Below are positions 1 through 58,266 of a DNA stretch of 58,266 nucleotides, piece after piece. How positions within the stretch are numbered: the first letter of the stretch is position 1; each line of letters begins with the position of its first letter. The stretch is from an uncultured Bdellovibrionales bacterium (GTDB taxonomy: Bacteria > Patescibacteriota > Minisyncoccia > Moranbacterales > UBA1568), in contig CAZCNN010000004.1 in the NCBI GenBank assembly GCA_964500505.1, positions 1-58,266 on the forward strand. The letters run 5' to 3'. The notes beneath the pieces were generated by a model. That model was not told the DNA's origin, searched no databases, and was given only the letters and a program-made list of their open reading frames with translations. A program made the translations under genes and the position numbers.

Positions 1-46
1 GCAATCCCTTTGGCTCCTGCCATTTGGTGGGAGCAGGGGATTGTTG
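1..46 (+). repeat. Nested GC-rich hairpin directly 5' of the tRNA-Pro fragment; member of the tRNA-flanking hairpin family. Truncated by the window edge.
   Basis: GCAATCCC (1-8) pairs with GGGATTG (36-42). It encloses CTCCTGCC-ATTT-GGTGGGAG (13-32). Contains the CAGGGGATT core. Confidence 0.4.
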
Positions 47-50
47 CTTT

Positions 51-101
51 CGGGGCATAGTATAGTGGTAGTACGAGTGGTTTGGGACCATTTAGTCTCG
101 G
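51..101 (+). pseudogene. tRNA-Pro(UGG) 5' fragment (acceptor 5' strand, D arm, anticodon arm, T-stem 5' strand); no 3' acceptor strand
   Basis: Positions 49-101 are identical to 242-294 of the intact tRNA-Pro. The match ends after CTCGG at the start of the T-loop. Downstream sequence cannot pair with CGGGGCA. Confidence 0.75.
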
Positions 102-148
102 GTTCCCCGCCTGCAACGCTTATGCGTAGCATTGCGGGCAGGGATTCC
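101..148 (+). repeat. GGTTCC-[hairpin]-CAGGGATT module occupying the T-loop position of the tRNA-Pro fragment
   Basis: Hairpin CCCGC-C-TGC-A-ACGC-TTAT-GCGT-A-GCA-TT-GCGGG (about 12 bp). 43 of 46 nt are identical to 58022-58067. Confidence 0.7.
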
Positions 149-243
149 GATACGGGTGTAGTTAGAGATAACAGCGAGTGACTTGTAATGAGACCATTTA
201 TGGTCCCTGGTAGGGTTCATTCAATAGAGCAGATTTCACAATT

Positions 244-314
244 CGGGGCATAGTATAGTGGTAGTACGAGTGGTTTGGGACCATTTAGTCTCGGTTCGAT
301 TCCGAGTGCCCCGA
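244..314 (+). tRNA. tRNA-Pro (anticodon UGG)
   Basis: Cloverleaf read by hand: CGGGGCA/TGCCCCG acceptor with C1-G72 and A73, typical of bacterial tRNA-Pro. Anticodon loop TT-TGG-GA; T arm CTCGG-TTCGATT-CCGAG. No encoded CCA. Confidence 0.93.
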
Positions 315-339
315 CATTTAGTTGCAACGTGAAGACACC

Positions 340-1353
340 ATGAAAAAGGTAGTGACCATCGGAGGAGGGACGGGGAGTTTCACGCTTCTTTCTGGACTCA
401 AGAAATATCCGATTGAGCTCTCGGCTATCGTCTCGATGGCCGACGATGGTGGCTCGACTGGTATCCTTCGTGATGAACTCGGTGTCCTCCCGCCGGGAGA
501 TGTCCGTCAGTGCCTGGTGGCCCTCTCCGATACCCCGGACATGCTCCGGGAGCTTATGAATTACCGCTTTGCCGAAGGAGGCCTCGAGGGACACAGTTTC
601 GGCAATATCTTTCTTTCGGCCCTTGAGAAAATCACGGGCGACTTTGGCAAGGGGGTAGAGGAAGCGTCTCGGATACTGAATTTCCGGGGCGTGGTTATTC
701 CTGTCACTCTTTCTGATGTGCGCCTCTTTATGATCCTTGAGAATGGTGACGTCCTCTCGGGGGAAAATGAGATCAATGTGAGCAAGAAATTTGAAAAAGT
801 GGGAGTCAAAAAAGTTTTTCTTAAACCAGTTCCTAAAGCGAACCCCTTGGCGGTGAAGAAGATTCTCGAAGCCGACCTCGTCGTGATCGGTCCCGGCAAT
901 CACTACTGCTCTATTATCCCGAATCTCTTGGTCCCGGGTATCGCCGAGGCTCTCCGGAAAACCAAGGCCAAAATCGTGTACAACTGTAACCTCATTAGCA
1001 AGCGAGGTCAGACAGATCAGTTTTCTTTGGAGGACTATATTCGTGAAGTGAATAGCTATATTGGAGCCAAGCGGATAGATTTTGTGACGTATAACAGTAA
1101 GAAGCCTGGAGCACGTTTGCTAGAGCGCTACCGTTCTGAAGGTACGCTCGTGCCGTTTCAGAAGAATACCAAGAGGAATTATCGCGTTATTCAGGCAGAC
1201 CTCCTATCGAGTGAAAAGGTGATACGGAAAGCTGAGGACAAAATCGCGTATACGCGTGCCTTTATTCGTCATGACCCAGAGAAATTGGCTCGCGTTCTCG
1301 TGATGCTCCTTGAGCTTGAGGGGTACGAGAGTATCTTGAAGGATATCGTGTAG
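340..1353 (+). CDS. YvcK/CofD-family protein (UPF0052, gluconeogenesis factor-like)
   Basis: N-terminus KKVVTIGGGTGSFTLLSGLK, then MADDGGSTGILRDELGVLPPGDVRQC and VVIGPGNHYCSIIPNLLVPGI. ATG at 340 preferred over the in-frame TTG at 322. Confidence 0.85.
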   Translation: MKKVVTIGGGTGSFTLLSGLKKYPIELSAIVSMADDGGSTGILRDELGVLPPGDVRQCLVALSDTPDMLRELMNYRFAEGGLEGHSFGNIFLSALEKITGDFGKGVEEASRILNFRGVVIPVTLSDVRLFMILENGDVLSGENEINVSKKFEKVGVKKVFLKPVPKANPLAVKKILEADLVVIGPGNHYCSIIPNLLVPGIAEALRKTKAKIVYNCNLISKRGQTDQFSLEDYIREVNSYIGAKRIDFVTYNSKKPGARLLERYRSEGTLVPFQKNTKRNYRVIQADLLSSEKVIRKAEDKIAYTRAFIRHDPEKLARVLVMLLELEGYESILKDIV

Positions 1354-1413
1354 GGATGCGGAATGTAGAAAGTAGAATGTAGAAGGCGGAATGACTAATC
1401 CGCGCGGGGCCTG

Positions 1414-1446
1414 CCCGCCATACTACTCGCAGAGTTGTAGGCGGGG
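1414..1446 (+). repeat. GC-rich hairpin CCCGCC-A-TAC...GTA-GGCGGG, related to the hairpin at 2643-2680
   Basis: 9 bp plus one bulge. Same CCCGCC..TAC / GTAGG..CGGG arms as the 2643-2680 copy. Abuts the -35 box at 1447. Confidence 0.5.
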
Positions 1447-1475
1447 TTGACAGGATTGCCAGGAGGTGCTATAAT
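1447..1475 (+). promoter_or_regulatory. Consensus sigma70-type promoter (TTGACA-17-TATAAT with TG extension)
   Basis: TTGACA at 1447-1452, 17-nt spacer, TGCTATAAT with TATAAT at 1470-1475. Confidence 0.6.
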
Positions 1476-1481
1476 GTTCTT

Positions 1482-1809
1482 TGTTCTTTGAGTTGCAGGT
1501 GATTTGATTGGTGGACAAATGTGGCTATTGTTGGCCATAGCTGTCCATCAACCAGAGGAGCTTTATGAGCCATTGCAACCAAATGTAGAGTCACAACCGC
1601 GGCGCCACGAGCCTGTGGCACCACTTTCCACTCAACCTGACGGAGGTACCAATGAGTTGACGATTGATTCCGGGGGTTGCGGCGGCCCCCACCCGGCCCT
1701 AGCTTTTATCCGATCGCTAGGGCCGCGTCATTTCTGTAGGTTTTTGACAGAAGAGTGCGAAAAAGCTAGACTGAAGCCACAGAGTTACCTCTGTTTTTTT
1801 GTTGAAAAT
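1482..1809 (+). ncRNA. Candidate structured non-coding RNA or long 5' leader (about 330 nt) upstream of the FNR-like gene
   Basis: Lies between a consensus promoter and ATG 1810. Several stems, for example GATTGGTGGACA/TGTCCATCAACC and GGCCCTAGC-12nt-GCTAGGGCC, with T-runs before 1810. The in-frame open reading uses A/T-ending codons unlike the local genes. Confidence 0.3.
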
Positions 1810-2553
1810 ATGGCCAATTTTACTCTGACACTCAAAGAACAACGAGCGGTTGCCGACGGTACCGAGCTCTTTGTATTCGACAAACCGGCTGACTTCACCT
1901 ACAAAGCGGGGCAGTACGTGGCGATGATGCTCACGAGCCTGGTGGCACCTGATACCCGCGCCGGAGTACGCTCACTCTCGATCGCTTCGGCTCCTTGTGA
2001 GGAAGATCTGTACTTTGCCATGCGCCGGAGTGACAGTGGATTCAAGCAAACAATGTTTGCTCTCCGTCCTGGTGACACGGTTGCAGTGACCAAGGCTATC
2101 GGCCACTTCACCCTCTCACATGCGAGTGACGACCTCCCGATTGTGTTCCTCATCGGTGGGATCGGGATCACGCCAGCTCGGAGTATTCTGAAACAGGCTG
2201 AGCACGAGGGGAGTACCCGGTCATTTACCGTACTCTACTCCAATCGTTTTGAGAAAGACGCTGCTTTCCACGAGGAGCTACGAGACATCAAGCTCGCGAA
2301 CTATCGCTACGTGACGACCCTCTCCCAAGAGACCACCCCCTGTGCTGGGACCAATGAAGAGCGAGGCTATATCTGTGCCGATATGCTCGGGAAGTATGTC
2401 CCGGATGTCCATGGCGTCTGGTACTATCTCGTCGGGGCGCCGGCTTTTATCGAGGCGATGGAAAAGATGCTCTCTGAGATGGGGGTAGCCAAGGAGCGCC
2501 AGGTGTGTGATCCTTTCACAGGGATGGCTACAGCGAGCCAGATGAAGAAGTAG
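1810..2553 (+). CDS. FAD/NAD(P)-binding oxidoreductase (ferredoxin-NADP reductase-like)
   Basis: FAD-binding region with KAGQYVAM and the RSLSIAS motif. NAD-binding region with IVFLIGGIGITPARSIL and YYLVGAPAFIEAM. Start set at the ATG of MANFTLTLKE. Confidence 0.8.
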   Translation: MANFTLTLKEQRAVADGTELFVFDKPADFTYKAGQYVAMMLTSLVAPDTRAGVRSLSIASAPCEEDLYFAMRRSDSGFKQTMFALRPGDTVAVTKAIGHFTLSHASDDLPIVFLIGGIGITPARSILKQAEHEGSTRSFTVLYSNRFEKDAAFHEELRDIKLANYRYVTTLSQETTPCAGTNEERGYICADMLGKYVPDVHGVWYYLVGAPAFIEAMEKMLSEMGVAKERQVCDPFTGMATASQMKK

Positions 2554-2556
2554 TAT

Positions 2557-2627
2557 GCGAGAGTAATACAATGGTAGTATGCCAGCCTTCCAAGCTGGAT
2601 ACGCGGGTTCGATTCCCGTCTCTCGCT
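2557..2627 (+). tRNA. tRNA-Gly (anticodon UCC)
   Basis: GCGAGAG/CTCTCGC acceptor, U73, anticodon loop CT-TCC-AA, T arm GCGGG-TTCGATT-CCCGT. Confidence 0.93.
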
Positions 2628-2642
2628 CAAGTGTTATATCAG

Positions 2643-2680
2643 CCCCGCCTACATCCCGCTTTGGCGGGAAGTAGGGCGGG
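2643..2680 (+). repeat. Long GC-rich hairpin in the tRNA-Gly(UCC) trailer
   Basis: CCCGCCTAC-AT-CCCGC-TTTG-GCGGG-AA-GTA(G)GGCGGG: outer 9 bp with one bulge plus inner 5 bp. Confidence 0.6.
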
Positions 2681-2782
2681 TAAACTTCCAAGCTGAAGAT
2701 GGGGGTTCCTTGCCCGACACACTGACGAAAGTCTGTGGGCGGGGATTTTTACCCGTCCTCTGGCGGGCCGGTCGCCCGCTCA
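2675..2782 (+). repeat. tRNA-Gly-like 3' half (anticodon loop to ...CCCGCTCA) carrying a hairpin insertion in the T-loop
   Basis: 2685-2709 CTTCCAAGCTGAAGATGGGGGTTCC parallels tRNA 2587-2610 CTTCCAAGCTGGATACGCGGGTTCG. After about 31 inserted nt it resumes GGGGATTTTTACCCGTC and ends GCCCGCTCA (tRNA: GATTCCCGTC...TCTCGCTCA). GGCGGGTAAA (2675-2684) can pair with TTTACCCGTC (2748-2757). Confidence 0.55.
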
Positions 2783-2793
2783 AAAAGGTAAAA

Positions 2794-2818
2794 ACCCAAG
2801 CACGTGCTTGGGTTTTTA
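2794..2818 (+). terminator. Rho-independent terminator ending the tRNA-Gly(UCC) transcription unit
   Basis: Palindrome ACCCAAGCAC/GTGCTTGGGT followed by TTTTT. Confidence 0.7.
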
Positions 2819-3096
2819 TTTATGGGTGAGGACTAGAAAACTTTCCCTTTTCATTTCCACAGATGCCACCGAACATCCCTGACTCGTTCTGCCGAACAGG
2901 GAGCTCACTGGTCGAGACCGTCCCTACTCACTCGACTGTTACCGGCTCACTCATCACGGATGCCTGCCCGCCTTCGGAGGGTTACCGTTTGACATCCGAC
3001 GGAAAGAAAAGGAAAAGTGTTTCCATGAAACTAACTCGCAGATTCTCCCTCCCAAGAATCCTCTCGGGCGAATTTTGAGCCGAAAGTTTACCCGCC

Positions 3097-3124
3097 TCAG
3101 GAGGGCAGGTCTTTTTGTGAAAAC
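3097..3124 (+). terminator. Terminator-like hairpin plus T-run in an ORF-poor region
   Basis: ACCCGCC-TCAGGAG-GGCAGGT (one C.A mismatch) followed by CTTTTTG. Confidence 0.35.
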
Positions 3125-3167
3125 AAAAAGTTTCGGATCAAACTTCAACAAAAATCTCGCTGGCCTG

Positions 3168-3190
3168 CCTGCCGGTAGGCAGGGATTTTT
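3168..3190 (+). terminator. Terminator-like hairpin CCTGCC-GGTA-GGCAGG followed by GATTTTT
   Basis: Perfect 6-bp stem. The 18-mer at 3163-3180 is the exact reverse complement of 10501-10518. Confidence 0.4.
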
Positions 3191-3287
3191 GTGGCCAGGG
3201 AGGGTTGCTTGGGAGTGGAGAATACCTAGAGGGGAATATTGAGAGCACGCCATCTCATCTCATACCGTGTATAATAGAGATACACTT

Positions 3288-4538
3288 ATGCTCCCTCTCT
3301 ATTATCGACAAAATCATCGTTTGTTTACCAGAAACCTCTTGTTTCTCGGTTTTGGGGCGCTCGTTATTTTGACTCTCTTGTATTTCTTTGTCTTTCGCAC
3401 GACACCTGAAGCGGAGGAAGAAGTAGCACCGCTCCCCGAGAATACCTCGACCCTTTCTGATTGGGTGGATGAGCAACCGATGCCGAGTGATGAGGCCGAG
3501 CGCCCGCCATCAGTCAAAGAAAAAGAGTATCCGGTCTTACCACCGCCTCCGCCACCCATCATGGCCAAGATGAAGACGCGCGGCTGTGTGGCTGACGGCT
3601 TTCTCTCCGGGTACGGTGGAGATACCAATAGCTCTATCGCCCTTATCAACCGCTCGCAGTGCTACTATCTCCACCGAGCATTAGAGACTTGGCTCGACCC
3701 ACCGGACTTTGGAGAAGCCCGAGAGATTATGGAGCGGGTGACCAAACCCAATACCGTCTATGGGATGTTTATCGCGGAAGCAATCGATACCAAAGCCAAT
3801 TACTACTATCCTGACGAAAAACGAGACTTTGACTTCGGCGAAATGTGTCGTGTAGGAAGCAAGAACTATTGGGGGGAGCATACCTGCAAGCCCTCACTTG
3901 AGCGGCCTGAGTATCGCAAGTATGTCGAGTACATCACCGATGAGGCGATGAATATGGGTATTCAGAGCTTTCTTTTTGGGCAAGTGTTCTATCAGGACAG
4001 TGCCGACCATGAGTCGAGCCGCATGCCGGAAATTATACGCCATATGCGGGATCATGCGGAGTACCTCGGACTCGAGATTATGATCGGGGCCCAGACCAAC
4101 GATATTGAAGATGAGGCCTATCTCCGACTCTTTGACTATATCGAGGGTGGTGTGGGGCTACAGCGAGACGGGAGCGTCGAGAGTGGTGCTTGCTTCTCTC
4201 GCTGGTGGAAGGAGCCAGGGGACTGGTGCTGGGCTCTCCTCTGGCACCCACGTTTTGCGGACAAGGCCAACAACGTCCTGGTGCACTTTGACTGGAGTGG
4301 CAAGCTCGGTGACGATATGAGTGTCTTTACCAGGATGAGTGAGAATGAGCGAGCCGTCACGCTCAAGCGCCTCCATGGCTACTTCACTGGTCGTAATGTC
4401 GGATTCCTTATGCCGATGCTCGCGACACTCCACAAAGACAATGGGGGCTGTAGTGGCCCCAAGAAGCGATTTTATTCGGCCAGTCGCAAGTACACTTGTC
4501 AGGATGAGGAAGTGATCAATGAGATACTGGGGAAATGA
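3288..4538 (+). CDS. Hypothetical membrane-anchored protein (N-terminal TM, Pro-rich linker, about 330-aa extracytoplasmic domain)
   Basis: Long ORF with local codon usage. TM segment LLFLGFGALVILTLLYFFVF, then PPPPPPI. ATG 3288 lies 13 nt after TATAAT (3270-3275). No family recognised. Confidence 0.6.
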   Translation: MLPLYYRQNHRLFTRNLLFLGFGALVILTLLYFFVFRTTPEAEEEVAPLPENTSTLSDWVDEQPMPSDEAERPPSVKEKEYPVLPPPPPPIMAKMKTRGCVADGFLSGYGGDTNSSIALINRSQCYYLHRALETWLDPPDFGEAREIMERVTKPNTVYGMFIAEAIDTKANYYYPDEKRDFDFGEMCRVGSKNYWGEHTCKPSLERPEYRKYVEYITDEAMNMGIQSFLFGQVFYQDSADHESSRMPEIIRHMRDHAEYLGLEIMIGAQTNDIEDEAYLRLFDYIEGGVGLQRDGSVESGACFSRWWKEPGDWCWALLWHPRFADKANNVLVHFDWSGKLGDDMSVFTRMSENERAVTLKRLHGYFTGRNVGFLMPMLATLHKDNGGCSGPKKRFYSASRKYTCQDEEVINEILGK

Positions 4539-4602
4539 GCAGTATTTTCTGTGAGGAATAGTGCTTGTTTGCTATAATACAGACATACTGAACGAGATTC
4601 TT

Positions 4603-4911
4603 GTGAAAGTTTTTCAGAAAAAAATAGAAGACTTTGTCTGCGAACACTGCGCGTTCCCGGTCTCGGGTGATGGTTATACCAACCACTGCCCCCGATGTCT
4701 TTATGGGAAACATGTCGATGTCCATCCGGGTGACCGAGCCGAAACGTGTGGGGGACTCATGGAACCAATGGGGTATGAGCGAGTCGATGGACGGGAACGA
4801 CTCATCCATCGTTGTCTCACCTGTGGGTTGGTCCGTAAGAACCGGGTGCAGGAGAGTGATGATTTTGAGGCGGTGCTCGCCGTCGCCAAGAAACAGAGTA
4901 AAACAATCTAG
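4603..4911 (+). CDS. RNHCP-domain zinc-ribbon protein
   Basis: FVCEHCAF...GYTNHCPRCLYGKHVD...CLTCG. TGCTATAAT at about 4570-4578 argues for the in-frame GTG at 4603 rather than GTG 4561. Confidence 0.65.
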   Translation: MKVFQKKIEDFVCEHCAFPVSGDGYTNHCPRCLYGKHVDVHPGDRAETCGGLMEPMGYERVDGRERLIHRCLTCGLVRKNRVQESDDFEAVLAVAKKQSKTI

Positions 4912-4935
4912 GCGCTCAAAGAAAAACAAAATTAT

Positions 4936-7461
4936 ATGGAGTGGAAGCGATTTACGGTCGAGGGTGTCGATCAGGCACTCGTCGAGCTCGAAACATCTCA
5001 GACTGGCCTGGCGACCGATGAAGCCAAGAGACGACTGCGTGAAGAACGCGAGCATCAGATCAAGCCGGGTACTTCTGCCTTGTGGAAAACGCTCAAAACG
5101 AGGCTGTCCTCGTCGTTTCTCTATCTCCTCTTGGCGGCTGCAGGCCTCTCCTTTTTTCTGGGCGATATGCTCGAGGGGACGCTCATTCTTCTCTTTGTGG
5201 GTATCAACCTCGCCCTGGAGACCTACCAAGAGTATCACTCGGCTCGAGCTCTCTCCCTCCTCAAACGCTATCTCGTGGTACATTCGCGTGCCTATCGCAA
5301 CGGTCGCTTGACGCGCATCGAGAGTACCAAGGTCGTATCGGGTGATATCATTTTGGTAGAGGCGGGGGATCGCCTGCCAGCAGATGTCCGATTTCTTCAT
5401 ACCAATGGTCTCGCTATCGACGAAAGCGTCATGACAGGAGAGTCGCTTCCCGCACAGAAAATTGCCGGACTTCTCTCCGTGCCAGCGGTTGAGATGCACG
5501 AGGCACACAATATCGGGTTTGCCGGGACTGTGGTGACGAGTGGTTGGGGCGAGGGGGTCGTATTTGCGACTGGTTCTGAGACTGCCTTTGGCGATATCGC
5601 TACGCTCACCGAAGAGACGGACAAGGAGACCGCCTTTGAAAAGGGGATTCGCGAGTTTAGCCGCTTTATCCTAAAGCTAGTCCTCTTTACACTTGCAATC
5701 ATCTATGTGGCGAGTGTGCTCATTCACGGTGAACGGACGAGTAGTATCGAACTCCTCATCTTTTCTCTCGCTCTCGCCGTCTCAGTGGTACCCGAGGCGC
5801 TCCCGGTCATCCTCACGGTAGCACTCTCACGAGGATCGCTCCGTCTGGCAGAAAAAAAGGTGGTAGTGAAGCGCCTCTCTGCTATCGAAGATCTCGGCAG
5901 TATCGAGGTCCTCTGCTGTGACAAGACTGGGACACTCACTGAGAATCTCCTCACCGTTTCACAGGTCAAGGCAAAGCATGAGCGCGAAGTTCTGAAGCTC
6001 GCTTTTGCCAGTTGTCTCGTGGTCCCGACCGACCGGGGCAAGCTCCATGATGCTTTTGATCTCGCCCTTTGGCAAGCGCTCACACCCAAGGAGCATGCCG
6101 AGATGAAGCGAGGTAAGCGTCTCGACAGTATCCCATTTGATCCAGAGCGGAGACGGAACAGTGTCCTCTACGAGGATGCAACCGGGACGAGCGTGATCGT
6201 GCGTGGTGCGCCTGAGGAAATCCTCCTTCGCTCACGCGATGTCTCAGCCTATGAACGCAAAGATCTGATGCAGTGGGTGGCGAAAGCGGGCCGAGAAGGT
6301 GACCGAGTGATTGCGCTGGCTCGCAAAGACTTTGCCAAGGGAAGGAAGTATACTCTCTACGAAGAAGATCATCTCGAATTTGTGGGCCTTATCGCCTTCC
6401 GTGACGAACTCAAACCCACCGCACGGGAGACTATCGCCCGAGCCAAGAGTCTCGGAGTGACGGTCAAAATTATCACCGGTGACAGTCAGGAAGTCTCTGG
6501 TGCGGTCGGCCATGCGGTAGGACTGATCCAAAATCCGGATATGGTAGTGACCGGTAAGATGCTTGATGAGATGACGGAGACAGAGCGTCGGACCGCCATC
6601 TGGGAAGGCGTCGTGTTTGCTCGAGTCTCACCTCGACAGAAATTTGATATCATCAAGATCCTAGAGGAGAAGCACGATGTCGGATTCCTCGGTGAGGGGA
6701 TCAATGATGCCCCGGCCCTCAAACTGGCCAATGTCGCCATCGTGGTTGAGAGTGCCTCGGACATCGCCCGCGAAGCAGCTGATGTGGTGTTACTCAAGAA
6801 AAGTCTCGGGACGGTGATCGATGGTATCCGCGAGGGGCGGACTATCTTTGCCAATATTCTCAAGTATCTGCGCGTGACACTTACTTCAAATTTTGGAAAC
6901 TTTTATTCAGTCGCGCTCGCCTCGCTCTTTATCCCGTTTGTGCCACTCCTCCCGCTCCAGATTCTCCTCCTCAATCTCCTCTCAGACTTTCCTATGATTG
7001 CGATTGCCACGGACACGGTGGATCCGGAGGAACTGGAGAAGCCCAAGAACTATCAGGTGCACAGTGTGGTCCTTATGGCGACGCTCCTCGGTGGAGTGAG
7101 CTCGGTCTTCGACTTTATCCTCTTTGGTGCGCTCTATCGGGTCTCGCCTGAGACACTCCAGACCGCCTGGTTTCTCCTCTCAGTCATTACTGAGATTATC
7201 CTCATCTTTTCGCTCCGCACCCGGTTTAAGTTTTTCTTGGCCAAGCGGGCATCACCGACCCTTCTCTTTCTCTCGTTCGGAGCGTTCCTCTTTGCGCTGG
7301 CCTTGCCATTTATACCCTATATGACGGGACTCCTTCACTTTGTGCGACCGACGCCCGAGCTCCTTCTCTTTGTGACCGTACTGGCCGCGGGCTACTTTAT
7401 TGCGACAGAAGCGGTCAAGAGCTTTTATTATCGTCATGTCCACGCCACCGCTCGCTCATAG
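4936..7461 (+). CDS. Cation-transporting P-type ATPase (P2/P3-type, Mg2+/Ca2+-ATPase-like)
   Basis: TGES actuator motif, phosphorylation site CCDKTGTLT, hinge GEGINDAPALKLANV, N-terminal cation-ATPase domain, about 10 TM segments. Confidence 0.92.
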   Translation: MEWKRFTVEGVDQALVELETSQTGLATDEAKRRLREEREHQIKPGTSALWKTLKTRLSSSFLYLLLAAAGLSFFLGDMLEGTLILLFVGINLALETYQEYHSARALSLLKRYLVVHSRAYRNGRLTRIESTKVVSGDIILVEAGDRLPADVRFLHTNGLAIDESVMTGESLPAQKIAGLLSVPAVEMHEAHNIGFAGTVVTSGWGEGVVFATGSETAFGDIATLTEETDKETAFEKGIREFSRFILKLVLFTLAIIYVASVLIHGERTSSIELLIFSLALAVSVVPEALPVILTVALSRGSLRLAEKKVVVKRLSAIEDLGSIEVLCCDKTGTLTENLLTVSQVKAKHEREVLKLAFASCLVVPTDRGKLHDAFDLALWQALTPKEHAEMKRGKRLDSIPFDPERRRNSVLYEDATGTSVIVRGAPEEILLRSRDVSAYERKDLMQWVAKAGREGDRVIALARKDFAKGRKYTLYEEDHLEFVGLIAFRDELKPTARETIARAKSLGVTVKIITGDSQEVSGAVGHAVGLIQNPDMVVTGKMLDEMTETERRTAIWEGVVFARVSPRQKFDIIKILEEKHDVGFLGEGINDAPALKLANVAIVVESASDIAREAADVVLLKKSLGTVIDGIREGRTIFANILKYLRVTLTSNFGNFYSVALASLFIPFVPLLPLQILLLNLLSDFPMIAIATDTVDPEELEKPKNYQVHSVVLMATLLGGVSSVFDFILFGALYRVSPETLQTAWFLLSVITEIILIFSLRTRFKFFLAKRASPTLLFLSFGAFLFALALPFIPYMTGLLHFVRPTPELLLFVTVLAAGYFIATEAVKSFYYRHVHATARS

Positions 7462-7472
7462 CATCACAAAAC

Positions 7473-7504
7473 AAAACCCCCGCCGGAAGCGGGGGATTTT
7501 TTTA
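7473..7504. terminator. Bidirectional rho-independent terminator between the convergent ATPase and thrS genes
   Basis: CCCCCGC-CGGAA-GCGGGGG flanked by an A-run on one side and a T-run on the other. Confidence 0.8.
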
Positions 7505-7513
7505 TCTCGGACA

Positions 7514-8767
7514 CTATTTCTTGTCAGTGACTTCAGCTTGGATGAGGGCCATGGCTTCGGCTACCGTCTGACTCCCGAGTGGGCCATCTCCTCGTTTTTC
7601 GAGCGATACCGTGTTGGCCTCGATTTCCTTGTCGCCGACGACCATGAGGTAGGGGATCTTTTGCATCTTGGCACTGCGGATGCGCTTACCGAGGGATTCA
7701 TCTGAGGCATCGAGTTCGGCTCGGAGACCGGCCTGGAGGAGTGACTCGACAACACTCTTCCCATACGCGTGGTGGCCACCCCCGACTGGGAGGACGACGA
7801 CCTGGACCGGAGCGAGCCAAGTCGGGAACGCACCCGCATAGTGCTCGATAAGCACGCTCATAAAACGCTCAATAGATCCCATAATGGCACAGTGAATCAT
7901 GGCGATGCGTTCCTTTTCTCCTTTTTCATTGATACAGGTGAGGTCAAAACGGTCAGGAAGGTTGAGATCGAGCTGGATGGTTGCTACTTGCCATTCACGA
8001 CCAAGAGAATCAGTAGCCATGAAGTCAATTTTTGGACCATAGAGTGCTGCCTCACCTAGACCATCGAGGTATTCAACTTTTTCTTTTTTGAGGATACTTT
8101 CGATTTGATCCTCGGCATCCTTCCAGATTTCTTTTGTTCCTAGGTATTTTTCAAAGTGTGTCGGATCATGACGAGAAAAGCGTACCATGAGAGTCGTGAA
8201 ACCAAAGGTCGTGTAAAAGGTGCGGATAATATCCCATACCTTGAGCATCTCTTCTTCAATCTGGTTCCGACGGCAAAACACATGGGCATCGTCCTGAGTA
8301 AGGGAGCGGACACGGGCAAGGCCATTTAATTCTCCGGATTGCTCATCTCGATAGCACATCGTGGTGTTGGCGTAGCGCTGGGGGAGCTCACGGTAACTGA
8401 ATGGACGACGAGCGTAGATTTGTGTGTGATGTGGGCAATTCATGGGCTTCATAGCAAACTCGTAGCCTTCACGAGTGGTGATACGAAAGAGTTCATCCTT
8501 GAATTTATCCCAATGCCCACTTTTTTCGTACAGATCTTTCTTGGTAATGTGGGGGATTTCTACTCGTTCAAAACCATGACGTTTACGTAGTTGCCAGACG
8601 TATTCATCAAGAAGGTTGCGGATCAGAGTACCGCGCGGTGTCCACAGAGGGAGTCCTGAACCAACGAGGTCAGAAAAAGTAAAGAGGTCGAGCTCTTGGC
8701 CAAGTCGGCGGTGGTCATTTGGGGCGAGGATAGATGGGTCTTCGCTAGTAATTGGTTGGTCAGCCAT
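7514..8767 (-). CDS. thrS: Threonyl-tRNA synthetase, catalytic plus anticodon-binding domains only
   Basis: DHRRLGQELDLFTF, class II core (FRITTREGYEFAMKPMNCPHH, YRDEQSGEL, RVRSLTQDDAHVF), C-terminal anticodon domain (VVVLPVGG). At 417 aa the N-terminal TGS/editing domains are absent. Confidence 0.92.
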   Translation of the reverse strand: MADQPITSEDPSILAPNDHRRLGQELDLFTFSDLVGSGLPLWTPRGTLIRNLLDEYVWQLRKRHGFERVEIPHITKKDLYEKSGHWDKFKDELFRITTREGYEFAMKPMNCPHHTQIYARRPFSYRELPQRYANTTMCYRDEQSGELNGLARVRSLTQDDAHVFCRRNQIEEEMLKVWDIIRTFYTTFGFTTLMVRFSRHDPTHFEKYLGTKEIWKDAEDQIESILKKEKVEYLDGLGEAALYGPKIDFMATDSLGREWQVATIQLDLNLPDRFDLTCINEKGEKERIAMIHCAIMGSIERFMSVLIEHYAGAFPTWLAPVQVVVLPVGGGHHAYGKSVVESLLQAGLRAELDASDESLGKRIRSAKMQKIPYLMVVGDKEIEANTVSLEKRGDGPLGSQTVAEAMALIQAEVTDKK

Positions 8768-8794
8768 AGGAATGAGAGATAAGGATATGTCCTC

Positions 8795-8823
8795 ATCATA
8801 GCGTCATGTGCGGGGCGGAGCAA
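8795..8823 (-). promoter_or_regulatory. Putative thrS promoter (TTGCTC-17-TATGAT on the minus strand)
   Basis: Reverse complement of 8818-8823 is TTGCTC and of 8795-8800 is TATGAT. Spacer is 17 nt. Confidence 0.4.
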
Positions 8824-8831
8824 GCGTGGTA

Positions 8832-8859
8832 TTGACAAAACACAAGAACATGCTACGCT
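8832..8859 (+). promoter_or_regulatory. Putative promoter (TTGACA-16-TACGCT) divergent from thrS
   Basis: TTGACA at 8832-8837 and TACGCT at 8854-8859. Confidence 0.4.
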
Positions 8860-8865
8860 ATGAGT

Positions 8866-8959
8866 AGTTCTTTGTCCCCTTTCTTGGCTCCTCCTGGCAC
8901 AGACCCCTGTGCTTTCCACGTCCCGTTGCACCCTCGCGTGCTCGGGACGTCCTTTTTTT
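8866..8959 (+). ncRNA. Candidate small RNA (about 95 nt) with a C/U-rich 5' region and an intrinsic terminator
   Basis: Plus-strand terminator ACGTCCCG-17nt-CGGGACGT followed by CC and T7 (8918-8959), although both flanking genes are on the minus strand. Internal hairpin GCACAG-ACCC-CTGTGC. The 5' segment CUUUGUCCCCUUUCUUGGCUCCUCCUGG contains an anti-Shine-Dalgarno-like CUCCUCC. Confidence 0.4.
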
Positions 8960-10367
8960 ACTTCTTTTCTTCAACTTCCTGAATGGTCAGGTGGAGATCT
9001 TTTTTGAGTTCGGTGGTTTGATCAAAGGTTTTACCATCTTTGGTCTTGATGTGTACCGAGACGGGGACAGTGCCGACACCTGATTGCTTTTGAATGAGAA
9101 GCTTGTAGTCGTTCTCGGTAACCGTCTCAGGGAGTTCATACTTAAGCATTCCCTGTGTTTCACCACCGATAAGCACATCGACAAAGACGCCGAAATACGT
9201 TTTGCCAAAGGCTTCATCCGTGAGGGGTGAGCCGACGAGTTTACGCTCAAGGAGTTTGGCTCCCTTGGGGACATAGGCGCGGAGGTAGGTGTGGTAGTCG
9301 CTCGTCCGCCAGTCTCCATAGGCCGCCGTGTGCTTGTAGGTATAGAGGACGGTAGCAACTGGCTTTTCACCGGTGAAATCAACCGTGTAGTCAAGCGAGC
9401 GCCTCATGTAGTAGTCACTCTTGAGCGCCCCCATGTTGGCATCGACGAGCATAAGATAATCACCAGCCCAGTCCTCCGCTACCGAACCATCCCAGTGGAC
9501 ACTCTCGACAAGCGCCTGGAGATTGGGATCAGCAAACCAGAGCATGACATCGCGGTTCCGGAGTTCATTCTGGGTAAATTCGGCCAGTTTCGGGGCGTTC
9601 CCTACCGTGGCCACGCGGTTCATGATTTCGGCCGCAATCTTTTTCATGATGGCCTTGCGATTTTGTTTCAGTTCTGCTGGTACATCTTCACCGAGGTAGG
9701 CCCGTTCGACGCGCTCTTCGAGTTTGTAGGCGCCGTCATCACTCGTGTAGGTGTGAGAATCACCAGGGATTTTGATTGGTCCAGTCACCGCGAGGATGTT
9801 GTTGAAGACGTGGGAGTTGACCCCGATGACTGCATCAAACTTTTCTCGGCCACCTGAGAGACGGTAAAAATACTGGGCCTTTTCGGCGTTGGTCGGGAAG
9901 TCAGGGGAAAAGTTCGAGTCACGGAATTTCCAGTTTTTGAGCTGGAGCTTACGCTTGAACGGATAGGGCGGAGTAATCTTGGCCACGATACGCTGATCGA
10001 GGAGGTTGGCATCTTCGACGTAGGTCGAGACAACGGCGGCATTCTTGACTTTGACGATGGCATATTGGCCGAGGAAACCACCACCAGGACGGAGCTCATC
10101 AGCGTTTTGGAGGAGGATGAGGAAGACGCGAGTTTTGTCATCTTGCTTGGTAAGTTCAGTGACGAGCTGATTCACCACCTCGAGCTCTTTCTTGGTATCT
10201 TCGGCGATGGGGAGGAGTTTGGAGACTTTCTGGAGGATATTGAGCGAGCCGACGGCAAACTCGGTTTTGTGCTCCTTGGCGTAAAAGAACGTAAAGTAGC
10301 CCCCAATAGAGACGATAAGAACGACGACCAGGGCGATAATCCAGCCCTTAGTGAGGAATGCAGGCAT
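8958..10367 (-). CDS. DUF4012 domain-containing membrane-anchored protein
   Basis: LQNADELRPGGGFLGQYAIVKV signature and an N-terminal TM segment (WIIALVVVLIVSIGGYF). Start set at ATG 10367 (MPAFLTKGW), downstream of a minus-strand TATACT at 10396-10401. The longest ORF runs to 10424. Confidence 0.85.
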   Translation of the reverse strand: MPAFLTKGWIIALVVVLIVSIGGYFTFFYAKEHKTEFAVGSLNILQKVSKLLPIAEDTKKELEVVNQLVTELTKQDDKTRVFLILLQNADELRPGGGFLGQYAIVKVKNAAVVSTYVEDANLLDQRIVAKITPPYPFKRKLQLKNWKFRDSNFSPDFPTNAEKAQYFYRLSGGREKFDAVIGVNSHVFNNILAVTGPIKIPGDSHTYTSDDGAYKLEERVERAYLGEDVPAELKQNRKAIMKKIAAEIMNRVATVGNAPKLAEFTQNELRNRDVMLWFADPNLQALVESVHWDGSVAEDWAGDYLMLVDANMGALKSDYYMRRSLDYTVDFTGEKPVATVLYTYKHTAAYGDWRTSDYHTYLRAYVPKGAKLLERKLVGSPLTDEAFGKTYFGVFVDVLIGGETQGMLKYELPETVTENDYKLLIQKQSGVGTVPVSVHIKTKDGKTFDQTTELKKDLHLTIQEVEEKK

Positions 10368-10474
10368 GAGAATATAAAAAAAATTAGACCTTGCTAGTAT
10401 ACCAGAAAAGCCTTCCTCCCGCACCCTTTACGAGCAGAGCCAAAATACGTTACAATGGCCCTGCTGAGAAAAAA

Positions 10475-10542
10475 GCGGGTATAGTATAGTGGTAATACCC
10501 GCCTACCGGCAGGCAGGCGTGACCCCACCAGACCGTTAGAAC
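10475..10542 (+). repeat. tRNA-like 5' element plus CCTACCGGCAGG palindrome in the tRNA-Gly(CCC) leader
   Basis: GCGGGTA-TA-GTAT-AGTGGTA-ATAC mimics an acceptor strand and D arm, but also folds as an 8-bp hairpin GCGGGTAT/ATACCCGC. No anticodon or T arm follows. Confidence 0.55.
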
Positions 10543-10613
10543 GCGAGAGTAGTACAATGGTAGTACACTGGCTTCCCAAGCCAGGGACGCGAGTTCGATT
10601 CTCGTCTCTCGCT
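10543..10613 (+). tRNA. tRNA-Gly (anticodon CCC)
   Basis: GCGAGAG/CTCTCGC acceptor, U73, anticodon loop TT-CCC-AA, T arm GCGAG-TTCGATT-CTCGT. Confidence 0.93.
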
Positions 10614-10616
10614 CAA

Positions 10617-10675
10617 ATTGCGGTCAGGCAGGCAGGGATTTTTACCTGTCCTTTGGCGGGCTCTTTACCCGCTCA
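10617..10675 (+). repeat. tRNA-Gly(CCC) trailer element homologous to 2738-2782
   Basis: ATTGCGGTCAGG is shared with 58052-58063. GGCAGG-GATTTTTA-CCTGTC parallels GGGCGGG-GATTTTTA-CCCGTCC with an A-T to G-C compensatory change. It ends TACCCGC-TCA, complementary to GCGGGTA at 10475. Confidence 0.6.
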
Positions 10676-10680
10676 AATAA

Positions 10681-10715
10681 AACCGTCCCTTTATGGGGCG
10701 GTTTTGCTATTTTGC
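10681..10715. terminator. Terminator shared by the tRNA unit (+) and the convergent LTD gene (-)
   Basis: AACCGTCCC-TTTAT-GGGGCGGTT followed by TTGCTATTTTG. The stop codon of the minus-strand gene lies in the loop. Confidence 0.65.
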
Positions 10716-12664
10716 CAATTGTTGAGGGAGGAGTTCCAGTGAATGAAGAGGTGTTTGAACCAAAGGAGAAGGGGCGGGTCAGACGGTGGTGGCGTAATTG
10801 GAGTGGACACTGGTTCGAGTTCGGTCGTGCTCGCCCCGAGGACGGCCGGGTCGCCAAGGGCTTCCTCAGGAATATCCTCTGGAAGTGCTTGGGGCACAAG
10901 CTCTACTTCAGTCGTAGGCGGAGCCGCCGGTTCGGGTGAGGCTACTGGGTCCGTAGGTGTCGGTAGTGCACTCACAACGGGTAGAGGCTCTTCATTTACT
11001 ACTTCATCAGTGTTGCCTTCTTCTGTATCAGGCGCTTCAGTCTCATCCCATTCCCAACGCTTACCTTTTTCCTTGCGGTACACGACATCCTCTGCCACTG
11101 ACTTCGAGAGTTTGTACTTGATATCTTGGAGGACTTTGCCATCGGGGGCACGGAGCTCGAGCTTGCCTTTTTGGTTGGGGAGGGTGAAGAGGGAAAATTC
11201 TCGCGTGAGTTTTCTCTCAGAGTGGGGCGGGATGATAAAGCTCTCACGGATGGGATGATTGGAGAGTTTCTTCCAGCCGGAGGCGATACCGTAACCTTTG
11301 AGATCAATCGCTTTCTTCCCGCGGTTTTCAATCATGAGCCACTCTCCATCACTATCTTTGCCACTCGGGTTGGGGACGAGCGCCGTGATACGGATATTGG
11401 GCTTGGGGAGGGAGGCGATTTTGAGAGCAAAGGTCTCCAAGACATCATCGGATCCATCGGTCGTCGTGAGTGTAACCTGGTAGGTGCCGTTCTTTTCGTA
11501 ACGATGTTCCGTTTTTTCTTTGTAACTTTTGTGACCATCACCAAAGTCCCAGGTGTACTTGAGGGTGCTGCCGTCACTGTCTTTGCCCCGAGCATCAAAG
11601 GTGATAGCTATGCCCCGGTAGCCTTTCTTCGGTACCTTCTCCTTGGTCTCAGGGAGAGTGTTGACGATATTTAGTTGGCCAGGCGTCGGCGTGCCCCCAC
11701 GCCAGCTCTTTCCGGTGAAATTGAGTGAGACGCCCTCCTTGGTTTTGGCATAGGTCATGCTATCGACGAGGAGACCGCCCGCATCAAAGAGGGAGAGCGT
11801 TTCGTCAGTATTGTTGAGCGAGAGTTTGGAGACGCTCCGCTCCAAGACAAAATAGCCAAGAGCCGAGATAGGGGAACTCGGAGGAAAAGTGTACTCGCCG
11901 GTTTTCGAGTCATCACGGAGGCGAAAGCTAGTGAGGTCGATTGGTCCATCACTGGGATTGTAGAGTTCAATAAACTCCGCCGACTCATCGCCTCTTGGAT
12001 TCGCGAACACCTCATTTATACGAACCGGACTCAGGGAAGAGAGCGCTGAATCAGGAGCAACAGATGGTGTTTCGAGGTAGACCTCACCTCGGCTGTTGGT
12101 GGGTGTGGGAGCTACATCGGTGGCCCAGCCGAGAGTGACCGGGTCGCGGGTGAGACTTTTCCCGGCACCAGGATTCTGAAGGAGCGGCGTCTCGGGCGTG
12201 AAGGGAGCGCCGGTACCCCATGCGACGCTGTCGATGAGGATGCCACTCACACCTGACTCCGTAAAGAGGCCAATACTATTATTATCAGCGAGCGCTGATG
12301 AGCCCCCTTCGACATCAGCGTAGGGGAGGGCGTAGCGACCAGCACTGTGCGCGAAGAGCCAGTAACCTTCCGCTGGTACGGTAGTGCCGGCGCCAAAGAC
12401 TTTGATCGAACTCTCACTCCCACTACTCGTGCGTCGACGGAGTTGCATGCCCGAGAGATCGATGGAGGCGTCGGTAAGATTACGAATCTCGATATATTCG
12501 TCCGTGACAGATTCTCCTTTCGTCTGGACCTCACTCAAGATGAGCGGAGGTGTCGCTCCGTGCGAGGGAGAAGATAGAAATAGGAAGGGCAGACATCCGA
12601 GTGCGAGAGCACTTCGGAAGAAAACACACTTCATAGGGAAGAAGAATGGTAATACCTCTTTCAT
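10691..12664 (-). CDS. Secreted lamin-tail-domain (three LTD copies) plus PKD-domain protein with a Pro/Thr/Glu-rich C-terminal region
   Basis: LTD-like segments (ILSEVQTKGESVTDEYIEIRNLTDASIDLSGMQL; VRINEVFANPRGDESAEFIELYNPSDGPIDL; ITALVPNPSGKDSDGEWLMIENRGKKAIDL). PKD signature KYTWDFGDGH...GTYQVTLTTTD. Signal peptide present. ATG 12664 preferred over TTG 12688. Confidence 0.8.
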   Translation of the reverse strand: MKEVLPFFFPMKCVFFRSALALGCLPFLFLSSPSHGATPPLILSEVQTKGESVTDEYIEIRNLTDASIDLSGMQLRRRTSSGSESSIKVFGAGTTVPAEGYWLFAHSAGRYALPYADVEGGSSALADNNSIGLFTESGVSGILIDSVAWGTGAPFTPETPLLQNPGAGKSLTRDPVTLGWATDVAPTPTNSRGEVYLETPSVAPDSALSSLSPVRINEVFANPRGDESAEFIELYNPSDGPIDLTSFRLRDDSKTGEYTFPPSSPISALGYFVLERSVSKLSLNNTDETLSLFDAGGLLVDSMTYAKTKEGVSLNFTGKSWRGGTPTPGQLNIVNTLPETKEKVPKKGYRGIAITFDARGKDSDGSTLKYTWDFGDGHKSYKEKTEHRYEKNGTYQVTLTTTDGSDDVLETFALKIASLPKPNIRITALVPNPSGKDSDGEWLMIENRGKKAIDLKGYGIASGWKKLSNHPIRESFIIPPHSERKLTREFSLFTLPNQKGKLELRAPDGKVLQDIKYKLSKSVAEDVVYRKEKGKRWEWDETEAPDTEEGNTDEVVNEEPLPVVSALPTPTDPVASPEPAAPPTTEVELVPQALPEDIPEEALGDPAVLGASTTELEPVSTPITPPPSDPPLLLWFKHLFIHWNSSLNNWQNSKTAP

Positions 12665-12735
12665 ATCATAATTCTTGTGATTCGACAATGGGAATCTTGT
12701 GAAAAATATGCTACACTCAAACAGGAAACAAAAGT

Positions 12736-13071
12736 ATGGAAAAAAAAGTTACTTCGCAGAAAGAGAAACCGTTTCAATTTGGTCGATTCCTCGATCAGGT
12801 GAGTACGGCACTCACGAGTCATGCTGAGAGCGTCATTGGAAATTGGTTCGCCAGTTTTGAACGAGGCGTGCACGGCCTTCTCGAGAGTGTCTTGAAACGC
12901 TTGACCATCTTCTATTTGGTCCTTTTGGGAGCGACCTTTTTGTTGGTAGGTTGCGCGCGCGTCCTCAATCAAGTGTACGGACTCTCAGGGATAGGAGAGA
13001 TCATCATCGGCACAGTCATCTTTGCACTCGTACTGGTGCTCCTCATGGGTGAAAAATATGTTTCCAAATAA
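12736..13071 (+). CDS. Small two-TM membrane protein (YqjE/DUF1469-like, tentative)
   Basis: 111 aa with two hydrophobic helices (IFYLVLLGATFLLVG, IIIGTVIFALVLVLLM). Adjacent to a YqjD-like gene. Extended -10 TGCTACACT lies upstream. Confidence 0.55.
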   Translation: MEKKVTSQKEKPFQFGRFLDQVSTALTSHAESVIGNWFASFERGVHGLLESVLKRLTIFYLVLLGATFLLVGCARVLNQVYGLSGIGEIIIGTVIFALVLVLLMGEKYVSK

Positions 13072-13091
13072 TTCAGTCTAACGGTACAGTT

Positions 13092-13355
13092 ATGCCAAAG
13101 GCACAAAAGCAGGTAGAGGCAGTCGCAGAGGCTATCAAGAGTAAAGTGGTAGCACAGGTGGACAAGACCAAAGTGATGGCTGAAAAGGAAGTGGCCAAGG
13201 TGAAGAAGCAACTTGAGAGCACCTATGCAACCGTCGAGAGCTACGCCAAGAAGAATCCAGAGAAAGCAGCCGTTGTCGCTGCTGGTATCGGGGCCGCCCT
13301 CGGGGCCGCTATCGCTCTTCTTATGAGCGGTGGCAAAAAGAAGAGCAAGAAGTAA
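13092..13355 (+). CDS. YqjD/ElaB-like (DUF883) tail-anchored membrane protein
   Basis: 87 aa: Lys/Glu-rich helical N-terminal part and a C-terminal anchor AAVVAAGIGAALGAAIALLM followed by KKKSKK. Confidence 0.6.
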   Translation: MPKAQKQVEAVAEAIKSKVVAQVDKTKVMAEKEVAKVKKQLESTYATVESYAKKNPEKAAVVAAGIGAALGAAIALLMSGGKKKSKK

Positions 13356-13373
13356 TTTTTCGTTAGAAAAATT

Positions 13374-13442
13374 ATCCCAAACTTAATTTGGGATCTTTCT
13401 GTGGAGTGAACCCGCTTTGTAAAAGGCGGGTTTTCTGTTTTA
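13374..13442 (+). terminator. Two tandem terminator hairpins
   Basis: ATCCCAAA-CTTAA-TTTGGGAT followed by CTTTCT, then AACCCGC-10nt-GCGGGTT followed by TTCTGTTTT. Confidence 0.65.
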
Positions 13443-13448
13443 GTGTTT

Positions 13449-13502
13449 ACCCTGTGTAATTCTGCCTCTGGCAGATCCAGGCTATGCCTGATTACACAGG
13501 GT
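13449..13502. repeat. 54-nt three-way inverted repeat overlapping the promoter of the amidase gene
   Basis: 12-bp perfect outer arms ACCCTGTGTAAT/ATTACACAGGGT. They enclose TCTGCC-TCT-GGCAGA and CAGGC-TAT-GCCTG. TATAAT (13504-13509) follows immediately. Confidence 0.6.
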
Positions 13503-13515
13503 GTATAATAGGGTC

Positions 13516-14289
13516 ATGGGACTCTTTGGACTCATCATGACACTCACCATCCTTGGGCTCGGCATGAGCTACTTCTACTTTGGTATGGGGCCGACGTCAC
13601 TCACGATTGAGAACGATACTCCCGCGCCGGCAGGTCTCGATCTTTATAATGATTTGAAGGAACAAGCGACTGATATCAAAGAGACCGAAGAAGAACGGGT
13701 AGAGGCCGAGATTGCTGCTCTTGAAGAAAATTTGAAACCAGAATCTTTGATTCAACCGAACGTAGCTGATCCTGCCCGCAGTGCTACGACAAGCGTTGCA
13801 GGCGGGGAAATGGAGGCCGAGAAAGAAGTTGATATTGTTGATCGTCTGATGAGCACCGGTTTTGCTGTGCCAGCGAAGGCGCGCACTATTGATACGATTG
13901 TCCTTCATTCGTCGTATAACTCCTTGGGCGGAGACCCGTATTCAGTCGAGAAGGTCGTCGCTATCTACGAGAGCTATGGTGTGAGTGCTCATTACCTCAT
14001 CGACCGGAGTGGCACCATATACCGCCTTGTCGCGGACCAGAATATCGCCTATCATGCTGGGGCGAGCAAGATGCCTGATGGTCGCAAGGATGTGAACAAC
14101 TTTTCTATCGGGATCGAAATCATGAATACAGAGGAGACAAGCTATACCAAGGCCCAGTACGAAGCGGTTAATACCCTTGTCGCTACCCTCAAGAAAAAGT
14201 ACACTATCAAAAACATCGTCGGCCACGCTGACATCGCCCCCGACCGCAAATCCGATCCCTGGAACTTTGATTGGAAGAAGTTGAAGTGA
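13516..14289 (+). CDS. N-acetylmuramoyl-L-alanine amidase (Amidase_2/PGRP fold) with an N-terminal TM anchor
   Basis: IDTIVLHSSY...VSAHYLIDRSGTIYRLV...AYHAG...NFSIGIEIMN...IVGHADIAPDRKSDPWNFDW. ATG 13516 lies exactly 7 nt after TATAAT, so the transcript is probably leaderless. Confidence 0.85.
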   Translation: MGLFGLIMTLTILGLGMSYFYFGMGPTSLTIENDTPAPAGLDLYNDLKEQATDIKETEEERVEAEIAALEENLKPESLIQPNVADPARSATTSVAGGEMEAEKEVDIVDRLMSTGFAVPAKARTIDTIVLHSSYNSLGGDPYSVEKVVAIYESYGVSAHYLIDRSGTIYRLVADQNIAYHAGASKMPDGRKDVNNFSIGIEIMNTEETSYTKAQYEAVNTLVATLKKKYTIKNIVGHADIAPDRKSDPWNFDWKKLK

Positions 14290-14438
14290 TGGAATCCAGG
14301 CAAATTGAAATTTTATAGAGTGGCGCACGCGTGGTCGAGTTTCAGAGCACACCATGTTGTAATAGTGACTCGGAGAACGAGGTTATAACAAGCCTTGTTT
14401 TTTTGCTGCCGAGACGAGAATAGCATTCGAACTAGGTA

Positions 14439-14467
14439 TTGACTTTGTATAGAAAAATATGTATTCT
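14439..14467 (+). promoter_or_regulatory. Putative promoter TTGACT-17-TATTCT
   Basis: TTGACT at 14439-14444 and TATTCT at 14462-14467. Confidence 0.45.
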
Positions 14468-14522
14468 ACGCAGTCCTTGAACTAAGGGCAAGCTCTTCAA
14501 CCAGACAAGAAAGGCATTGATC

Positions 14523-15056
14523 ATGAAAAACTCTTGTGATTACCTAGTCGGTGACCCACGTCGAGTTCAGGCAGTGGTCGGTGAGATAACAGGTGCTCTT
14601 TTGACCGAGCCTCTTTCGAGTGGCGGAGATCCAGACAAGATCAACCGGGCGTCGCGTGTCTTCGCAGAGGGCGGCTGGATAGTGCTCATCCTAAGCGAGT
14701 GGGGTGCTGGTCGGCATGTCAATCTTCGGGGCGCTACAGAGGGTACGCGTGTACCGTTCTACGTAGGAGACTTCTATATTGCCAAGTACCCTCCTGGTGC
14801 CAGGACGATTCGAGGGAATTTCCTCTTCGATATCGTGGCCGAACCAGAGCTCTTGTTGCCACTCAGTTATGTTTTTTTCTCACTTATCGAATTTCGTTTC
14901 AACGCCGGATTCATTGGCATTGACCTCTTAACCGAAACAGAAATCGATGACACGAGGCAACGCCTCAGTGAGCTCGTTCCGTCTCAGTTGACCAGCCAGA
15001 AGGGCTTGGAGCGACTGCTTAGGGCTTTGGATCAGCACGACCAGCGGGTGCAGTAA
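14523..15056 (+). CDS. Hypothetical protein (177 aa), no recognisable family
   Basis: ORF with a GAAAGG Shine-Dalgarno-like sequence 7 nt upstream of ATG 14523. No motif recognised. Confidence 0.5.
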   Translation: MKNSCDYLVGDPRRVQAVVGEITGALLTEPLSSGGDPDKINRASRVFAEGGWIVLILSEWGAGRHVNLRGATEGTRVPFYVGDFYIAKYPPGARTIRGNFLFDIVAEPELLLPLSYVFFSLIEFRFNAGFIGIDLLTETEIDDTRQRLSELVPSQLTSQKGLERLLRALDQHDQRVQ

Positions 15057-15224
15057 TTTCGGTGGACATCCCTTATCGGCAGCGCACGACCCACGGGCAC
15101 CGGCGCTTTTTTCTTTTCAAGATAGATGAGATACTACATATTGTAATGGTGCTTATTGAGAATTTTGAAATTGAGCATTGGTAATTGTTTGGAAATTAGA
15201 AATTGAAAATTGTAAATTCTGCCT

Positions 15225-15500
15225 ATGTCGTACGTATTCAAACTAAAATTAGAGAAAACGAAGTCCGAATTGGCTCTGATTGAAGATGGAACAGTCAAGG
15301 CGGTTCGGACCTGGCCCGAAGCCAGGGACATGGGGACCAAGGTGTTTGAAGCGATGGCCGAGATACTGAAGGGGGAGGGGATGCGACCAGAGGCGGTCTC
15401 AGAATTTGTGGTGGAGTCAGAGCTCCCTGATGTCTATACTTCGACGCGCATTGCCGAAACGATCAAAAAAGTGTATGCTTTTGGTGTGAAGCAGAAGTAA
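15225..15500 (+). CDS. Small protein resembling the N-terminal half of TsaB/YeaZ, degenerate (tentative)
   Basis: 91 aa. ELALIEDGTVKAV...ILKGEGMRPEAVSEFVVESELPDVYTSTRIAETIKKVYAF parallels the TsaB pattern (..ALl.dg.v....l...g....dl..ivv..GPGSYTGlRIg...ak.la). The GPGS motif is replaced by ELPD. Confidence 0.4.
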   Translation: MSYVFKLKLEKTKSELALIEDGTVKAVRTWPEARDMGTKVFEAMAEILKGEGMRPEAVSEFVVESELPDVYTSTRIAETIKKVYAFGVKQK

Positions 15501-15593
15501 GAGGGTTACCTCATGTGAAGTACCTTGTGGATCGTCAAAAAACCAATATATTTTTAAATGAGGGCCTATTTTGAGCCATTTTTTGGTTTCTGT

Positions 15594-15622
15594 TTGACAA
15601 GAAAAATAAAGGTTGTTACACT
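15594..15622 (+). promoter_or_regulatory. Putative rpoBC promoter TTGACA-17-TACACT
   Basis: TTGACA at 15594-15599 and TACACT at 15617-15622, about 270 nt upstream of the rpoB ATG. Confidence 0.5.
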
Positions 15623-15895
15623 GGTTTGTACTGTAGATTTGACTCTTCGAAAGGCCGAGAATTCTCCCTCGAGACCTCGATGAGTAAAGTGACTGACTTT
15701 TCTAGCCTCGAATCGCCTTTGGGTGCAAGGTCTATGGCGAGACCGAGAAGGAAATGACGGCTCTCAAAAGCAAAGCTAACATTTTCCAACCCAATGGAGC
15801 GGATCCACCTCCTATCCATAATCAAATAGTTTATCCGATAATCTCATCGGCCCTACTTGCGACCCAGCAAGGAGTGCGCCAGTGAGTGTCTTTTT

Positions 15896-19306
<3,411 letters not shown>

Positions 19307-19336
19307 CACCCTTTCATCCACATCAATCACAATTCT

Positions 19337-22300
19337 ATGGAAAACATTACAAAGGTGAGCGATTTCGACAGCGTGAGACTGACCCTCGCCAGTCCCGATC
19401 AGATCCTCAATTGGTCCAATGGTGAAGTCACCAAGCCAGAGACGATCAACTATCGCACCCAGCGCTACGAACCAGATGGTTTGTTCTGTGAAAAAATCTT
19501 CGGTCCATCCAAGGACTGGGAGTGCTACTGTGGCAAGTACAAGCGCATCCGCTACAACGGTATCGTCTGTGACAAGTGTGGTGTCGAAGTGACCCGCGCT
19601 ATCGTCCGCCGTGAGCGCATGGGCTATATCAAGCTTGCGACTCCGGTGTCCCACATCTGGTTCCTCCGCGGTGTTCCGTCCAAAATCGGACTCGTCCTCG
19701 GTATTTCTCCGCAGGATCTCGAGCGCGTCATCTACTTCTCCTCATACATCATCATGAGTGTGGACGAGAAGTTAAAGGAGCAGTCGCTTGATGCTCTCGA
19801 AAAGGAATACAAGAGCAAGCAGAAGGAAATGAAGGCCGCCGAGAAGAACGCGAAGAAGCTCGAAGAAGATCTCGAGGAATTGAAGGCCCAGTATCGTGAT
19901 ACCAAGGATGATATCAAGAACGTCCGCCCGTACCAGATCCTCTCTGAAGTGGAGTACTTCAACCTCTCAAGCCGATTCGGTCAGATCTTTACCGCTGGTA
20001 TCGGGGCCGAAGCGATTCGTAAGATTCTCGAGAAAATTGATATTCCTTCACAGGTCAAATTGTTGAAAGAGGAGCTTTCAACCGACGAATCCGTTGACCA
20101 AAAGAAGCTCTTGCAGCGTCTCAAGGTCTACCAGGGTTTTGAAAAGGCTAACCTCCGTCTCGAGTGGATGCTCCCAACTGCTATCCCGGTCATCCCACCC
20201 GATCTCCGTCCGATGGTGGCTCTCGATGGTGGCCGATTTGCGACCTCTGACCTGAACGATCTCTACCGCCGTATCATCAACCGCAACAACCGTTTGAAGA
20301 AGCTCATGTCGATTGGTGCTCCAGAAGTCATCACGCGCAACGAAAAGCGTATGCTCCAGGAGGCTGTCGACGCCCTCTTCGACAACTCGGCTCGTCGTGG
20401 ACAGGCTTCGACCGCTGCCTCAACCGGTCAGCGCCGGGCGCTTCGCTCGCTTGCTGATGCCTTGAAGGGCAAGCAGGGACGGTTCCGTCAGAACCTCCTC
20501 GGGAAGCGTGTCGACTACTCTGGACGTTCGGTTATCGTCGTTGGTCCCAAGCTCAAGCTCCACCAGTGTGGTTTGCCGAAGAAGATGGCCCTCGAACTCT
20601 TCAAACCGTTTATCATCAACAAGCTCATCACCAAAGAATACGCCCACAACGTCCGCACCGCTGGTCGGATGGTGGATGCTGAGACCGAAGAGGCCTACGA
20701 AATCCTCGACGAAATCATCGAGCACCACTACGTACTCCTAAACCGTGCACCGACCCTCCATCGTCTGTCGATTCAGGCGTTCCAGCCAGTCCTCATCGAA
20801 GGAAAGGCTATCCGCCTCCACCCGATGGTGTGTAGCGCCTTCAATGCTGACTTCGATGGTGACCAGATGGCCGTCCACGTACCACTTACCGATCAGGCTC
20901 GTCACGAAAGTGCGACCATCATGCTCTCGTCCAAGAACCTCTTGAAGCCTGCTTCTGGAGAGCCGATTGTCTCCGCGACCCTCGATATGGTGCTCGGTGC
21001 CTACTACCTGACTCATCTCAAAGATGGTCAGAAAGGGGAGGGCAAAGCGTTTGGTACCATGGACGAGGCTATCCTCGCCTACCAGAACCGCATCGTGGCC
21101 GTCAATGCCAAAGTGAAACTCTCGTTCCAGGGCAAGCTCATTGAGACCTCGGTCGGACGGATCCTCTTAAATGACATCCTCCCAGAGAGTCTGCGTTTCG
21201 TGAACGAAGAAATGACCAAGAAGGACTTGAAGGTACTCATGTCGCGTATCCTCGAAAATCTCGGTCAGGACGAAGCCGCCAAGTTTGCTGATCGCATGAA
21301 GGACCTGACCTTCAAGGCAGCGTCGAAGTCTGCTATCAGCTGGGGCATGAATGATCTTATTGTTCCAGAAGAGAAGGCTGAGCTCGTGGCTGCAGCTGAA
21401 GTGCGCATCACCGAGGTCAAGAACCAGTACAACATGGGACTCCTGACGAACGATGAACGCAAGAACCGCGTGATCGAAATCTGGAACGAAACCAAGAACA
21501 AGATTACCGACGCCGTCCGTCTCCACCTCGACAAAGAGGGTCCCGTCTACGCCATGATCTACTCCAAGGCTCGTGGATCGGAATCCGTCGTTGTACAGAT
21601 GACTGGTATGAAGGGTCTCATGGCTGGTCCGACCGGTGAGACGATCGAACTCCCAGTCAAGAGCTCCTTCAAAGAAGGATTCAACGTTCTTGAATACTTC
21701 ATCTCGACTCACGGTGCTCGTAAGGGTATGGCTGATACCGCCCTCCGTACCGCGACTGCTGGATACCTCACTCGCCGTCTCGTAGATGTGTCTCAGGACA
21801 TCATCGTCCGCGAAGAGGACTGTCAGGATACCGAAGGGACCTACCTCTACCGTGAAGACTCTGACGCTATCGGTCAGAACTATGGCAGTCGTATCGAGGG
21901 TCGTGTGACCGTCGAAGCGATCAAGGATCCGGTGACCAAGGAAGTGCTCGTCAAGAAGGGTGTCCTTATCAATCGGGAACAGGGCAAAGTCGTCGAAGCC
22001 AACAAGGCCATTACCAAGGTCAAGATTCGCTCGCTCGTCGCCTGTAAGTCTCGTCGTGGTGTCTGTCGCCTCTGCTACGGTACCGACCTCGGTCGCAGTG
22101 CCTTGGTAGAACTCGGGGCTTCCGTCGGTGTCGTCGCCGCTCAGGCTATCGGTGAACCAGGAACTCAGCTGACCATGCGTACGTTCCACGTCGGTGGTGT
22201 GGCCGGATCCGACATCACCCAGGGTCTCCCACGTGTCGAAGAAATCTTTGAGGCTCGTACCCCAAAGACCGAGGGTATCCTCTCTGAGGTAGATGGTCAG

Positions 22301-22933
22301 GTGAAGACTATCGCTCGTGATAGTGCCAAGGTAGTCAAGATCACGGTGATCGACAACGACCGCAAGGAGCATGAGTACCAGGTCCCGCAGAACGTTACCT
22401 TGAAGGTCAAAGAAGGTGATCTCGTGTCGGTCGGTATGGCGCTCTCTGAGGGCCACCTCGACCTCCGTAAGCTCTTTACCATCATGGGTGAAGAGGCCGT
22501 GCATCGCTACATCATTCGTGAAATCGAAGAGATCTATGCGACGCAGGGTGAAGCCATCAATGACAAGCACATCGAAGTAATCATCCGTCAGATGATGTCA
22601 CGTATCCGCGTGGCTGACCCGGGTGATACGCTTCTCCTCCCAGGTGATATCGTCGAAAAGGACCAGTTCCTCGAAGCGAACGAAGAAGCTCTCGAGAAGA
22701 AGGGTCGGGAGGCCGTTGGCGAGGCCATGGTCTTGGGTATTACCAAGGTCGCCCTCTCTACCGAGTCCTTCCTCTCCGCCGCCTCGTTTATGGAGACCGC
22801 GCGCGTCCTCATCAACGCTGCTGTCGCTGGCAAGGAAGACCGTCTGCGTGGGCTCAAGGAGAACGTCATCATCGGACGTCTCATCCCCGCCGGTACTGGC
22901 TATCGTGGTCTCGATGTGAACAAGAAGGACTAA
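19337..22933 (+). CDS. rpoC: DNA-directed RNA polymerase subunit beta'
   Basis: Zn finger [23 protein letters not shown], catalytic [15 protein letters not shown], bridge and trigger regions ([26 protein letters not shown]). Confidence 0.98.
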
Positions 22934-22960
22934 TCCAGTTTGTTGCGTCGTGCCTCCAAA

Positions 22961-22989
22961 AACACCCTCTGTACAAGAGGGTGTTTTTG
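22961..22989 (+). terminator. rpoC terminator
   Basis: AACACCCTC-TGTACAA-GAGGGTGTT followed by TTTG. Confidence 0.75.
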
Positions 22990-23035
22990 TGCTATAATGA
23001 AATATATAACGGGTCGAAAGGCCCGTTTTTCTTTT
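22990..23035 (+). promoter_or_regulatory. Extended -10 box (TGCTATAAT) followed within 11 nt by a GAAA-tetraloop hairpin and T-run
   Basis: TATAAT at 22993-22998. ACGGGTC-GAAA-GGCCCGT (23009-23026) followed by TTTTTCTTTT. Confidence 0.4.
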
Positions 23036-23088
23036 GGCAAACCAGGAAAAGGATATATACTAAAGAAAAATAATACAAATGATTCCTT

Positions 23089-23286
23089 ATGCGCGGACCA
23101 GAATCCCCCTTGGTAGACATTAATCTCGATGAGCTTGAGGCTACGGCGCGCGCGGAGAAGGTAGCTTCAGCGCCTGTAGTTATCCAGGAAAGAAATAGGG
23201 AGATGGCCCCTGCTGAACGCCTCGCCTCTGAAATGGCAAAACAGAGGGAATATATTTCCAAAAGAGCTATTGAAACCATTGTATGA
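23089..23286 (+). CDS. Possible small hypothetical protein (65 aa)
   Basis: Only an ORF. No Shine-Dalgarno sequence and no recognisable motif. Confidence 0.2.
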   Translation: MRGPESPLVDINLDELEATARAEKVASAPVVIQERNREMAPAERLASEMAKQREYISKRAIETIV

Positions 23287-23477
23287 AAGGAGAGTAAAAC
23301 TTGATCCGCCAACGGAGGGAACTTATACCGGGATAGGCGCTCGTCAACAGGCACAAATTGAAAGTCTCCTGGATGAGCACGCTGGGATTAAGCCGATGCC
23401 AAGGGTGGGTGGCGCAGATGAGACACCGGGCACGCCCGTGCTATAATGGGGTTACTATTGGTTGGTTAAGAACATTT

Positions 23478-25856
23478 ATGGGACGAAAGAAAAAAACACC
23501 AGGAAAAAAAGAAAGTAGCGAAGAAGAGGGGTTCAACTGGGAAGAAATACTCCATAGCGATGCCAAGCGTAGCATCGCGGCGGTTTTTTTGTTTGCGCTT
23601 TCTGTCCTTTTTCTTTTGGGATACTTTGATGCGGCCGGTGTGCTCGGCGAGTGGATTGACCGGGGACTCGGGATGATGCTCGGGTTCGGCAAGTGGCTCC
23701 TCCCGCTCGTCCTCCTCGCGGCAGCCCTTATGTTCCTCAAGCGCCGGACCACGACACTCGCCGATGCGGTCAAGTTCGTGGGCTTGGCGGTGGGCTTTGT
23801 ATCACTCCTTGGACTGCTCCATCTCTACAGTGGCGATACCACCAAAGAAATGCTCAAAGTGGCCGAGAATGGTGGAGGCGGGGGTTATGTCGGCTTTGGT
23901 TTGGCCTACCTCCTCATGAAGTTTACCGGGATGATCGCCGGGACTATCATCAGTATCGCTCTCTTTGCAGTCGGGATGATAGCTGCTTTCAATGTGTCGC
24001 TCGTCCATACCTTTGAGCGGACTATGGCCCGCTTCCAGAAGACGCCAGAAGAGGGCGCAGAAGAAGTGGAGGAAGAAGAGACAGAGACTGAGACTCCTGC
24101 TCCCACAACGCTTCTTTCTTCACCGCTCGCCGATGAACCAGTAGAGGAAGTCGCAGTGCCGGACACAGCGCTCATGGAAAACAACATTAGTAAGATTGAA
24201 TTCCATGACGAAGAGCCAGCCAAAGAAGAGGCTGGAGAAGCGGAGGAAGAGATGGTCACCGTTCCAGCGTTTATCCGTCCCAAGCGCTCACTTCGGAAGC
24301 ATGCCTATCAGTGGGAGCTCCCCCCAGTCGACCTCCTGGAGTCTACCTCGGGACAAGCAGTGGGTGGCGACACGGAGCGGAACAAGCATATCATCCAGAG
24401 TACACTTAAGCACTTCGGCATTGACGTGGAGCCAGGTGAAGTCCGGATTGGGCCGACCGTCACCCAGTACACCTTTCGGCCAGCCTTTGGCGTGAAATTG
24501 ACGCGCATCACGGCCTTAAATAGTGACCTCGCCCTTGCGCTCGCAGCCAAGTCTATCCGTATCGAGGCACCAATCCCAGGCCAATCGCTTATCGGGATTG
24601 AGGTGCCGAACCAGTCTGTTGCGACCGTCCGACTCAAGGCCGTGCTTGAGAGTGAAGAATGGAAGAAGCGACGCTCGGATCTGATGGTAGTCCTTGGTGA
24701 GGATGTCGCGGGCAATCATATCTTTGCTGACCTCGCCAAGATGCCCCACGTGCTCATCGCCGGTCGCACCGGATCCGGGAAGAGTGTGTGTATGAATACC
24801 TTCCTCCTGTCGCTCCTCTATCAGAACTCCCCAGAGGATCTCCAGCTCATTCTCGTCGATCCGAAGCGCGTATCGTTTTCTCGATATCGAGGGGTGCCTC
24901 ACCTGAAGACGCCGGTTATTGTAGAAAACAAAAAGGTGGTGAACGTCCTCCGTTGGGCGGCGGGTCAGATGGATCATCGGTACAAGGTGCTCGAAGAAGC
25001 CCGGGTCCAAGATATCGAGAGCTATCACGCTGAGTCAGAAAAGGGCACGAAGCGTCGGATTGTGGACGCCGAGACCGGCCGAGTGACCGAAGAAGCGCTC
25101 CCCCTGATGCCCTATATCGTCATCATGATTGATGAGATGGCTGATCTCATGGCGACTCACGGCAAAGAAGTGGAGTCCTTGGTGGTTCGGTTGGCATCGC
25201 TCTCGCGCGCGGTTGGTATCCACCTCGTCCTCGCCACCCAGCGTCCTGAAGCAACCGTCATTACCGGTCTCATCAAGGCCAACATCCCAGCCCGTATCTC
25301 GTTTCAGCTCAAGAGTCAGATCGACTCACGCACTATTCTCGATACTGGTGGAGCCGAGAAGCTCCTCGGTAATGGCGATATGCTCTACTCAGCTGCTGAT
25401 GGCAAAGAGATGAAGCGTATCCAGGGCGTGTTTGTCTCTGATGATGAGGTGAAACGCGTGACATCGTTTCTTGAGAAACAAAAAGAGGCTCGTGGTGAAG
25501 ATGAGACCGAAGACGACCTCGGCGAAGAGGAGCCGGATGGGATTACACTCGCCATGGACGCTATGGACGATGGATCCAAGCAAGACGATCTCTATGATGA
25601 GGTGAAACGTATTGTGATTCAGTCTGGGCGCGCTTCGACCACCAACCTCCAGACGACGTTTGGTATCGGTTATCCTCGGGCCGCTCGCCTCATGCATCTC
25701 CTCGAAGAAAATGGCGTCATCGGAGTCGTCGATGGTAAGAAAAAGGTGCTTCTCGGCAAGGCCGATGGAGATACCCCGACCATAGAATCTGAGGCCAAGG
25801 AATATGGCGATGATCCACTCGCTGACCAAGCCGAACGGGACAAGTGGCAGGCCTAA
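23478..25856 (+). CDS. ftsK: DNA translocase FtsK/SpoIIIE
   Basis: N-terminal TM segments, acidic linker, motor domain with Walker A GRTGSGKSV and IVIMIDEMADLM, C-terminal gamma winged helix (YDEVKRIVIQSGRASTTNLQTTFGIGYPRAARLM). ATG 23478 lies downstream of TGCTATAAT (23439-23447). Confidence 0.95.
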   Translation: MGRKKKTPGKKESSEEEGFNWEEILHSDAKRSIAAVFLFALSVLFLLGYFDAAGVLGEWIDRGLGMMLGFGKWLLPLVLLAAALMFLKRRTTTLADAVKFVGLAVGFVSLLGLLHLYSGDTTKEMLKVAENGGGGGYVGFGLAYLLMKFTGMIAGTIISIALFAVGMIAAFNVSLVHTFERTMARFQKTPEEGAEEVEEEETETETPAPTTLLSSPLADEPVEEVAVPDTALMENNISKIEFHDEEPAKEEAGEAEEEMVTVPAFIRPKRSLRKHAYQWELPPVDLLESTSGQAVGGDTERNKHIIQSTLKHFGIDVEPGEVRIGPTVTQYTFRPAFGVKLTRITALNSDLALALAAKSIRIEAPIPGQSLIGIEVPNQSVATVRLKAVLESEEWKKRRSDLMVVLGEDVAGNHIFADLAKMPHVLIAGRTGSGKSVCMNTFLLSLLYQNSPEDLQLILVDPKRVSFSRYRGVPHLKTPVIVENKKVVNVLRWAAGQMDHRYKVLEEARVQDIESYHAESEKGTKRRIVDAETGRVTEEALPLMPYIVIMIDEMADLMATHGKEVESLVVRLASLSRAVGIHLVLATQRPEATVITGLIKANIPARISFQLKSQIDSRTILDTGGAEKLLGNGDMLYSAADGKEMKRIQGVFVSDDEVKRVTSFLEKQKEARGEDETEDDLGEEEPDGITLAMDAMDDGSKQDDLYDEVKRIVIQSGRASTTNLQTTFGIGYPRAARLMHLLEENGVIGVVDGKKKVLLGKADGDTPTIESEAKEYGDDPLADQAERDKWQA

Positions 25857-25866
25857 CTAACCAGGA

Positions 25867-25896
25867 AAAGCCTCCTAGTAGAGGCTTTTTTCTTTT
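25867..25896 (+). terminator. ftsK terminator
   Basis: AAAGCCTC-CTAGTA-GAGGCTTT followed by TTTCTTTT. Confidence 0.75.
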
Positions 25897-25936
25897 GTTT
25901 GAGCGAGCGTATCGAGAGTGCTATACTACGAGGCAT

Positions 25937-26674
25937 ATGGTGCAATCTGGATTTACACGAAAGAAAGTTGAGTCCCTCACTCTGGGTGAAAAGCTCCGCA
26001 AACTGCGGATGGATTTTCGTATGAGCCTCCAGGACGTATCCAAGTCGACCCGGATTCAGGCCAAATATCTGGAAGCCCTCGAAAATGGTGCCTACGAGCT
26101 CCTCCCGGCTGATGTCTATGTCCGGGGGTTCCTCCGGAGTTATGCCCGTTACCTCAATATTGATGAGCAGGCGCTTGTCAAACTTTATGAGCGGGAGCGG
26201 AACATCCAAGAAAACCTGGGTCAGGATCATACGCGGCCGACCACCCATGGCTTTACGCCACTGTCGTTTGTCATCACCTCACGGACGCTCGTCGTCGGGC
26301 TGATCGGGCTCCTCGTCTTTGGCGCGTTTTTTTATCTCTACCGAGAGTTTCGGAGTTTTGCTGCTGAGCCAGCTCTGGTCATCCTCGAGCCCCAAAATGG
26401 TGCTGTGGTGGAAGGTGAGGAAATCGTGGTGCGAGGCAAGACCGACAAGGGGGCCCAGGTGACCCTCAATGATCAGAATATATTTGTCGATACCGATGGG
26501 CTTTTTTCTGACAAGCTCTTCCTTCGGGCCGGGATGAATACGATTACGGTCCGGACGCTCAATCGTTTTGACAAGGAGAAAACGGCGACGGTGACAATAG
26601 AATCACGACGGCCGGTACTTGAAGTGGTGCCACAAATTGAGTCGATACCGCCACCCATAGAGCCAACGAACTAG
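25937..26674 (+). CDS. RodZ-like helix-turn-helix membrane protein
   Basis: HTH segment LTLGEKLRKLRMDFRMSLQDVSKSTRIQAKYLEALENG, then YVRGFLRSYARYL, one TM segment and a C-terminal beta-rich domain. ATG lies 10 nt after TGCTATACT. Confidence 0.75.
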   Translation: MVQSGFTRKKVESLTLGEKLRKLRMDFRMSLQDVSKSTRIQAKYLEALENGAYELLPADVYVRGFLRSYARYLNIDEQALVKLYERERNIQENLGQDHTRPTTHGFTPLSFVITSRTLVVGLIGLLVFGAFFYLYREFRSFAAEPALVILEPQNGAVVEGEEIVVRGKTDKGAQVTLNDQNIFVDTDGLFSDKLFLRAGMNTITVRTLNRFDKEKTATVTIESRRPVLEVVPQIESIPPPIEPTN

Positions 26675-26794
26675 ACAGGGTGTATCGTGTATGATAGTAT
26701 GAATGTAGAGTAAACTACAACACCAAAAGAGATACTCCTCAGGAGGTGAAGTAGCGTACCATTTGGGTGTCAGAGTAAATATAAATATACGCTT

Positions 26795-27841
26795 ATGGCC
26801 AAGGCAAAGCAGGGGGCAGTCGAAAAGAGAGGTAAGAGCAAAATTGATACCGTGCTCAATGCTATCGAAGAAAAGTATGGTGAGGGGATGATGATGAAGC
26901 TTGGTGATGTGAAGAAGGTAGACGTGGAGGCTATCCCGACGGGATCGGTTTCACTCGACATCGCTCTCGGTATTGGTGGAGTCCCTCGTGGTCGAGTGGT
27001 CGAAATCTATGGACCAGAGTCTTCTGGCAAGACAACTCTCACCCTCCACATCGTAGCCAACGCGCAGAAGCTCGGTGGCGTAGCCGCTTTCGTCGATGCC
27101 GAGCATGCCCTGGATCCGGAGTACGCCAAGCGCATCGGGGTTCAGATCAATGACCTCCTCATTTCTCAGCCAGATACCGGAGAGCAGGCACTCGATATCG
27201 TCGAGACCCTGGTCCGGTCGAACATGGTAGATGTGATTGTGGTCGATTCGGTGGCAGCGCTTGTCCCCAAGGCCGAAATTGAGGGCGAGATGGGTGACCA
27301 GCACGTCGGTCGCCAGGCTCGGCTCATGTCCCAGGCTCTCCGCAAGCTCACGGCTATCATCGCCAACTCCAATACGACCGTCATCTTCATCAACCAGATC
27401 CGTATGAAGATTGGGGTGATGTTTGGGAATCCCGAGACCACGACCGGTGGTCAGGCCCTCAAGTTTTATTCCTCAGTTCGGCTCGAAGTCCGTCGCAGTG
27501 CCCAGATTAAAAAGGGCGAAGAAGTAGTCGGGAACCTGGTCAAAGTAAAAGTGGTCAAGAATAAAGTGGCTGCACCATTCCGAACCGCCGAATTCGATAT
27601 CATGTACAACGAAGGCATCTCTCGGGCTGGGGACCTCCTCGATTCAGGCGTGCGCTATGCCGTCCTCAAGAAGTCTGGGAACTCATTCCTCTATGGTGAG
27701 GTGAAGCTCGGGGCAGGACGGGAAAGCGCCAAGACCTTTCTCAAGGAAAATCCTAAAGTCCAAGATGAACTGGAAGCGGCTATCATCAAGCAGTCCAAGG
27801 AAATATCTGTGGCCCCAGTAGAGAGTGAGGACGCTGCCTAA
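26795..27841 (+). CDS. recA: Recombinase RecA
   Basis: Walker [56 protein letters not shown]. Confidence 0.98.
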
Positions 27842-27857
27842 TGAGTATTTTACTGGC

Positions 27858-28610
27858 ATGACATTTCGTGAGCGTTTTGAGGCTATCATCGTCAAACGAG
27901 GGGAGAGTCTCGGTTGGAAGCTCTCACTTCACACCGCATGGGTAAGCCTGTTTATTTTTGGGCTCACCTATGGTTACCTCATGCTGACGGAGCCAGCGAC
28001 TCTCCCGGTGACGGCGAACAAGGCCTCGGCCGACACGGCCATGATCTTGATCGGGCTCTCGTTTGCTCTCTCGGGCTTGTGCTACTTCTGGGACTTCATC
28101 GATACCAAGATCGTCTATCGGAAGTACTTGGGACTCGCTGGGTTTGCGTTCGGTCTGGCGCACGCGGTCATGTCTCTCATCTACTACCTTATACTCAAGC
28201 CGAGAGGCTACGAGCAGAGCCCTATTTATACCCTCGGTCACGAGTGGGACTATGGGGCTTTTGTCATCTCCAACCTCTATGCCTTTGCCCTGGCCGTAGT
28301 AGCGCTCCTCATCTTTGCTATGATGACGGCTATCTCCAACCAGTACGCTATCCACGAGCTTGGAGGCGTGTGGTGGCGGAGACTCCTCCGGGTTGGTTAT
28401 GTGGCCTATATCAGTGCTACGCTTCATTTCCTTATCAAAAACGTTCCTGAGTGGCTCGCGATGTTTGCTACGCCCGAGCCTGAGCTCCCGCCACTCAACT
28501 TCATGATTTTTCTCTTGGTCCTTGGTGTGATCGGTCTCCGTCTCGCTCTCTGGTATTCTCTCCAGAAGAAAGCTCGGACGATGACTCAGACGACATCGGT
28601 CACAGGGTAA
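27858..28610 (+). CDS. Six-TM membrane protein, possibly a ferric-reductase-like/MsrQ-like domain (tentative)
   Basis: Six hydrophobic segments with conserved His in TM helices (FGLAHAVMSLIYY, SATLHFLIKN). The assignment is weak. Confidence 0.5.
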   Translation: MTFRERFEAIIVKRGESLGWKLSLHTAWVSLFIFGLTYGYLMLTEPATLPVTANKASADTAMILIGLSFALSGLCYFWDFIDTKIVYRKYLGLAGFAFGLAHAVMSLIYYLILKPRGYEQSPIYTLGHEWDYGAFVISNLYAFALAVVALLIFAMMTAISNQYAIHELGGVWWRRLLRVGYVAYISATLHFLIKNVPEWLAMFATPEPELPPLNFMIFLLVLGVIGLRLALWYSLQKKARTMTQTTSVTG

Positions 28611-28658
28611 CCTTTCGACATAAGCCGTGTAAACCCTTCGACTACGCTCAGGGTAAAT

Positions 28659-28688
28659 GAAAAAGCGCCACCGTCGATGCGGGGCGCC
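28659..28688 (-). terminator. Terminator of the minus-strand GC-rich gene
   Basis: Minus strand: GGCGC...GCGCC hairpin (28665-28687) followed by TTTTT. Confidence 0.45.
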
Positions 28689-28709
28689 TAGTTTGTTGTC
28701 CGTCGGCTG

Positions 28710-29333
28710 TCAGGCCGTCGGCTGTTGCGTGAAGTGGAGCTGTTCGTGCTCCGCTGTTCGGTGGTGTCGTGACGGAACCGTATGGCCGTTTCGACCGAAC
28801 CCGGCGATGGCAGGTGCATCTTGCCGACTCATGGCATAGAGCTTGACGCCATGTTCCTGCTTGATGTGAGCGCTTCGCCAATCGATGCTCACGAGGGGGA
28901 GCACACCATTCAGCCGATCCTTTGGGATGTGCTGCTTCAAGTATGTTTTCCCCTCAAGCGTCTTGAGCGCTATCTCGCGCAGGCCAATCCCGAGCTTGGC
29001 GCACTTGCCACACGGGAAGTGCGAGAGAGTCAGGACAAAGCTGAGATTCTTTACGGTGAATGCCTCAACGCAGTCTTCAACGATGATGCGTTGCCTTGTT
29101 GCGTCGACATCTCTGCCGAGGAGTACCCCGCCACCATTGAGGCAGATTGGGTGCACATCAACGAAGCCGTTGCATCCCGTGAAGTGAGCCTTGAAGCGGT
29201 CGCGGTCACCGCAGGTGATGAGGACGGCTCCGTTCGGTGCCTTTTCCCTCAATTGATCCCCCCGAATTTCTTGGAGGTATCCAGCCTGAATGAGTGATTC
29301 AGCCAGGACAAAATCACTGTGAATTTCTGACAT
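28710..29333 (-). CDS. Hypothetical protein (207 aa) in a GC-rich patch, with Cys/His motifs
   Basis: ORF at about 60% GC by hand count on two 60-nt lines. Motifs LITCGDRD and LSHFPCGKC. No family recognised with confidence. Confidence 0.5.
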   Translation of the reverse strand: MSEIHSDFVLAESLIQAGYLQEIRGDQLREKAPNGAVLITCGDRDRFKAHFTGCNGFVDVHPICLNGGGVLLGRDVDATRQRIIVEDCVEAFTVKNLSFVLTLSHFPCGKCAKLGIGLREIALKTLEGKTYLKQHIPKDRLNGVLPLVSIDWRSAHIKQEHGVKLYAMSRQDAPAIAGFGRNGHTVPSRHHRTAEHEQLHFTQQPTA

Positions 29334-29514
29334 TACCCATTACCTCGTTCTTTGTTGCGGTAGAAGGAACCAGAGCGGCTTTGCTCTTGCTGGGAAGACT
29401 TTCCTTGGGCCTCGTTGAGACTTCAAGGTCTGCTTGGCAGTAAGACCAACCTGACTAGTATGTAAGAGAGTCAATTTGTGTCAACTCCGCAGAACATGGA
29501 CTTATGGTATACTA

Positions 29515-30801
29515 ATGAGTGCTATGTTCAATATCAAAAATCTTTCGTGGAACCTGCTTTTGGTAGGGGCTTTTGGTGCCTCACTCTTTTTTGCTGTGGC
29601 GCCCATGACTCACGCCGAGGATGACCCGGATGAGATAGAGGAGGATATCGAAAAGACCGAGAAGAAACTCAAAGCGGCCGAGAAGAAGTACGGCATCCTG
29701 GAGAGTAATCTGAACCACATTAGCTCGACTCTTACCTCGACCCAACAAGCCATCCTCCGAGTCCAGAATCTTCTCAATCAGACCTCACAAACAATTGATG
29801 AAAAGGAGATTGAGATCGGTAATTTGGACCAACAGCTGAACCTCGAGAAGAAGGTGCTGACGGGGCTACTTCAAGAGCTCTATCTCGCTGATGCGACGCC
29901 GCTTGTCGAGGTGGTATTGTCTGAGAATGATGTCATGGGCTTTCTCCAAAATGGTGATGGACTCCTCTCGACCCAGGAAAAGATTGTCGAGCTCATCGAC
30001 GAGATAGCCAGCACCAAAGACAAACTCTTGGAAGAAAAGTCGACCCTTGAGGAGGCCAAGGCTGACCATGAAGAGCTCCTCGCAATTCAGAACAAGCAGA
30101 AACAGACCCTGGCCTATCAGAAGAGCGAGGTCCAAGAAGACCTGGAGGATCAGGCGACCACCGTCAACCGCCTCAAGAAAGAACTCTCAGAATTGCAGGG
30201 CGATTTGAGTACCATTCTCGGCAAGTCGTATAACGCCAAGGATATCGAAGAGGCCGTAGATTTTGCCAGCAAGAAAACCGGCGTGCCCAAAGGTTTTCTC
30301 TTTGGGGTACTCAAGATGGAGACCAACCTGGGGGCGAACGTCGGAGGCTGCACCTATGCTCAGGTAGAGGATGGAGCCGAGAAAAGCTACAAGGCCAAAA
30401 AGCTTGGGAAAACCGCCTGGGCGACATTTCTTCGTCGGCGAGATATATTTAAGACGATTACCAAGGAGCTCGATATCGACTATCGCAAACAAAAAGTGTC
30501 TTGTAACCCGAGGGGTTACGTCGGGACGGGGGGAGCGATGGGTGTCGCTCAGTTCATGCCTGATACCTGGGTCGCCTACAAGGCAGCAGTGTCGTCTGCG
30601 ACCGGGCACCGACCACCGAGCCCATGGAATCTGACCGACGGAGTGATGGCTATGGCCCTCAAACTCGACAAAATCCCTGGGGTGGATCAGGGAAATCGCT
30701 CGGCCTGGAAGAAAGCAGCTGCCGCCTACCTCGGAACGAGCTACGCCCCATATATCAACGGTATTCTCTATTGGGCCGACAACTACAAAAAACTGCTGTA
30801 A
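29515..30801 (+). CDS. Secreted coiled-coil protein with a C-terminal MltB-like lytic transglycosylase domain
   Basis: Signal peptide (LLLVGAFGASLFFAVAPMTHA), about 200-aa coiled coil, then GAMGVAQFMPDTW (SLT_2/MltB signature). Alternative start ATG 29524 if TATACT at 29508-29513 is the -10 box. Confidence 0.75.
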   Translation: MSAMFNIKNLSWNLLLVGAFGASLFFAVAPMTHAEDDPDEIEEDIEKTEKKLKAAEKKYGILESNLNHISSTLTSTQQAILRVQNLLNQTSQTIDEKEIEIGNLDQQLNLEKKVLTGLLQELYLADATPLVEVVLSENDVMGFLQNGDGLLSTQEKIVELIDEIASTKDKLLEEKSTLEEAKADHEELLAIQNKQKQTLAYQKSEVQEDLEDQATTVNRLKKELSELQGDLSTILGKSYNAKDIEEAVDFASKKTGVPKGFLFGVLKMETNLGANVGGCTYAQVEDGAEKSYKAKKLGKTAWATFLRRRDIFKTITKELDIDYRKQKVSCNPRGYVGTGGAMGVAQFMPDTWVAYKAAVSSATGHRPPSPWNLTDGVMAMALKLDKIPGVDQGNRSAWKKAAAAYLGTSYAPYINGILYWADNYKKLL

Positions 30802-30819
30802 TCAGCTATTTTTTACTTG

Positions 30820-30934
30820 ACCCCGCACCTTTTCTTGAGAGGAGTAGTCTTCATGTACCGTGCGTGAGCCGATAGGCGACTCCGTCTTACAAATTCACCC
30901 TTACCACCGGTCGTTATGGGAAAAGGTGCGGGGT
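30820..30934. repeat. 115-nt inverted repeat (15-bp perfect arms, 85-nt loop)
   Basis: ACCCCGCACCTTTTC (30820-30834) and GAAAAGGTGCGGGGT (30920-30934). The right arm abuts the -35 box of the next promoter. Confidence 0.6.
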
Positions 30935-30999
30935 TGACAAAAAGGCTGAAAAGTGCTAATTTGCGGGCAACGAGGAAGGAGGGGTAACACCCCTTTTTT
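30934..30999 (+). promoter_or_regulatory. Putative promoter TTGACA-17-TAATTT followed by a hairpin and T6
   Basis: TTGACA at 30934-30939 and TAATTT at 30957-30962. GGGGT-AAC-ACCCC (30981-30993) followed by TTTTTT. Confidence 0.4.
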
Positions 31000-31075
31000 C
31001 AACCTCGCCTAGCCCCGTTAAGCCTGCTAAACAGGCCTTAACAATTCGCAATTCAATTCTACAAGGAGTGCCACC

Positions 31076-33010
31076 ATGGCCTCGGTCATTCGTTCGCTTA
31101 CTGCGGCCCTGGCCGCAGGTTTCTTGGTCCTCCTCGGTGCCTGCAGTGGCGGGGGTGAAACCCCGGAACATGCACAGGCCCAATCGGCTTCACCCGAAGT
31201 CGTCCAGGCCTTGAGTGGCCCGGCCGTCCAGGCCAGCGGTGATCGCGCGAAGATTCTCGCGGTCTCGGCCCCGGTGTCCAAGTCTGGTTTCAGCCTCACC
31301 GCTGATATCAAGTTGGCCGGGACTGTTTCCGCTGAAGAGCGGGCGCAGAAGCAGGCCACCGCGGCAAGTGCTGTGTTGCCTCTGGCCACCAAGGCGGCGA
31401 ACGTCTTGAACTGGGCGGAGGCCCAGGCAGGACTGAAGCAGTACTTCCCGAACCCGCAGGTGTCGCAAGACATTTGCATCGCCGAGGGATGTTTCGTTTA
31501 CCGCTTGTACCCGGAAACGGGGAACATCGTCGGGATCAAGATGGATGGACCAGATGCTGGGGGGATTTACCTCTACGGTCCGTACGTGGGGAACGCCCTC
31601 ACGCGCTACGCCCACGTCGACGACAGCACGTTTCGGTGCATCGCAGATGTCGACAGTTGTCGGCCCAAGGTGGTCAGTACCTCCCCATCGAACGGTGCCG
31701 TCGACGTGTCCGCCAAGGGCACGGCGGTCAACTTCGTCTTCAGCGAGGCCATCAACTGTGCCGGAGTCAACGGCACCGGTGAAGTCGGTTCCGAAGTGAA
31801 GGTGATCGTCACGATCACCTGCCAGCAGGCCAGTCGGACCGTGACCGTCACTCCCAAGGACAATCGGTGGCCCTTTGGCATCGAAGCACGACTCGCTATC
31901 ACCGGCGTCCAGAATCTGGCTGGCTATCCGAGCCTGCCAGTGGAGGTCGCGTTCAAGACCAAACCGGTCCAGGTAACCCCGGCGTTCTACGTTGGTGACC
32001 TTGCGCTCTCGGATGGTTCCAACGCTGTCCATGTGATCAACCCGACAACAGGGGGTATCACTAAGGAGATCGGCTTTCCGTCAGTGCCTGGCTTCGGTCC
32101 GGCGCATCAGATGGTAGTTGACGCCTTGTCTGGTCAGTTACTGGTTATTCCGTGGTCCACAACTCGTTTGTACGGGGTAGATCTTGAGGATCACCAGGTG
32201 GTGGTCACGGACATGACATCACCAAGCATGAGGTATATTACGGAGGGGGCCTTCATCAATGGCCCCAATCTTTGTACCGCTTATCCCTTAAGCATCGTTT
32301 ACGACGCTTCGGGGCATGGAACGCTGAAGTCGAATAACCAGCTCTCGTGCTGGAACCGGACGACCAAGGTCCAGTCAGTTCTGACTGCCAAGAATTCGTT
32401 GGCTGAAGAATCGATGCGGACGCTCAAGATCAACTTGGTCGCAGACCAAGTGTATCTGCTCAATGGTCTTCATACGGCCTATGACAACAGCGACTTCCTC
32501 TGGCTGCCGGGCACACCAGGAGAACTGAGAGTCCTGAACCCGACCACCCTTGCGCTCGAACGCAAGGTCGCGGTCGGGTCCGTACCAGTTGACTTTGCTG
32601 TCCATCCGACGTCGGGAGACGTCTGGGTCCTGAACGGCGGCGATAAGTCGCTTTCGGTGGTCCATCCCAATGGAGCAGTAGAGACGCAGGTGCTTACTGG
32701 GTTCAGTGAGAATCCGTACCAGCGTCCGACCAATATCGTCCTCGATATCGCCAAGAATCATGTCTATATCACAGACGGGTATCAGAACCTTGTCGTGTAC
32801 GACCTGACCACTCGGCGCGAAATGAGACGGATTCCTTTGGGCACCACCTACTCGTCGCCACGGGGGATGGTCATTCGCGGAGACGAGCTCTACGTCGTCA
32901 TCGCGAACAGAGGGAGTGTGATGAAGGTGAACCGCGATACGTTTGCGGTAAGCACCTTCACGACCGGTCTGGGGGTGTACCCTGGGATGCTCTACGGCGT
33001 CGGACTCTGA
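31076..33010 (+). CDS. Lipoprotein with an SbsA/Big_5-like Ig domain and YVTN-type beta-propeller repeats, in a GC-rich patch
   Basis: Lipobox VLLGAC. RPKVVSTSPSNGAVDVSAKGTAVNFVFSEAI is Ig-like. Repeated segments VGSVPVDFAVHPTSGDVWVLNGGDKSLSVV and PTNIVLDIAKNHVYITDGYQNLVVYDL. AAGGAG lies 7 nt before the ATG. About 63% GC on two sampled lines. Confidence 0.8.
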   Translation: MASVIRSLTAALAAGFLVLLGACSGGGETPEHAQAQSASPEVVQALSGPAVQASGDRAKILAVSAPVSKSGFSLTADIKLAGTVSAEERAQKQATAASAVLPLATKAANVLNWAEAQAGLKQYFPNPQVSQDICIAEGCFVYRLYPETGNIVGIKMDGPDAGGIYLYGPYVGNALTRYAHVDDSTFRCIADVDSCRPKVVSTSPSNGAVDVSAKGTAVNFVFSEAINCAGVNGTGEVGSEVKVIVTITCQQASRTVTVTPKDNRWPFGIEARLAITGVQNLAGYPSLPVEVAFKTKPVQVTPAFYVGDLALSDGSNAVHVINPTTGGITKEIGFPSVPGFGPAHQMVVDALSGQLLVIPWSTTRLYGVDLEDHQVVVTDMTSPSMRYITEGAFINGPNLCTAYPLSIVYDASGHGTLKSNNQLSCWNRTTKVQSVLTAKNSLAEESMRTLKINLVADQVYLLNGLHTAYDNSDFLWLPGTPGELRVLNPTTLALERKVAVGSVPVDFAVHPTSGDVWVLNGGDKSLSVVHPNGAVETQVLTGFSENPYQRPTNIVLDIAKNHVYITDGYQNLVVYDLTTRREMRRIPLGTTYSSPRGMVIRGDELYVVIANRGSVMKVNRDTFAVSTFTTGLGVYPGMLYGVGL

Positions 33011-33025
33011 GGTCAAGCTGGGCAT

Positions 33026-33070
33026 AGCCCATGCTGAGGTGAATAACCTCGGTGTGGGCTTTTTTTCTTT
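33026..33070 (+). terminator. Strong terminator (15-bp stem)
   Basis: AGCCCATGCTGAGGT-GAATA-ACCTCGGTGTGGGCT followed by TTTTTTTCTTTT. Confidence 0.8.
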
Positions 33071-33082
33071 TCATACTTTTTG

Positions 33083-33117
33083 TGGTATAGTGTCATCAAG
33101 CAGAGTCTCTGCTTTTC
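33083..33117 (+). promoter_or_regulatory. Extended -10 (TGGTATAGT) followed by the hairpin AGCAGA-GTC-TCTGCT and TTTC
   Basis: TATAGT at 33086-33091 and hairpin at 33099-33113. Confidence 0.35.
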
Positions 33118-33220
33118 AAGTGATACTAAAATAATAGGTGAGTACTCCGATTTTATCGGCGTTCGCTTGGAAACGAAAACGAATTTTCGTTTCACTCGCT
33201 TCACTTAATAATAAAAAACT

Positions 33221-36200
33221 ATGAGCGTGTCTCGATGGTCGTTGGGGATATTTTTGATAAGTACCCTTTTCTTTTTTGGGGTAACAGTTGTGCGGGCGGA
33301 TGAGGAGATGGTGACCACTCCTTTTGACGGTGCGGACCTGAGCTATGCCTCACTCTCAGTGGTGGATACTCGACTTGACTCTGTCGAGGGGAATCCAAAC
33401 CTGGTGCTCTCAGCGAAATTACAGAATACCGGGAGCGATACACGGACCTTTCGGGCCAGTGTCGAATTTCGAGGCCGTGCCGAGTCGAACAAAGATGACC
33501 TGGCGCGAGTGTATGGACTTGAGACGTATACTATTCCTGCCCAAGGAGAACAGAACATCGCATTTTCTGTTGAGCGATCGCGAGCGCTCTCAGGTGCGTA
33601 TGGCACTTATCTCGTCATTGGTGATGAAAAGGGGAATATCGTATCACAGACCAGTCTCGGGGAGAAGCGTTTTGATGCCACGGAAAAGGTAGTAGTGGAA
33701 CGTTGCGCCTTCGGTCCAAGTGATGGAGACAATGGCGTTATCCTGCCTGCCGAAAGTCAGCATGCAGAAATCATGGTGTCTTGTGATGTTTCAGTGAAAA
33801 ATGGCAGTCTCGAGAATGCAACTCTCGTGAACCGAGCTATTGACTCGAGGACGGCTCTCCCTGTGGTGCTGAGTGACAAGGCTATCACGCTATCTTCGGT
33901 GGCAGTACCAGTGCGGTACACGGTACCAGTCTCAGTAGAACCGGGACAGTATCAGTTGGAGGTGGTTGTGGTCAATGCACGGGGTGAGGAGGTGAGTATC
34001 CCAGCTCGGACCTCTCTCCGCGTATATGGGAATGGCGGAAAGATATTAGGCTTGAGCGAACTGAAAAGAGAGGGTACTCAGTCAGTAGCACTTACCGTTG
34101 GAGCAGCGGTCGAGCTCGCTGATGGTGCGGAGTATACCCTGTCATACGCTCTCCTCTCGGGCGGAGTAGCCTGTGGTGAGCCAGTCTCGGTCATGGTCCA
34201 GAATACCAACCTCAAAGAGGCTGTACTCCAAGTAACCAAGAATTGTGACGCGCCAGTCCTCTCGGCAACCCTCCTCTCGGACGGGAGTACGGTGCTCGAC
34301 CAGGCTGAGAAGTCCATCAGTCCCGTAACTGGTATGTCTACATCTATGGTGAAAACCGCGTTCTCTGATGGTATCTTGACCCGGCTCCCTTGGATAATCG
34401 TCGCTGTCCTCGGGATGTTCGCTGGTTACTTTATTTGGCAGAAGGAGCGACTCCGTCGGATGACGCCAGTATGGGCACTGGCCCTCGTCTCAGTATTCTT
34501 CGGATACTCTGTGGATCGGGTGCAAGCTGCAGGGACAGGGTTTACACTCCTCTGTGATGGAGCAGTTCAGACTTGTCCTTTTGATGCGACTGTAGACTAT
34601 GGTTTTTGGACTGACAAGGATGTGTATACGCCTGGTGAAACAGTGAGGATCACTATGAGTATTGCGAGTGAAGATCATCCAGTACCGACAAACAATCTTT
34701 GTCCCGATGTTCGGATGCGTATTAATAACGGGAACAATAGTTCAGACTTGGTATCTAGTTGCTATTCTGCGAATCAGTTTACGGCAGGTCTTGAACTGAA
34801 TCTGACCCAGACCGCCCCGATGACGACAGGAGTTTTCACTATTGGAGTGACGGTAGGACAGAACGGCTATACTTCACCTGCACCACGAACTATGTCAGGT
34901 CTCAGTGTCGCGGTAGCACCAACCCCGACGGCTTCACTCAATATTTCGCCAACGACTGCGGACTTTCCAACTGTTATAACCTACACACTCTCGTCGACGA
35001 ATGCGCAAAGTTGTGAAGTAGTCCAGATATCCCCTACGACACAGACATTTGTTGATAAAAGTACCAATACCACAGGGACCACTATCCAAAGCCAGGTAGC
35101 GGTAGGGTCATACCAGTTCCAGACCCGTTGTTGGTCGGGTACCAATGGGACAGGTAATGTAAGCTCGACTGATACAGATAGTCTCACGATCAATACACCG
35201 CCAGCTCAGCCAACGGCCACTTTTACAAGTCTTCCGGCCTGTTCTATCGATGATGGACGATCAGGTTGCAATACGACACTTTACTGGACATCATCCAATG
35301 TGACGACGGTAGTACTTACTAACTGTGCAGATGTCCTATTGACTTCTACCGGTTCTGGTCCGCGTTCATACTCACCAGTGTATGTACCCTATAATAGTGG
35401 TTGTTATCGGTTGCATGATGGGACGCGAACCGGACCAATTCTCGCGCAAGGGAATGCGAGTGCGACCTGCTCTGGTCAGCCTTGGCAGGCCAGTACTGGG
35501 ACCTGCGGCAATGTAAATGCTATCTGTGGTACGGCTGATGGGACTTTGGTCCCGGGGGGTATCTTTGATTTGTCAGTATATCCACAAATATGCCAGGCAG
35601 GAGATCCTGGGAGTCCAGACAGTTACCTGTCGACCGATACGATTAGCAATGACAAGAAGACATTTAGCACGGGAAGCTCCAATGCCTTTTTTCTGGGAAC
35701 AGTCTGGCGGTGCGCCGGACTCGGGAATGGATACCATCAGTACTGTCGATTGTATCGAGAACCACTGTGTGGGAGCGCTACTGGAGGATCATATTCTAGT
35801 CCGCCTACAGATCCAACCTCTGGACTAAAGCAGGGGTTGTGCCAAGTAGGGACACCGACAACCGTCCAGACAAATTCGAATACCTATACTTGGCAGTGCG
35901 ATAACCCTGGATCATCACCAGTCAGTTGCTCTGCGACGAGAACTGGCGGTGCAACTGCTCAGATCACGGCGCGAGTTGTGGTGGCCTCAAATGAGACAAG
36001 CTGGTGGAAGAAATTTATTTCGTTTGTTACTGGTCGTGATCATACTGCGCAAGCAACTGGACCAGATGCTAATATTACGACCAACGGGACAGCGGCTATT
36101 GATTGGACATCGAGCGGTACTCCCGATTGTACAATCTCCAGCCCAACTGGCCCCGGTCCATTTACCGGAACTACTGGATCACGAAATTTGTCAGGGGCAA

Positions 36201-37702
36201 CTCTTGGAGTTGGCACTCATACCTTCAATCTTAGTTGTTCAGGCGCACCTGCAGATTCTGTCAAAGTTATTGTCACGAGTGCTGGTGGTGGCGCGCCGAG
36301 TGGCCCTCCTGGGGATAGCGGTGGATTCTTCAATGCTAGTCCCGCAGCCTGTGGAACAGGGACAATCAACCTTTCATGGAACAGCGTCTCAGGTGCAACG
36401 AGTTATCAGCTCCGTGATGGGAGCACTCAGATATATAGTGGTGCCAGTACCTCCTACAGTCATACCGGACTCACTGCTGGTTCAGCCCATAGCTATACAG
36501 TTCGAGCCACCAACTCGAACGGATCATCAGGATGGTCATCGGTCCGCAACGCCAATGCTCCGAATGCATGTCCTCCTGGAGGATTCTCGGTCAATCTGAC
36601 TGCTAGTCCGGCCAATATCGTCAGCGGCTCGAGTACCCTCTCATGGACAACGGGCGGTAATCCGACCTGGTGTTGGGCGACTGGCGGTAACGAAGGTACC
36701 TGGAACAATACTTGGCAGTCTGTGTCTGGTGGTTCGCGTGTTGTCACGCCACCCGTGACTACTACCTACACGCTTGAGTGTGGTGACGCTTCGACATCAG
36801 TCTCGGATACGGCCACAGTAACCGTCGGAAGTGGCTTCACTTGTACTGGTTCTATGTCGAACCATGCGACAGTATACAGTGGCGACAGTACGGGTCTCTT
36901 AGTCGATACCCCTTATAGCTATTCAGCGACCAACACTGCACTCAAGTGTCAGTACGCGTGTGATCCGGGGTATACCTGGGATGGATCACAGTGTGCTGGC
37001 CCTTCGGTGACGCTCACGGCAAGTCCATCAACAATTGCCAGTGGCGACTCAAGCACTCTCACCTGGACACCCTCGAGTGGTGTGACATCGTGTTGGGCGA
37101 CCAATGGCACCGCTCCTTGGACCAATAGCTCTCGGAGCGCGAGTGGTGGTACTCAGGTTGTCTCACCGAGTGCGACTACTACCTATTCGATTGAATGTTG
37201 GAACGCAACTGGCGTGTCTACCGGAATCCGAAGTCAAACCATTACGGTAACTGGAGGCGCTCCCGCCGCGGTCAATGTCTGTCCTGGATCTGCCACGCTC
37301 GGTGTAGCGACCACGCAGCAGTTTAGTGCATACTATACCGCCGCGGGGGTCGCCTGGAATGGTTGTGGATCACCCAATGGTACCAATGTGACGAGTTCTG
37401 CTACGTGGTCTAGCTCCAATGCTTCTGTGGCAACGATGAATAATGGCCCCTCGAAGGGTCTCGCGACGGGTGTTGCTGTTGGGAGTGCAACCATGAGTGC
37501 GGTGTACAGCGGTCTTACCGCTAACGCCGGGGTCACTATCAGCTGTACCCCAACCAATACCTGTAACAGTGCTTCTTCACAGACGAGAGCCACAAGCATT
37601 TGTGCGGGAGACACTTTCAACATCAACGACGGTTGTGGTGGGACGCTCACATGCTCCGGTACCCGTGTCTGTGACTACAACTGGAAAGAGGTTGCTCCTT
37701 GA
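33221..37702 (+). CDS. Giant (1,493-aa) surface protein: signal peptide, about 360-aa domain, central TM hairpin, then a Cys/Thr/Ser-rich array of Ig-like modules, Fn3 and Big_2
   Basis: Signal LGIFLISTLFFFGVTVVRA. TM pair at about aa 388-432. Fn3 (SWNSVSGATSYQLRDGS...YTVRATNSNGSSGWS). Repeated modules (SVNLTASPANIVSGSSTLSWTT...TYTLEC and SVTLTASPSTIASGDSSTLTWTP...TYSIEC). Big_2-like C-terminal region (VNVCPGSATLGVATTQQFSAYY...ATWSSSNASVATM). Confidence 0.85.
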   Translation: MSVSRWSLGIFLISTLFFFGVTVVRADEEMVTTPFDGADLSYASLSVVDTRLDSVEGNPNLVLSAKLQNTGSDTRTFRASVEFRGRAESNKDDLARVYGLETYTIPAQGEQNIAFSVERSRALSGAYGTYLVIGDEKGNIVSQTSLGEKRFDATEKVVVERCAFGPSDGDNGVILPAESQHAEIMVSCDVSVKNGSLENATLVNRAIDSRTALPVVLSDKAITLSSVAVPVRYTVPVSVEPGQYQLEVVVVNARGEEVSIPARTSLRVYGNGGKILGLSELKREGTQSVALTVGAAVELADGAEYTLSYALLSGGVACGEPVSVMVQNTNLKEAVLQVTKNCDAPVLSATLLSDGSTVLDQAEKSISPVTGMSTSMVKTAFSDGILTRLPWIIVAVLGMFAGYFIWQKERLRRMTPVWALALVSVFFGYSVDRVQAAGTGFTLLCDGAVQTCPFDATVDYGFWTDKDVYTPGETVRITMSIASEDHPVPTNNLCPDVRMRINNGNNSSDLVSSCYSANQFTAGLELNLTQTAPMTTGVFTIGVTVGQNGYTSPAPRTMSGLSVAVAPTPTASLNISPTTADFPTVITYTLSSTNAQSCEVVQISPTTQTFVDKSTNTTGTTIQSQVAVGSYQFQTRCWSGTNGTGNVSSTDTDSLTINTPPAQPTATFTSLPACSIDDGRSGCNTTLYWTSSNVTTVVLTNCADVLLTSTGSGPRSYSPVYVPYNSGCYRLHDGTRTGPILAQGNASATCSGQPWQASTGTCGNVNAICGTADGTLVPGGIFDLSVYPQICQAGDPGSPDSYLSTDTISNDKKTFSTGSSNAFFLGTVWRCAGLGNGYHQYCRLYREPLCGSATGGSYSSPPTDPTSGLKQGLCQVGTPTTVQTNSNTYTWQCDNPGSSPVSCSATRTGGATAQITARVVVASNETSWWKKFISFVTGRDHTAQATGPDANITTNGTAAIDWTSSGTPDCTISSPTGPGPFTGTTGSRNLSGATLGVGTHTFNLSCSGAPADSVKVIVTSAGGGAPSGPPGDSGGFFNASPAACGTGTINLSWNSVSGATSYQLRDGSTQIYSGASTSYSHTGLTAGSAHSYTVRATNSNGSSGWSSVRNANAPNACPPGGFSVNLTASPANIVSGSSTLSWTTGGNPTWCWATGGNEGTWNNTWQSVSGGSRVVTPPVTTTYTLECGDASTSVSDTATVTVGSGFTCTGSMSNHATVYSGDSTGLLVDTPYSYSATNTALKCQYACDPGYTWDGSQCAGPSVTLTASPSTIASGDSSTLTWTPSSGVTSCWATNGTAPWTNSSRSASGGTQVVSPSATTTYSIECWNATGVSTGIRSQTITVTGGAPAAVNVCPGSATLGVATTQQFSAYYTAAGVAWNGCGSPNGTNVTSSATWSSSNASVATMNNGPSKGLATGVAVGSATMSAVYSGLTANAGVTISCTPTNTCNSASSQTRATSICAGDTFNINDGCGGTLTCSGTRVCDYNWKEVAP

Positions 37703-37729
37703 CCAATGAGTCGGATAAGGAGTAACAGT

Positions 37730-37763
37730 AGAGAGGGTTCAGTCTAGGCGCTGAGCCCTCTCT
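37730..37763 (+). terminator. 13-bp hairpin after the giant gene (no T-run)
   Basis: AGAGAGGGTTCAG-8nt-CTGAGCCCTCTCT. Confidence 0.45.
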
Positions 37764-37791
37764 TGCCAAAAGAGGCGTTCTCTGATACTAT
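37763..37791 (+). promoter_or_regulatory. Putative promoter TTGCCA-17-TACTAT
   Basis: TTGCCA at 37763-37768 and TACTAT at 37786-37791. Confidence 0.5.
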
Positions 37792-37797
37792 GTGGAA

Positions 37798-37917
37798 ACA
37801 ACTGAGAAAGTCCGAAGTTGCTCCCGCCTTCATCCTGAGCTCGTCGATGGACTCGCTGAAAGGACCAGGAGTAACCAGCCCGCACGCGGAGGATTTTCTT
37901 TCGTTGTGGGCTTTTTT
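37798..37917 (+). promoter_or_regulatory. About 120-nt structured leader ending in an intrinsic terminator 35 nt before rpsF (attenuator or S6:S18 autoregulatory leader candidate, or a separate sRNA)
   Basis: AGCCCGCA-20nt-TGTGGGCT followed by T6 (37877-37917). Upstream stems include CAACT/AGTTG and TCCTG/CAGGA. The ORF at 37792-38088 is not credible. Confidence 0.45.
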
Positions 37918-37951
37918 GTAAGTTTTATCGCTAATTTTAACTGTTGCCAGT

Positions 37952-38458
37952 ATGATCGAATACGAACTGTTTTACGTGGTAGGGGAGTCGAAGGATGCCG
38001 AGCTCGCTCGTATCCGAGAAGATGTAGCCAAGTTGGTGGTGTCGTTTGGTGGGACCTTTCTCCCGGCCGAGACCGAGGAAAAGCGTAAACTCGCCTATCC
38101 GGTGAAGAAAGAAACCCGTGGCACCTATATCGCCCGGCGTTTTACGCTTCCCGACAAGGACGAGCGCGATGAGATTGGCGTGAACCCAGAAGTACACCCG
38201 CTCGTCGAGATCAACCGTGCCCTCCAGCTCTCGAAGGATGTGCTCCGCTTTCTCCTCTTGAAGGCTGATACGCTCCCAGAACTGAAGGCCATCCCACGTG
38301 AGGAGCGCCCGAAGACCGAGAGTCGTGGTAACCGCTACGAAAAGCGCGGTGCGGTCCGTCCGATGCCAGCTCCGATCGCCCAGCCAGAAGAAGCGGCCAA
38401 GAAAGCCGTGAGCAGTGAGCAGATTGACGAGCAGTTGAAGGCCAAGTTGGATATCTAA
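37952..38458 (+). CDS. rpsF: 30S ribosomal protein S6 with an about 70-aa charged C-terminal extension
   Basis: YELFYVV...EDVAKLV...GG.F....TEEKRKLAYPVKKETRGTYI, in the gene order rpsF-ssb-rpsR. Confidence 0.9.
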   Translation: MIEYELFYVVGESKDAELARIREDVAKLVVSFGGTFLPAETEEKRKLAYPVKKETRGTYIARRFTLPDKDERDEIGVNPEVHPLVEINRALQLSKDVLRFLLLKADTLPELKAIPREERPKTESRGNRYEKRGAVRPMPAPIAQPEEAAKKAVSSEQIDEQLKAKLDI

Positions 38459-38490
38459 CAAAATCTTTAATAAGTCATAACAAGAGGCTT

Positions 38491-38985
38491 ATGAACGTTA
38501 ATAAAGTGATTTTGGTCGGTCGGTTGACTCGTGATCCGGACATGCGGACGACGACGAGTGGTCAGCAGGTAGTGACTCTCTCGATGGCCACCAATAACTT
38601 TTGGACCGACAAGAGTGGTACCCGCCAGGAACGGACTGAGTTTCATACCGTAATCCTCTGGGGACGACTCGCGGAAATCGCCGGTCAGTACCTCACCAAG
38701 GGTCAGGAATGTTATGTCGAGGGTCGGCTCCAGACACGTGAATATACCGCCAAAGACAATACCGAGCGCCGGGTGACCGAAGTGGTCGGCGAAACTATGC
38801 AGCTCGGCAGTCGAGCTCAGGGGAGTAGTGGAGGTCAGACGCAGGGGAAGAGTATGGCGAGGAGCGCCACTCCTGCCGCAGTCGCTGCACCGGCCGCCAA
38901 GAGCGCCCCGGTAGAAGAAGAAATCCCGACCATCAACCTTGATGATGAGCGTGATGAGATTAAGATCGAGGATGTCCCGTTTTAA
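38491..38985 (+). CDS. ssb: Single-stranded DNA-binding protein
   Basis: MNVNKVILVGRLTRDPDMRTT..G..V..LSMATN, TEFHTVILWGRLAE, and the acidic tail DEIKIEDVPF. Confidence 0.95.
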   Translation: MNVNKVILVGRLTRDPDMRTTTSGQQVVTLSMATNNFWTDKSGTRQERTEFHTVILWGRLAEIAGQYLTKGQECYVEGRLQTREYTAKDNTERRVTEVVGETMQLGSRAQGSSGGQTQGKSMARSATPAAVAAPAAKSAPVEEEIPTINLDDERDEIKIEDVPF

Positions 38986-39079
38986 GATGAAGCATGACGC
39001 AGGATGTATGAATCAAGATGTGACGGGAAGTGGGTCCTCCATGATTCATGCCTTATAATTCATTATTCAAGAGAAATTT

Positions 39080-39274
39080 ATGGAAGCAGCCATGAGCAAG
39101 AAGCTCGCCAACCTCGACTACAAAGACGCCTATTTCCTGCGTAAGTTTTTGAACTCGCAGGGCAAGATGTATCCGCCAAAGCGCTATGGTCTCTCCGCCA
39201 AGGAGCAGCGTGCCCTCGCGCTGGCGGTGAAGCGCGCCCGTTATATGGCCCTCGTCCCATACCTTGTCCGCTAG
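39080..39274 (+). CDS. rpsR: 30S ribosomal protein S18
   Basis: LDYKDAYFLRKFLNSQGKMYPPKRYGLSAKEQRALALAVKRARYMALVPY. Confidence 0.93.
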   Translation: MEAAMSKKLANLDYKDAYFLRKFLNSQGKMYPPKRYGLSAKEQRALALAVKRARYMALVPYLVR

Positions 39275-39275
39275 T

Positions 39276-39833
39276 ATGATCGGCCTGACTGATATCAAAA
39301 CCGGGAGAACGATCATCCACAATGGTGAGCCGTATCTCGTGCTCGAATACCTCCACTCCATGATTGGACGAGGCGGTGCGGTGATGCGCACCAAACTGAA
39401 GAATCTCCTCTCAGGTGTTATCATCGACTACACCTTTACCGGTGCCGAAAAGGTAGAGGAGGCCGAGATGTCCAAGTCGCATGCTCAGTATCTCTATCGT
39501 GAGGGGGCAGAGTACCAATTTATGGACAATGCTACCTACGATCAGTTTTTCCTTTCCGAAGACGTGCTCGGCTCAATGACCAAGTATCTGGTAGAGGGGA
39601 CCGAAGTGAGTATCCTCAATTGGAACGGTCGACCGATCAACATCGAAATTCCCGTCAAAGTGACGCTCACCGTGACCGATGCCCCTCCGGGACTGAAGGG
39701 TGATACGGCTTCGGGCGGTGACAAGGTAGTGACCCTTGAGACAGGCCTCCAGGTCACAACCCCACTCTTTGTGAAGACGGGTGATCGTATCATTGTGAAC
39801 ACCGAAAAAGGCACCTACGTCTCTCGGGCATAA
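39276..39833 (+). CDS. efp: Elongation factor P (Arg at the loop-tip modification position)
   Basis: GEPYLVLEY.H...GRGGAVMRTKLKNLLSG and DAPPGLKGDTASGGDKVVTLETGLQVTTPLFV. ATG 39276 lies 1 nt after the rpsR stop. Confidence 0.95.
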   Translation: MIGLTDIKTGRTIIHNGEPYLVLEYLHSMIGRGGAVMRTKLKNLLSGVIIDYTFTGAEKVEEAEMSKSHAQYLYREGAEYQFMDNATYDQFFLSEDVLGSMTKYLVEGTEVSILNWNGRPINIEIPVKVTLTVTDAPPGLKGDTASGGDKVVTLETGLQVTTPLFVKTGDRIIVNTEKGTYVSRA

Positions 39834-39858
39834 ACACTGAAACCTTGAACAGGCTCTT

Positions 39859-39884
39859 ACCCCGCTTCGGCGGGGTTGTTTTTT
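39859..39884 (+). terminator. efp terminator
   Basis: ACCCCGC-TTCG-GCGGGGT followed by TGTTTTTT. Confidence 0.85.
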
Positions 39885-39961
39885 GGCTCAAACAAGCACC
39901 CATGTCTCAATAATGGGGGATTGCCCTTTTGGGTGAAAAACGCTAGAATGGAGAGAGAAAT

Positions 39962-40396
39962 ATGAGGGCCTTTTGGTTCGTCATGTTTCAGTTGTTACCA
40001 GGATTACTTATGTCGCTTTCTGTCTATCTCTGGGGAGTCCGTCTCATTACGCTCCTTTCTTTCTCGGCTTGGATAGGCATTGTTGTGGCAGTGGATCCAC
40101 AGAAGGCTGGGACTATCGGGATGATACTCTTTTTCTCGAGTCTTTTTGCCAGCATGCTTGGAGTCTTCACACTTCTCCTCACCTCCGTCTATCGGCGAGC
40201 GCTCGGAGAGGTGAGTGCTCTGCATCATCTCGGGAGTGCCTTTCGTCAGGCCTTTCTCCTCGCACTTTTCTCTATCGGTATCGTATTTTTTCAGAAGGAA
40301 CGCATCCTCACCTGGTGGGACAGTGCCCTCCTCTTCGCGGCGATACTCCTTATAGAGTATTCATTTCGTAAAATAGTTTCAGAGACAAAAGATTAA
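39962..40396 (+). CDS. Hypothetical four-TM membrane protein
   Basis: 144 aa with four hydrophobic helices. TAGAAT -10-like box upstream. Confidence 0.6.
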   Translation: MRAFWFVMFQLLPGLLMSLSVYLWGVRLITLLSFSAWIGIVVAVDPQKAGTIGMILFFSSLFASMLGVFTLLLTSVYRRALGEVSALHHLGSAFRQAFLLALFSIGIVFFQKERILTWWDSALLFAAILLIEYSFRKIVSETKD

Positions 40397-40421
40397 ATCG
40401 AACATTCTGCACGCAACGACT

Positions 40422-42473
40422 ATGGCCAAAAAGACAGACGGAGCATCATACGATGCTAGTTCCATCCAGGTACTCGAAGGACTCGACCCAGTTCGCAAGC
40501 GCCCGGGCATGTATATCGGTGGCACGTCGCTTGAAGGACTCCACCATCTTATCTGGGAAGTGGTCAACAACTCGATTGATGAGGCTATGGCGGGGCACTG
40601 TAACGAGATCAGTGTCCGTCTCCTCCCGGACAACTGGGTGGAGGTGATAGACAACGGTCGCGGTATCCCAGTCGATATCCACCCTCAGACTAAGAAATCA
40701 ACGCTTGAGACGGTCATGACCGTCCTCCATGCCGGAGGGAAGTTCGGTGGAGAAGGGAGTGGTTACAAGATTTCCGGGGGGCTCCATGGTGTCGGTGTCT
40801 CGGTCGTGAATGCACTGTCTATCCATACCAAGGTGACCGTCGAGCGTCAGGGCAAGACCTGGTTCCATAGTTACAAGCGGGGCAAGCCGGAAGGGTCGGT
40901 AAAAGCGATCGGCAAGTCTGACCGGAACGGGACCACGGTGGCGTTTCAGGCCGATCCGGAAATTTTCCCAGAGATCAAATATTCGTGGACCAAGATTCTG
41001 GAGTATCTCCGCTATCAGGCTTTTCTCACCAAGGGGGTGCGTGTGAAGGTTGAGGACTGGCGCGAGGTTGCTACGGAGGCTGAAGCCTACAAGGTGAAGC
41101 GCCATGGATTCTTCTTTGATTCCGGCATCATCTCGTTTGTGAAGTTTTTGAACCGCAAGCGCGAGGTGAAGAACACCACGCCGTTTTATGTGGAGAAGAA
41201 CGTCGATAACATCAATGTCGAGGTGTCACTCCAGTTCACGGACGGTTTCAAGGAGCACCTCTTTTCTTTTGCCAATAACATCTTGAACCCAGGCGGAGGA
41301 ACGCATGTGACCGGCCTCAAGATGGCCCTTACGCGCGTCCTCAATGACTACGCCAAGAAAAACAACCTCATCAAAGAGAAAGAGGGTTCGATGACCTCGG
41401 AGGACTTGGCCGAAGGGTTGACGGCGGTAGTGTCGGTCAAGCTCGCTAATCCTCAGTTTGAAGGACAGACCAAGGACAAACTCAACAATATTGAGGTACG
41501 TGGTGCCGTCTCTTCTGTAGTATCGGAAGCGCTCGTGGAGTTCTTGGATACGCATCCGGCAGATGCGCGGGCCATGATCGAGAAGTGTCTCCTCACCGTG
41601 CGGGCTCGTATCGCGGCTCGGGCGGCCAAGGATGCGGTCCTCCGGAAGGGGGCCCTTGAGGGGATGACGCTCCCGGGCAAACTCGCTGACTGTACCAGTC
41701 GTGATGCCAGTCGTTCTGAGATGTACATCGTCGAGGGAGATTCGGCCGGTGGTAGCGCCAAGCAAGGACGCAATCGGATGTTTCAGGCTATCCTCCCACT
41801 CCGTGGTAAGCTCGTGAACGTGGAAAAGACCAGTCTCGACAAGGTGGTGAAGTCTGATACTCTGAAGCCAATCATCATCGCGCTCGGTGTGGGTATCGGA
41901 GAGACCCTCGATATCGCCAAGCTCCGCTATCACAAGATTATTATCATGGCCGACGCCGACGTCGATGGTTCGCACATCCGGACACTCCTCCTTACCTTCT
42001 TCTACCGTTACTACGAAGAGCTCGTCCGTGGTGGCAATATCTATATCGCCCAGCCACCACTCTACAGACTCGCCAAAGGCAAGGATGTCCGTTATGTCTA
42101 CACCGATGCTGAGAAGGAGCGGGTGCTCACTGATATGAGGAAGATTGCTGATGCCAAGGCAACGGCCAAAAAGGCCAAAAAAGCACAGGAGGCCAAGGAT
42201 GCTGGCGAAGAGCCAGTAGCCGAAGATGCACCCGAAGGATCAGAGACGGTAGGAGGTGTCGCCATCCAGCGCTACAAGGGTCTCGGAGAAATGAACCCAG
42301 AGCAGCTCTGGGAGACTACCATGAACCCAGACAACCGCTGTATGCTCCAGGTCACCATCGAGGATGCGGAGGCTGCCGATGAACTCTTTGATATCCTGAT
42401 GGGCAACGAAGTGGAGCCTCGTCGTCGCTTCATCCAGACTCACGCGAAAACCGTTAAGAATCTCGACATCTAA
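40422..42473 (+). CDS. gyrB: DNA gyrase subunit B
   Basis: YDASSIQVLEGLDPVRKRPGMYIGGT, GLHHLIWEVVNNSIDEA, GGLHGVGVSVVNALS, Toprim region EMYIVEGDSAGGSAKQGR and IMADADVDGSHIRTLLLTFF. Confidence 0.98.
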   Translation: MAKKTDGASYDASSIQVLEGLDPVRKRPGMYIGGTSLEGLHHLIWEVVNNSIDEAMAGHCNEISVRLLPDNWVEVIDNGRGIPVDIHPQTKKSTLETVMTVLHAGGKFGGEGSGYKISGGLHGVGVSVVNALSIHTKVTVERQGKTWFHSYKRGKPEGSVKAIGKSDRNGTTVAFQADPEIFPEIKYSWTKILEYLRYQAFLTKGVRVKVEDWREVATEAEAYKVKRHGFFFDSGIISFVKFLNRKREVKNTTPFYVEKNVDNINVEVSLQFTDGFKEHLFSFANNILNPGGGTHVTGLKMALTRVLNDYAKKNNLIKEKEGSMTSEDLAEGLTAVVSVKLANPQFEGQTKDKLNNIEVRGAVSSVVSEALVEFLDTHPADARAMIEKCLLTVRARIAARAAKDAVLRKGALEGMTLPGKLADCTSRDASRSEMYIVEGDSAGGSAKQGRNRMFQAILPLRGKLVNVEKTSLDKVVKSDTLKPIIIALGVGIGETLDIAKLRYHKIIIMADADVDGSHIRTLLLTFFYRYYEELVRGGNIYIAQPPLYRLAKGKDVRYVYTDAEKERVLTDMRKIADAKATAKKAKKAQEAKDAGEEPVAEDAPEGSETVGGVAIQRYKGLGEMNPEQLWETTMNPDNRCMLQVTIEDAEAADELFDILMGNEVEPRRRFIQTHAKTVKNLDI

Positions 42474-42535
42474 CAAAAAAGAACTGGGGTTGACCAGAGA
42501 GGCGGTTTCTGGTAGACTGGTTTTACTCAAAATAC

Positions 42536-42859
42536 ATGAAACTGCCTCTTGAAAACATCCAGTCGCTCATCCGCTGTCCGGTGTGCAACAAGAAATACCG
42601 GTCAACCAAGATGCTTGTCATCGACGAAGACGACAAGCGCACGACGCTCCACATGAGTTGTGAGGGGTGTGGTGCCTCGACGATTGTCTTTGTATCTATG
42701 GGGCAATTTGGGGTGGTGACGCTCGGTACCCTCACTGATCTCGAACAGAGTGAAGCGAGGCGGGTGTTTCAGGGCGAGGCGGTGACGGCTGACAATGTAA
42801 TTGAGGCGCATCAGTTTCTCAAGCACTACGAGGGTGGAGTAGAGGCCTTTATACAGTAA
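42536..42859 (+). CDS. Hypothetical zinc-ribbon protein
   Basis: CPVCNKKY...SCEGCG four-Cys motif. TTGACC-17-TAGACT lies upstream. Confidence 0.6.
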   Translation: MKLPLENIQSLIRCPVCNKKYRSTKMLVIDEDDKRTTLHMSCEGCGASTIVFVSMGQFGVVTLGTLTDLEQSEARRVFQGEAVTADNVIEAHQFLKHYEGGVEAFIQ

Positions 42860-42885
42860 CCTAAGAGATTTTTAAGACTTCATGT

Positions 42886-43572
42886 ATGGCAGATATCAAA
42901 CTGACAGCAGCGGTGCGTGAAAAGACCAGTGGTGACTCGCTCATTCGCGCACGCAAGGGTGGCAAGATTCCTGCTATCATGTACGGTCACAAGGGAGCAC
43001 CACAGATGCTCTGGGTAGACGTCCTCACGTTCGGCAAGGTGTTTGCTGTCGCTGGTGAATCGAGCATCATCTCGCTTGAGATTGGTGAAGGCAAGAAGTC
43101 GAATGTCATTGTCCAGGACCTCGCCTACGATGCCATGACCAACCGTATTTCTCACATTGATTTCTTTGAAGTGAGCATGGACGAAGAGCTCGAAGCTCGC
43201 ATCCCGCTTGAATTTGTGAACGAATCCCCGGCCGTCCGTGAACAGGGTGGTGTCCTCGTGAAGACTCTCGAAGAAGTGACTGTGAGCTGTCTCCCGAAGG
43301 ATCTCCCACACACGATTGCTATCGACCTCACGACCCTCGTGGATTTCTCGGTCCACATCCAGGTGAAGGATCTCGTCCTCCCCAAGGGCGTCAAGGTACT
43401 TACTGATGAGCTCACTACGATTGTCCTCGTAGAGGCTCCTCGTACGGAGGCAGAGATGGCTTCGCTCGACGAAAAGGTTGAGGCTGACGTGACCAAGGTA
43501 GAGGGTGTAGTCAAGGAAGCTGATCCGAACGTCCCAGCCGTCGCCGAACCGAAAAAGGACGATAAGAAGTAA
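42886..43572 (+). CDS. rplY: 50S ribosomal protein L25 / general stress protein Ctc
   Basis: R.KGGKIPAIMYGHK, IVQDLAYDAMTNRISHIDF, full-length Ctc form with an acidic/Lys-rich tail. Confidence 0.9.
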   Translation: MADIKLTAAVREKTSGDSLIRARKGGKIPAIMYGHKGAPQMLWVDVLTFGKVFAVAGESSIISLEIGEGKKSNVIVQDLAYDAMTNRISHIDFFEVSMDEELEARIPLEFVNESPAVREQGGVLVKTLEEVTVSCLPKDLPHTIAIDLTTLVDFSVHIQVKDLVLPKGVKVLTDELTTIVLVEAPRTEAEMASLDEKVEADVTKVEGVVKEADPNVPAVAEPKKDDKK

Positions 43573-43594
43573 TTTTCGCTTGGAAATACTCAAA

Positions 43595-43627
43595 CAAAAA
43601 AGACCTCACGCAGAGGTCTTTTTTGTT
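43595..43627. terminator. Bidirectional terminator between rplY and pth
   Basis: AAAAAGACCTC-ACGCA-GAGGTCTTTTTT. Confidence 0.85.
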
Positions 43628-43639
43628 TCTGGTTTTATT

Positions 43640-44218
43640 CTACGAGAGCCACTTTTCGAGTTCGTCTTTTACGGTGGGGAAGAGGGCCGAGAGGATGGCG
43701 AGCTCTGCTTCCTTGAAGTTCTGGAGCACATAATCATGAGACGATATGCATGAGGTTTTGGTGGGCGTGCCCGTCTCACTGCCCGCGTGAAGCGGGCTGT
43801 GGTCGGGGCGGCCGATACCGAGGCGGATCCTGGTAAAGTCTTGGGTGCCAAGCTTTTCGATGATATCAGAGACACCGTTGTGACCAGCGGCACGGGAAGA
43901 ATTGGTCAGTTTGTAGGTGCCAGGAGCGATATCGAGATCGTCATGGATGACGACGATGTCGGTGGGTTCGAGTTTGTAGAAATGGACAAGCTGGCTCACG
44001 GTCGTACCAGAGGCATTCATAAAGGTCTCGGGTTTGACGAGGAGGACTTTTTCTCGACCAACAAGACCGCTACTCACGAGACCGGACATTTTTTTGTCGA
44101 GTTCAAAGGGACTCATGCCCCATACTTTCGCGAGATAGTCCAAGCACAAAAAACCGGCATTGTGCCGGGTGAGGGCATGATTGTTACCAGGATTGCCGAG
44201 ACCGATGATGAGTTTCAT
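43640..44218 (-). CDS. pth: Peptidyl-tRNA hydrolase
   Basis: MKLIIGLGNPG...TRHNAGF, VIHDDLDI.PG..K, GHNG..S. Confidence 0.95.
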   Translation of the reverse strand: MKLIIGLGNPGNNHALTRHNAGFLCLDYLAKVWGMSPFELDKKMSGLVSSGLVGREKVLLVKPETFMNASGTTVSQLVHFYKLEPTDIVVIHDDLDIAPGTYKLTNSSRAAGHNGVSDIIEKLGTQDFTRIRLGIGRPDHSPLHAGSETGTPTKTSCISSHDYVLQNFKEAELAILSALFPTVKDELEKWLS

Positions 44219-44298
44219 GTTTGAAGATGAAATATGAGTTATGAAGTATGACGTACGAGAATACTTGTTTCTTTGCCATGCTTCCTGCTTCAGTATTC

Positions 44299-45861
44299 TT
44301 ACTTCTTCCTTTGCTGAGGTGGGAGTGGCTCGGAGAATGACGAGTCTTCTGGGGTCAGGTCGGTTGGTGTATCAGGGAGAGCAAAAGCCTCAGCGAGATC
44401 GGTACCAATAACGAGGGCAAAGTCACTCTGGAAAGGCGTGGTCGGCGTAAAGGGGAGAGTGGCTTTCTCAGTAGGAGAGAAGCGTTTCAGGAGCTCATCT
44501 AGGCTAAAAGGCTTGGCCAAGGCACTCCCGCGACTCTCCTTTACTATGATACTCTCTTCAAAGTCAGTATTCAAGGCGGGGATGGTGGCGAGGGTGATCT
44601 CCGAAAAACCGAGTTCTTCCCGGAGGAGAGTAGCAATTTTTGCCGTGACCTCGCGATCCAGTGGCTTGGCGTAGAGAGTGAGAGTGGGCGCTTCAGATCT
44701 GATCGCTTGTTTACGCTTCTCGAGGTCGTCTCGGTCAAAGATGTTTCGGCTGACGTCGGTAATTTCGCTCCAGTTACCCACGCGGGGGACCAGGATAAAG
44801 GCCGAAACCGCGCCAACTTGTACGTGAGAGACACGGAGGAGACTGTCTTTCTTCCAGGCATCGATGACGGTGGTGCTAATGTTTTGGGTATCGAGTGATT
44901 TGGCCAGTTCAAAGAAACGAGTCATGTCCTCGGTCGGCATATCTGTCTTGATGCTGTCACCGAGGGTATCGACGAGACGATGGAGCGTGACAATGTTAAA
45001 GAGCGTCCCGAGCGAAAGAGTTTTATTCTTGATGGCCTGGATGACCTGCTGCTGGCGTTTGGCCCGGCCAAAATCTCCCTCGGGATCAGCATGACGCTCA
45101 CGGACGTACTTGAGGGCGGTGGCGCCGTCGAGTGTCTGCCAGCCGCGTTTGATCTCAAAGGTCTCGTAGCTATAGTTTTTACCGGGATAGCGGGTGTCAT
45201 ACATGTCACGCGGGACATCGACCGAGATGCCACCGAGGGTATCGACCACCTTTTCAAAGCCATCAAAGTCGAGGGTGAAGAAATAGTGGATAGGGAGACC
45301 AGTGATAGTGGTGATAGATTCTCGGAGTGGTTCGACACCCTCTTCATTTGAGAGTCCGTACTGGTAGACGGAATTGAGCTTGGTATAGAAGCCGCTCTGC
45401 CCGATGGGAACATAGAGATCGCGGGGGAGCGAGAGGAGAGCAACCCGTTTGTCCTTGAGATCAAGACTCATGATCATGACCGTATCGGTCAGATTCTTGC
45501 CGGGGTAGTGTTCGCCAGCGCGACCGAGGAGAAGGATATTGATGCGACCTCCCTCGGCGCCTTTGAGTGGGAGGGATTCATCCTGGAGGTAGGCACGTGA
45601 GAGGGCTTGGAGTGAAGTGACAAAGGATCGCGGTGACACCTGAGAGAACTGCATCCGCTCGCCTAAGGCGAGTCCCTGATAGAGGACAAAACCAACGCCA
45701 AAAAGGATGAGAGCACCTAGAATCATGAGAGCCGGCCAGAGTCGCCTGGTACGAGGCCGATGCCTCGGCGTTTGGACGGGAGGGAGACCACCTCCTCCGG
45801 TATCTGGGAGGACAAATGGCCGAGGTCCGCGGTCTTTCTGCGTGGTGCGGATGTCATCCAT
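44299..45861 (-). CDS. LytR-CpsA-Psr (LCP) family protein with a C-terminal LytR_C-like domain
   Basis: N-terminal TM, INILLLGRAGEHYPGKNLTDTVMIMSLDLKDKRVALLSLPRDLYV, YVRERHADPEGDFGRAKRQQQV. Confidence 0.9.
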   Translation of the reverse strand: MDDIRTTQKDRGPRPFVLPDTGGGGLPPVQTPRHRPRTRRLWPALMILGALILFGVGFVLYQGLALGERMQFSQVSPRSFVTSLQALSRAYLQDESLPLKGAEGGRINILLLGRAGEHYPGKNLTDTVMIMSLDLKDKRVALLSLPRDLYVPIGQSGFYTKLNSVYQYGLSNEEGVEPLRESITTITGLPIHYFFTLDFDGFEKVVDTLGGISVDVPRDMYDTRYPGKNYSYETFEIKRGWQTLDGATALKYVRERHADPEGDFGRAKRQQQVIQAIKNKTLSLGTLFNIVTLHRLVDTLGDSIKTDMPTEDMTRFFELAKSLDTQNISTTVIDAWKKDSLLRVSHVQVGAVSAFILVPRVGNWSEITDVSRNIFDRDDLEKRKQAIRSEAPTLTLYAKPLDREVTAKIATLLREELGFSEITLATIPALNTDFEESIIVKESRGSALAKPFSLDELLKRFSPTEKATLPFTPTTPFQSDFALVIGTDLAEAFALPDTPTDLTPEDSSFSEPLPPQQRKK

Positions 45862-45909
45862 AGAAAATCGAGAAATATGGCTCTAGTAAATGTAGGTAGT
45901 AGTGGGCTT

Positions 45910-46014
45910 GCCCCGTTAGAGCTCTATTTTTTCTTATGAGCGAATCGTTTTCGTCTAAAAAAGAAGGTGGGAAGCTTTTCAGAAAAAATGACCTATTCAA
46001 AGCTCTAACGGGGC
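45910..46014. repeat. 105-nt imperfect palindrome in the divergent LCP/lepB intergenic region
   Basis: GCCCCGTTAGAGCT (45910-45923) pairs with AGCTCTAACGGGGC (46001-46014). An inner pair is ATTTTTTCT (45926-45934) with AGAAAAAAT (45981-45989). Confidence 0.6.
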
Positions 46015-46078
46015 TTGCTCAAGGGGTCAAAATCTGTTACAATTGCATTGTTTTACCAAATTTTGAGCGCAGTTAGAT

Positions 46079-46711
46079 ATGGCCAACGAAAATCAAACAG
46101 AAAAAGAGCCGCTGGAACAGGAAGAAGAGCATTTGGGTCTCGGGGGTTTGTTTTCCGAGATGGTCCGGGTCTTTCTCTTGGCCGTAGTCATCATTATACC
46201 TGTTCGCGTTTTTTTGTTCCAGCCGTTTTTTGTCCAGGGTTCGAGCATGGAGCCTAATTTTGAAGACGGAGAGTATCTCATCATCAGTGAGTTTGGCTAC
46301 AAGCAGACCAAGGTAGGATGGGACGAGACCAGTTTTGAGGTCAAGCCGTTTAAAAAAATTGTCCGTCAGGATGTGGCGGTGTTCCGGTTTCCCAAGAATA
46401 CCGAAGAGTTTTTTATCAAGCGCATTATCGGACTCCCTGGTGAGGCCGTCGAGATTCGCCAGGGGAAAGTTGTGATCTACAACACCCAGTATCCAGATGG
46501 CTTTGTGCTCGATGAGAGTGCCTACATCGGCCCCGGCGTCTTGACTCAAGATATGCCACGGATGCAAATCGGGGAGGATCAGTACTTTGCCATGGGTGAC
46601 AATCGGATGTACAGCTATGATTCTCGAGCATTCGGACCATTTAACAAGGACAAGATTATCGGGCGGGTCATGCTCCGAGCGTGGCCAGTAGACCGATTCT
46701 CTATTTACTAA
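46079..46711 (+). CDS. lepB: Signal peptidase I
   Basis: VQGSSMEPNF (catalytic Ser), FIKRIIGLPGE (catalytic Lys box), GDNRMYSYDSR. Confidence 0.95.
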   Translation: MANENQTEKEPLEQEEEHLGLGGLFSEMVRVFLLAVVIIIPVRVFLFQPFFVQGSSMEPNFEDGEYLIISEFGYKQTKVGWDETSFEVKPFKKIVRQDVAVFRFPKNTEEFFIKRIIGLPGEAVEIRQGKVVIYNTQYPDGFVLDESAYIGPGVLTQDMPRMQIGEDQYFAMGDNRMYSYDSRAFGPFNKDKIIGRVMLRAWPVDRFSIY

Positions 46712-46745
46712 GCAACAGACTCTTAACCTTAACCTGTCTACGGGT

Positions 46746-48161
46746 ATGCCAGACAAGAAATCAGTCGGAGCCAAAGCAGCCAAGTCCACCAAGAAGGGGG
46801 TAACCAAGAAAGTCGCGACTCCCAAGTCGAAAGACGTCGCATCGAAGAAGGTGGGCCCCAAGGCTGAAGAAGAGATGCTCCTCCAGACACTCCGGGGTAT
46901 GCGTGACATCATGCCCGATGAACAGCCGTACTGGGAACGGGTACGCAAAGCGCTCTCAGCTGCGTCACAGGAGTATGGTTTTCAACGTATCGACTTGCCG
47001 ACCGTAGAGTTTGCCCACCTCTATCTCCGCACCATCGGTGAGGGGACTGATATCCTCGACAAAGAGATCTATCTTTTCAACACTCGTGGCGGTGATCGCG
47101 TCGCCCTCCGTCCGGAGATGACTGCCGGTCTCTGTCGCGCCTATATCGAGCATGGGATGGGTATCCTTCCCAAGCCGATCAAGCTCTTTACCATGGGCCC
47201 CGTCTTTCGCTATGACCGTCCGCAAGAGGGTCGCTATCGCGAGCACTGGCAGGCCAACTTTGATATCTTTGGGGAAAATGATCCAATCATCGATGCCCAG
47301 ACCATCCAGCTCGCCTATCGAGTCGTCGGTCAGCTCGGTCTCAAGAATATCGAATTCCAAGTAAACAGTATCGGGACGCCCGAGTCGCGGCGTGACTATG
47401 AGAAGGCCCTCGTCCGTTATCTCGAGGCCCAAAAGAGCAAGCTCTGCCAGAACTGTCGTGAACGACTCCTCTCAAACCCAATGCGCATCCTCGACTGCAA
47501 AGAGGACAAGTGTATCCAGCTCACGGCCCATGCTCCGCAGTCTATCGACTACCTCGATCAGGAATCGCGCGACCACTTCAAGCACCTCCTCGAGTATCTC
47601 GATGAGCTCGAGCTCCCGTACTCGATCAATACCCGTCTTGTCCGTGGTCTCGACTACTACACGAACACGGTCTTTGAAATCCGCTCGACCGACAAGGATG
47701 GCAAGAACTACTCACTCGGTGGCGGGGGCCGCTACAACCGGCTCATCGAAACGCTCGGTGGCGAACCGACACCAGTCATCGGTTTTGGTCTCGGACTCGA
47801 CCGGATTGTGCTTGAGATGAAGCGCACCCAGGTCAAACCCTACCAGGAGCCGAAGCCCCGTGTCTTCCTCGCTCAGCTCGGTGACATGGCCAAGAAGAAG
47901 AGTCTCCGTCTGTTTTCGGCGCTTGAGAAAAATGGTATTCTCATTGCAGAGAGCTTTGGCCGAGGCAGTCTCAAGTCGCAGATGCGCGTCGCCAACCGAC
48001 TCGGTGTCGAGGTGACGGTCATCATCGGCCAGAAGGAAGCGCTCGATGAGACCGCTATCGTCAAAGACATGGTCTCTGGGACTCAGGAAACGGTGACCCA
48101 AGAGAAGCTCGTCGATGCGGTAAAGAAGATACTCAAGACCAATGTCGCCCTCAATGTCTAA
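46746..48161 (+). CDS. hisS: Histidyl-tRNA synthetase with an about 45-aa Lys-rich N-terminal extension
   Basis: LRGMRDIMPDE, RPEMTAGLCRAY, FRYDRPQEGRYREHWQ, GGGGRYNRL, and a C-terminal anticodon domain. The extension reads KKSVGAKAAKSTKKGVTKKVATPKSKDVASKKVGPK. Confidence 0.95.
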   Translation: MPDKKSVGAKAAKSTKKGVTKKVATPKSKDVASKKVGPKAEEEMLLQTLRGMRDIMPDEQPYWERVRKALSAASQEYGFQRIDLPTVEFAHLYLRTIGEGTDILDKEIYLFNTRGGDRVALRPEMTAGLCRAYIEHGMGILPKPIKLFTMGPVFRYDRPQEGRYREHWQANFDIFGENDPIIDAQTIQLAYRVVGQLGLKNIEFQVNSIGTPESRRDYEKALVRYLEAQKSKLCQNCRERLLSNPMRILDCKEDKCIQLTAHAPQSIDYLDQESRDHFKHLLEYLDELELPYSINTRLVRGLDYYTNTVFEIRSTDKDGKNYSLGGGGRYNRLIETLGGEPTPVIGFGLGLDRIVLEMKRTQVKPYQEPKPRVFLAQLGDMAKKKSLRLFSALEKNGILIAESFGRGSLKSQMRVANRLGVEVTVIIGQKEALDETAIVKDMVSGTQETVTQEKLVDAVKKILKTNVALNV

Positions 48162-48172
48162 CCCTGTCAGTC

Positions 48173-48526
48173 ATGAGCGAGAAAAATGTTTTTGAGAAAA
48201 TTCGTGACCGAGAAATACCGACGGAGTTTCTCTACGAGGATGACGACATCATGGCCTTTTATGATATCGCTCCGATTGCTCCTGTTCATGTCCTCATCGT
48301 TCCGAAGAAGCGCATCGTGAGTATTGCCGATATGGCGGATGGTGACGAGATGATCGTAGGACAGATGTTCCGGGTGGCCCGGGATGTGGCTCGAGACTTG
48401 AATATTTCTGAAAAAGGGTATAAACTGCTATTCCGGGTAGGGAGGGATGGTGGGCAAGAAGTGCCCCATCTCCACCTCCATCTCCTCGGCGGGGCTCGTT
48501 TAAGCGAAAATATCCACCCGGTGTAA
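48173..48526 (+). CDS. HIT-family (HinT-like) nucleotide hydrolase
   Basis: FEKIRDREIP, DIAPIAPVHVLIVPK, histidine triad HLHLHLLGG. Confidence 0.92.
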   Translation: MSEKNVFEKIRDREIPTEFLYEDDDIMAFYDIAPIAPVHVLIVPKKRIVSIADMADGDEMIVGQMFRVARDVARDLNISEKGYKLLFRVGRDGGQEVPHLHLHLLGGARLSENIHPV

Positions 48527-48578
48527 AGATTGATCTTTCTTCCTCTGGGAAGAAAATGTTTGAAAGGAGGTCTTGTAT

Positions 48579-48827
48579 ATGATCCAAGTCAAAAGAAAAG
48601 AGCGAGAGACAGCCGAAAGCCTGATCCGTCGTTTTTCACGACGTGTCCAGCAGAGTGGTGTCTTGAAGCAGGTCCGGAAGCTCCGTTTCCGTGCTGAAGA
48701 GCCGAGCCGCGACAAGCGTCGTATCGGTGCGCTCTACAAAGTCAAGATTCGCAAAGAAATTACCCGACTCAAGAAGCTCGGTAAGTTCGACGACGAAGCA
48801 CTCCGTGATATTAAAAAAAGAATTTAG
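48579..48827 (+). CDS. rpsU: 30S ribosomal protein S21
   Basis: V.RKERETAESLIRRFSRRVQQSGVLKQVRKLRF...PSRDKRR. ATG 48579 preferred over TTG 48573. Confidence 0.85.
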   Translation: MIQVKRKERETAESLIRRFSRRVQQSGVLKQVRKLRFRAEEPSRDKRRIGALYKVKIRKEITRLKKLGKFDDEALRDIKKRI

Positions 48828-48931
48828 TATCAGAGTATCAATGGCTTCATGGTGACATAGCTGTAGGGCAGGACTGTTCGTCTGACTACAGCTATGAGAC
48901 AATACAGTCATTCATACATAATACTTTGGTT

Positions 48932-49384
48932 ATGGCTCTCTACACGCAGATTGGTGACGATCTCAAGAACGCGATGAAGTCCGGTGATGCGTTTCGGCGC
49001 GACACCCTGAGACTTCTCCAGAGTGCTGTCAAAAACGTGGCCATCGATAAGCGTCAGGCCCCAAACGAACTCGCGGATGCCGATGTCCTCGAGGTGATTA
49101 AGAAGTTGGTGAAACAACGAAAAGACAGCATCGCTCAGTACGAGGCTGGCAATCGTGAGGATTTGGCAGCCAAAGAACGAGATGAGCTCGCGCTCCTCTC
49201 TACGTATCTGCCGGCAGCTATGCCAGAGGCTGAACTCCGGTCGCTCGTAGAGTCAGCGCTCGCAGAGGTCGGTATTTCGACCAAGGACAAGATGGGGCAA
49301 GCCATGGGCGCCGTTATGAAGAAGGTGGCCGGACGCGCCCCTGGGGATGACGTCAAGCGCGTGGTCGAGTCGCTCCTCACCTAG
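48932..49384 (+). CDS. GatB/YqeY domain-containing protein
   Basis: I.DDLKNAMKSGD..RRDTLRLL.SA.KN, KQRKDSI..YE.GNREDLA.KE..E...L..YLP. Confidence 0.88.
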   Translation: MALYTQIGDDLKNAMKSGDAFRRDTLRLLQSAVKNVAIDKRQAPNELADADVLEVIKKLVKQRKDSIAQYEAGNREDLAAKERDELALLSTYLPAAMPEAELRSLVESALAEVGISTKDKMGQAMGAVMKKVAGRAPGDDVKRVVESLLT

Positions 49385-49389
49385 TTTCT

Positions 49390-49854
49390 ATGCGTCTTCA
49401 TCTGGAGTATGTTTCCGAAGTGGCCACGGTCCCAGCGTCATTGGATCAGGATTTTTTTGAACGCATTGCGACCGAGACGCTGAAGCGAGTACCACTCGAC
49501 AGTCTGAAAGACAAGGAGAGTATCACCCTTTCCGCTGTCCTCGTCTCACCCGAGCGCATCCAAGAGCTCAATCGGACGTATCGCGGTAAAGACAAGGTGA
49601 CGGACATTCTTTCGTTCGGAGACTATGCTGATATCGAGTCACTTCGGCGTGATGGAGCGAAGGAGATATTTCTCGGCGAGCTCTTTTTCTGCTACGATTT
49701 CATTAGCCAGTCAGCAACAGAGGATGAAGTGAGCGCCACGCATGAGATGATCTACGTCTTTTCTCATGGCATCCTCCATCTCCTCGGCTATGATCACAGT
49801 GACGAGATGTTTGCCATCCAAGACAGCGTCACCGCCACTTTGGTCCAAAAATAG
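49390..49854 (+). CDS. ybeY: rRNA maturation endoribonuclease YbeY
   Basis: YRGKDKVTDILSF and the zinc motif HGILHLLGYDH. Confidence 0.93.
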   Translation: MRLHLEYVSEVATVPASLDQDFFERIATETLKRVPLDSLKDKESITLSAVLVSPERIQELNRTYRGKDKVTDILSFGDYADIESLRRDGAKEIFLGELFFCYDFISQSATEDEVSATHEMIYVFSHGILHLLGYDHSDEMFAIQDSVTATLVQK

Positions 49855-49880
49855 AGTCACTCAAATAAAAAGAAAATAGT

Positions 49881-50234
49881 ATGAAGCGTTTTGCCCGTAG
49901 TGTCGCCCATGCTCTCAAAGGTCTCTTTTATACTTTTCGCAATGAGCGTAACTTTCAGGTCGAGCTCGCGGTGACCGGTGTCGTCCTCCTCCTTATGCTC
50001 TGGCTCCCGCTTACACCGACTGAGCGCATGATGCTCATCGTCGCTATCGTACTCGTCCTCGCGCTTGAGCTCGTGAATACGGCAGTGGAGCGTATCATGG
50101 ATATCTTGAAACCGCGGGTCCATCCGTATGCTCGCGTGGTCAAGGATGTGATGGCAGGATCAGTGTTTGTCGTATCGCTGGGAGCCCTACTCCTTGGAGT
50201 GATCATTTTTCTCCCGTATTTTTTTTTCCGCTAG
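49881..50234 (+). CDS. dgkA: Diacylglycerol/undecaprenol kinase (DgkA family)
   Basis: ERNFQVEL, three TM segments, LALELVNTAVERIMD (the ElxNSAIE-type motif). Confidence 0.88.
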   Translation: MKRFARSVAHALKGLFYTFRNERNFQVELAVTGVVLLLMLWLPLTPTERMMLIVAIVLVLALELVNTAVERIMDILKPRVHPYARVVKDVMAGSVFVVSLGALLLGVIIFLPYFFFR

Positions 50235-50371
50235 CATGACGACTCAGCGTCAGAAGGGGCCACGGCCTCTTTTCTTTTTTGCGAAACGCAGTTTTTTGGG
50301 GTATAATATGGCTCATGGAGCTCTACCTCTCATGTAGAGCTTGAACTTGTATTTTGGCTCATCAGATTTTT

Positions 50372-51631
50372 ATGGCGAAAGGTCACTATTCCGTCGGTCT
50401 CGATATCGGGTCCGCGACCATCAGGGCAGTCATTGCCCAAGAAATGCCGGACGAGGAGCCACTCCGTGTCATCGGTATCGGAACGGCTCCATCAGAGGGT
50501 ATTCGACGTGGGGCAGTGGTCAATGCTGAGGCCGTGGCCAAGTCCTGTAACGTCGCGCTCGAACAGGCCGAGCGAATGGCTGGGCACCCGGCGGAGAGCG
50601 TGGTGGCGAGTGTCTCGGGGACCGAGATCGCGTGCCAGACGGCGCTTGGGGTGATAGCGGTGGGACGTGCTGATGGCGAGGTGACCTATGACGATATGAC
50701 GCGGGTCCTCGAAGAAGTGGAGGCTCGACTCACTATGCCCCTGAATCGTGAGATTATTCACGTCATTCCAAAAGACTATCGCCTGGACGATCAGAAGAAT
50801 ATCAAGGATCCGCTCGGGATGCGCGGGGTCCGGCTCGAGATGAATGCGCTTGTCGTGAGCGATAGTACGGCACACCTCAAAAACATCGGGCGGAGTCTCG
50901 AACAAGCTGGGACCAATGCGGATAGCTTTGTGGTGGAGCCCCTGGCCTCCGCTGAAGCGGTCCTCCATGAAAAGCAGAAGGAGCTCGGGACCGTCCTCAT
51001 CAATATCGGTGGGAGTACCACGTCACTTGCGGTCTTTGAGGACGGCGATCTCCTCCACCTCGCGGTCCTCCCGGTGGGTGGGGCTCATGTGACGAACGAC
51101 ATTGCCATCGGACTCCGGACCTCGATCGAAGTGGCCGAGGCCGTCAAACTCCAGTATGGGACCGCTCTCCCTGATGAGGTCGGCAAGAAAGAAGAAATTG
51201 ATCTCGGGGTCATCGACTCTCAAGAAGAAGGATTGGTCTCGCGTCATCATGTGGCTGAGATCATCGAAGCGCGCCTCGAAGAAATATTTACGTTTATCAA
51301 TACCGAACTCAAAAACATTGGTCGTGAAGGACTCCTCCCCGGTGGGGCAGTACTCACCGGTGGTGGAGCGCTCCTCCCGGGTGTGGTGGATCTCGCCAAG
51401 CGTATCCTCCGACTCCCGGCGCAGATCGGATACCCCAAGCCTCTCGGTGGGATCCTTGATGAAGTGGACAATCCTCAGTTTGCGACCGTGATTGGTCTCC
51501 TTCTCTTGTCACAGCATACGGGTCATGACAAACGGACGTTTTCAACACACAAGCTCTTTGGATCGATGCCTGAGGGGATGCAGTCTGTTGTCGACAAGGT
51601 GAAGCATTGGTCACAGCGATTTCTCCCGTAG
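50372..51631 (+). CDS. ftsA: Cell division protein FtsA
   Basis: VGLDIGSATIRAVIA, actin-fold motifs (VLINIGGSTTSLAVF, GGAVLTGGGALLPG). Located directly upstream of ftsZ. ATG 50372 preferred over TTG 50354. Confidence 0.93.
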   Translation: MAKGHYSVGLDIGSATIRAVIAQEMPDEEPLRVIGIGTAPSEGIRRGAVVNAEAVAKSCNVALEQAERMAGHPAESVVASVSGTEIACQTALGVIAVGRADGEVTYDDMTRVLEEVEARLTMPLNREIIHVIPKDYRLDDQKNIKDPLGMRGVRLEMNALVVSDSTAHLKNIGRSLEQAGTNADSFVVEPLASAEAVLHEKQKELGTVLINIGGSTTSLAVFEDGDLLHLAVLPVGGAHVTNDIAIGLRTSIEVAEAVKLQYGTALPDEVGKKEEIDLGVIDSQEEGLVSRHHVAEIIEARLEEIFTFINTELKNIGREGLLPGGAVLTGGGALLPGVVDLAKRILRLPAQIGYPKPLGGILDEVDNPQFATVIGLLLLSQHTGHDKRTFSTHKLFGSMPEGMQSVVDKVKHWSQRFLP

Positions 51632-51829
51632 CAACCAAAACCAATATTAAAAAAAGTCTCAAAGAAAAGCCATTTTTCTGTTTTTTGGCTTATCTTGACA
51701 CTCATTCTTCCGCTGTGATAGAGTGAATTTTCAGATAATTTCCGCTCAAATGGGGCACTTGTGCCGGAGCAGGCGAGAGCGCTATACTAAGAGAACCTAA
51801 CGAATCATATTTCTAATCCACAGAGGTCT

Positions 51830-53068
51830 ATGGCAGAGATTAAACCCGACATCGAGACATTTGCAAAAATCAAAGTGGTAGGTGTTGGTGGTTCTGGGAA
51901 CAACGCTATCTCGAGGATGATTGATGCCAAGATCAAGGGTGTTGAGTTTGTGGCGATCAATACTGATGCTCAGGCGCTCCATCACTCCAAGGCTCAAGAA
52001 AAAGTCCACATCGGCAAGAACCTGACCAAGGGTCTCGGGGCTGGGATGAATCCAGAAATCGGTCGCCAGGCTGCCGAAGAAAACCGCGATGAAATCCAAG
52101 AGGTGCTCAAAGGTGCCGACATGGTGTTTGTTGCTTGTGGTCTCGGTGGTGGGACAGGATCTGGTGCTGCGCCTATTGTCGCTGAGACAGCCAAAGAGCT
52201 CGGAGCGCTCACCGTCGGTGTCGTGACCAAGCCGTTCGCGTTCGAAGGCTCACAGCGTCGCGCTATCGCCGAAGAAGCACTGGAGAATTTGAAGGATCGC
52301 GTCGATACGCTCATCACTATCCCAAACGACAAGCTCCTCTCGATCATCGATCGTCAGACTACCCTCGTGAACGCCTTCCGTATCGTGGATGATGTGCTCC
52401 GCCAGGGTGTCCAGGGTATCTCTGACCTCATCACCAAGCCGGGTATCGTGAACGTCGACTTTGCTGACGTCCGGGCCATCATGGAGGACAGCGGCAGCGC
52501 CCTCATGGGTATCGGTATCGCCTCGGGTGAGAACCGTGCCGTTGAGGCTGCCAAGGCTGCTATCAATAGTCCGCTCCTCGAGCTCTCGATCGATGGGGCC
52601 AAGGGCGTCCTCTTCAATATCTCGGGCTCAAGCGATCTCACCATGCTTGAAATCAATGAGGCTGCCAATATCATTACTGAAAACATCGATCCGAACGCCA
52701 AGGTTATCTTTGGTGCCGTCACTGACGATCAGATCCGTAAGGGTGAAATCCAGATCACTGTCGTTGCCACTGGTTTCGATATCCCTCGGACCAAGGAGAT
52801 GCCGGGTCTCATCAATCGGGCGCCGAGCATCGCCAGTCGCCAGCGCTCTGCCCAAATGGCTGTGGTAGAAGAAGCCGAAGAGAAGGACGAAGAAGAAATC
52901 CTCGAAGAAGCGATCACGTTCCCATCCCGCAAGATCGAACAGCCTGTCATGATTATCGACGAAAAGATCCAGCCTCGTGGCATGGCTCCTCGGAGTGAAT
53001 CCAAAGAACTGGTCGAGGAAGAAGACCTCGAAATCCCGGCCTTCATCCGCCGGAAGATGAAGAAATAG
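51830..53068 (+). CDS. ftsZ: Cell division protein FtsZ
   Basis: [13 protein letters not shown], tubulin signature [17 protein letters not shown], and a C-terminal [10 protein letters not shown] peptide. Confidence 0.98.
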
Positions 53069-53082
53069 ACTTGATATCAAAA

Positions 53083-53110
53083 AACACTCCGAAGGAGTGT
53101 TTTTCTTTTC
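53083..53110 (+). terminator. ftsZ terminator
   Basis: AACACTCC-GAA-GGAGTGTT followed by TTTCTTTTC. Confidence 0.8.
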
Positions 53111-53121
53111 TCCCTCGATTC

Positions 53122-53164
53122 TGCTATGCTGGAGGCATCCTGCCTACCGGCAGGTAGGTATTTT
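53122..53164 (+). promoter_or_regulatory. TGCTATGCT -10-like box followed by overlapping palindromes CCTGCC-TACC-GGCAGG / CCTACC-GGCA-GGTAGG and a T-run, upstream of nrdR
   Basis: The 12-mer CCTACCGGCAGG (53143-53154) also occurs at 10503-10514, and as its reverse complement at 3168-3179. Confidence 0.4.
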
Positions 53165-53200
53165 AGGTTCGACATTCTAAATTCTACATTCTGAGATAAC

Positions 53201-53647
53201 ATGCTCTGCCCCTTCTGTAACCATCCTGATACTCGTGTTGTTGATTCCCGTGAGACCCAAGAGGGCCGGGCGATTCGGCGTCGGCGTGAATGCGAGAAGT
53301 GTGATGCTCGGTTCAGTACCTACGAAGAAGTCGAGATATTTCGGTTGCTCGTGGTGAAGAAAGACGGCCACAAAGAAGAGTACGACAAAACCAAGATTGA
53401 AAAGGGCCTCCGTCGGGCCTTTGAGAAGCGACCACTAGCCGAAGAAAAGATCGAAAAGATTTTGGGCGAGATTGAGTATGCCCTCCATGAGAAGCAGGTC
53501 TCGGAGATACCGAGTCGCGATATCGGTGCCCTTATCATGGACAAGCTGAAAGAAGTGGACGAAGTCGCCTATATCCGTTTTGCTTCGGTCTACAAATCAT
53601 TTGGCAGTGCCAAGAGTTTCCTCAAAGCACTCGAGAAGTTGAAATAA
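53201..53647 (+). CDS. nrdR: Transcriptional repressor NrdR
   Basis: Zn ribbon MLCPFCNHPDTRVVDSR...RRRECEKCDARF and an ATP-cone domain (V.KKDG..E.Y...KI..G...A). Confidence 0.95.
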   Translation: MLCPFCNHPDTRVVDSRETQEGRAIRRRRECEKCDARFSTYEEVEIFRLLVVKKDGHKEEYDKTKIEKGLRRAFEKRPLAEEKIEKILGEIEYALHEKQVSEIPSRDIGALIMDKLKEVDEVAYIRFASVYKSFGSAKSFLKALEKLK

Positions 53648-53674
53648 CAGATTGTCGAAGTAACACTCCAGAGT

Positions 53675-55147
53675 ATGGAGAAGGATCGGGTCTTCCTCTC
53701 TGTCGTCCTCGCCTGTATCGGTGGTATCGCCGTGGGCTCGTTTGTGACCCTGCCACTTCTCCCACTCTCCTTGCTTTCGGGGGCCATCGCTCTCGCTTTT
53801 TGGGTGGTCTATCCGGGGTGGCGGACGCTGTGCCTCACTTTGTGTCTCATGTGTTTCGTGTGGGGAGGAGAGGTGACGGCGGTCGAGCGTGAGCATTATG
53901 CGTCGCTCGTTTCTCCGGGTCTCGTCACAGGGACGGTACGGGTAGTCGGTAATCCCGAGGAGCGAGATACCTACCGACGTACGATACTTCGCTTTAGCGG
54001 CTGTGAAGCAGGTCAGTGTCCCAAGGAGCGAGTCCTCTGGCAGGCGCCCCTCGGTCTCACAGTGTCACCGGGGGCACAGTTTCGGTTTTCTTGCGAGCTC
54101 GCCGTCCCAGAGAACTTCACCTCGGAGTTTGACTATCGTATGTTTCTCGCGAAGGAGAGGATAGGGAGTACCTGCCTCCGCGGTGGAGTAGCAGAGCGTC
54201 TCATGGTGGATACGCGTGAGCGCCTCACTACGTTCCTCTATCTCCCCAAGCACGCTCTCGAGCAAGCACTCTCGCAGGCACTGGTCGAGCCTGAGGCTGG
54301 ACTGGCCAAGGGTCTCCTCCTCGGTGGCGACCACTATCTGCCGGAGGCACTGAAGGATGCCTTTACCGCAGTCGGGCTCTCACACATGATTGCCGTCTCA
54401 GGATACAACATCACCATCATTGCAGGACTCCTCCTCTACTGTGGGCTGTTTTTTGGGCTGTGGCGACGTCAGGCGATCTGGTCGGTGCTCATCGGCATTG
54501 TGTTTTTCATTGTCATGATTGGTCTCCCGGCCTCCGCGGTTCGAGCGGGGGCGATGGCGAGTGTCGTCTTTGTGGCGCTCCAGCTTGGACGGCTGGCTCA
54601 ACCAGTCAATGCGCTCCTCTTGGCTGGGGCAGTGATGCTCTTCATGAATCCACTCCTCTTTCGCTACGATCTCGGCTTTCAGCTCTCGTTTCTCGCTACC
54701 CTCGGAATCCTTTGGATTGCACCGTATCAAGAGCACCTCTTGCCTCAGCAGCCCGTGCTCCGCCAATTGAGTGAAGTACTCATCGTGACGCTCGTGGTCG
54801 AAGTGTTTGTGCTCCCTATCATCCTCTTCTCTTTTCATGTTTTCTCGCCGGTTATCATCATCGGTAATTTCTTGGTGTGGCTGGTACCCATTGCAATGGC
54901 TCTGTCGTTTCTCTCGGGCATACTTTTTCTCATCATGCCAGGGGCTCATCTCGTCGCAAGTCCCTTGGCCTACCTCGTCCTCACCACTATCACGAGGAGT
55001 GTCGAGTGGTTGGGGAGTCTCGAGGCTCTCATCCGAGTCGAGCACTTTGGTCCCTGGCACCTCACCCTGTGGTATGTCATACTCGCGATAGCTATCCTCT
55101 TCATATCAAGGCACTTCCCTCGAATTTCCTATGCGTACCGGGTATAA
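53675..55147 (+). CDS. comEC: ComEC/Rec2 DNA-uptake channel (DUF4131 plus Competence domain only)
   Basis: GLAKGLLLGGDHYLPEALKDAFTAVGLSHMIAVSGYNITII and multiple TM segments. No C-terminal metallo-beta-lactamase domain in this ORF. Confidence 0.9.
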   Translation: MEKDRVFLSVVLACIGGIAVGSFVTLPLLPLSLLSGAIALAFWVVYPGWRTLCLTLCLMCFVWGGEVTAVEREHYASLVSPGLVTGTVRVVGNPEERDTYRRTILRFSGCEAGQCPKERVLWQAPLGLTVSPGAQFRFSCELAVPENFTSEFDYRMFLAKERIGSTCLRGGVAERLMVDTRERLTTFLYLPKHALEQALSQALVEPEAGLAKGLLLGGDHYLPEALKDAFTAVGLSHMIAVSGYNITIIAGLLLYCGLFFGLWRRQAIWSVLIGIVFFIVMIGLPASAVRAGAMASVVFVALQLGRLAQPVNALLLAGAVMLFMNPLLFRYDLGFQLSFLATLGILWIAPYQEHLLPQQPVLRQLSEVLIVTLVVEVFVLPIILFSFHVFSPVIIIGNFLVWLVPIAMALSFLSGILFLIMPGAHLVASPLAYLVLTTITRSVEWLGSLEALIRVEHFGPWHLTLWYVILAIAILFISRHFPRISYAYRV

Positions 55148-55982
55148 ACTCCTCCTTTTGTCGCTTGCTGTCATCGCTCTCATGGGCGGGCTCCTCCTGT
55201 GGCACCTGTCGCTCCTCTCGAAGCAGGCCGAGGTAGTGTTCCTCGATGTGGGTCAGGGCGATGCTATCCTCATCATCGACGGCAGTCACCAGATACTCAT
55301 CGATGGTGGACGTTCTGGGCGAGAGCTCCTCGCACGTATCGGGCGTCATGTCCCGTTCTGGGATCGGCAGATTGAGCTTGTCATCGCGACTCATCCGGAT
55401 GCGGACCATATTGGTGGCCTCCCAGCTCTCCTCCGTACCTATCGGGTGCTCCAGGTCATGACGACGGGGGCGGAGAGTGAGACTGAGACGTCGCGCTTGT
55501 TTCAAGAGGCCATCCGCCAGCGGACCGGTGGGCCACCGCTCCAGGTTTTTCGGGGGACCGAGATACAACTGCCGAGTGGTGGCGTACTCCGTATCGAGTA
55601 CCCGTTGGCACCTATTGATGGAGTGGTCCCAGATGGCGACACCAACGAGGGGAGTATTGTCGCCCGCCTCACGTATGGCGAGACGAGTTTTCTCTTCACA
55701 GGCGATCTCCCACGAGAGGAGATGGTCCTTGTAGATGAGGCACCAGTCACCGTCCTCAAAGTGGCGCACCACGGCTCCAAGCATTCATCGAGCGCTACCT
55801 TTCTCAACCAAATTCGACCCAAAGAGGCAGTAGTCTCGGTAGGGGAGAATAGCTATGGTCATCCAGACCCCGGCGTGCTCGGACGGCTCGAGGCACTTGG
55901 CGCCATCATCCGCCGGACCGACCAGGTTGGTGATGTCGTCTATCACTGTACCGACCTGAAACAATGCGCCTATGTTCCATAG
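55131..55982 (+). CDS. Membrane-anchored metallo-beta-lactamase-fold hydrolase (ComEC C-terminal domain encoded as a separate gene)
   Basis: VVFLDVGQGDAILI, ATHPDADHIGG, KVAHHGSKHSS. N-terminal TM segment. Overlaps the comEC 3' end by 17 nt in another frame. Confidence 0.88.
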   Translation: MRTGYKLLLLSLAVIALMGGLLLWHLSLLSKQAEVVFLDVGQGDAILIIDGSHQILIDGGRSGRELLARIGRHVPFWDRQIELVIATHPDADHIGGLPALLRTYRVLQVMTTGAESETETSRLFQEAIRQRTGGPPLQVFRGTEIQLPSGGVLRIEYPLAPIDGVVPDGDTNEGSIVARLTYGETSFLFTGDLPREEMVLVDEAPVTVLKVAHHGSKHSSSATFLNQIRPKEAVVSVGENSYGHPDPGVLGRLEALGAIIRRTDQVGDVVYHCTDLKQCAYVP

Positions 55983-55991
55983 GCTTGAGAG

Positions 55992-56020
55992 TTGCCAAAG
56001 GGGAGAAAGCCCGCTATACT
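55992..56020 (+). promoter_or_regulatory. Putative promoter TTGCCA-17-TATACT
   Basis: TTGCCA at 55992-55997 and TATACT at 56015-56020. Confidence 0.5.
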
Positions 56021-56085
56021 ACTTTCCGACGTAGAAAAAGGTCACCGAGTTGCCAAGAATGACGCTCCGTGTCATAATTATCTGG

Positions 56086-56269
56086 GTAACTCTCTCACAT
56101 CTCATGTCTCTAGAAAATGTTCAGATTTCGTGATGAAAATCATGAAAAGTGAGGAGGGCTATCATGATAACCTGACGAGCTTTGAGAGGTTTTCAGCCGA
56201 AATCTGGACGTTTTATGAGACAAGTATTTGCTTCTTATACAGGGAAGCGGTGAGATGTGAGAGAGTTAC
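56086..56269 (+). ncRNA. Candidate 184-nt highly structured RNA (long irregular hairpin, unknown family)
   Basis: 19-bp perfect closing stem (56086-56104 with 56251-56269), coaxial TGTCTC/GAGACA (56105-56110 with 56217-56222), and a 17-bp helix (56114-56130 with 56198-56214). That helix contains two U.G pairs that would be A.C on the other strand. There is a 28-nt 3' bulge and the apical hairpin ATCATGA-16nt-TCATGAT. Confidence 0.5.
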
Positions 56270-56298
56270 TTGTATAAGTTTTTAGATTCAAAACGTGT

Positions 56299-56904
56299 AT
56301 GGCTACACATCCGAAAAAGGAGCGTACCCTCATCATCGTGAAGCCCGATGGCATCCAGCGTTCACTCATGGGCGAGATCCTCATGCGTATCGAACGCACG
56401 GGACTCAAGTTTGTGGCGGTCAAGTTTCTCCTCCCAGAAGCAGACCAGTGCTGGACTCACTACAATAAGGATGACGAGTGGTTCCTGAAGAAGGGGACGC
56501 GTATCGTCGATGACCGGACTGCTCAGAATCTGCCGATTGAAAAGGAGGCCTCTGAATACGGCAAGGACATTATTCAGTCAAACGTTGATTTCTTTACCTC
56601 CGGCCCAGTCCTCGCAGCCGTGATCGAAGGCAACCAGTCAGTGGCTATCGTGAAGAAGTTGGTCGGTGGGACCGAGCCGACGACCTCTGATGTGGGAACG
56701 ATTCGTGGCGATATGACGGTTGACTCCTATGCGCTCTCGAGCATCGACAATCGTGCCGTTCGTAACCTCATCCACTGTTCAGATAGTCCGGAAGAGGCCG
56801 AGCGCGAGATCCCTATCTGGTTCAAGCCAACTGACATCATTAGCTATCGTCTCGTTCAAGAGCAGGTGCTCTACGATGTGAACCTCGATGGTATATTGGA
56901 GTAA
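56299..56904 (+). CDS. ndk: Nucleoside-diphosphate kinase (long form with an about 45-aa insertion)
   Basis: ERTLIIVKPDGIQRSLMGEILMRIERTGLKFVAVK, SGPVLAAVIEG, GTIRGD, NLIHCSDS (active-site His). Confidence 0.92.
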   Translation: MATHPKKERTLIIVKPDGIQRSLMGEILMRIERTGLKFVAVKFLLPEADQCWTHYNKDDEWFLKKGTRIVDDRTAQNLPIEKEASEYGKDIIQSNVDFFTSGPVLAAVIEGNQSVAIVKKLVGGTEPTTSDVGTIRGDMTVDSYALSSIDNRAVRNLIHCSDSPEEAEREIPIWFKPTDIISYRLVQEQVLYDVNLDGILE

Positions 56905-56921
56905 TCTTCCAATCTATCTAC

Positions 56922-56952
56922 AAAAAAGACTCCCAAGAGGGGGTCTTTTTTG
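56922..56952 (+). terminator. ndk terminator
   Basis: AAAGACTCCC-AAGA-GGGGGTCTTT followed by a T-run. Confidence 0.8.
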
Positions 56953-56998
56953 TTTTGTATGTACTGTTTGGAGCTCAAAATAAGGATTATTTTGACTA

Positions 56999-57027
56999 TT
57001 GACAAAGTGGTCAATCAAGCGTATAAT
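56999..57027 (+). promoter_or_regulatory. Perfect consensus promoter TTGACA-17-TATAAT
   Basis: TTGACA at 56999-57004 and TATAAT at 57022-57027. Confidence 0.6.
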
Positions 57028-57145
57028 GCCGTCTATCAGTGCGCCACAAGCCATTGGTACAACTTCGAGGGACGTCAGACCGACGCACCTCCCAGGCTCC
57101 CTGCGTGTTTGCAGGGTTTCGAGTTCCTTATTTCGAGGGGCGCCT

Positions 57146-57364
57146 ATGCCCAATTCAAAAAAAGAATGGGACTGCAAAGTCCACAATCCAGCATGCATCC
57201 TGACACAAGAAGGAGGAATGGCTTGCCAGAACTCCATCCGTGCAGGAAACTGCTCGAGGCCGATACCGCGCGACGGCATCTCGTCCCTGTATCGCGTCTA
57301 CGTTTTTCGGCAGAAAGCCAGCGCCAATGTCGAGCCTGCGCTCGCCAATGGCACCAACATCTGA
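57146..57364 (+). CDS. Small Cys-rich hypothetical protein (72 aa) in a GC-rich patch
   Basis: GAGGGG lies 5 nt before the ATG. Sequence MPNSKKEWDCKVHNPAC...MACQNSIRAGNC. The stop overlaps the Shine-Dalgarno sequence of the next ORF. Confidence 0.4.
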   Translation: MPNSKKEWDCKVHNPACILTQEGGMACQNSIRAGNCSRPIPRDGISSLYRVYVFRQKASANVEPALANGTNI

Positions 57365-57374
57365 GGAGACGAAC

Positions 57375-57572
57375 ATGCCCGACGCCCCCACCGAGAGCAA
57401 TCTCAGCGAAGGTGAGCTATCACCTGAGCTCACTCCAGAACAACGAGAACGCTTGCATCGCGTTCGGGAACGGATTGAAGGGTCTGATGACATCAATCCG
57501 AATCTGGCTGATACACGTGAACGCGCCGCCGAGCATGGCTTCGTCTGGAAGCGAACGCCGTTCGGCAGCTAG
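57375..57572 (+). CDS. Small acidic hypothetical protein (65 aa)
   Basis: GAGGAG lies 6 nt before the ATG. Followed by a terminator. No family recognised. Confidence 0.5.
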   Translation: MPDAPTESNLSEGELSPELTPEQRERLHRVRERIEGSDDINPNLADTRERAAEHGFVWKRTPFGS

Positions 57573-57594
57573 CCGGTAACGCCGGCACCAACAC

Positions 57595-57625
57595 GAGGCA
57601 TCCAACGCGGTGCCTCTTTTCATTT
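57595..57625 (+). terminator. Terminator of the two-ORF cassette
   Basis: GAGGCATC-6nt-GGTGCCTC followed by TTTTCATTT. Confidence 0.7.
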
Positions 57626-57668
57626 GTCTAAAATTTTGTTACGCTCCTTATGTTCCAAGCAATCAAGA

Positions 57669-57718
57669 GCGGGCTGTAGCCCGCCAGAGGTTTACCTGCC
57701 ATAGGCATGGCGGGTAAA
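57669..57718 (+). repeat. Two perfect hairpins forming the tRNA-Pro(GGG) leader
   Basis: GCGGGC-TGTA-GCCCGC, then TTTACCTGCCAT-AGGC-ATGGCGGGTAAA (12 bp), an inverted pair of the TTTACC(C/T)GCC core. Ends 5 nt before the tRNA. Confidence 0.65.
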
Positions 57719-57723
57719 TATAT

Positions 57724-57794
57724 CGGGCTGTAGTATATCGGCAGTACGCATGCATGGGGTGCATGTAGGCCGGGTTCGATTCCCGGCAGCCCGA
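57724..57794 (+). tRNA. tRNA-Pro (anticodon GGG)
   Basis: CGGGCTG/CAGCCCG acceptor with C1-G72 and A73, anticodon loop AT-GGG-GT, T arm CCGGG-TTCGATT-CCCGG. Confidence 0.92.
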
Positions 57795-57818
57795 CTACGT
57801 AGACAAAGGCTGGGGGAT

Positions 57819-57843
57819 AAAAAGCAATCTGCTTTGCTTTTTA
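57819..57843 (+). terminator. AT-rich terminator after tRNA-Pro(GGG)
   Basis: AAAGCAA-TCTGCT-TTGCTTT followed by a T-run. Confidence 0.55.
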
Positions 57844-57844
57844 T

Positions 57845-57985
57845 GGGCAACCCAAAGAACCGTCCTGGTTCCTTGGATAGGTTGCCCGGGAACTTGAGTT
57901 CGAGTTCCCCGACCACTTCTCGCTGTAGCGAGAAGTGAGATGGGCAGGCCCGCCAGAGGCGGACAGGGATTCTGCTTACCCCGAC
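57845..57985 (+). repeat. Array of four consecutive near-perfect hairpins containing T-arm-like and GGTTCC/CAGGGATT cores
   Basis: H1 57845-57887 (8 + 8 bp). H2 GGGAAC-10nt-GTTCCC (57888-57909). H3 CACTTCTCGC-TGTA-GCGAGAAGTG (57914-57937). H4 CCGCC-AGA-GGCGG (57950-57962). The array then continues ACAGGGATTCTGCTTACCCC. Confidence 0.6.
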
Positions 57986-58021
57986 AATGACGATGAAAAA
58001 TTCCCCGGAGCATGAGGCCTA

Positions 58022-58074
58022 GGTTCCCCACTTGCAACGCTTATGCGTAGCATTGCGGTCAGGGATTTTTACCC
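58022..58074 (+). repeat. Second copy of the GGTTCC-hairpin-CAGGGATT module seen at 101-148
   Basis: 43 of 46 nt identical to 101-146. Continues TTTTTACCC as in the tRNA-Gly trailers. Confidence 0.7.
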
Positions 58075-58266
58075 ATCAGGCAGTAGCCTATCACTTCGAG
58101 GGCTCGGCCGAAGACGTTGGGCCCGTGGCATTTGTCCGGGGTGACCGCGTGGTGTTTCACTCGAGTGTCCCACAGGGCATCGTCACCCAGTTCGGCGTCG
58201 ATGAGGAGCCACTCATTGTCCTCGAATACGTCGAGTCGGCTGCGACTACCCTTGTGTGTCGCGACC
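58059..58266 (-). CDS. 3' end of a GC-rich ORF running off the window (hypothetical)
   Basis: Hand translation of the minus strand gives ...WLLIDAELGDDALWDTRVKHHAVTPDKCHGPNVFGRALEVIGYCLMGKNP-stop (stop codon is the complement of 58059-58061). About 63% GC on one sampled line. Not in the supplied ORF track because it has no start codon in the window. Confidence 0.35.
   Translation of the reverse strand, partial: VATHKGSRSRLDVFEDNEWLLIDAELGDDALWDTRVKHHAVTPDKCHGPNVFGRALEVIGYCLMGKNP

Follow-up and report, generated by a model that had tools for sequence, protein, structure and literature searches.

The window analyzed here is a metagenome-type contig of 58,266 nt from the chromosome of a Candidatus Moranbacteria (CPR/Patescibacteria) host. 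Near its left edge lies a tract of apparently dead tRNA copies, bounded on the left by the terminator of the HU gene and on the right by the sole working tRNA-Pro gene (Table 1). Hairpins homologous to the left-hand terminator lie directly 3′ of the HU gene in L005, L011, L015, L019 and other related loci, and the left flank of L008 is identical to that of the window (3-46). Downstream, the working gene is followed by cofD; in 13 other species the tRNA-Pro 3′ end touches the cofD ATG without any spacer. By eye, 316-339 resembles the spacer that follows the intact gene in L002-type strains, a likeness that we take as suggestive of homology. A promoter scan of positions 1-1600 returned none before 1447, and the -10-like tails in this region (TACAAT, TATAAT) are too near the tRNA start to act as its promoter. 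In L011, L015, L016 and L019 a sigma-70-like promoter, TTGACG-17-TACACT, is found upstream of the tRNA-like units, suggesting that the units are transcribed in several species. Every match in a scan of 30 large ORFs of the window was a core gene, RecA and ComEC among them, in agreement with the initial remark that no integrase or transposase is nearby.

Table 1. Features of the tRNA-Pro locus and of the second hairpin module in the window
Feature	Position	Strand	Remarks
Terminator-like hairpin, AATCCC...GGGGATTGTTGC	3..46	+	Left edge of locus; follows the HU (DNA-binding protein) gene in relatives
Unit A, 5′ part	49..101	+	2 leader nt and tRNA positions 1-51; identical to 242-294
Unit A, extra G and TTC (T-loop 5′ half)	102..105	+	Compared with 295-297 of the intact gene
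Composite GC-rich palindrome hp1, 37 nt	106..142	+	Between T-loop C56 and G57; coaxial extension of the T-stem
Unit A, T-loop 3′ half and T-stem 3′ strand, GATT-CCGAT-A	143..152	+	One A joins the next unit; acceptor 3′ strand missing
Unit B, decayed pseudo-tRNA-Pro	153..241	+	Read from the sequence and confirmed against relatives
Functional tRNA-Pro(UGG) gene	244..315	+	ARAGORN call; Rfam 64.3 bits
Spacer, 24 nt, from tRNA-Pro to the cofD start codon at 340	316..339	+	Sequence and relatives
Second copy of the hairpin module	58022..58067	+	T-loop of a decayed tRNA-Pro(GGG) 3′ fragment

The first-pass annotation had reported that the 5′ part of the tRNA-Pro gene is duplicated exactly, and a repeat search bears this out: positions 49-101 and 242-294 are 100% identical over 53 nt at a spacing of 193, and an exact repeat of this length in 58 kb is far beyond chance expectation. 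The repeat spans the acceptor 5′ strand, the D arm, the anticodon arm and the T-stem 5′ strand. The downstream copy is the normal tRNA it was taken to be, called by ARAGORN as tRNA-Pro(UGG) and scored by Rfam at 64.3 bits. The upstream copy, here unit A, had been described as breaking off inside the T-loop at a hairpin module. The module is indeed there, but the copy does not end at it: GATT-CCGAT resumes at 143-151, the T-stem 3′ strand carries one mismatch, and the true end of unit A is the boundary between T-stem and acceptor. Folded as DNA, 97-151 forms a single long hairpin, in effect a prolonged T-stem (-15.6 kcal/mol, z = -4.1). The junction beyond it, CCGAT-A-CGGGG, is common to the window, L005/L007 and the species L028, and in L005 and L007, two NCBI assemblies, the same order is found: tRNA 5′ part, T-loop hairpin, GATTCCGAT-A, then the next tRNA.

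Could unit A still fold as a tRNA? UGCCCCG is absent after its T-arm, so no seven-pair acceptor stem forms within 51-152. The earlier assertion that no strand can pair with CGGGGCA was slightly too strong, as Rfam pairs 51-57 with GUUCCCCG (102-109), a stem of seven positions that uses the hairpin's own C-run and has five G-C pairs (51-55 with 105-109). By eye, the hairpin-bearing unit of L005 allows an acceptor-like pairing of about five pairs, one of them G-U, and that of L033 allows none. The Rfam tRNA score of unit A is 28.8 bits against a cut-off of 29, a value reached only by skipping the T-arm, and ARAGORN, run on the window, did not call it. With its acceptor 3′ strand missing and a 37-nt insert in place of a seven-nucleotide T-loop, unit A is a non-functional partial tRNA, as had been thought.

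The 140 nt between the repeats hold what is left of the interrupted T-arm (143-151) and another, decayed copy of tRNA-Pro (153-241), here unit B. Its 5′ part, CGGGTGTAG...GAGTG, resembles a second allele of the gene, CGGGGTGTAG..., which L005 and L087 carry intact. The anticodon loop of unit B has grown to ACTTGTAATGAGA (181-193) and is followed by the anticodon 3′ strand CCATTT; the rest is decayed, up to the tail ...GATTTCACAA just ahead of the real tRNA. The repeat search also returned a third anticodon-arm-like copy at 189-200. Homologues of unit B occur in L005, L008, L011-L013, L015 (three), L016, L017, L019 (two), L028 and L050, and 13 units of this type were aligned (alignment A1). The 193-nt unit, read at first as a single tiny element that brought along a tRNA 5′ part, is instead a composite of the unit-A tail and unit B, and represents one among many layouts of an array that is hypervariable across strains and species.

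The palindrome in unit A, hp1, has arms CCYGCCTGC / GCRGGCAGG and an apex formed by an additional small hairpin. The module that contains it recurs at the far end of the window (58022-58067), with 93% identity over 46 nt. The NDK protein was used as a query in place of ORF 56950-57576, and in L293 together with L295 the arrangement GCATGTAGGCCGGGCTCC[hairpin]GATTTTTACCC is still readable as the 3′ part of a tRNA-Pro(GGG). L005 has a plain palindrome of 19-20 nt at the very T-loop site that hp1 occupies. Judged by its sequence, hp1 is a member of a dispersed family of GC-rich palindromes, CCYGCC...GGCRGG. Around the locus, about 20 of 26 matches to the 20-mer CCTGYCTRCCGRYAGGCAGG lie in the T-, D- or anticodon-loop of a pseudo-tRNA-Pro or pseudo-tRNA-Gly. 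Inserts in the T-loop separate C56 from G57, and others occupy the D-loop or the anticodon loop at its 5′ edge. None of the working genes contains such an insert: at 43 CofD loci, the tRNA-Pro and tRNA-Gly genes called by ARAGORN measure 72-76 nt. Hairpin-bearing fragments adjoin all four tRNA genes of the window (4/4), and the same architecture occurs at tRNA-Ser, Asn, His and Ala in unrelated contigs. Downstream of cofD, some strains have segments containing the hairpin that others lack, and a 61-nt segment of this kind upstream of tRNA-Pro(GGG) differs between strains.

The 20-mer is not confined to this setting. An unbiased scan found it in at least 120 metagenome stretches, it occurs in 76 viral contigs, and among the matches listed the GC content of the contigs bearing it ranges from 0.31 to 0.71. 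At 6 loci the palindrome is nested in itself. Flanking inverted repeats of at least 8 bp accompany 8% of palindromes as against 0.6% of controls, and flanking direct repeats of at least 10 nt accompany 8% as against 0.6% in metagenome contigs and 5% as against 0.7% in viral contigs; most copies have no flanking repeat at all. In an unbiased sample, 9/109 palindrome copies (3 of them self-nested) and 32/1090 control positions had flanks matching a tRNA, so the preference for tRNA-like sequence is modest, about two-fold when the three self-nested copies are left aside. The notion that the palindrome always sits atop a larger hairpin holds only in part, as it is enriched there yet only about 10% of copies do so.

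Comparison of related loci reveals how quickly this region changes. Empty sites, in which tRNA-Pro lacks an upstream copy, do exist among the relatives (L014, L021, L022, L032, L037 and L087). Nine contigs encode a CofD protein identical to that of the window, with cofD differing at 0-23 of 1014 nt (at most 2.3%), and these near-identical contigs display at least four arrangements of tRNA copies. Even the working allele differs among such strains, beginning CGGGGCA... in the window and CGGGGTG... in L005. Under a strict test applied to the loci of 38 Moranbacteria species, we found 7 loci with a well-preserved upstream 5′ copy and 4 with a downstream 3′-end copy; partial copies are thus present at no fewer than 11 of the 38 species loci, or about 20 when more decayed copies are counted by eye. 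The number of copies ranges from 0 to 3. Some are perfect tandem units (L033) or occur as three near-identical units (L015), and two pseudo-copies behind the tRNA-Ala of L159 both carry the gene's own terminator, which makes them a true tandem duplication as opposed to an att core.

The upstream half tRNA looks like a member of a hypervariable tract made up of dead tRNA-Pro(UGG) copies. We consider it probable that this tract arose from local, partial duplications of the tRNA gene that have been reshuffled by recombination between repeats, have decayed and have been colonized by small palindromes. The process would begin with partial tandem duplication of the gene and a few flanking bases, perhaps by replication slippage or template switching, or by unequal crossing-over; the tandem duplicates themselves are observed. 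Stretches of 30-53 nt are identical between copies and working gene. Unequal homologous recombination and gene conversion would then add, delete, hybridize and refresh units, and we infer that recombination between the identical stretches underlies the different layouts seen in near-identical strains. Only one copy has to stay intact, and the others would decay, losing the acceptor 3′ strand and having the anticodon loop disrupted. Palindromes of the CCYGCC...GGCRGG type would colonize the dead copies and settle in the loops of the cloverleaf hairpins. Their insertion sites, the dispersal of the family and the presence or absence of hairpin-containing segments between strains are direct observations, and the hairpins themselves may stimulate more local duplication. 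The resulting order in the window would be unit A, with its T-loop hairpin and no acceptor 3′ strand, then unit B, a decayed second allele, and last the intact gene. Transcription probably includes the units as a leader that would be discarded once RNase P cuts the real tRNA.

A bolder version of this account, which we regard as possible but on the unlikely side, is that the palindromes are active, very widespread, loop-seeking mobile DNA of CPR bacteria, other phyla and phages, whose insertion is coupled to target duplication of variable length. One duplicate would take the hairpin and the other would restore the gene, which would permit entry into essential single-copy genes without killing the host. 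Under such coupling, tRNA genes would end up amid growing arrays of hairpin-bearing half copies.

Several observations sit less easily with local duplication and decay. Both unit types persist where CofD is only 59-84% identical to that of the window (L015, L016, L019, L028 and L050), and the persistent features include a non-tRNA motif, ACTTG...GYGA, in the anticodon loop and the CCGAT-A-CGGGG junction found also in L028. Neutral junk is expected to vanish in streamlined CPR genomes, so this persistence counts against reading the units as dead copies; at such depth it hints that something constrains the units, or that gene conversion keeps regenerating them. Some pseudo-copies, namely unit B of the window and those of L024 and L013a, carry an allele unlike that of the working gene, and the mismatch could also reflect imported DNA rather than local duplication. 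Transcription of the units from an upstream promoter in several species, the modest tRNA preference of the palindrome and the lack of flanking repeats at most of its copies weigh on the same side.

An alternative is that the units are kept as a tRNA-like leader, which binds RNase P, ProRS, EF-P or a nuclease, or governs processing or stability of the tRNA-Pro/cofD transcript. In keeping with this, units in L011, L015, L016 and L019 lie behind a promoter, alignment A1 contains deeply retained unit types (the block GAGTGG-ACTTG-N-GYGA-CCATTT and the tail ...TTT(N)CAAT), and processing of the tRNA-cofD transcript must matter in the 13 species whose tRNA ends immediately before the cofD start codon. 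We nevertheless hold a functional leader to be unlikely: copy number runs from 0 to 3 with several species having none, unit content differs between near-identical strains, the loop hairpins vary in sequence and size among close strains, and the conserved block is mostly tRNA sequence that gene conversion could maintain. The suggestion in the first-pass annotation of a tRNA-derived structured RNA found no support either, as RNAalifold, run on the 13 aligned unit-B homologues, predicted 0 consensus pairs, and Rfam searches of the window and L293 at gathering and permissive thresholds returned tRNA and otherwise weak, chance-level matches, with no other family. The fold of 49-243 is mildly better than that of shuffled sequences (z = -2.5). 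Splicing was also considered for unit A and rejected: removing 106-142 as a tRNA intron leaves the acceptor 3′ strand missing, and 37 nt is far too small for a group I intron. In another account, a tyrosine-integrase element, phage or island, would have entered the T-loop or anticodon loop of tRNA-Pro with its own tRNA 5′ part and then been almost wholly deleted, leaving attL and attR close together. The T-loop and the anticodon loop are the usual sublocations of integrase crossover in tRNA genes, and the breakpoints here lie in the T-loop and at the anticodon loop. An exact direct repeat of part of a tRNA gene (53 nt) is what an att duplicate looks like, pseudo-copies may carry another allele than the working gene, and in L005, L046 and L040 a conserved insert of about 100 nt is followed by a 3′ fragment starting exactly at G57. 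Furthermore, tRNA genes are a classic target of integration, and integrated elements are often the source of partial tRNA genes (PMC9897764). Such an element is nevertheless quite unlikely. No integrase was found in the 12 kb that follow in the window, nor over about 3 kb upstream in relatives, where the neighbors are the HU gene and, judged by eye, the end of an RNase Y-like gene; the intervals between copy and gene at about 40 related loci also contain none. The interval from copy to gene is short, 60-140 nt and at most a few hundred nt in about 25 strains and species. Excision would take the duplicate away, not leave it. The duplicated portion is mostly the 5′ part, and duplication of that part is rare for integrases. 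Identical tandem units (L033, L015) and units with a leader or terminator (L159, L178) suit duplication, not att cores, and searches of 2.9 million viral contigs for an attP gave 0 matches to the unit junction, the tRNA 5′ part or the T-loop hairpin.

Allele exchange might instead be driven by a nuclease. A free-standing GIY-YIG homing-type endonuclease beside tRNA-Pro would cut the gene, with repair from imported or sister DNA swapping alleles and sloppy repair leaving partial duplicates. Small GIY-YIG ORFs (Pfam GIY-YIG E-values 1e-14 to 1e-17) do abut tRNA-Pro(UGG), downstream in L014 and L029 and upstream in L025, where the ORF overlaps the tRNA start, and L031 and L035 retain traces of this same cassette end (CCATTCGACTTC...GCTCATGGTC) after the tRNA. 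Alleles switch between near-identical strains, the ComEC and RecA genes of the window are compatible with such exchange, and there is a precedent in T4 SegB, a GIY-YIG endonuclease in a tRNA gene cluster that is reported to drive preferred inheritance of its region (PMC2330249). We judge this explanation very unlikely, since no GIY-YIG gene was seen at the locus in the window or in close strains, the proteins in L014, L029 and L025 are only about 90-110 aa and lack a recognizable DNA-binding domain, and similar hairpin-bearing fragments accompany genes for tRNA-Gly, Ser, Ala, His and Asn that have no evident ORF of this kind beside them. A further explanation, that the 53-nt repeat is an assembly artefact from mis-joined reads of a single tRNA gene, draws on the metagenomic type of the contig and on the junction of left flank and unit A (about 40-60), which is seen in the window alone. 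It is hardly credible given that positions 109-315 are reproduced by independent Logan contigs from other samples (L002, L006 and L009) and that two NCBI assemblies share the homologous architecture, as do many species with sequences of their own; in addition, Logan contigs end where a repeat longer than the k-mer would break assembly.

Read as duplication, decay and colonization by palindromes, the array belongs among known kinds of sequence, as a variant of tRNA gene fragments combined with REP-like repeats. Like the att-type partial tRNA fragments of van der Gulik et al. 2023 (PMC9897764), unit A is a dead piece that exactly repeats the neighboring gene. The array differs in that no element or integrase lies between the copies, the 5′ part is repeated, and the copies are tandem, multiple and strain-variable with hairpins in their loops. 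With REP/REPIN sequences (PMC3116915, PMC3733652), hp1 and its relatives share the character of short, GC-rich, imperfect palindromes in non-coding, extragenic DNA, dispersed and variably present between strains. Unlike REPs, they end in CCYGCC/GGCRGG and not in the GTAG/CGTC tag, which we did not find on reading hp1, and no RAYT (HUH Y1) transposase was seen among the 30 large window ORFs scanned. They also lie inside the loops of other hairpins, including dead-tRNA cloverleafs, and nest in themselves, and a single 20-mer spans contigs of very different GC content as well as viral contigs. Mitochondrial GC clusters and hairpin elements (yeast, PMC4478555; sponges, PMC2800124) are likewise GC-rich intergenic hairpins, strain-variable and in compact genomes; here the host DNA is a bacterial chromosome and the presence in tRNA-derived hairpin loops is marked. 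Archaeal bulge-helix-bulge introns also place extra sequence in a tRNA-like T-loop, but in our case removal of the insert gives no tRNA, the host is bacterial, and the palindrome occurs at many places that are not tRNAs. Closest in behavior may be the small dispersed palindromes of cyanobacteria that Elhai et al. reportedly described in 2008, which are said to be about 20-27 nt long, seemingly mobile, prone to nesting and able to land in conserved RNA genes. Those of the window belong to another sequence family and another phylum, and we know of no description of partial tRNA-gene duplication accompanying the cyanobacterial repeats. TIGR arrays were also considered and dropped, the units here being tRNA-derived and irregular. 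A text search of the literature for the palindrome string gave no match, and one on pseudo-tRNAs, tRNA fragments and palindromes in tRNA genes of Patescibacteria gave analogies only.

For annotation, near-threshold tRNA matches beside real tRNA genes of CPR genomes are to be read as dead copies, and such copies can break assemblies, the Logan contigs stopping exactly there. The tracts would also serve as very sensitive strain markers. Even in streamlined CPR genomes of about 1 Mb, each tRNA gene examined appears to be accompanied by a fast-evolving tract of pseudo-copies. The 20-nt palindrome, found in viral contigs and in contigs of 31-71% GC among the matches listed, behaves like a mobile or copy-pasted element that favors hairpin loops. 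If its spread is tied to duplication of the target, selfish DNA would here have a new means of living alongside essential genes.

A repeat search of the window returned 49-101 and 242-294 as identical over 53 nt, confirming the exact duplication of the 5′ part of tRNA-Pro(UGG) described in the first-pass annotation. The match in the upstream copy, designated unit A, includes two bases of leader followed by tRNA positions 1-51. It had been described as breaking off in the T-loop, and a hairpin insert does lie there, but the copy does not stop at it. Since GATT-CCGAT, the remaining T-loop and the T-stem 3′ strand, resumes after the insert, unit A reads as a copy that the insert splits between T-loop bases C56 and G57 and that ends at the T-stem/acceptor boundary. 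The acceptor 3′ strand is missing from unit A; the earlier claim that no strand can pair with CGGGGCA does not fully hold, since five G-C pairs are possible with the C-run of the hairpin (CGGGG 51-55 with CCCCG 105-109). These pairs lie in the stem used by the Rfam near-match of unit A (28.8 bits against a cut-off of 29), which is reached only when the T-arm is skipped and 51-57 is paired to 102-109. ARAGORN does not call unit A as a tRNA, and 97-151 as DNA is predicted to fold into one long hairpin with the insert stacked on the T-stem (-15.6 kcal/mol, z = -4.1). The duplicate tRNA feature is most likely non-functional. It took comparison with relatives to reveal that 153-241 (unit B) is a second, decayed tRNA-Pro-like copy as opposed to foreign DNA.

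Features of the tRNA-Pro(UGG) locus (unit A parts as read from the sequence), layouts in near-identical strains, and similar architectures at other tRNA genes
Feature	Position or contig	Description
Unit A, extra G	102	
Unit A, TTC	103-105	
Unit A, GC-rich insert	106-142	37 nt
Unit A, GATT-CCGAT	143-151	remaining T-loop and T-stem 3′ strand, one mismatch
Unit B, worn 5′ part		CGGGTGTAGTTAGAGATAACAGCGAGTG; resembles second tRNA-Pro(UGG) allele CGGGGTGTAGTATAGCGGTAGTACGAGTGG
Unit B, anticodon loop		UUUGGGA expanded to ACTTGTAATGAGA
Unit B, anticodon 3′ strand		CCATTT, then decayed remainder
Unit B, tail		...GATTTCACAA, running into working tRNA-Pro gene
tRNA-Pro(UGG)	244-315	72 nt; ARAGORN; Rfam 64.3 bits
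CofD-family protein	340-1353	
Genes after cofD		NAD-binding oxidoreductase, tRNA-Gly, P-type ATPase, class II aminoacyl-tRNA synthetase
Genes farther along		RecA, FtsK, GyrB, EF-P, FtsA/FtsZ, HisRS, ComEC, NDK
Layout	window	unit A; unit B; tRNA
Layout	L002/4/6/9	window-like where contigs extend upstream; 3′ of tRNA, 28-nt spacer, then 3′ fragment (positions 38-73) with palindrome CTGTCTGCCGACAGGCAGG in T-loop
Layout	L008	two other 5′ remnants; tRNA; 3′ fragment as in L002/4/6/9
Layout	L005/L007	5′ copy with 38-nt hairpin in D-loop and expanded anticodon loop; unit-A homologue with plain palindrome in T-loop and same junction GATTCCGAT-A; intact second-allele gene; ~100-nt insert; 3′ fragment beginning exactly at G57
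tRNA-Ser	L186	two 5′ copies, palindrome in D-loop of each
tRNA-Asn	L178	5′ copies
tRNA-His	L161	5′ copies
tRNA-Ser	L189	3′ copies
tRNA-Ala(GGC)	L159	3′ copies; each pseudo-unit includes the gene's own terminator

The window is core chromosome, and 30 large ORFs from it yielded no integrase or transposase, in line with the earlier reading. For two large ORFs, 3267-4535 (423 aa) and 33221-37699 (1493 aa), Pfam returned nothing at E ≤ 1e-5. A CofD protein scan of the genome collection gave 80 loci, the nearest from Candidatus Moranbacteria/Moraniibacteriota MAGs (CPR), and the HU gene is followed in conserved order by a terminator hairpin, tRNA-Pro(UGG) and cofD. In 13 Moranbacteria species the tRNA 3′ end (…CCGA-C) abuts the cofD ATG with no leader or ribosome-binding site (at 2999-3003 in L011, L012, L013, L015, L016, L019, L021, L022, L028, L033, L036, L044 and L087), suggesting that tRNA 3′ processing would yield a leaderless cofD mRNA in those species. 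The window's clade has a 24-nt spacer (316-339) instead.

Nine contigs encode a CofD protein identical to the window's, with cofD DNA differing at 0-23 of 1014 nt, and these near-identical strains show at least four layouts upstream of cofD (Table; L002, L006 and L009 start within the hairpin of unit A, L004 within the tRNA). The hairpin is never present in an intact gene among them. That the repeat is an assembly artefact is scarcely credible, as Logan contigs reproduce 109-315, stopping where the repeat would break the k-mer graph, and two NCBI assemblies have homologous architecture. Working tRNA-Pro(UGG) alleles also differ between strains about 1% apart in cofD (window 244-315 and L005 571-642; also L087 and L046), one having acceptor CGGGGCA/TGCCCCG and T-stem CTCGG, the other CGGGGTG/CACCCCG and CAGGG, with the unused allele kept as a pseudo-copy. 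The spacer 3′ of cofD (1400-1446) varies as well (L001/L005/L007/L008 and L002/L004/L006/L009 compared): the window has a hairpin partly reverse-complementary to 105-142, other strains are without it, and a third group has a different ~150-nt insert with bounding inverted repeats like window 30811-30943.

Across species, a strict automated test found a well-preserved upstream 5′ copy in 7 of 38 tRNA-Pro(UGG) loci and a downstream 3′-end copy in four; by eye, some copy is present in about 20 and none in six (L014, L021, L022, L032, L037, L087). Two kinds of unit keep returning. In one, the unit-A type, the T-loop holds a hairpin and the acceptor 3′ strand is lacking; it is present in L005, L024, L028, L033 (as a perfect tandem pair), L036 and L044 (one hairpin nested within another). 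The other, the unit-B type, is marked by an enlarged anticodon loop (GAGTGG-ACTTG-N3-5-GYGA-CCATTT) and is present in L011-L013, L015 (three times in tandem), L016, L017, L019, L028 and L050. A good sigma-70-type promoter lies 5′ of the units in L011, L015, L016 and L019, so the units there would be transcribed as a leader; a promoter scan found none of that type in window 1-340.

The architecture recurs at other tRNAs in unrelated contigs (Table), and hairpin-bearing tRNA-like fragments lie beside all four tRNA genes of the window. Upstream of tRNA-Pro(GGG), a 61-nt segment consists of tRNA nt 1-10 and a hairpin (57670-57714; mini-copy region 57670-57723); among strains L286-L295 it is absent from L287, L289 and L293-L295. 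On the 3′ side (57796-58075) tRNA-like pieces follow one another in a chain, their T-loops carrying large inserts, and L293 has an additional unit at this gene with an uninterrupted T-loop. The two tRNA-Gly genes likewise have tRNA-Gly-like fragments on their flanks (2631-2790, 10469-10520, 10615-10677), in which hairpins sit in the T-loop and at the edge of the anticodon loop. The two loci share a 47-nt module (83% identity) that ends by repeating the tRNA 3′ end, CGCTCAA. Homologous pseudo-Gly units that bear the 20-nt palindrome described below occur in L024, L030, L033, L036 and L038. The existence of these arrays, their variability and their composition are direct observations.

The 46-nt module (101-146) has a second copy at 58022-58067 (93% identity), placed by strains L293 and L295 in the T-loop of a tRNA-Pro(GGG) 3′ fragment (GCATGTAGGCCGGGCTCC, hairpin, GATTTTTACCC). 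A 20-nt palindrome, CCTGCCTGCCGGCAGGCAGG, matches the arms of the module (CCYGCCTGC / GCRGGCAGG) and occupies the same T-loop site in L005; the window module looks like this palindrome with an extra small apex hairpin. Loci around cofD, a set biased towards tRNA loci, contain 26 matches to the 20-mer family, about 20 of which occupy a loop in a tRNA-like copy: the T-loop (Pro and Gly), the D-loop or, for Gly, the anticodon loop at its 5′ edge. Unbiased scans found the 20-mer in at least 120 metagenome stretches (L090-L209) and 76 viral contigs (L210-L285), with contig GC from 0.31 to 0.71 and most copies not near tRNA genes. The palindrome is nested in another copy of itself in six loci. Flanking inverted repeats of at least 8 bp accompany 8% of copies and 0.6% of control positions; direct repeats of at least 10 nt flank 8% of metagenome copies (controls 0.6%) and 5% of viral copies (controls 0.7%). 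The palindrome or close variants also occur at window 3164-3183, 10498-10517 and 53139-53158. Short tandem repeats often surround it, many metagenome copies being embedded in short periodic repeats, and GAATGTAGAA repeats adjoin family hairpins at two distant intergenic sites (1361-1388; 53168-53192, reverse complement). In a GC-rich viral contig, ARAGORN still calls a 92-nt tRNA-Met with the palindrome in its variable loop, where it may be tolerated as a long extra arm; a related viral contig has the same tRNA-Met truncated just past the palindrome (L254 2239-2330; L213 8570-8655).

We consider it probable that the arrays are local partial tandem duplications that recombine, decay and are colonised by palindromes. 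We hypothesize that the tRNA-Pro gene was partly duplicated in tandem, that unequal recombination and gene conversion between shared 30-53-nt stretches would reshuffle the copies, and that spare copies would decay and be colonised by small palindromes favouring hairpin loops, which may also drive more local duplication. The first-pass annotation, whose interpretation is partly supported, read the layout as fitting the scar of a tiny element inserted at the T-loop with its own tRNA 5′ portion. This is improbable: an integration scar requires an element between the copies, most of the interval is unit B, and across about 25 strains and species copy and gene are separated by 60 nt to a few hundred, with no integrase there. 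Moreover, the 5′ part is usually the one duplicated, in several arrays the units simply repeat in tandem and take leader or terminator sequence with them, and three viral scans found neither the junctions nor this tRNA in viral contigs.

A functional RNA, along the lines of its other proposal of a tRNA-derived structured RNA, is unlikely, though the unit types and the junction CCGAT-A-CGGGG persist across species with CofD identity of just 59-84%, a retention one would not expect of junk in a streamlined genome. Copy number ranges from 0 to 3, strains differ in unit content, alignment and RNAalifold predicted no consensus structure in 13 units of the unit-B type, and the conserved block is mostly tRNA sequence, which the working gene could maintain by gene conversion. 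Allele swaps and partial duplicates might also stem from a GIY-YIG endonuclease beside tRNA-Pro. Small GIY-YIG ORFs (89-110 aa) directly adjoin tRNA-Pro(UGG) in L014 (~2460-2795), L029 (2684-3004) and L025 (2233-2502), recalling T4 SegB (PMC2330249); this reading is very improbable, since it leaves the same pattern at other tRNAs unexplained and neither the window nor its close strains showed such a gene at the locus. In two other species, L031 (~2268-2350) and L035 (~2948-2980), the tRNA is followed by remnants of the GIY-YIG cassette end (CCATTCGACTTC…GCTCATGGTC).

We liken the module family to small GC-rich extragenic palindromes already on record, such as the small dispersed repeats of cyanobacteria and the palindromic elements of Rickettsia. 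REP/REPIN elements (PMC3116915, PMC3733652) and mitochondrial GC clusters and hairpin elements (PMC4478555, PMC2800124) are further examples. Partial tRNA genes beside tRNA genes are already known, mostly as integration by-products (PMC9897764). A literature text search for CCTGCCTGCCGGCAGGCAGG returned no paper containing the string, and a literature search found no description combining hypervariable tandem tRNA pseudo-copy arrays at CPR tRNA genes, hairpins lodged in cloverleaf loops of the pseudo-copies, a self-nesting 20-mer common to very different contigs and enriched flanking direct repeats. The wider pattern behind the duplicate is worth pursuing.

Follow-up and report, generated by a model that had tools for sequence, protein, structure and literature searches.

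A hairpin-interrupted pseudo-tRNA-Gly behind an intact tRNA-Gly(UCC) gene is probably debris of small selfish cassettes encoding a GIY-YIG nuclease

The stretch of DNA that follows an intact tRNA-Gly(UCC) gene in an uncultured bacterium resembles part of a tRNA, is filled with hairpins and precedes a terminator, and the question raised by this locus is whether it represents a tRNA-like RNA in its own right or the remains of something else. The window analyzed here is the whole stretch of 58,266 nucleotides in which the locus lies, and its gene content (rpoB/C, ftsZ/A, gyrB, recA) identifies the host as bacterial. An archaeal origin, or archaeal introns, were ruled out because of this bacterial gene content. 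Loci used for comparison are designated by L and a number. The features of the locus are as follows.

2557-2627, plus strand: intact tRNA-Gly(UCC) gene, 'GCGAGAG' allele (ARAGORN; Rfam RF00005, 71.3 bits)
2630-2643, plus strand: relic segment 1, a D-loop remnant AGTG plus TTATA-TCAGC, about nt 14-31 of tRNA-Gly
2644-2684, plus strand: hairpin HP-1, 41 nt, CCCGCC...GGGCGGGTAAA, between tRNA positions 31/32 at the base of the anticodon loop
2685-2708, plus strand: relic segment 2, nt 32-56 (anticodon loop, anticodon-stem 3' strand, variable region, T-stem 5' strand, TTC)
2709-2743, plus strand: hairpin HP-2, 35 nt, in the T-loop between C56 and G57
2744-2747, plus strand: GATT, the 3' part of the relic T-loop (nt 57-60), placed by alignment to intact tRNA-Gly genes
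2748-2767, plus strand: hairpin HP-3, 20 nt, TTTACCCGTCCTCTGGCGGG, between the T-loop and the T-stem 3' strand (60/61)
2768-2783, plus strand: relic segment 3 (T-stem 3' strand CCGGT, acceptor 3' strand CGCCCGC, discriminator T, CAA)
2789-2818, both strands: bidirectional intrinsic terminator, a perfect 15+15 nt palindrome (terminator scan)

The tRNA-Gly(UCC) gene, which ARAGORN and Rfam place where a previous sequence-only reading had put it, starts 3 nt past the stop codon of an FAD/NAD oxidoreductase gene (1504-2553), and CCA is not encoded in it. The allele of L010 is near-identical and differs by one compensatory pair. A recombination tract from an L010-like donor running through the 3' end of the oxidoreductase ORF was rejected, as the end of the window's ORF is L001-like and not L010-like.

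The sequence downstream of this gene had been described as a tRNA-Gly-like 3' half. The relic begins earlier than that description allowed, at 2630, and spans nt ~14-76 of tRNA-Gly with interruptions by three GC-rich palindromes of 41, 35 and 20 nt, each of which appears as a clean insertion when the relic is aligned to the intact tRNA-Gly genes of L001, L003 and L149. In segment 1, TTATA-TCAGC corresponds to the D-stem 3' strand, nt 26 and the anticodon-stem 5' strand; its TTATATCAGC matches the GCGGGCG-type alleles (L001-L009) at 10/10 positions, and the segment has 3 mismatches to the window's own tRNA-Gly(UCC). In segment 2, 24/24 positions agree with the tRNA-Gly(UCC) allele of L018-L025 and 4 differ from the window's own tRNA; segment 3 is a 16/16 match to the allele shared by L002, L003, L004 and L149 and departs from the window's own at 3 positions. 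The derivation of the trailer from tRNA-Gly was thus borne out by these matches to other tRNA-Gly(UCC) alleles. The related claim that 2685-2709 repeats the neighboring tRNA holds to the extent that 2685-2716 is 78% identical to 2587-2618, with CTTCCAAGCTG exact, but the 3, 4 and 3 mismatches in the successive segments indicate that the relic is not the adjacent tRNA's copy. The 5' acceptor strand is missing, and GGGGG, the T-stem half in segment 2, cannot pair with CCGGT, the half in segment 3, which makes the relic a chimera of at least two alleles. Judged from its sequence, 2630-2783 is a 5'-truncated chimeric pseudo-tRNA-Gly(UCC) and not a purpose-built tRNA-like RNA; by the same allele matches, its parts come from at least two sources, none of which is the adjacent functional tRNA.

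Searches with tRNA and RNA models are consistent with this description. ARAGORN calls only 2557-2628 at the locus, and no second RF00005 match was found at the relic even at E <= 10. Rfam searches of the window region and six relatives, at the gathering thresholds and at E <= 10, returned only tRNAs and terminator look-alikes. A tmRNA or permuted tmRNA was rejected, as it left just an 11-bit T-arm echo. The predicted fold of the trailer is far stronger than that of shuffled sequences (z = -4.5; 0/200 shuffles as good), and the minimum free energy fold is predicted to retain the relic anticodon stem (2639-2643/2692-2696) around HP-1.

Nearly all of the features named in the sequence-only reading are there, with some corrections. 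The hairpin previously given as 38 nt is real, and is a 41-nt insertion (HP-1) inside the anticodon arm of the relic. HP-1 belongs to a hairpin family of the form CCYGCC...GGCRGG; it is missing from all intact alleles, no empty relic site was seen for it, and site 31/32 holds other hairpins in L018, L019-25 and L149-156. HP-2 is a GC-rich hairpin that lies exactly in the T-loop, as proposed, but it measures 35 nt rather than about 31 and has the loop GACGAA, not GAAA. L020-L025 lack this hairpin and read GGTTCGATT at its site; the window, L019 and L026-28 have it, and its insertion duplicates no target sequence. Position 56/57 is also filled in two pseudo-tRNA-Pro copies (106-142 and 58027-58063). 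The sequence then resumes with GATT and ends in ...CGCCCGCTCA, as had been read, while the 'TTTACCCGTC' taken for the resumed T-stem is the start of HP-3. HP-3, whose boundary is ambiguous by 1-3 T, is present in L019-L025 and missing in the otherwise identical L026-L028, where GATT is followed directly by CCGGTCGCC; an HP-3-like copy, 85% identical, occupies the same position in the trailer of tRNA-Gly(CCC) (10641-10660).

HP-2 and HP-3 are present or absent independently of each other among near-identical strains, and four structural haplotypes were found at the locus in contigs whose adjacent 744-nt gene is 99.2-100% identical. L149 differs from L150/151 by one D-arm hairpin, and hairpins are stacked in tandem at one site in L019 and L156. 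Although the arms are inverted repeats, as in a MITE, the filled and empty sites (GGTTC joined to GATT; GATT joined to CCGG) show no target-site duplication. HP-2 and HP-3 jointly make a hairpin followed by a U5 run. The possibility that such units of hairpin plus GATTTTT are mere terminators was rejected: the U-run at 2746-2750 is absent in L026-28, and it exists only because HP-3 begins with TTTA. The hairpin at 2762-2780 was also considered as a collapsed form of a ~147-nt element found in L002, L008, L012 and L152, and this was rejected because the strain alignment shows HP-3 abutting the relic tail; nhmmer found no copy of that element in the window.

As the sequence-only reading had noted, the trailer precedes the first strong terminator behind the tRNA. 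The terminator scan flags 2818-2789 on the minus strand with 13 pairs. Direct inspection of the plus-strand sequence shows a stem (CCCAAGCAC/GTGCTTGGG) with TTTTTATTTAT behind it, which is the form of an intrinsic terminator, and the terminator part of the Leu_leader model matches 2789-2818 on both strands. It had been called the trailer's own terminator, and that attribution fails: it is orthologous to the nearest species' GTAAAAACTCAAGCATGCGCTTGGGTTTTTAC, which stands directly behind the intact tRNA of L001, and by this orthology 2789-2818 is the ancestral tRNA-Gly's own terminator. It also ends a conserved minus-strand RNA-like element (element A, 2835-3035). The terminator scan found none between tRNA-Gly(UCC) and the relic, and passive co-transcription of the relic with the tRNA is plausible on this arrangement.

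Each of the four tRNAs in the window is flanked by relics of this kind. Those outside the tRNA-Gly(UCC) locus are listed here.

51-150, plus strand: pseudo-tRNA-Pro(UGG) relic, identical (100%) to the intact gene as far as the T-stem 5' strand
10475-10517, plus strand: relic upstream of tRNA-Gly(CCC), nt 1-~25 of a 'GCGGGTA'-type tRNA, then a 20-nt hairpin (10498-10517)
10617-10677, plus strand: relic downstream of tRNA-Gly(CCC), a hairpin remnant (10617-10636), GATT, the HP-3-like hairpin (10641-10660) and a tail
57670-57723, plus strand: relic upstream of tRNA-Pro(GGG), nt 1-10, hairpins (57680-57718) and nt 11-15, abutting the intact gene
58005-58077, plus strand: relic downstream of tRNA-Pro(GGG), a fragment ending in GGTTC, a hairpin (58027-58063), GATT and TTTACCCATC

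In the pseudo-tRNA-Pro(UGG), positions 49-101 repeat 242-294; the relic has one extra G, and GGTTC (101-105) is followed by a hairpin (106-142) between C56 and G57 and then by GATTCCGA. The hairpin at 58027-58063 is 93% identical to this one. Downstream of tRNA-Gly(CCC), the relic is 83% identical to 2738-2784 over 47 nt, and its tail, which ends in TACCCGC-T-CAAA, is complementary to the GCGGGTA fragment upstream of the gene.

The pattern CCYGCC...GGCRGG has 15 matches in the 58 kb, some of them overlapping (about 12 distinct hairpins), compared to 3.9 expected from shuffles. REP and BIME sequences are small palindromic repeats of bacteria, and the hairpins are likewise short, multicopy, non-coding palindromes, all but possibly the one at 13771-13806 lying in non-coding DNA. 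The family is dispersed, yet concentrated in the pseudo-tRNAs of all four tRNA loci of the window. About six hairpins lie outside tRNA relics (at 1410, 2963, 3091, 3164, 13771 and 53139): those at 1410-1445 and 53139-53158 are intergenic, those at about 2963-2982, 3091-3109 and 3164-3183 lie within two conserved RNA-like elements, and that at 13771-13806 is an inverted copy of 106-142 with unrelated flanks, near an ORF start. No shared flanking tetranucleotide was seen around the hairpins of the window.

A possible source of such relics was found in relatives. In L018 and L149-153, the oxidoreductase stop codon is followed by a pseudo-tRNA-Gly with a 20-nt hairpin at 31/32, GAGGA plus 5 nt plus ATG, a 79-aa ORF, and the intact tRNA. 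The pseudo-tRNA of these cassettes consists of nt 1-31, the hairpin and nt 32-46, and stands ahead of a GIY-YIG ORF and the intact tRNA. Against PF01541, these ORFs score 42-58 bits (cutoff 22.6), and the 79-aa GIY-YIG protein has no DNA-binding domain. The same cassette design occurs in unrelated contexts (L154-156), with the 3' ends of the ORFs overlapping the 5' ends of the tRNAs in L154, and in distant genomes the 20-nt hairpin CCTGTCTGCCGACAGGCAGG is found at the junction 31/32 upstream of a GIY-YIG ORF. The cassette is polymorphic for presence and absence: L149 is filled (pseudo-tRNA, hairpin, ORF and tRNA) and L003 and L004 are empty (tRNA only), and these loci have in common the upstream flank ...gatgaagaaataagagagaa and the tRNA allele. 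Within the window, phmmer against all ORFs found no GIY-YIG ORF, so the link to the cassette at this locus is by locus homology and not direct.

A metagenome scan, in which the T-loop position was imposed by the search pattern, returned 64 hairpin-filled T-arms in 50 loci. For 25 of these T-arms, an intact tRNA (seven isotypes) stands upstream on the same strand and the 3' tail matches, and T-loop hairpins were found in pseudo-tRNAs of at least seven isotypes. GIY-YIG ORFs adjoin 18/50 loci with hairpin-bearing T-arms, compared to 1/70 other loci. In L075, a tandem array is built of 433-nt units, each with a GIY-YIG ORF and a hairpin-bearing pseudo-tRNA-Arg.

Taken with the chimeric anatomy of the relic, these observations suggest that the trailer is probably a dead remnant of earlier tRNA-Gly(UCC) copies, left as debris of repeated invasion and replacement by small selfish SegB-like cassettes. 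A complete cassette would comprise a gene for a minimal GIY-YIG nuclease (about 79 aa) and a tRNA copy or part-copy that keeps one tRNA functional, and its junction with the displaced fragment of the host tRNA would be marked by a GC-rich palindromic hairpin (CCYGCC...GGCRGG). The putative nuclease would cut tRNA genes, like T4 and T6 SegB, and recombinational repair would copy the cassette into the cut gene. Later recombination between the flanking tRNA repeats could delete the ORF and leave solo hairpins in orphaned tRNA pieces, each hairpin disrupting the nuclease target or the recombination substrate in the redundant copy. The intact tRNA copy retains an intact T-loop and anticodon loop, and this counts against the cleavage model; the hairpins outside tRNA relics (about six) could be mobilized by something unrelated. 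The relic itself would be transcribed only passively, as a tRNA 3' trailer up to the inherited terminator, and discarded after 3' processing. No function is indicated for it. Its decay is not random, and is the signature of a recurrent mobile system.

In phage T4, the tRNA cluster harbors a GIY-YIG homing endonuclease, SegB (PMC2330249). The T6 enzyme cleaves within tRNA genes, with RAWTSGAAC as its motif, and causes a tRNA+segB unit to be amplified in tandem through microhomology of the 5' end of the tRNA with the 3' end of segB (PMC13096335). The reverse complement of this motif, GTTCSAWTY, would be the T-loop sequence, the site of many of the hairpins. The cassettes resemble SegB in having a GIY-YIG gene among or beside tRNA genes, and the SegB amplification is resembled by the 433-nt arrays of L075 and the ORF/tRNA end overlap of L154. 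They differ in their cellular (CPR) rather than phage setting, in a protein that is a bare 77-92-aa catalytic domain of putative activity with no DNA-binding part, in the nesting of the gene between an intact tRNA and its pseudo-copy, and in junctions marked by GC-rich palindromes. Yeast and fungal mitochondria have palindromic GC clusters that merge with one another and stack as compound clusters (PMC4478555). With these and with REP/BIME repeats the hairpins have in common that they are short, GC-rich, multicopy and sporadic palindromes with fast turnover within a species, and that they merge and stack; they are distinguished by a strong preference for tRNA-derived sequence at 10/11, 31/32, 56/57 and 60/61 and by their GIY-YIG association. 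No target-site duplication was seen, and the Pfam scan of the window ORFs (58 kb) showed no RAYT-type transposase. Selfish elements that encode homing endonucleases also invade structured-RNA genes in the same bacterial radiation. Most of those are group-I-like introns that encode LAGLIDADG enzymes, and they are removed by splicing, whereas here there is no ribozyme, the enzyme is of the GIY-YIG family, and function is kept by a spare tRNA copy and not by splicing. Archaeal tRNA genes can have introns at non-canonical positions or be split or permuted (PMC4090602, PMC3978253). The likeness lies in extra sequence in the D-, anticodon- and T-loop regions, including around 56/57; the differences are the bacterial host and a window relic without an acceptor stem, which would give no tRNA even if spliced. 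TIGR-Tas arrays, which need box C/D units and a Tas protein, were considered and are unrelated. Our literature search found nothing on GIY-YIG genes nested in duplicated cellular tRNA genes, nor on T-loop palindromes, which is not proof of novelty.

Other explanations of the hairpins and the fragments were weighed against this one. The hairpins may be autonomous REP/MITE-like palindromes that are moved by an unrelated enzyme (e.g. of the IS200/IS605 or RAYT type) with a preference for stem-loop-forming DNA, the pseudo-tRNAs being ordinary decaying duplicates and the GIY-YIG genes a separate matter. Insertion without target-site duplication is typical of IS200/IS605-type elements, and the hairpins in intergenic DNA, in conserved RNA-like elements and near an ORF start, together with the tandem stacking in L019 and L156, would fit such a mode of movement. 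We nevertheless consider it unlikely: a Pfam scan of the window ORFs (58 kb of genome) found no Y1/RAYT or other transposase, GIY-YIG ORFs are enriched beside hairpin-bearing T-arms, and the same hairpin recurs at the same 31/32 junction upstream of GIY-YIG ORFs in distant genomes. Moreover, the stretch of HP-2 and HP-3 parts tRNA segments of different allelic origin, which fits cassette boundaries and not random landing. The fragments could instead be attL/attR scars of integrase-borne islands or prophages that integrated and were then excised. Integrases are known to use the anticodon loop and the T-loop, and it is at these positions that the identity block of the relic begins. Integrating elements classically leave partial tRNA genes beside intact ones, and such att duplications confuse tRNA annotation (PMC9897764). 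The likeness lies in an intact tRNA accompanied by a displaced fragment of itself and in an element that restores the gene it interrupts. No integrase or recombinase was found in the window or at any locus examined, the repeats are only 0-400 nt apart (tens to hundreds of bases), the fragments are chimeric with hairpin insertions and occur on both sides, 5' parts upstream and 3' parts downstream, and the cargo, when present, is a 79-aa GIY-YIG gene, all of which makes scars of this kind highly improbable.

There is similarly little reason to expect that the trailer is a purpose-built, co-transcribed tRNA-like RNA, a 3'-half mimic with an expanded T-arm that serves as a processing signal, decoy or regulator, and this we regard as very unlikely. 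Its strong predicted structure, the terminator-free interval between tRNA and relic, the similar module behind tRNA-Gly(CCC), and the placement of the insertions at points where a self-folding hairpin disturbs a cloverleaf least (loops, stem ends, the interior of the D-stem) would suit such an RNA. Against it, the unit is missing from 18/18 other-species syntenic loci, in most of which the terminator stands directly behind the tRNA, and its presence, length and composition are all polymorphic within one species, among strains at least 99.2% identical in the neighboring gene. This comparison with related genomes goes against the sequence-only reading, and absence in other species combined with polymorphism among strains argues against a conserved functional RNA. 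The chimera has no 5' acceptor strand and no pairable T-stem, and the relic gives no Rfam or tRNA-model signal. The pairing predicted across the insertion is present (2673-2689 with 2743-2759, 17 nt, 82%), but the 10-bp pairing of the sequence-only reading joins the ends of two family hairpins with common TTTACCCGCC/GGCGGGTAAA arms. It is also very unlikely that the hairpin-bearing copies are real genes in which the hairpin is an intervening sequence tolerated or removed at the RNA level. In silico removal of the hairpin gives complete tRNAs at 4 sites, the tRNA-His(GTG) of L068 and L092 has an encoded CCA and matched T and acceptor stems on contigs (3.4-3.9 kb) that hold no other tRNA-His, and hairpins also lie within an otherwise intact conserved structured RNA. 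The remaining 132/136 sites do not yield complete tRNAs, an uninterrupted copy is nearby wherever context is available, L068 has a second 3' tail 60 nt downstream like other relic arrangements, and the window relic is unable to form any tRNA. The archaeal splicing endonuclease is not known from bacteria.

A narrower form of this last idea has a slim chance of being right, namely that, in some lineages, hairpins in sole tRNA copies (perhaps the tRNA-His(GTG) of L068/L092) and in conserved RNAs such as element A are helper-free intervening hairpins at the elbow position 56/57 that are accommodated or removed. If true, these bacteria would express tRNAs and other RNAs with such hairpins, and a minimal GIY-YIG nuclease would have seeded a type of tRNA intervening sequence that is new for bacteria.

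For annotation, the trailer is a pseudo-tRNA with repeat insertions and not a new RNA gene. Under the cassette explanation that we favor, the locus suggests that CPR and other uncultured bacteria harbor a selfish system, apparently not yet described, in which a bare GIY-YIG nuclease gene resides inside duplicated tRNA genes, one tRNA is kept intact, and hairpin-tagged pseudo-copies are left behind. The tRNA loci become hotspots of allele swapping even within one species, as the four haplotypes with 99-100% flank identity illustrate. Such a system would carry the phage SegB-tRNA relationship over to cellular genomes and would provide a natural setting for the study of how a minimal nuclease domain locates its target. 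It could also explain the tRNA fragments and palindromes that clutter the tRNA neighborhoods of streamlined genomes.

The tRNA-Gly(UCC) gene, called intact by ARAGORN and Rfam, starts 3 nt past the stop codon of a gene for an FAD/NAD oxidoreductase, and no sigma-70-like promoter was found at 2000-3600 of the window; the tRNA is therefore probably co-transcribed with the oxidoreductase gene or served by an atypical promoter. The trailer behind it (2628-2790) folds far more stably than shuffled sequences (z = -4.5). The sequence-only reading had described this trailer as resembling the 3′ half of tRNA-Gly, and the similarity was confirmed: over 2685-2716 the identity to tRNA positions 2587-2618 reaches 78%, with an exact 11-mer. 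No RNA family besides tRNA was matched in this region in Rfam. Alignment to intact alleles resolved the tRNA-derived relic into nt ~14-76 of tRNA-Gly and three clean insertions, the hairpins HP-1 to HP-3. The features of the window are as follows:

2557-2627: intact tRNA-Gly(UCC)
2630-2783: relic
2644-2684: HP-1, 41 nt, between tRNA positions 31 and 32
2709-2743: HP-2, 35 nt, in the T-loop between C56 and G57
2748-2767: HP-3, 20 nt, between tRNA positions 60 and 61
2789-2818: bidirectional terminator (perfect, 15+15 nt) closing the 2628-2790 trailer
2835-3035, minus strand: conserved structured non-coding element A
3036-3266: conserved non-coding element B, adjoining A, also in the related loci L005, L007 and L008 (nhmmer)
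13771-13806: inverted copy of the hairpin at 106-142, with unrelated flanks

The relic segments match different tRNA-Gly alleles: 2634-2643 those of the GCGGGCG type (10/10), 2685-2708 that of the related loci L018-L025 (24/24), and 2768-2783 that of L002/3/4/L149 (16/16), with 3, 4 and 3 mismatches, respectively, to the window's own tRNA. The allele switch falls between the second and third segments, spanning HP-2 and HP-3. Given these differing origins, T-stem halves that are unable to pair (GGGGG and CCGGT) and a missing 5′ acceptor strand, the relic is, as judged from its sequence, a chimeric pseudogene. It is probably transcribed passively, as a 3′ trailer of the tRNA. The 10-bp pairing of 2675-2684 with 2748-2757 proposed earlier is present; its partners are the 3′ end of HP-1 and the 5′ end of HP-3; such TTTACCCGCC/GGCGGGTAAA arms are common among members of the CCYGCC...GGCRGG hairpin family.

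A search with the upstream protein retrieved 18 syntenic loci in Candidatus Moranbacteria/Moraniibacteriota MAGs, in which the genes run tRNA-Pro(UGG), CofD, oxidoreductase, tRNA-Gly(UCC). When the tRNA-Gly(UCC) trailers were compared, the terminator lay directly behind the tRNA in most of these loci. In L001, the nearest species (91% protein identity), tRNA-Gly(UCC) is of another allele (GCGGGCG...CGCCCGC), and window 2773-2823 aligns with the 3′ end of that allele and its terminator. The alignment indicates that the window's terminator, earlier read as the trailer's own, and the adjoining 5′ sequence are the remains of the ancestral tRNA gene at this position. The window's gene content is bacterial (rpoB/C, ftsK, recA, gyrB, ftsA/Z, comEC). 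Many of the syntenic MAGs (L001-L007, L011, L012, L014, L015, L017) are titled 'uncultured Bdellovibrionales' and carry the Moranbacteria-type locus with protein identity up to 91%; the records are probably mislabelled as to taxon.

Contigs sharing the identical 247-aa oxidoreductase, which are 99.2-100% identical to the window across that gene, showed four structural haplotypes. Contigs L026-28 equal the window except that HP-3 is missing (GATT|CCGGTCGCC), and L020-25 have HP-3 and an empty T-loop (GGTTCGATT). In L019 the intact tRNA that precedes the same relic is a different allele, and an upstream pseudo-tRNA carries hairpins at 31/32 and in its D-arm. A D-arm hairpin likewise distinguishes L149 from L150/151. 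In the strain alignments the insertion is the sole difference between filled and empty sites, and no target site is duplicated. Our comparisons indicate that the relic hairpin insertions are mobile.

Hairpin-bearing relics occur at all four tRNAs of the window. A pattern search for CCYGCC...GGCRGG hairpins gave 15 matches, some overlapping and about 12 distinct, per 58 kb versus 3.9 in shuffles, mostly within tRNA fragments. The trailer of tRNA-Gly(CCC) (10543-10613) has a stretch 83% identical to 2738-2784. Upstream of tRNA-Pro(UGG), 53 nt of the gene's 5′ part are duplicated at 100% identity; the copy ends at the T-stem 5′ strand and is followed by one extra G, the T-loop start GGTTC, a 37-nt hairpin and GATT; this hairpin recurs, 93% identical, in a tRNA-Pro(GGG) fragment (58005-58077). 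The conserved 'leader' of tRNA-Pro(UGG) (L002-L006, L013; window 150-241) consists of one or two tRNA-Pro copies that have degenerated and whose anticodon loop is altered (GAGTGACTTGTAATGCGACCATTT); in L004, a 20-nt palindrome lies in the D-arm of one copy. A -10-like TACAAT stands just ahead of the mature 5′ end of tRNA-Pro(UGG). The hairpin at 13771-13806 falls in the mechanically called N-terminal part of an ORF for an amidase (13501-14289), ahead of the Amidase_2 domain; translation may really start at a codon downstream of the hairpin.

The shared bidirectional terminator forms the end of element A, which has homologs in L003 (two inverted copies), L004, L005, L008 and L020, partial matches in L001, L026 and L028, and no match in Rfam. 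Its RNAalifold consensus is a long irregular hairpin of 38 pairs, 17 with compensatory changes, and near-invariant loops (GGUAACAGUCGAG, CCCUGUUCG, GAGUCAGGGAUGUUCG); only the window copy has an extra GC hairpin of ~19 nt (about 2963-2982). Element B of the window contains family hairpins at 3091-3109 and 3164-3183, each with a T-run behind it. Another element of ~147 nt, absent from the window, sits between tRNA-Gly with its terminator and a second tRNA 3′ tail copy (L002:4232-4374, L008:3897-4042, L012:3696-3843, L152:1856-1998). An inverted T-arm (GGAATCGAAC) forms its start, and compensatory changes maintain its hairpin pairing (CGGGGAAC/GTTCCCCG versus CGGGAAAAC/GTTTTCCCG).

Metagenome contigs were scanned for GGTTC-hairpin-GATT, a pattern that itself imposes the T-loop position, giving at least 136 matches in at least 120 loci. 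Real hairpins were present in at least 91 of the matches listed, and the flanking T-stem was able to pair in at least 64 (at least 50 loci). At least 25 filled T-arms (at least 20 loci) repeat the 3′ tail of an intact tRNA that precedes them on the same strand at a distance of 6-1300 nt; the isotypes of these tRNAs are Arg, Leu, Glu, SeC, Phe, Gln and Pro. At several loci the tRNA and pseudo-copy enclose a gene for a 77-92-aa protein, a bare GIY-YIG catalytic domain (Pfam PF01541, 42-58 bits); among the matches listed, such ORFs occurred at 18 of 50 T-arm loci versus 1 of 70 others. The tandem array L075:4558-6213 comprises an intact tRNA-Arg(CCG), three 433-nt units and a fourth GIY-YIG ORF, each unit being an ORF plus a near-full-length pseudo-tRNA-Arg with a ~105-nt palindromic D-loop insertion and a 27-nt T-loop hairpin. 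In L068:3096-3210, L092 (identical sequence), L083 and L145, full-length genes have as their sole defect a hairpin between C56 and G57: a tRNA-His(GTG) with encoded CCA, a tRNA-Arg(CCT), and an unusual gene resembling tRNA-Ser(UGA). The contigs carrying this tRNA-His (3.4-3.9 kb) contain no uninterrupted copy, and a second 3′ tail lies 60 nt downstream of it.

In sister genomes (L018, L149-151, L152-153), a GIY-YIG ORF of this kind also sits at the tRNA-Gly(UCC) locus itself. The order at this cassette locus runs from the oxidoreductase stop codon through tRNA-Gly nt 1-31, a 20-nt hairpin (CCTGTCTGCCGACAGGCAGG), tRNA-Gly nt 32-46 with GAGGA 5 nt ahead of the ATG, and a 79-aa ORF to a gap of 3-6 nt, the intact tRNA and the terminator. 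L003 and L004 share the flank and tRNA allele of these loci and lack the cassette, and L154-156 have the same design in unrelated contexts. There is no GIY-YIG ORF in the 58-kb window.

The closest known systems include free-standing SegB-type homing endonucleases, partial tRNA genes from integrating elements (PMC9897764), REP-like palindromes and mitochondrial GC clusters (PMC4478555), and homing-endonuclease-bearing insertions of CPR rRNA genes (PMC11270868). In none of the four does a minimal GIY-YIG gene of a cellular genome lie within a duplicated tRNA gene and have hairpins at its junctions, and no description of this arrangement was found in the literature searched. Phage SegB, a GIY-YIG homing endonuclease of the T4 tRNA cluster (PMC2330249), is the precedent for the mechanism proposed below; in T6 it cleaves inside tRNA genes, at RAWTSGAAC, and causes a tRNA+segB unit to be amplified in tandem (PMC13096335). 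By our own reading, this site on the opposite strand is GTTCSAWTY, the T-loop. It is a speculative and rather doubtful idea that the 56/57 hairpin would destroy a SegB-like site in the redundant tRNA copy.

GIY-YIG ORFs are co-located with a pair of tRNA copies, one intact and the other bearing a hairpin, the pseudo-tRNAs are chimeras, and the hairpins come and go. In the mechanism we propose, the nuclease would break tRNA genes, and repair would copy in the cassette, which would make up for the lost part of the tRNA and thereby keep one copy functional. Repeated events would build arrays, and recombination between the flanking tRNA repeats would remove the ORF and leave solo hairpins in orphaned pieces. 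The relic itself is an ordinary pseudogene, and the window locus retains only footprints of the GIY-YIG cassette.

Follow-up and report, generated by a model that had tools for sequence, protein, structure and literature searches.

What are the two tRNA-like pieces that surround an intact glycine tRNA gene at 10475-10675 of the window, by which we mean the whole 58,266-nucleotide stretch of DNA analysed here? Their ends, at 10475-10498 and 10661-10675, are complementary and bracket an intact tRNA-Gly(CCC) at 10543-10613, and about 140 nt (the tRNA and ~65 nt of flanks) are all that separates the two halves. In the following, glycine tRNA genes with the acceptor GCGGGTA...TACCCGC are named type G and those with GCGAGAG...CTCTCGC type E. 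With a probability of about 85%, we conclude that the flanks are the split remains of a resident type-G tRNA-Gly(CCC) and that a type-E gene now lies inside them.

Reading along the plus strand, a consensus scan identified a promoter-like site at 10427-10456, with a -35 element TTTACG, an 18-nt spacer and a -10 element TACAAT (10451-10456). The outer 5′ relic at 10475-10498 reads GCGGGTA-TA-GTAT-AGTGGTA-ATAC and covers the 5′ acceptor strand and the complete D arm of a type-G gene (standard positions 1-25), the tRNA-like piece recognized in the original prediction. It is followed at relic position 25/26 by the GC-rich palindromic micro-insert CCGCCTACCGGCAGGCAGG (10499-10517, with a border ambiguous by 1 nt) and then by C-GTGACC (10518-10524), which corresponds to positions 26-31, the 5′ strand of the old anticodon stem. 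The prediction had stated that no anticodon or T arm follows the D arm; the anticodon loop and the 5′ half of the T arm are indeed lost, whereas (C)GTGACC survives behind an insert of 19-20 nt. The old anticodon loop disappeared within 10525-10542, a segment made of the degenerate start of a micro-palindrome at 31/32 (CCCACCAGACCG) and of TTAGAAC, a short leader to the inner tRNA.

The intact inner type-E tRNA-Gly(CCC) with its CA spans 10543-10615 (ARAGORN call at 10543-10613/14; Rfam RF00005, 70.4 bits), and is complete, as had been claimed: it has the acceptor GCGAGAG/CTCTCGC and a discriminator U at 10613, followed by CA, while CCA is unencoded. Downstream, the trailer AATTGCGGTCAGGCAGGCAGG (10616-10636), with CAGG in triplicate, represents the 3′ part of a ATTGCGGTCAGG-type micro-palindrome preceding GATT; the ATTGCGGTCAGG-GATTTTTACC junction is also present at 58052-58073. 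The tetranucleotide GATT (10637-10640), invariant in our alignment A1, is assigned to standard positions 57-60, in the 3′ half of the former T loop, by analogy with a second relic at 2744-2747, and is followed by the 20-nt palindromic micro-insert TTTACCTGTCCTTTGGCGGG (10641-10660) at relic position 60/61. The outer 3′ relic (10661-10675) consists of the T-stem strand CTCTT (61-65), the acceptor strand TACCCGC (66-72), a discriminator T and CA. As the prediction had it, the trailer ends in the complement of GCGGGTA: TACCCGC (10666-10672) pairs perfectly over 7 bp with 10475-10481, and T and CA then follow up to 10675. An intrinsic terminator hairpin with a flanking T run (10678-10706, terminator scan, no strand assigned) closes the tRNA unit and also adjoins the stop codon of a convergent LTD/PKD gene on the minus strand (10691-12688; ORF list, Pfam).

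Neither ARAGORN nor Rfam called a tRNA in the outer pieces, the inner gene alone being detected, and the Rfam search (gathering thresholds over the whole window; E ≤ 10 on 10380-10760) returned tRNAs only and no other family for these pieces. Weak Rfam matches to the rnk leader (25 bits), SpF41 and anti-hemB were rejected as look-alikes of the terminator or of tRNAs. The outer pieces do form a 7-bp acceptor stem with a discriminator base; they do not form a complete cloverleaf, and the outer relic cannot be a tRNA because the anticodon loop and the 5′ half of the T arm (its 5′ T-stem strand) are gone. A neighbouring class II synthetase, considered as a GlyRS, turned out to be ThrRS.

The origin of the pieces is documented by the same locus in related genomes (referred to by L numbers). 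Five related Moranbacteria (L026, L027, L029, L033 and L036) carry a single intact type-G tRNA-Gly(CCC) between the DUF4012 and LTD/PKD genes, preceded as in the window by a TACAAT box. Window positions 10475-10498 are identical to the start of the intact syntenic gene of L026 and L027 at 24/24 nucleotides, 10518-10523 match positions 24-29 of the L026 gene (raw numbering) at 6/6, and 10661-10677 match its positions 59-75 at 15/17, so that the relic is homologous to an intact gene at the syntenic position. Since this intact gene exists at the same locus in relatives, the reading of the flanks as a disrupted older tRNA-like gene, one of those originally offered, is strongly supported. The -10 box, in the form gcTACAATrgc, is kept in all syntenic relatives and, where no insertion intervenes, precedes the type-G 5′ end by 18-19 nt. 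From this arrangement, the promoter-like site would have belonged to the old resident gene and would now drive the whole nested unit.

The nested architecture recurs in the independent assemblies L010, L024 and L037-L039, and other relatives show parts of it at the syntenic locus. The 5′ relic and the inner gene are found without the 3′ piece in L030 and L035 (relic positions 1-39) and in L009, L028 has the inner gene and a 3′ relic with the 60/61 insert and no 5′ piece, L031 has the inner gene alone with neither flank, and L032 a complete nested pair. The relics of L030, L035 and L009 were read by eye, automatic alignments with long gaps being unreliable, and no distant 3′ half of the split gene was found within the retrieved parts of these three. 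The C-GTGACC relic is kept in L037, L030 and L035. The allele states are discordant with the tree of the neighbouring genes: the close relatives L026 and L027 are intact, and the more distant L030 and L035 share the insert positions of the window. The disrupted allele must therefore have arisen repeatedly or have spread laterally. A metagenome scan with the 3′ half of the inner tRNA gave two loci only, one of which belongs to the window's own species.

The same fate was undergone by the tRNA-Gly(TCC) locus at 2557-2784 on the plus strand, and for this reason the trailers of the two loci are homologous. This homology, originally proposed for 2738-2782, extends over 47 nt to 2784 with 83% identity (family D12). 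An intact type-E tRNA-Gly(TCC) at 2557-2628 (ARAGORN; Rfam, 71.3 bits) is the replacement gene; the resident type-G tRNA-Gly(TCC) is left as a relic at 2630-2784, in blocks 2634-2643, 2685-2708, 2744-2747 and 2768-2784, its 5′ ~20 nt having been replaced by the type-E gene. Compared to the intact type-G TCC gene of L026, the relic is identical at 51/55 positions and carries three inserts, at 2644-2684 (31/32), 2709-2743 (56/57) and 2748-2767 (60/61); its GATT (2744-2747) aligns to the TTC-GATT of the intact gene, split after TTC.

At the CCC locus, the micro-inserts that interrupt the relic are GC-rich palindromes of 19-20 nt at the stem-loop borders 25/26, 31/32 and 60/61. The 25/26 insert is absent from intact type-G genes and is found at the same site in L037 (18/19 identical) and in L030 (CTGCCTGCCGTGGCAGGC). 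In the 31/32 region, L037 reads CCCGCC...GGCGGGTAAA followed by a second palindrome and CTTCCTAG, relative to which the window has a deletion of ~55 nt. The 60/61 insert is likewise missing from intact type-G genes, and its site is also occupied at 2748-2767 of the window, in L037, in the outermost relic of L016 and in L028. Further copies of the micro-palindromes lie in the window at 106-138, 1410-1445, 2644-2684, 2962-2980, 3088-3108, 13771-13806, 57680-57714 and 57949-57967, besides those already named at 2748-2767, 10499-10517 and 10641-10660, and others are found in L006, L009, L016, L028, L030, L035 and L037.

As short imperfect palindromes in many copies, the micro-inserts resemble REP/REPIN and other miniature palindromic repeats, whose two main superfamilies bear a GTAG or CGTC tag (PMC3116915, PMC3733652): they are multi-copy, nested in each other, found in either orientation and mostly placed in non-coding DNA. 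Unlike REP/REPIN elements, they cluster at a small set of recurring positions in the relics of tRNA genes and end in TTTA/TAAA or CCTG/CAGG rather than in GTAG or CGTC; a RAYT-type transposase that could go with the 19-20-nt palindromes was not seen among the window ORFs. The very small mobile repeats of cyanobacteria, cited in the same papers, are a further comparison.

Nesting is recurrent in related genomes and reaches up to three layers, as in L016, where an E relic surrounds a G relic that surrounds an intact E gene; L006, L019 and L005 are nested too. No part of the outer gene is lacking in L016, L006, L019 and L032, where the insert measures just ~82-113 nt; in L016, L019 and L032 the outer gene is complete after removal of the inserts. 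Relic stems are degenerate in the outer genes of L016, L006 and L019, with a T-T mismatch in the T stem of L016 and a bulged acceptor stem in L019, and at the sister locus of the window there are two G-G mismatches (2700-2772). The outer anticodon, where it can still be read (L016, L006, L019, L030, L035), is the same as in the intact inner gene, which makes the outer gene redundant.

To account for these observations, we propose that the original type-G tRNA-Gly(CCC) of the lineage was split and that a second, complete type-E gene came to lie within it. Foreign or element-borne DNA with its own glycine tRNA would have inserted into the resident gene, making the host dependent on the incoming tRNA copy, and the accompanying DNA would have been lost later. 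Such an insertion would be the most likely route of the inner gene; one-sided homologous plus illegitimate recombination with DNA of a related strain may be an alternative. Given that the old promoter and terminator still bracket the locus, one transcript of ~250 nt with the 5′ relic, the inner pre-tRNA and the 3′ relic is predicted from the sequence, from which the usual maturation of tRNA ends (5′ cleavage by RNase P, trimming of the 3′ end, addition of CCA) would free the inner tRNA, with the relic pieces remaining as leader and trailer.

The insertion step can be given a more specific form, which stands inside the main explanation as an account of its origin and which we hold tentatively: a phage or integrative element with its own tRNA-Gly entered the anticodon or T-loop region, the gene was not rebuilt, everything except the now-essential tRNA was deleted later, and the micro-inserts are debris of recombinase sites. 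The borders of the anticodon and T loops are classic crossover sublocations of tyrosine integrases, and the inserts sit at anticodon- and T-loop borders. In addition, the gene content of the interval between the tRNA and the LTD gene varies among relatives, and many tRNAs of these contigs have displaced 3′ fragments 100-160 nt downstream. Precedent is provided by phages that break a tRNA gene of their host and bring along a substitute tRNA of that isotype (PMC10865867). This tRNA-dependent lysogeny (Guerrero-Bustamante and Hatfull, 2024), in which a prophage with a tyrosine integrase lies between the tRNA halves of an actinobacterial host, is the nearest known analogue of the origin proposed here: the resident tRNA gene is interrupted and rebuilt at neither junction, and the inner gene is a tRNA-Gly(CCC), the isotype of the disrupted gene in its intact orthologues. 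Unlike in the lysogens, the halves are separated by only ~140 nt, the event recurs in layers and the host is an ultra-small CPR bacterium (Moranbacteria). An integrase with element genes between the junctions is also missing; neither integrase, transposase nor phage hallmark was found with PHROGs and Pfam in ~30 window ORFs and in the variable neighbours in L028, L030 and L035, and no integrase or phage gene was seen at any locus. The outer genes that lack no part and have inserts of ~82-113 nt (L016, L006, L019, L032) are hard to derive by decay of a larger element, and the type-E tRNA pattern had no match in a viral contig collection.

Displaced tRNA fragments are also known from the ends of genomic islands (Islander, PMC4383910), and tRNA fragments have been mis-called as genes (PMC9897764). 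As there, partial tRNA copies adjoin an intact tRNA gene at our locus, and the breaks fall in the anticodon and T loops or next to them. In classical islands, however, a 3′ part carried by the island restores the gene and one displaced 3′ fragment stays at the far end, whereas here 5′ and 3′ fragments of a different allele bracket a complete gene.

Whether the flanks have acquired a role of their own is a separate question, which adds to the relic origin and does not replace it. The ends of the old gene and the palindromic inserts could have been co-opted and selected for aiding the inner pre-tRNA, in the form of a processing or stability stem, of protective 5′ and 3′ hairpins, or of a leader or trailer released as a small RNA; we consider such co-option less likely than not. 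In its support, the minimum-free-energy fold of the whole unit pairs both outer acceptor strands (z = -3.6), and a joined construct folds at -14.6 kcal/mol. However, each outer acceptor strand has a strong local competitor made by an insert: the first bases of the 25/26 insert pair with the 5′ acceptor strand (GCGGGUAU/AUACCCGC, -11.7 kcal/mol), and the 60/61 insert either forms its own hairpin, CCUG(U)CC/GGCGGG, or pairs through its 3′ arm with the 3′ acceptor strand (GGCGGG/CCCGC).

Conservation gives the second argument for co-option. Compared with L037, the closest relative, the outer pieces and inserts are identical at 86/92 positions (93%); the corresponding fractions are 0.59 for four-fold sites (P ~ 7e-14) and ~0.75 for the neighbouring intergenic DNA (P ~ 1e-5). 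By part, the promoter matches at 30/31, the 5′ relic at 23/24, the 25/26 insert at 18/19 and the 3′ relic at 12/13 positions; the trailer at 10616-10636 is unconserved in L037. The 5′ relic was also kept in L030 and L035, whose relics are identical to each other at 51/57 positions vs 0.43 at four-fold sites. A purely neutral relic does not fit, because the flanks are more conserved than four-fold sites and adjacent intergenic DNA; the flanks are thus a relic by origin that does not evolve neutrally. Some constraint or homogenisation of the flanks is real, and flanks and inserts were probably kept either by selection on leader and trailer or by homogenisation at the DNA level.

Against a processing stem, the outer pairing shows no covariation, since the stems of the window and L037 are identical, and complementarity is not maintained wherever the mature RNA is kept. 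Relatives with the replacement inner tRNA function with a single flank (L030, L035, L009, L028) or none (L031, whose orthologous locus is without both), and the stem is therefore dispensable. The leader-trailer processing stem that had been suggested may exist but is not required, given the relatives that keep just the 5′ piece, just the 3′ piece or neither. Processing stems formed by leader and trailer are familiar from rRNA operons, as are functional tRNA spacers such as 3′ETS(leuZ). As in these, the flanks of a mature stable RNA pair and are predicted to be co-transcribed, and the spacer RNA could itself be functional; unlike in rRNA stems, the pairing here is 7 bp, inherited from the old acceptor stem and dispensable in relatives, with no long duplex of the RNase III type.

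Selection on RNA structure had been argued from a compensatory change, GGCAGG/CCTGTC, in a hairpin closing on GATTTTTA between the two trailers. That hairpin is not a conserved structure, its 5′ arm being missing in L037, and the supposed GATTTTTA loop plus arm resolves into the T-loop remnant GATT and the start of the 60/61 palindrome. In a four-sequence alignment, 90% of its cells are paired with one double-sided change, and 115/500 shuffles are as good. A rival palindrome hairpin, mutually exclusive with it, is paired at 96% in the same four sequences and also has one double-sided change; because it fits equally well, the compensatory change is not distinctive. The hairpin argument for selection thus fails, and what stands of that claim is the excess conservation of the flanks over neutral sites.

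A third explanation, in which the outer gene works as an interrupted or split tRNA of the archaeal style whose halves are joined once the inner tRNA and the palindromes have been excised from the RNA, is very improbable. Non-canonical intron positions are known in Thermoproteales, and the insert positions 25/26, 31/32, 56/57 and 60/61 resemble them; the exon-like pieces are well conserved, and the outer gene is complete minus its inserts in three relatives, as described above. Nevertheless, the window outer gene has no anticodon loop and no 5′ T-stem strand, T or acceptor stems are degenerate in L016, L006, L019 and at 2630-2784 of the window, the outer anticodon duplicates the inner one, and relatives drop one half altogether. 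The exons of the window do not rebuild a functional tRNA that is absent elsewhere. No bulge-helix-bulge could be drawn at the 31/32, 56/57 and 60/61 borders by inspection of the window, L016 and L006, the palindromes abutting the junctions without 3-nt bulges separated by a 4-bp helix. We thus rejected an archaeal-type intron or split tRNA, and with it the split-RNA reading of the original prediction. No tRNA splicing endonuclease was seen among the ORFs scanned in the 58-kb window. The locus is like the archaeal split, multi-intron and tri-split tRNA genes and the permuted tRNA genes of Cyanidioschyzon (PMC4090602, PMC3978253) in that several non-canonical positions are interrupted by short related insertions and that some inner genes (L019, L032, L005) are surrounded by leader/trailer complementarity. 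Those genes, in contrast, are functional and spliced at a bulge-helix-bulge by a dedicated endonuclease, whereas here the outer gene is degenerate and bacterial.

Finally, although the complementary strands are merely 7 nt long, a chance resemblance or an assembly chimera has a negligible probability given the match of 24/24 and 15/17 to the intact orthologue and the same structure in five independent assemblies.

Bacterial tRNA genes are usually regarded as simple, stable units, and the interruptions known to us stem from group I introns or from integrating elements that restore the gene they enter. The locus described here holds a live tRNA gene within the shell of its predecessor, on the promoter and terminator predicted to have served that predecessor, and the arrangement is repeated in related genomes. 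We did not find nested or disrupted tRNA genes of CPR bacteria described in the literature searched, in which a paper on CPR rRNA insertions is silent on tRNA. Relics of this kind can cause errors in the annotation of tRNAs and in the search for non-coding RNAs; what looks like a structured trailer here is pieced together from gene debris and palindromic inserts.

In the window, both glycine isoacceptors switched in a concerted manner from G-type to E-type acceptor stems; this hints that selection drove the change, for instance through escape from a nuclease that targets tRNAs or through co-adaptation with the synthetase. More speculatively, Moranbacteria and some other Parcubacteria may have an active, undescribed turnover of tRNA genes, in which cassettes with a complete tRNA gene enter the anticodon arm of the resident gene of the same isoacceptor and micro-palindromes enter fixed stem-loop borders (25/26, 31/32, 56/57, 60/61), while the outer shells are constrained as a frame for exchange of the inner allele; the frame could be the promoter, a structured leader and trailer, or recombination sites, and the outcome would be onion-like nested genes. 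If the process is active and site-specific, it would give very small genomes with few copies per tRNA gene a new way to replace these genes and to exchange their alleles horizontally, and would be a bacterial counterpart of archaeal disrupted tRNA genes.

Using ARAGORN and Rfam, four tRNA genes were identified in the window, all on the plus strand: tRNA-Pro(TGG) (244-315), tRNA-Gly(TCC) (2557-2628), tRNA-Gly(CCC) (10543-10614) and tRNA-Pro(GGG) (57724-57795). Besides these, no Rfam assignment was obtained in the window at gathering thresholds, and a permissive scan of 10380-10760 returned sub-threshold look-alikes only. The tRNA-Gly(CCC) locus is flanked by the genes for a DUF4012 protein (8958-10367, minus strand) and a lamin-tail (LTD)/PKD protein (10691-12688, minus strand); elsewhere the window carries core chromosome (rpoB/rpoC, ftsK, recA, gyrB, ftsA/ftsZ, ribosomal proteins), with even base composition throughout. 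The ThrRS gene at 7514-8767 (minus strand) encodes 417 aa and matches positions 171-564 only of the ThrRS model, so that it is without the N-terminal region including the editing domain; in the related contigs L032, L033 and L036 the protein has 578-580 aa with a tRNA_SAD domain.

For the pieces around tRNA-Gly(CCC), we compared the syntenic contigs of related genomes (L026-L039), fetched through DUF4012-protein homologues that form a graded series from 96% down to 60% identity. Gene order is kept across these contigs, and in L026, L027, L029, L033 and L036 the gap between the DUF4012 and LTD genes contains a single intact tRNA-Gly(CCC), hereafter type G (GCGGGTATAGTATAGTGGTAATAC-GTGACCTTCCCAAGGTTA-AGCGA-GGAGTTCGATTCTCC-TTACCCGC-T). 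Window 10475-10498 repeats the first 24 nt of type G without a mismatch, 10518-10523 (CGTGAC) equals its positions 24-29, and 10661-10677 matches its last 17 nt at 15 of 17. Furthermore, the -10 box TACAAT (10451-10456) is present in every relative, in most of them 18-19 nt upstream of the type-G 5′ end, and the 5′ piece of the window lies at exactly that spot. These matches and this spacing identify the flanks as the 5′ and 3′ ends of the resident gene, and between them sits another allele, type E, with the acceptor stem GCGAGAG/CTCTCGC. The feature is real and largely explained: at this locus a replacement tRNA-Gly(CCC) occupies the inside of the old resident gene, whose shell is split and riddled with inserts.

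Both glycine isoacceptors have E-type acceptor stems in the window (2557-2628 and 10543-10614) and G-type ones in the close relatives L026 and L027. For this concerted switch, synthetase co-adaptation, escape from a tRNA-targeting nuclease and gene conversion are candidate causes.

The relics were resolved by long-gap alignment against intact genes with the inner tRNA masked, which was clean for the sister locus. There, an intact type-E tRNA-Gly(TCC) replaces the first ~20 nt of a type-G gene, and 2630-2784 is the remainder of that type-G tRNA-Gly(TCC) from the D arm to the 3′ end (51/55 identical to the L026 gene), broken after standard positions 31, 56 and 60 by inserts of 41, 35 and 20 nt. 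Read in the same way, 10475-10706 begins with outer positions 1-25 (10475-10498), a 19-20-nt insert (10499-10517), the anticodon-stem 5′ strand (C)GTGACC (10518-10524) and the truncated start of a 31/32 insert with a short leader (10525-10542). The inner tRNA plus CA (10543-10615) is followed by a trailer with a CAGG repeat at its end (10616-10636), T-loop positions 57-60, GATT (10637-10640), the 20-nt insert TTTACCTGTCCTTTGGCGGG (10641-10660), the T-stem 3′ strand CTCTT (10661-10665), the 3′ acceptor strand TACCCGC (10666-10672), the discriminator T and CA (10673-10675) and a terminator (10678-10706).

The elements described in the original prediction are present as stated, namely GCGGGTA-TA-GTAT-AGTGGTA-ATAC at 10475-10498, the tRNA, and TACCCGC-T-CA at 10666-10675. 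Its trailer homology was likewise recovered (47 nt shared with 2738-2784, 83% identity), and 10470-10680 folds with the outer acceptor strands paired around the inner cloverleaf (-81.9 kcal/mol, z = -3.6). Each outer acceptor strand has in local folds a pairing competitor made by an insert, GCGGGUAU with AUACCCGC (-11.7 kcal/mol) and GGCGGG with CCCGC. The compensatory change proposed around the GATTTTTA loop found no support in the alignment of four 3′ relics or in L037, the closest relative. The loop consists of GATT from the old T loop and TTTA from the insert. In that alignment the proposed hairpin has 90% of cells paired with one double-sided change, a result matched by 115 of 500 shuffles, while the insert's own palindrome CCYG(T)CC/GGCGGG, which is exclusive of it, is 96% paired, also with one double-sided change. 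L037 reads AGTAAGTATTCTTAA upstream of GATT, so that the 5′ arm of the hairpin is missing there and the palindrome is present. Among the three readings offered, a processing stem, a disrupted older tRNA gene and a split tRNA, synteny bears out the disrupted gene, and the hairpin tests contradict the specific structural claim.

The relic inserts are members of a single GC-rich palindrome family, CCCGCC-NNNN-GGCGG-ACAGG in one orientation and CCTGYCCGCC-NNNN-GGCGGG in the other, with TTTA or TAAA frequently present at one end. Independent relics share their positions: 31/32 in L006, L009, L016 (two layers), L030, L035 and L037; 56/57 in L006, L016, window 2709-2743 and the tRNA-Pro fragment at window 101-146; and 60/61 in window 2748-2767 and 10641-10660, L016, L028 and L037. 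They are similar to REP/REPIN-type repeats (PMC3116915, PMC3733652), but are without the typical end tags and concentrated at fixed tRNA-relic positions. Copies outside tRNA loci, in intergenic DNA and in one case within a gene, occur in the window at 1410-1445, 2962-2980, 3088-3108, 3164-3190 and 13771-13806; the last, 36 nt and homologous to the reverse complement of the 106-142 insert, lies in frame within the variable linker of an N-acetylmuramoyl-L-alanine amidase gene.

Nesting recurs among relatives. The inner tRNA 5′ part as query, with one genome per species, retrieved 23 loci, mostly from Candidatus Moranbacteria (Moraniibacteriota, CPR/Patescibacteria). At the locus syntenic to the window's tRNA-Gly(CCC), complete nested pairs occur in the window (also L010 and L024), L037-L039 and L032; L030 and L035 have a 5′ relic (1-39), leader and inner gene with the 3′ relic absent nearby, L009 a 5′ relic and inner gene, L028 an inner gene and 3′ relic with the 60/61 insert, and L031 the inner gene alone. 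At the TCC locus of L016 and L006 the inner gene lies exactly between type-G positions 40 and 41. L016 (about 1120-1480 in locus coordinates, minus strand) is a three-layer "onion", an intact type-E gene in a type-G relic in an older type-E tRNA-Gly(TCC) relic; both insertions are in the anticodon-stem 3′ strand, the inner one exactly at 40/41, and micro-palindromes occupy the D loop, 31/32, 56/57 and 60/61. L019 and L005, from other CPR lineages, are also nested, with 15-nt complementary leaders/trailers on the inner genes, and L019 may carry a 5-nt target duplication, CAAGC. The stems of the relics have degenerated (a T-T mismatch in the L016 T stem, two G-G mismatches in window 2700-2772, a bulged L019 acceptor), so that the outer genes are not working tRNAs. 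The fetched contigs total 408 kb, and 16 of their 62 tRNAs have, no further than 400 nt away, a partial self-copy of 12 nt or more; this sample is biased because most loci were retrieved via tRNA-Gly or its neighbour. Among bins L002, L003, L007, L009, L010, L018 and L019, several are labelled "uncultured Bdellovibrionales" or "Gammaproteobacteria" despite CPR-type loci; at least L009 and L010 sit with Moranbacteria by gene content and synteny, so these public labels look wrong.

Other tRNA fragments were also observed. The first 53 nt of tRNA-Pro(TGG), as far as the 5′ T-stem strand, are exactly duplicated 193 nt ahead of the intact gene (window 49-243), and the copy continues as GGTTC-[palindromic insert 106-142]-GATTCCGA, i.e., a T loop split at 56/57; in L026, L028 and L031 the intact gene is likewise preceded by tRNA-Pro 5′ fragments, along with a conserved block resembling an anticodon arm (GAGTGACTTG..GACCATTT). 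Just upstream of tRNA-Pro(GGG) there are a 10-nt 5′-end copy, CGGGCTGTAG (57670-57679), and nested palindromes, and downstream, within 57670-58080, two T-arm/acceptor-like relics: 57888-57990, which holds the exact 19-mer CCCGCCAGAGGCGGACAGG and ends GATTCTGCTTACCCCGA-CA, and 58022-58075, 93% identical to window 101-146 and followed by GATTTTTACC. A recurrent 100-160-nt insertion 3′ of Gly, Leu and Pro tRNA genes (L004:4907-5070, L027:9664-9820 and 17185-17360, L029, L031, L020:4308-4465, and L016 at tRNA-Pro) comprises a terminator, GGGAAT(C/T)GAA, two hairpins and a direct copy of tRNA positions ~55-73. GGGAAT(C/T)GAA matches, in reverse complement, the T loop and 3′ stem of the local tRNA itself, so that this inverted copy derives from the target and is not element-borne.

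Neutral decay does not describe the flanks. Across all species-level relatives the four-fold degenerate sites of the DUF4012 gene have reached saturation (0.27-0.51 identical), and between the window and L037 they are 0.59 identical. In the same pair the promoter region is identical at 30/31, the 5′ piece at 23/24, the 25/26 insert at 18/19, GTGACC with the start of the next insert at 11/12, GATT with the 60/61 insert at 22/24 and positions 61-73 at 12/13. Pooled without the promoter, this gives 86/92 (P ~ 7e-14 against 0.59; P ~ 1e-5 against the ~0.75 of adjacent intergenic DNA). Between L030 and L035 the relics agree at 51/57 positions, compared with 0.43 at four-fold sites. The L037 interior differs from the window in extra palindromes, an anticodon-loop remnant (CTTCCTAG) and another leader and trailer. 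Its inner tRNA-Gly(CCC) (L037:742-813) combines G-like acceptor and T stems with E-like D and anticodon arms (ARAGORN). It and window 10543-10614 are mosaics: the D/anticodon arms are nearly alike, with one compensatory pair in the anticodon stem, and the acceptor/T stems are of differing types (GCGGGTG/AGGAG against GCGAGAG/GCGAG), suggesting that the acceptor and T-arm domain was exchanged between alleles.

For the slow change of the frame there are three possible explanations: selection on it, as transcription start, leader/trailer structure or recombination site; its homogenisation through gene conversion among repeated copies; and alleles that spread laterally or arise recurrently and recently. 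The distribution of states is at odds with the neighbour-gene tree: the window's own clade mixes intact and nested loci, and L037 has insert positions and a similar leader in common with L030 and L035, which are more distant. Recurrent events or lateral spread are favoured by this pattern.

As to origin, the resident gene would most likely have received an insertion of DNA with a complete tRNA-Gly gene. Among documented systems the logic of tRNA-dependent lysogeny comes nearest: a phage integrase uses a ~10-bp core to recombine with a host tRNA gene, which is not rebuilt, and the loss is made good by a phage tRNA of the same isotype (PMC10865867). Alternatively, recombination with related-strain DNA, with homology at one junction and an illegitimate event at the other, would fit 2557-2784, where type E starts exactly at the relatives' type-G start, directly after the same upstream ORF. 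Decay of a large element agrees poorly with nested inserts of only ~82-113 nt in several cases and an outer gene with nothing missing; moreover, no integrase or transposase was seen in the window, and no integrase was detected in the variable region between tRNA-Gly(CCC) and LTD/PKD of L026-L036. That region differs by species (none, a DUF975 protein, dCMP deaminase, CHAP and DUF3828 proteins, metallophosphoesterase, eight small ORFs), as is typical of an insertion hot spot beside a tRNA gene.

The nested locus is alike by origin to tRNA-dependent lysogeny and to the displaced tRNA fragments of integrating elements (PMC4383910, PMC9897764), but here the two halves of another allele flank a complete gene, the insert is tiny and layering occurs. 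It looks similar to archaeal disrupted tRNA genes (PMC4090602, PMC3978253), yet fails the tests that define them. Full-text literature searches turned up no account of tRNA genes in CPR bacteria being nested or disrupted, and a paper on CPR rRNA insertions does not mention tRNA.

The outer pieces are homologous to the resident gene and are themselves bracketed by promoter-like and terminator-like sites, and the inner gene is intact. The whole unit would be read as a single transcript, from which RNase P, 3′ trimming and addition of the non-encoded CCA would free the inner tRNA, leaving the outer pieces as by-products, possibly with an acquired secondary role. The replacement gene in its shell would function as a tRNA gene whose leader and trailer are long and structured. 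The wider pattern, in which nesting recurs, micro-palindromes prefer particular sites and the frame evolves slowly, merits a dedicated study.

Follow-up and report, generated by a model that had tools for sequence, protein, structure and literature searches.

In the Bacillus cereus group, bcr1 is a transcribed mobile repeat of ~155 bp that is flanked by short direct repeats and whose multi-helix RNA fold is preserved by compensatory changes (PMC3184786). By analogy, bcr1 (group A bcr elements) seems to be the closest precedent for the hairpin analyzed here, which lies upstream of ndk in a stretch of DNA of 58,266 nucleotides (the window). Both are small, interspersed and non-autonomous; short direct repeats flank them (apparent ones for the present element), their positions vary between close strains, and compensatory changes preserve several helices in each. 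However, the two have no sequence relationship, and the host is a Firmicute for bcr1 and an uncultured candidate-phyla bacterium here. The duplication is 5 bp in bcr1 and apparently 3 bp (TNA) in the present element. The fold also differs, since bcr1 forms a cruciform of two stem-loops, whereas the present element forms a three-way junction in which one arm is long and bears a tandem-G.A module.

MITEs of 100-170 bp that have terminal inverted repeats and form long end-to-end hairpins are represented by Correia/NEMIS in Neisseria, ERIC/IRU in enterobacteria and RUP in Streptococcus pneumoniae. They are located near promoters or in leaders, and their co-transcription alters mRNA processing or stability (also reviewed in PMC3184786). 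The element upstream of ndk is similar to them in size, hairpin shape and place near a promoter, but they occur in tens to hundreds of copies per genome and it is apparently low-copy. To our knowledge, strand-specific conservation of G.U and G.A has not been described for Correia/NEMIS, ERIC/IRU or RUP. Another likeness is to REPIN-RAYT and IS200/IS605-derived elements, in which hairpin-forming, strand-specific single-strand structures are the substrates of the mobilizing enzyme. REPs are short, G+C-rich and abundant and flank a RAYT gene, and IS200/IS605 derivatives are without terminal inverted repeats and produce no target duplication. REPINs, too, are without inverted ends and target duplications. 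Since the present element has inverted ends of 21-22 bp and TNA-like duplications, and no Y1 gene was among the listed neighbors, it fits neither an IS200/IS605 derivative nor a REPIN.

We propose that the hairpin is one copy of a foldback element that is MITE-like, non-autonomous and ~185-200 bp long, carried by Candidatus Moranbacteria and other uncultured hosts, and from sequence comparison we give this a probability of about three in four. In the best reading, the MITE-like foldback elements to which it belongs are a new family, found in uncultured candidate-phyla bacteria. A literature search found no paper on MITEs in candidate-phyla bacteria, and a MITE survey of 183,232 genomes does not mention these bacteria. 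This small mobile-element family of candidate-phyla bacteria appears to be previously undescribed.

The ndk locus with and without the element

The element sits in a 316-nt spacer between a gene for a protein with a ComEC metallo-beta-lactamase domain, which ends at 55982, and ndk (Table 1). Ndk homologues at 80-95% identity carry the names Candidatus Moranbacteria or Moraniibacteriota. Upstream of the hairpin are two promoter-like sites, of which the distal one had been proposed from the sequence alone and was confirmed by its match to the consensus. Both boxes are conserved in relatives without the element, and the proximal one is the box conserved beside the ndk leader in these relatives. 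The proximal -10 box ends 7 nt upstream of the hairpin and the element starts 7-8 nt past the box. With the start site predicted from this box, the element would start at roughly +1 to +3 of the ndk transcript. The sequence TGTCATAAT is invariant in the relatives L011-L017 and lies immediately 5' of the short ancestral leader. No contiguous U-tract was found 3' of the stem, and a terminator scan called no terminator ahead of ndk.

The sister species (L011) has ~93% identity to the window over 2.5 kb of flank, and its Ndk is 99% identical. It shares both promoter boxes and the leader with the window and reads CATAATTATCT-ATGA-TAAGTTTTTAG, with ~190 nt of the window absent. BLASTN of the fetched loci found the element in none of 80 species-representative ndk loci. 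The upstream regions of these loci are short leaders, and in the closer relatives a recognizable promoter stands before the leader. All 12 sampled contigs of the window's species, which came from different samples, carry the element at an identity of at least 97.5%. A metagenome scan with the 14-nt ends of the window's copy matched the ndk locus only; the conserved core is the better probe. As judged from the alignment of these loci, the comparison shows that the element in the window's species entered between promoter and leader of ndk, both of which are conserved.

Table 1. Features of the ndk locus and sites of the element copies (positions are those of the window)
Feature	Position or site	Strand or orientation	Remarks
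ndk coding sequence, 201 aa	56299..56904	+	Pfam NDK, E = 9e-36
Distal promoter-like site TTGCCA-17-TATACT	55992..56020	+	10/12 consensus positions; belongs to the host locus, not the element
Proximal ndk promoter-like site TTGCCA-17-(TG)TCATAAT	56050..56078	+	-10 box CATAAT with TG upstream
Ancestral ndk leader TAAGTTTTTAGATTCAAAACGTGT	56274..56298	+	Also in species without the element
Putative inserted mobile element, ~185 nt	56086..56270	+	G of GTAAC to T of GTTACT; L011 reads ATGA there
P1	56084-56105 with 56250-56271	+	22 pairs; minimum-energy pair list
P1 left arm (terminal inverted repeat)	56086..56105	+	Pairs with 56250-56269; G.U pairs extend to 56084/56271
P1 right arm (terminal inverted repeat)	56250..56270	+	
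P2 long irregular arm	56106..56221	+	5-bp base, 17-bp helix, then apical module
P2 17-bp helix	56114-56130/56198-56214	+	U.G at 56118.56210 and 56121.56207
P2 apical module	56143-56186	+	Three tandem G.A/A.G loops, UAU/AUA stem, 4-nt loop cap
P3 side hairpin	Region 56222..56249; 56229-56236/56242-56249	+	8 bp; sequence and length vary among copies
Empty site for the L093/L094 copy	Window 15500..15540		Between 91-aa ORF and rpoB
L093/L094 copy	Between 91-aa ORF and rpoB (upstream of rpoB)	Opposite to both genes	
L098/L099 copy	Immediately 3' of the TAA stop of a UDP-glucose dehydrogenase gene		
L100 copy	Immediately 3' of a TAA stop		
L104a copy	Immediately 3' of a TGA stop		
L096, L097, L101, L103 and L106 copies	Other intergenic sites		
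L102, second copy	6.5 kb from the first	Inverse	
L104/L105, second copy in L104	3.5 kb from the first	Inverse	
L095 copy	Truncated GNAT gene fused on the left, ndk leader on the right		

Fold, covariation and strand specificity

The plus strand of 56080-56275 folded with an energy of -92.1 kcal/mol, compared with -47.0 ± 3.8 kcal/mol in dinucleotide shuffles (z = -11.8, 0/200). The long hairpin described in the sequence-only reading was therefore upheld, at 56084-56271. The minus strand of the hairpin region reached only -67.4 kcal/mol, which is 25 kcal/mol worse than the plus strand. With DNA parameters the strand asymmetry was smaller but persisted, at -48.8 vs -41.0 kcal/mol. The arms at 56086-56104 and 56251-56269 are 19 nt long and 100% complementary, as expected for the perfect 19-bp closing stem that had been claimed, and no other occurrence of these arms was found within the 58-kb window. 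The G+C content is ~40% inside the element and ~55% in the flanking genes. When the full ndk leader was folded, the element formed an independent domain.

Other details of the sequence-only reading had to be revised. The pair list gave a 5-bp helix followed by a 3x2 loop in place of the 6-bp helix and 2x2 internal loop, and the presumed 28-nt bulge on the 3' side (56222-56249) in fact contains an 8-bp hairpin. Since this segment forms its own hairpin, the shape is a three-way junction and not a rod. The count of two U.G pairs was correct for the 17-bp helix but not for the whole minimum-energy fold, which has 12 G.U pairs. The 7-bp hairpin at the apex, whose loop includes GAGGAGGG, was found in an alternative fold only. 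Its central pair, as read by eye, is kept in about half of the aligned copies, and the pair that corresponds to it in the extended rod is kept in 12/15 copies. In the minimum-energy fold the three apical loops of P2 are symmetric, 5'-GA/5'-GA, and GAGGAGG is the purine strand of these three tandem G.A/A.G loops. A hammerhead was considered for the CUGACGA...CGAAA of the apical region, but helix II fails by eye and no ribozyme model matched.

An alignment of 15 copies was used to examine the fold further, and RNAalifold recovered the same three-way shape from it. Standard pairs filled 94.4% of the 928 cells at 62 pairs. Changes on both sides were observed at 25 of the 62 pairs, compared with 13.0 ± 2.0 in shuffles (0/500). 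As a control, the 3' partner was shifted by 1-3 columns, and pairing fell to 30-50%. A set of 8 copies agreed with the 15-copy set in pairing and covariation. Compensatory changes occurred at 10/21 pairs of P1 among the copies, and covariation was also found in helices 2-5 of P2. P1 and lower P2 covary freely; in the apical module (...GAAAAGUGAGGAGGGCUAUC..GAUAACCCGACGAGCUUUGAGAGG...) the sequence itself is conserved.

The paired cells of the 15 copies include 807 Watson-Crick pairs, 69 G.U pairs and 10 A.C pairs. The earlier argument from G.U pairs for a plus-strand fold was borne out and strengthened by this excess. At three pairs G.U is held in at least 10/15 copies, and A.C recurs at no position. 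The tandem G.A/A.G loops are kept in 11-14 of the 15 copies, and the same strand of the element folds better in every copy, whatever its orientation to the host genes. From these alignments we conclude that the fold is under selection, on one strand of the element. Such support for a fold, with 25 covarying pairs and G.U/G.A conservation on one strand, is unusual for a MITE and makes the element a concrete test case for selection as single-stranded DNA or as RNA.

Dispersed copies, target sites and transposase search

Related copies were found at 12 further sites, giving 13 in all with the window. They were searched for with the translation of the element's one open frame as the probe, and the contigs were then fetched. 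Since the element is open in one frame, gene callers had occasionally predicted ORFs through other copies. The majority of the copies came from such calls in a single frame, and the sample is thus biased toward copies with an open frame. Groundwater and wastewater are among the samples that contain these contigs. The copies are 184-200 bp long. Seven are co-oriented with the neighboring genes, five are opposite and one is ambiguous; since both orientations occur, the conserved strand is not consistently the transcribed one. The L095 copy, as its sequence indicates, is a rearrangement or an assembly chimera, because its two arms mismatch each other.

The window itself contains the empty site for one of these copies. 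The flanks of the L093 copy align to window positions 17115-15538 and 15499-15105, with the element between them. The element of L093 is 88% identical overall to that of the window and the flanks are only 75-81% identical, and over its first 139 nt the L093 element matches the copy in L001 and other same-species contigs at 96% identity. This excess of the element over its flanks in similarity between species points to recent movement between lineages or to strong constraint, as far as sequence identity can tell. An element more similar between species than the orthologous genes points to recent exchange among small-genome lineages.

A profile search of the window and about 450-480 kb of other loci found no copies beyond those listed in Table 1. 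The copy number therefore looks low in the DNA searched, with one copy in the 58-kb window and none further in about 450-480 kb. No match to the element was found in phage and plasmid records, and none in viral contigs with three patterns; an origin from a phage or plasmid was rejected for this reason. Genes of the HD_4 family were observed near the copies in L091, L098 and L102. A link of these genes to the element is probably a coincidence, since the L091 protein is 29% identical to that of L102, and L098 and L102 are syntenic.

The limits of the element were set from the conserved G to the conserved C, i.e., GTAAC...GTTAC, GTATC...GATAC or GAGCC...GGCTC. An exact 3-nt duplication of the flank was observed in 3/13 copies (TAA in L100, TTA in L097 and TCA in L102a), and ~0.2 would be expected by chance. 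In four more copies the flanking trinucleotides agree at 2/3 positions. TNA is present on 7/13 left flanks and 6/13 right flanks, and the flanks of the window copy are TGG and TTG. In the exact cases the middle base is identical and not complementary on the two sides, which argues for a duplication and not for an extension of the hairpin. Neither of the two comparisons of filled and empty sites, with L011 and at the L093 site, is a clean simple insertion. The flanking sequences make a 3-bp TNA target duplication at the insertions likely, though short of proven. Within the IS5 family, the IS1031 group is described as having a 3-nt target (PMC2516522).

The sequence-only reading had named a MITE with terminal inverted repeats as an alternative, and the dispersed copies and empty sites turned this alternative into the preferred reading. 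It had also looked to dispersed copies with target-site duplications as a mark of a mobile element; the dispersal was found, but exact duplication was limited to the three copies above. The other properties of MITEs were compared as well. The element falls in the size range of about 50-800 bp and is non-coding. Its inverted repeats exceed the usual minimum of 10-15 bp, with 19 bp perfect in the window and a 21-pair P1 in 15/15 copies. Dispersal and presence/absence were observed as the 13 sites and as the empty sites in L011 and at window ~15538. No transposase was found in the window, where 30 ORFs were scanned and only housekeeping families were recognized, and none among the genes neighboring any copy. 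The surroundings of the copies likewise contained neither a Y1/HUH gene nor a reverse transcriptase, and no internal promoter was convincing.

In the mechanism that we propose, a transposase whose gene lies elsewhere would move the element in trans. It would most likely be a DDE enzyme and would generate a 3-bp duplication of a TNA target, like members of the IS1031 group (IS5 family). Copies would propagate only if they retain both the fold and the apical module, and such selective propagation would explain the covariation.

Competing readings and the effect on ndk

Cut-and-paste transposition of double-stranded DNA by a DDE enzyme is not in itself enough to explain why the fold, the G.U pairs and the G.A loops are conserved on one strand. 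It is conceivable, though unlikely in our view, that the fold is the functional unit of a mobile element which acts or moves single-stranded and which represents a new class, not a DDE-type MITE. In one version, a single-stranded DNA intermediate would be handled by an HUH/Y1-type enzyme, as for REPIN-RAYT or IS200/IS605; in the other, the element would be an RNA whose tandem-G.A apical module binds a protein. The excess of G.U over A.C and the conserved U.G pairs favor a single-stranded unit, as do the three tandem G.A loops, which would be pyrimidine-pyrimidine clashes on the opposite strand. The sequence conservation of the apical module while the stems covary, the better folding of the same strand in either orientation to host genes, and the asymmetry under DNA parameters also agree with it. 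However, a TNA-like target duplication is not produced by IS200/IS605-type transposition, the ends of the element are true terminal inverted repeats, and the search near the copies found no Y1/HUH gene, no reverse transcriptase and no convincing internal promoter. Moreover, the copies have a common ancestry, so that the G.U and G.A positions found in several of them represent few independent events. We also put forward, tentatively, that the element is a mobile, strand-specific structured nucleic acid whose apical tandem-G.A module is protein-binding, and which is either a single-stranded DNA substrate or the carrier of a travelling RNA function. If true, this would be a new class of structured mobile element in these bacteria, the first such class described in this bacterial group, and not a mere decaying transposon remnant.

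The readings that tie the hairpin to its present locus are weakened by its distribution. A cis-regulatory leader of ndk (a riboswitch, thermometer, attenuator or stabilizer) selected at this locus would fit the position of the element, which is on the sense strand and precisely between the promoter and the start codon of ndk, and would also fit its folding as an independent domain of the full leader and its presence in 12/12 sampled contigs of the species. But the element is missing from the orthologous leader of the sister species and was not detected in the 80 fetched loci, with most close relatives having the same promoter. It adjoins unrelated genes in either orientation, and no contiguous U-tract past the stem and no terminator were detected. 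An ndk-specific regulator is thus very improbable and was rejected. The sequence-only reading had compared the hairpin with 6S RNA and suggested a resident plus-strand RNA gene. A stand-alone small RNA gene, for 6S RNA or another trans-acting housekeeping RNA, would fit the length of the element (~185 nt), its mostly helical shape, the adjacent promoter and the G.U pairs on the plus strand, and 6S RNA is indeed similar in length and largely double-stranded. However, Rfam searches at gathering and permissive thresholds with the window and five other copies gave no family even at E<=10, and the permissive search returned chance-level miRNA and snoRNA matches only. The three-way junction lacks a central bubble, the element is missing in close relatives including the sister species, it is multi-copy, dispersed and mobile, and no terminator stands between it and ndk. 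We therefore rejected 6S RNA (RF00013) and regard an RNA gene of this kind as scarcely credible. Being absent in relatives and dispersed, the hairpin is neither a housekeeping RNA nor a gene-conserved regulator of ndk, and the false lead of a candidate-phyla 6S RNA or an ndk riboswitch can be removed.

The least credible reading is a small protein encoded by the 97-aa ORF at 55992-56285 or by a shorter ORF of the element. The copy in the window has a frame that stays open from end to end, and gene callers predict ORFs in several copies. But a Pfam search with the 97-aa ORF was without a match, L002 has a 1-nt insertion inside it, L091 has a stop within its frame, and the longest open frame differs among the copies. 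The variable columns are distributed evenly across the codon positions (37/54, 38/53 and 36/54). The ORF that had been listed as a possible protein gene was dropped on this evidence. An apical mini-ORF (SD-like GAGGAGG and AUG, M-I-T-stop) was also rejected, because its start varies among the copies, where the loop reads CAUG, CGUG, CGCG or CGAG.

Under the preferred reading of a MITE-like foldback element, transcription from the ndk promoter would place the window copy at the very 5' end of the ndk mRNA. The 22-bp P1 in this very stable 5'-terminal structure may be a substrate for double-strand-specific RNases. The 5'-terminal domain would likely change decay that depends on the 5' end, or it would be cut by a double-strand-specific RNase. 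We infer that any effect on ndk, through altered mRNA stability or processing, would be a by-product and not a dedicated regulatory device. The ndk leaders with and without the element offer a natural experiment on the effect of such a 5'-terminal structure on expression in these organisms. Two of the relatives with an empty leader were compared with the element in shuffle tests. No significant signal of a remnant was found in L012 (74/2000 shuffles). In L016, a 16-mer agrees with the element at 14/16 positions (5/2000 shuffles), and this short match is possibly a remnant of the element.

Promoter-like sites and leaders at ndk

Two promoter-like sites were found in tandem upstream of ndk (see the table), and both are kept in several Moranbacteria species without the element, a MITE-like foldback hairpin of about 185 nt. 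At two ndk loci of other species, which also lack it there, the ndk leaders (L016, about 2470-2500; L012, about 86-106) are 12-17 nt longer than the leader of L011, the sister species. The L016 leader holds TTTGATGAGAGAAGTA, a 14/16 match to element positions 56211-56226 (5/2000 shuffles); the L012 leader gave no significant match to the element in the shuffle test. It is possible that the longer leaders are scars from an older insertion at the same ndk site.

Coordinates of features in the window and of related element copies on other contigs
Feature	Location	Remark
Distal promoter-like site TTGCCA-17-TATACT	window 55992-56020	upstream of ndk
Proximal promoter-like site TTGCCA-17-TGTCATAAT	window 56050-56078	upstream of ndk
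Element copy right after TAA stop of upstream gene	L098 2950-3145	co-oriented with gene
Element copy right after TAA stop of upstream gene	L100 256-445	co-oriented with gene
Element copy right after TGA stop of upstream gene	L104 4093-4284	co-oriented with gene
G+C-rich palindrome, GGGATT(TTT) end	window 2738-2784	
G+C-rich palindrome, GGGATT(TTT) end	window 3163-3187	
G+C-rich palindrome, GGGATT(TTT) end	window 10494-10518	
G+C-rich palindrome, GGGATT(TTT) end	window 10631-10677	
G+C-rich palindrome, GGGATT(TTT) end	window 53139-53158	

Element copies and their surroundings

Three related copies directly follow stop codons, which may be tolerated as TNA targets. On another contig (L095 339-767), a GNAT acetyltransferase ORF continues in frame into the left arm of the element, and the codons of its ...AEVSIYL overlap AGTATCTATCTC. 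The ndk leader lies on the right side of this copy, and the two arms pair poorly with each other (-61.8 kcal/mol). Either the copy was rearranged through microhomology, or the assembly has joined two copies into a chimera.

In a strain of the window's species (L091 1217-1993), about 765 nt are added between the ComEC metallo-beta-lactamase stop and the distal ndk promoter. Within this insert are a separate promoter-like site and an ORF of 196 aa with an HD_4 domain (Pfam E = 1.4e-10). HD_4 genes were also observed close to the element copies of L098 and L102, an association that is probably coincidental because the L091 and L102 proteins share only 29% identity.

Neighboring genes ComEC and Ndk

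ComEC is encoded by two overlapping ORFs in the window (53675-55147 and 55131-55982), with DUF4131 and Competence in one and the metallo-beta-lactamase domain in the other; this split is common to all same-species contigs. The 201-aa Ndk (56299-56904) aligns to the Pfam NDK model (135 positions) as two separate segments and therefore has an insertion relative to typical Ndk, common to all relatives retrieved.

Hairpins near tRNA genes

ARAGORN and Rfam called only four plain tRNAs in the window. The 5' 53 nt of tRNA-Pro (242-294) are present in a second copy at 49-101, followed by GGGTTC[CCCGCCTGCAACGCTTATGCGTAGCATTGCGGGCAGG]GATTCC (region 49-160), which looks like a T-loop split by a hairpin of about 37 nt. 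A second copy of this hairpin, with 93% identity, was found close to tRNA-Pro at the opposite end of the window (58010-58080). Short G+C-rich palindromes with a GGGATT(TTT) end occur at five further window sites, several of them close to tRNA genes.
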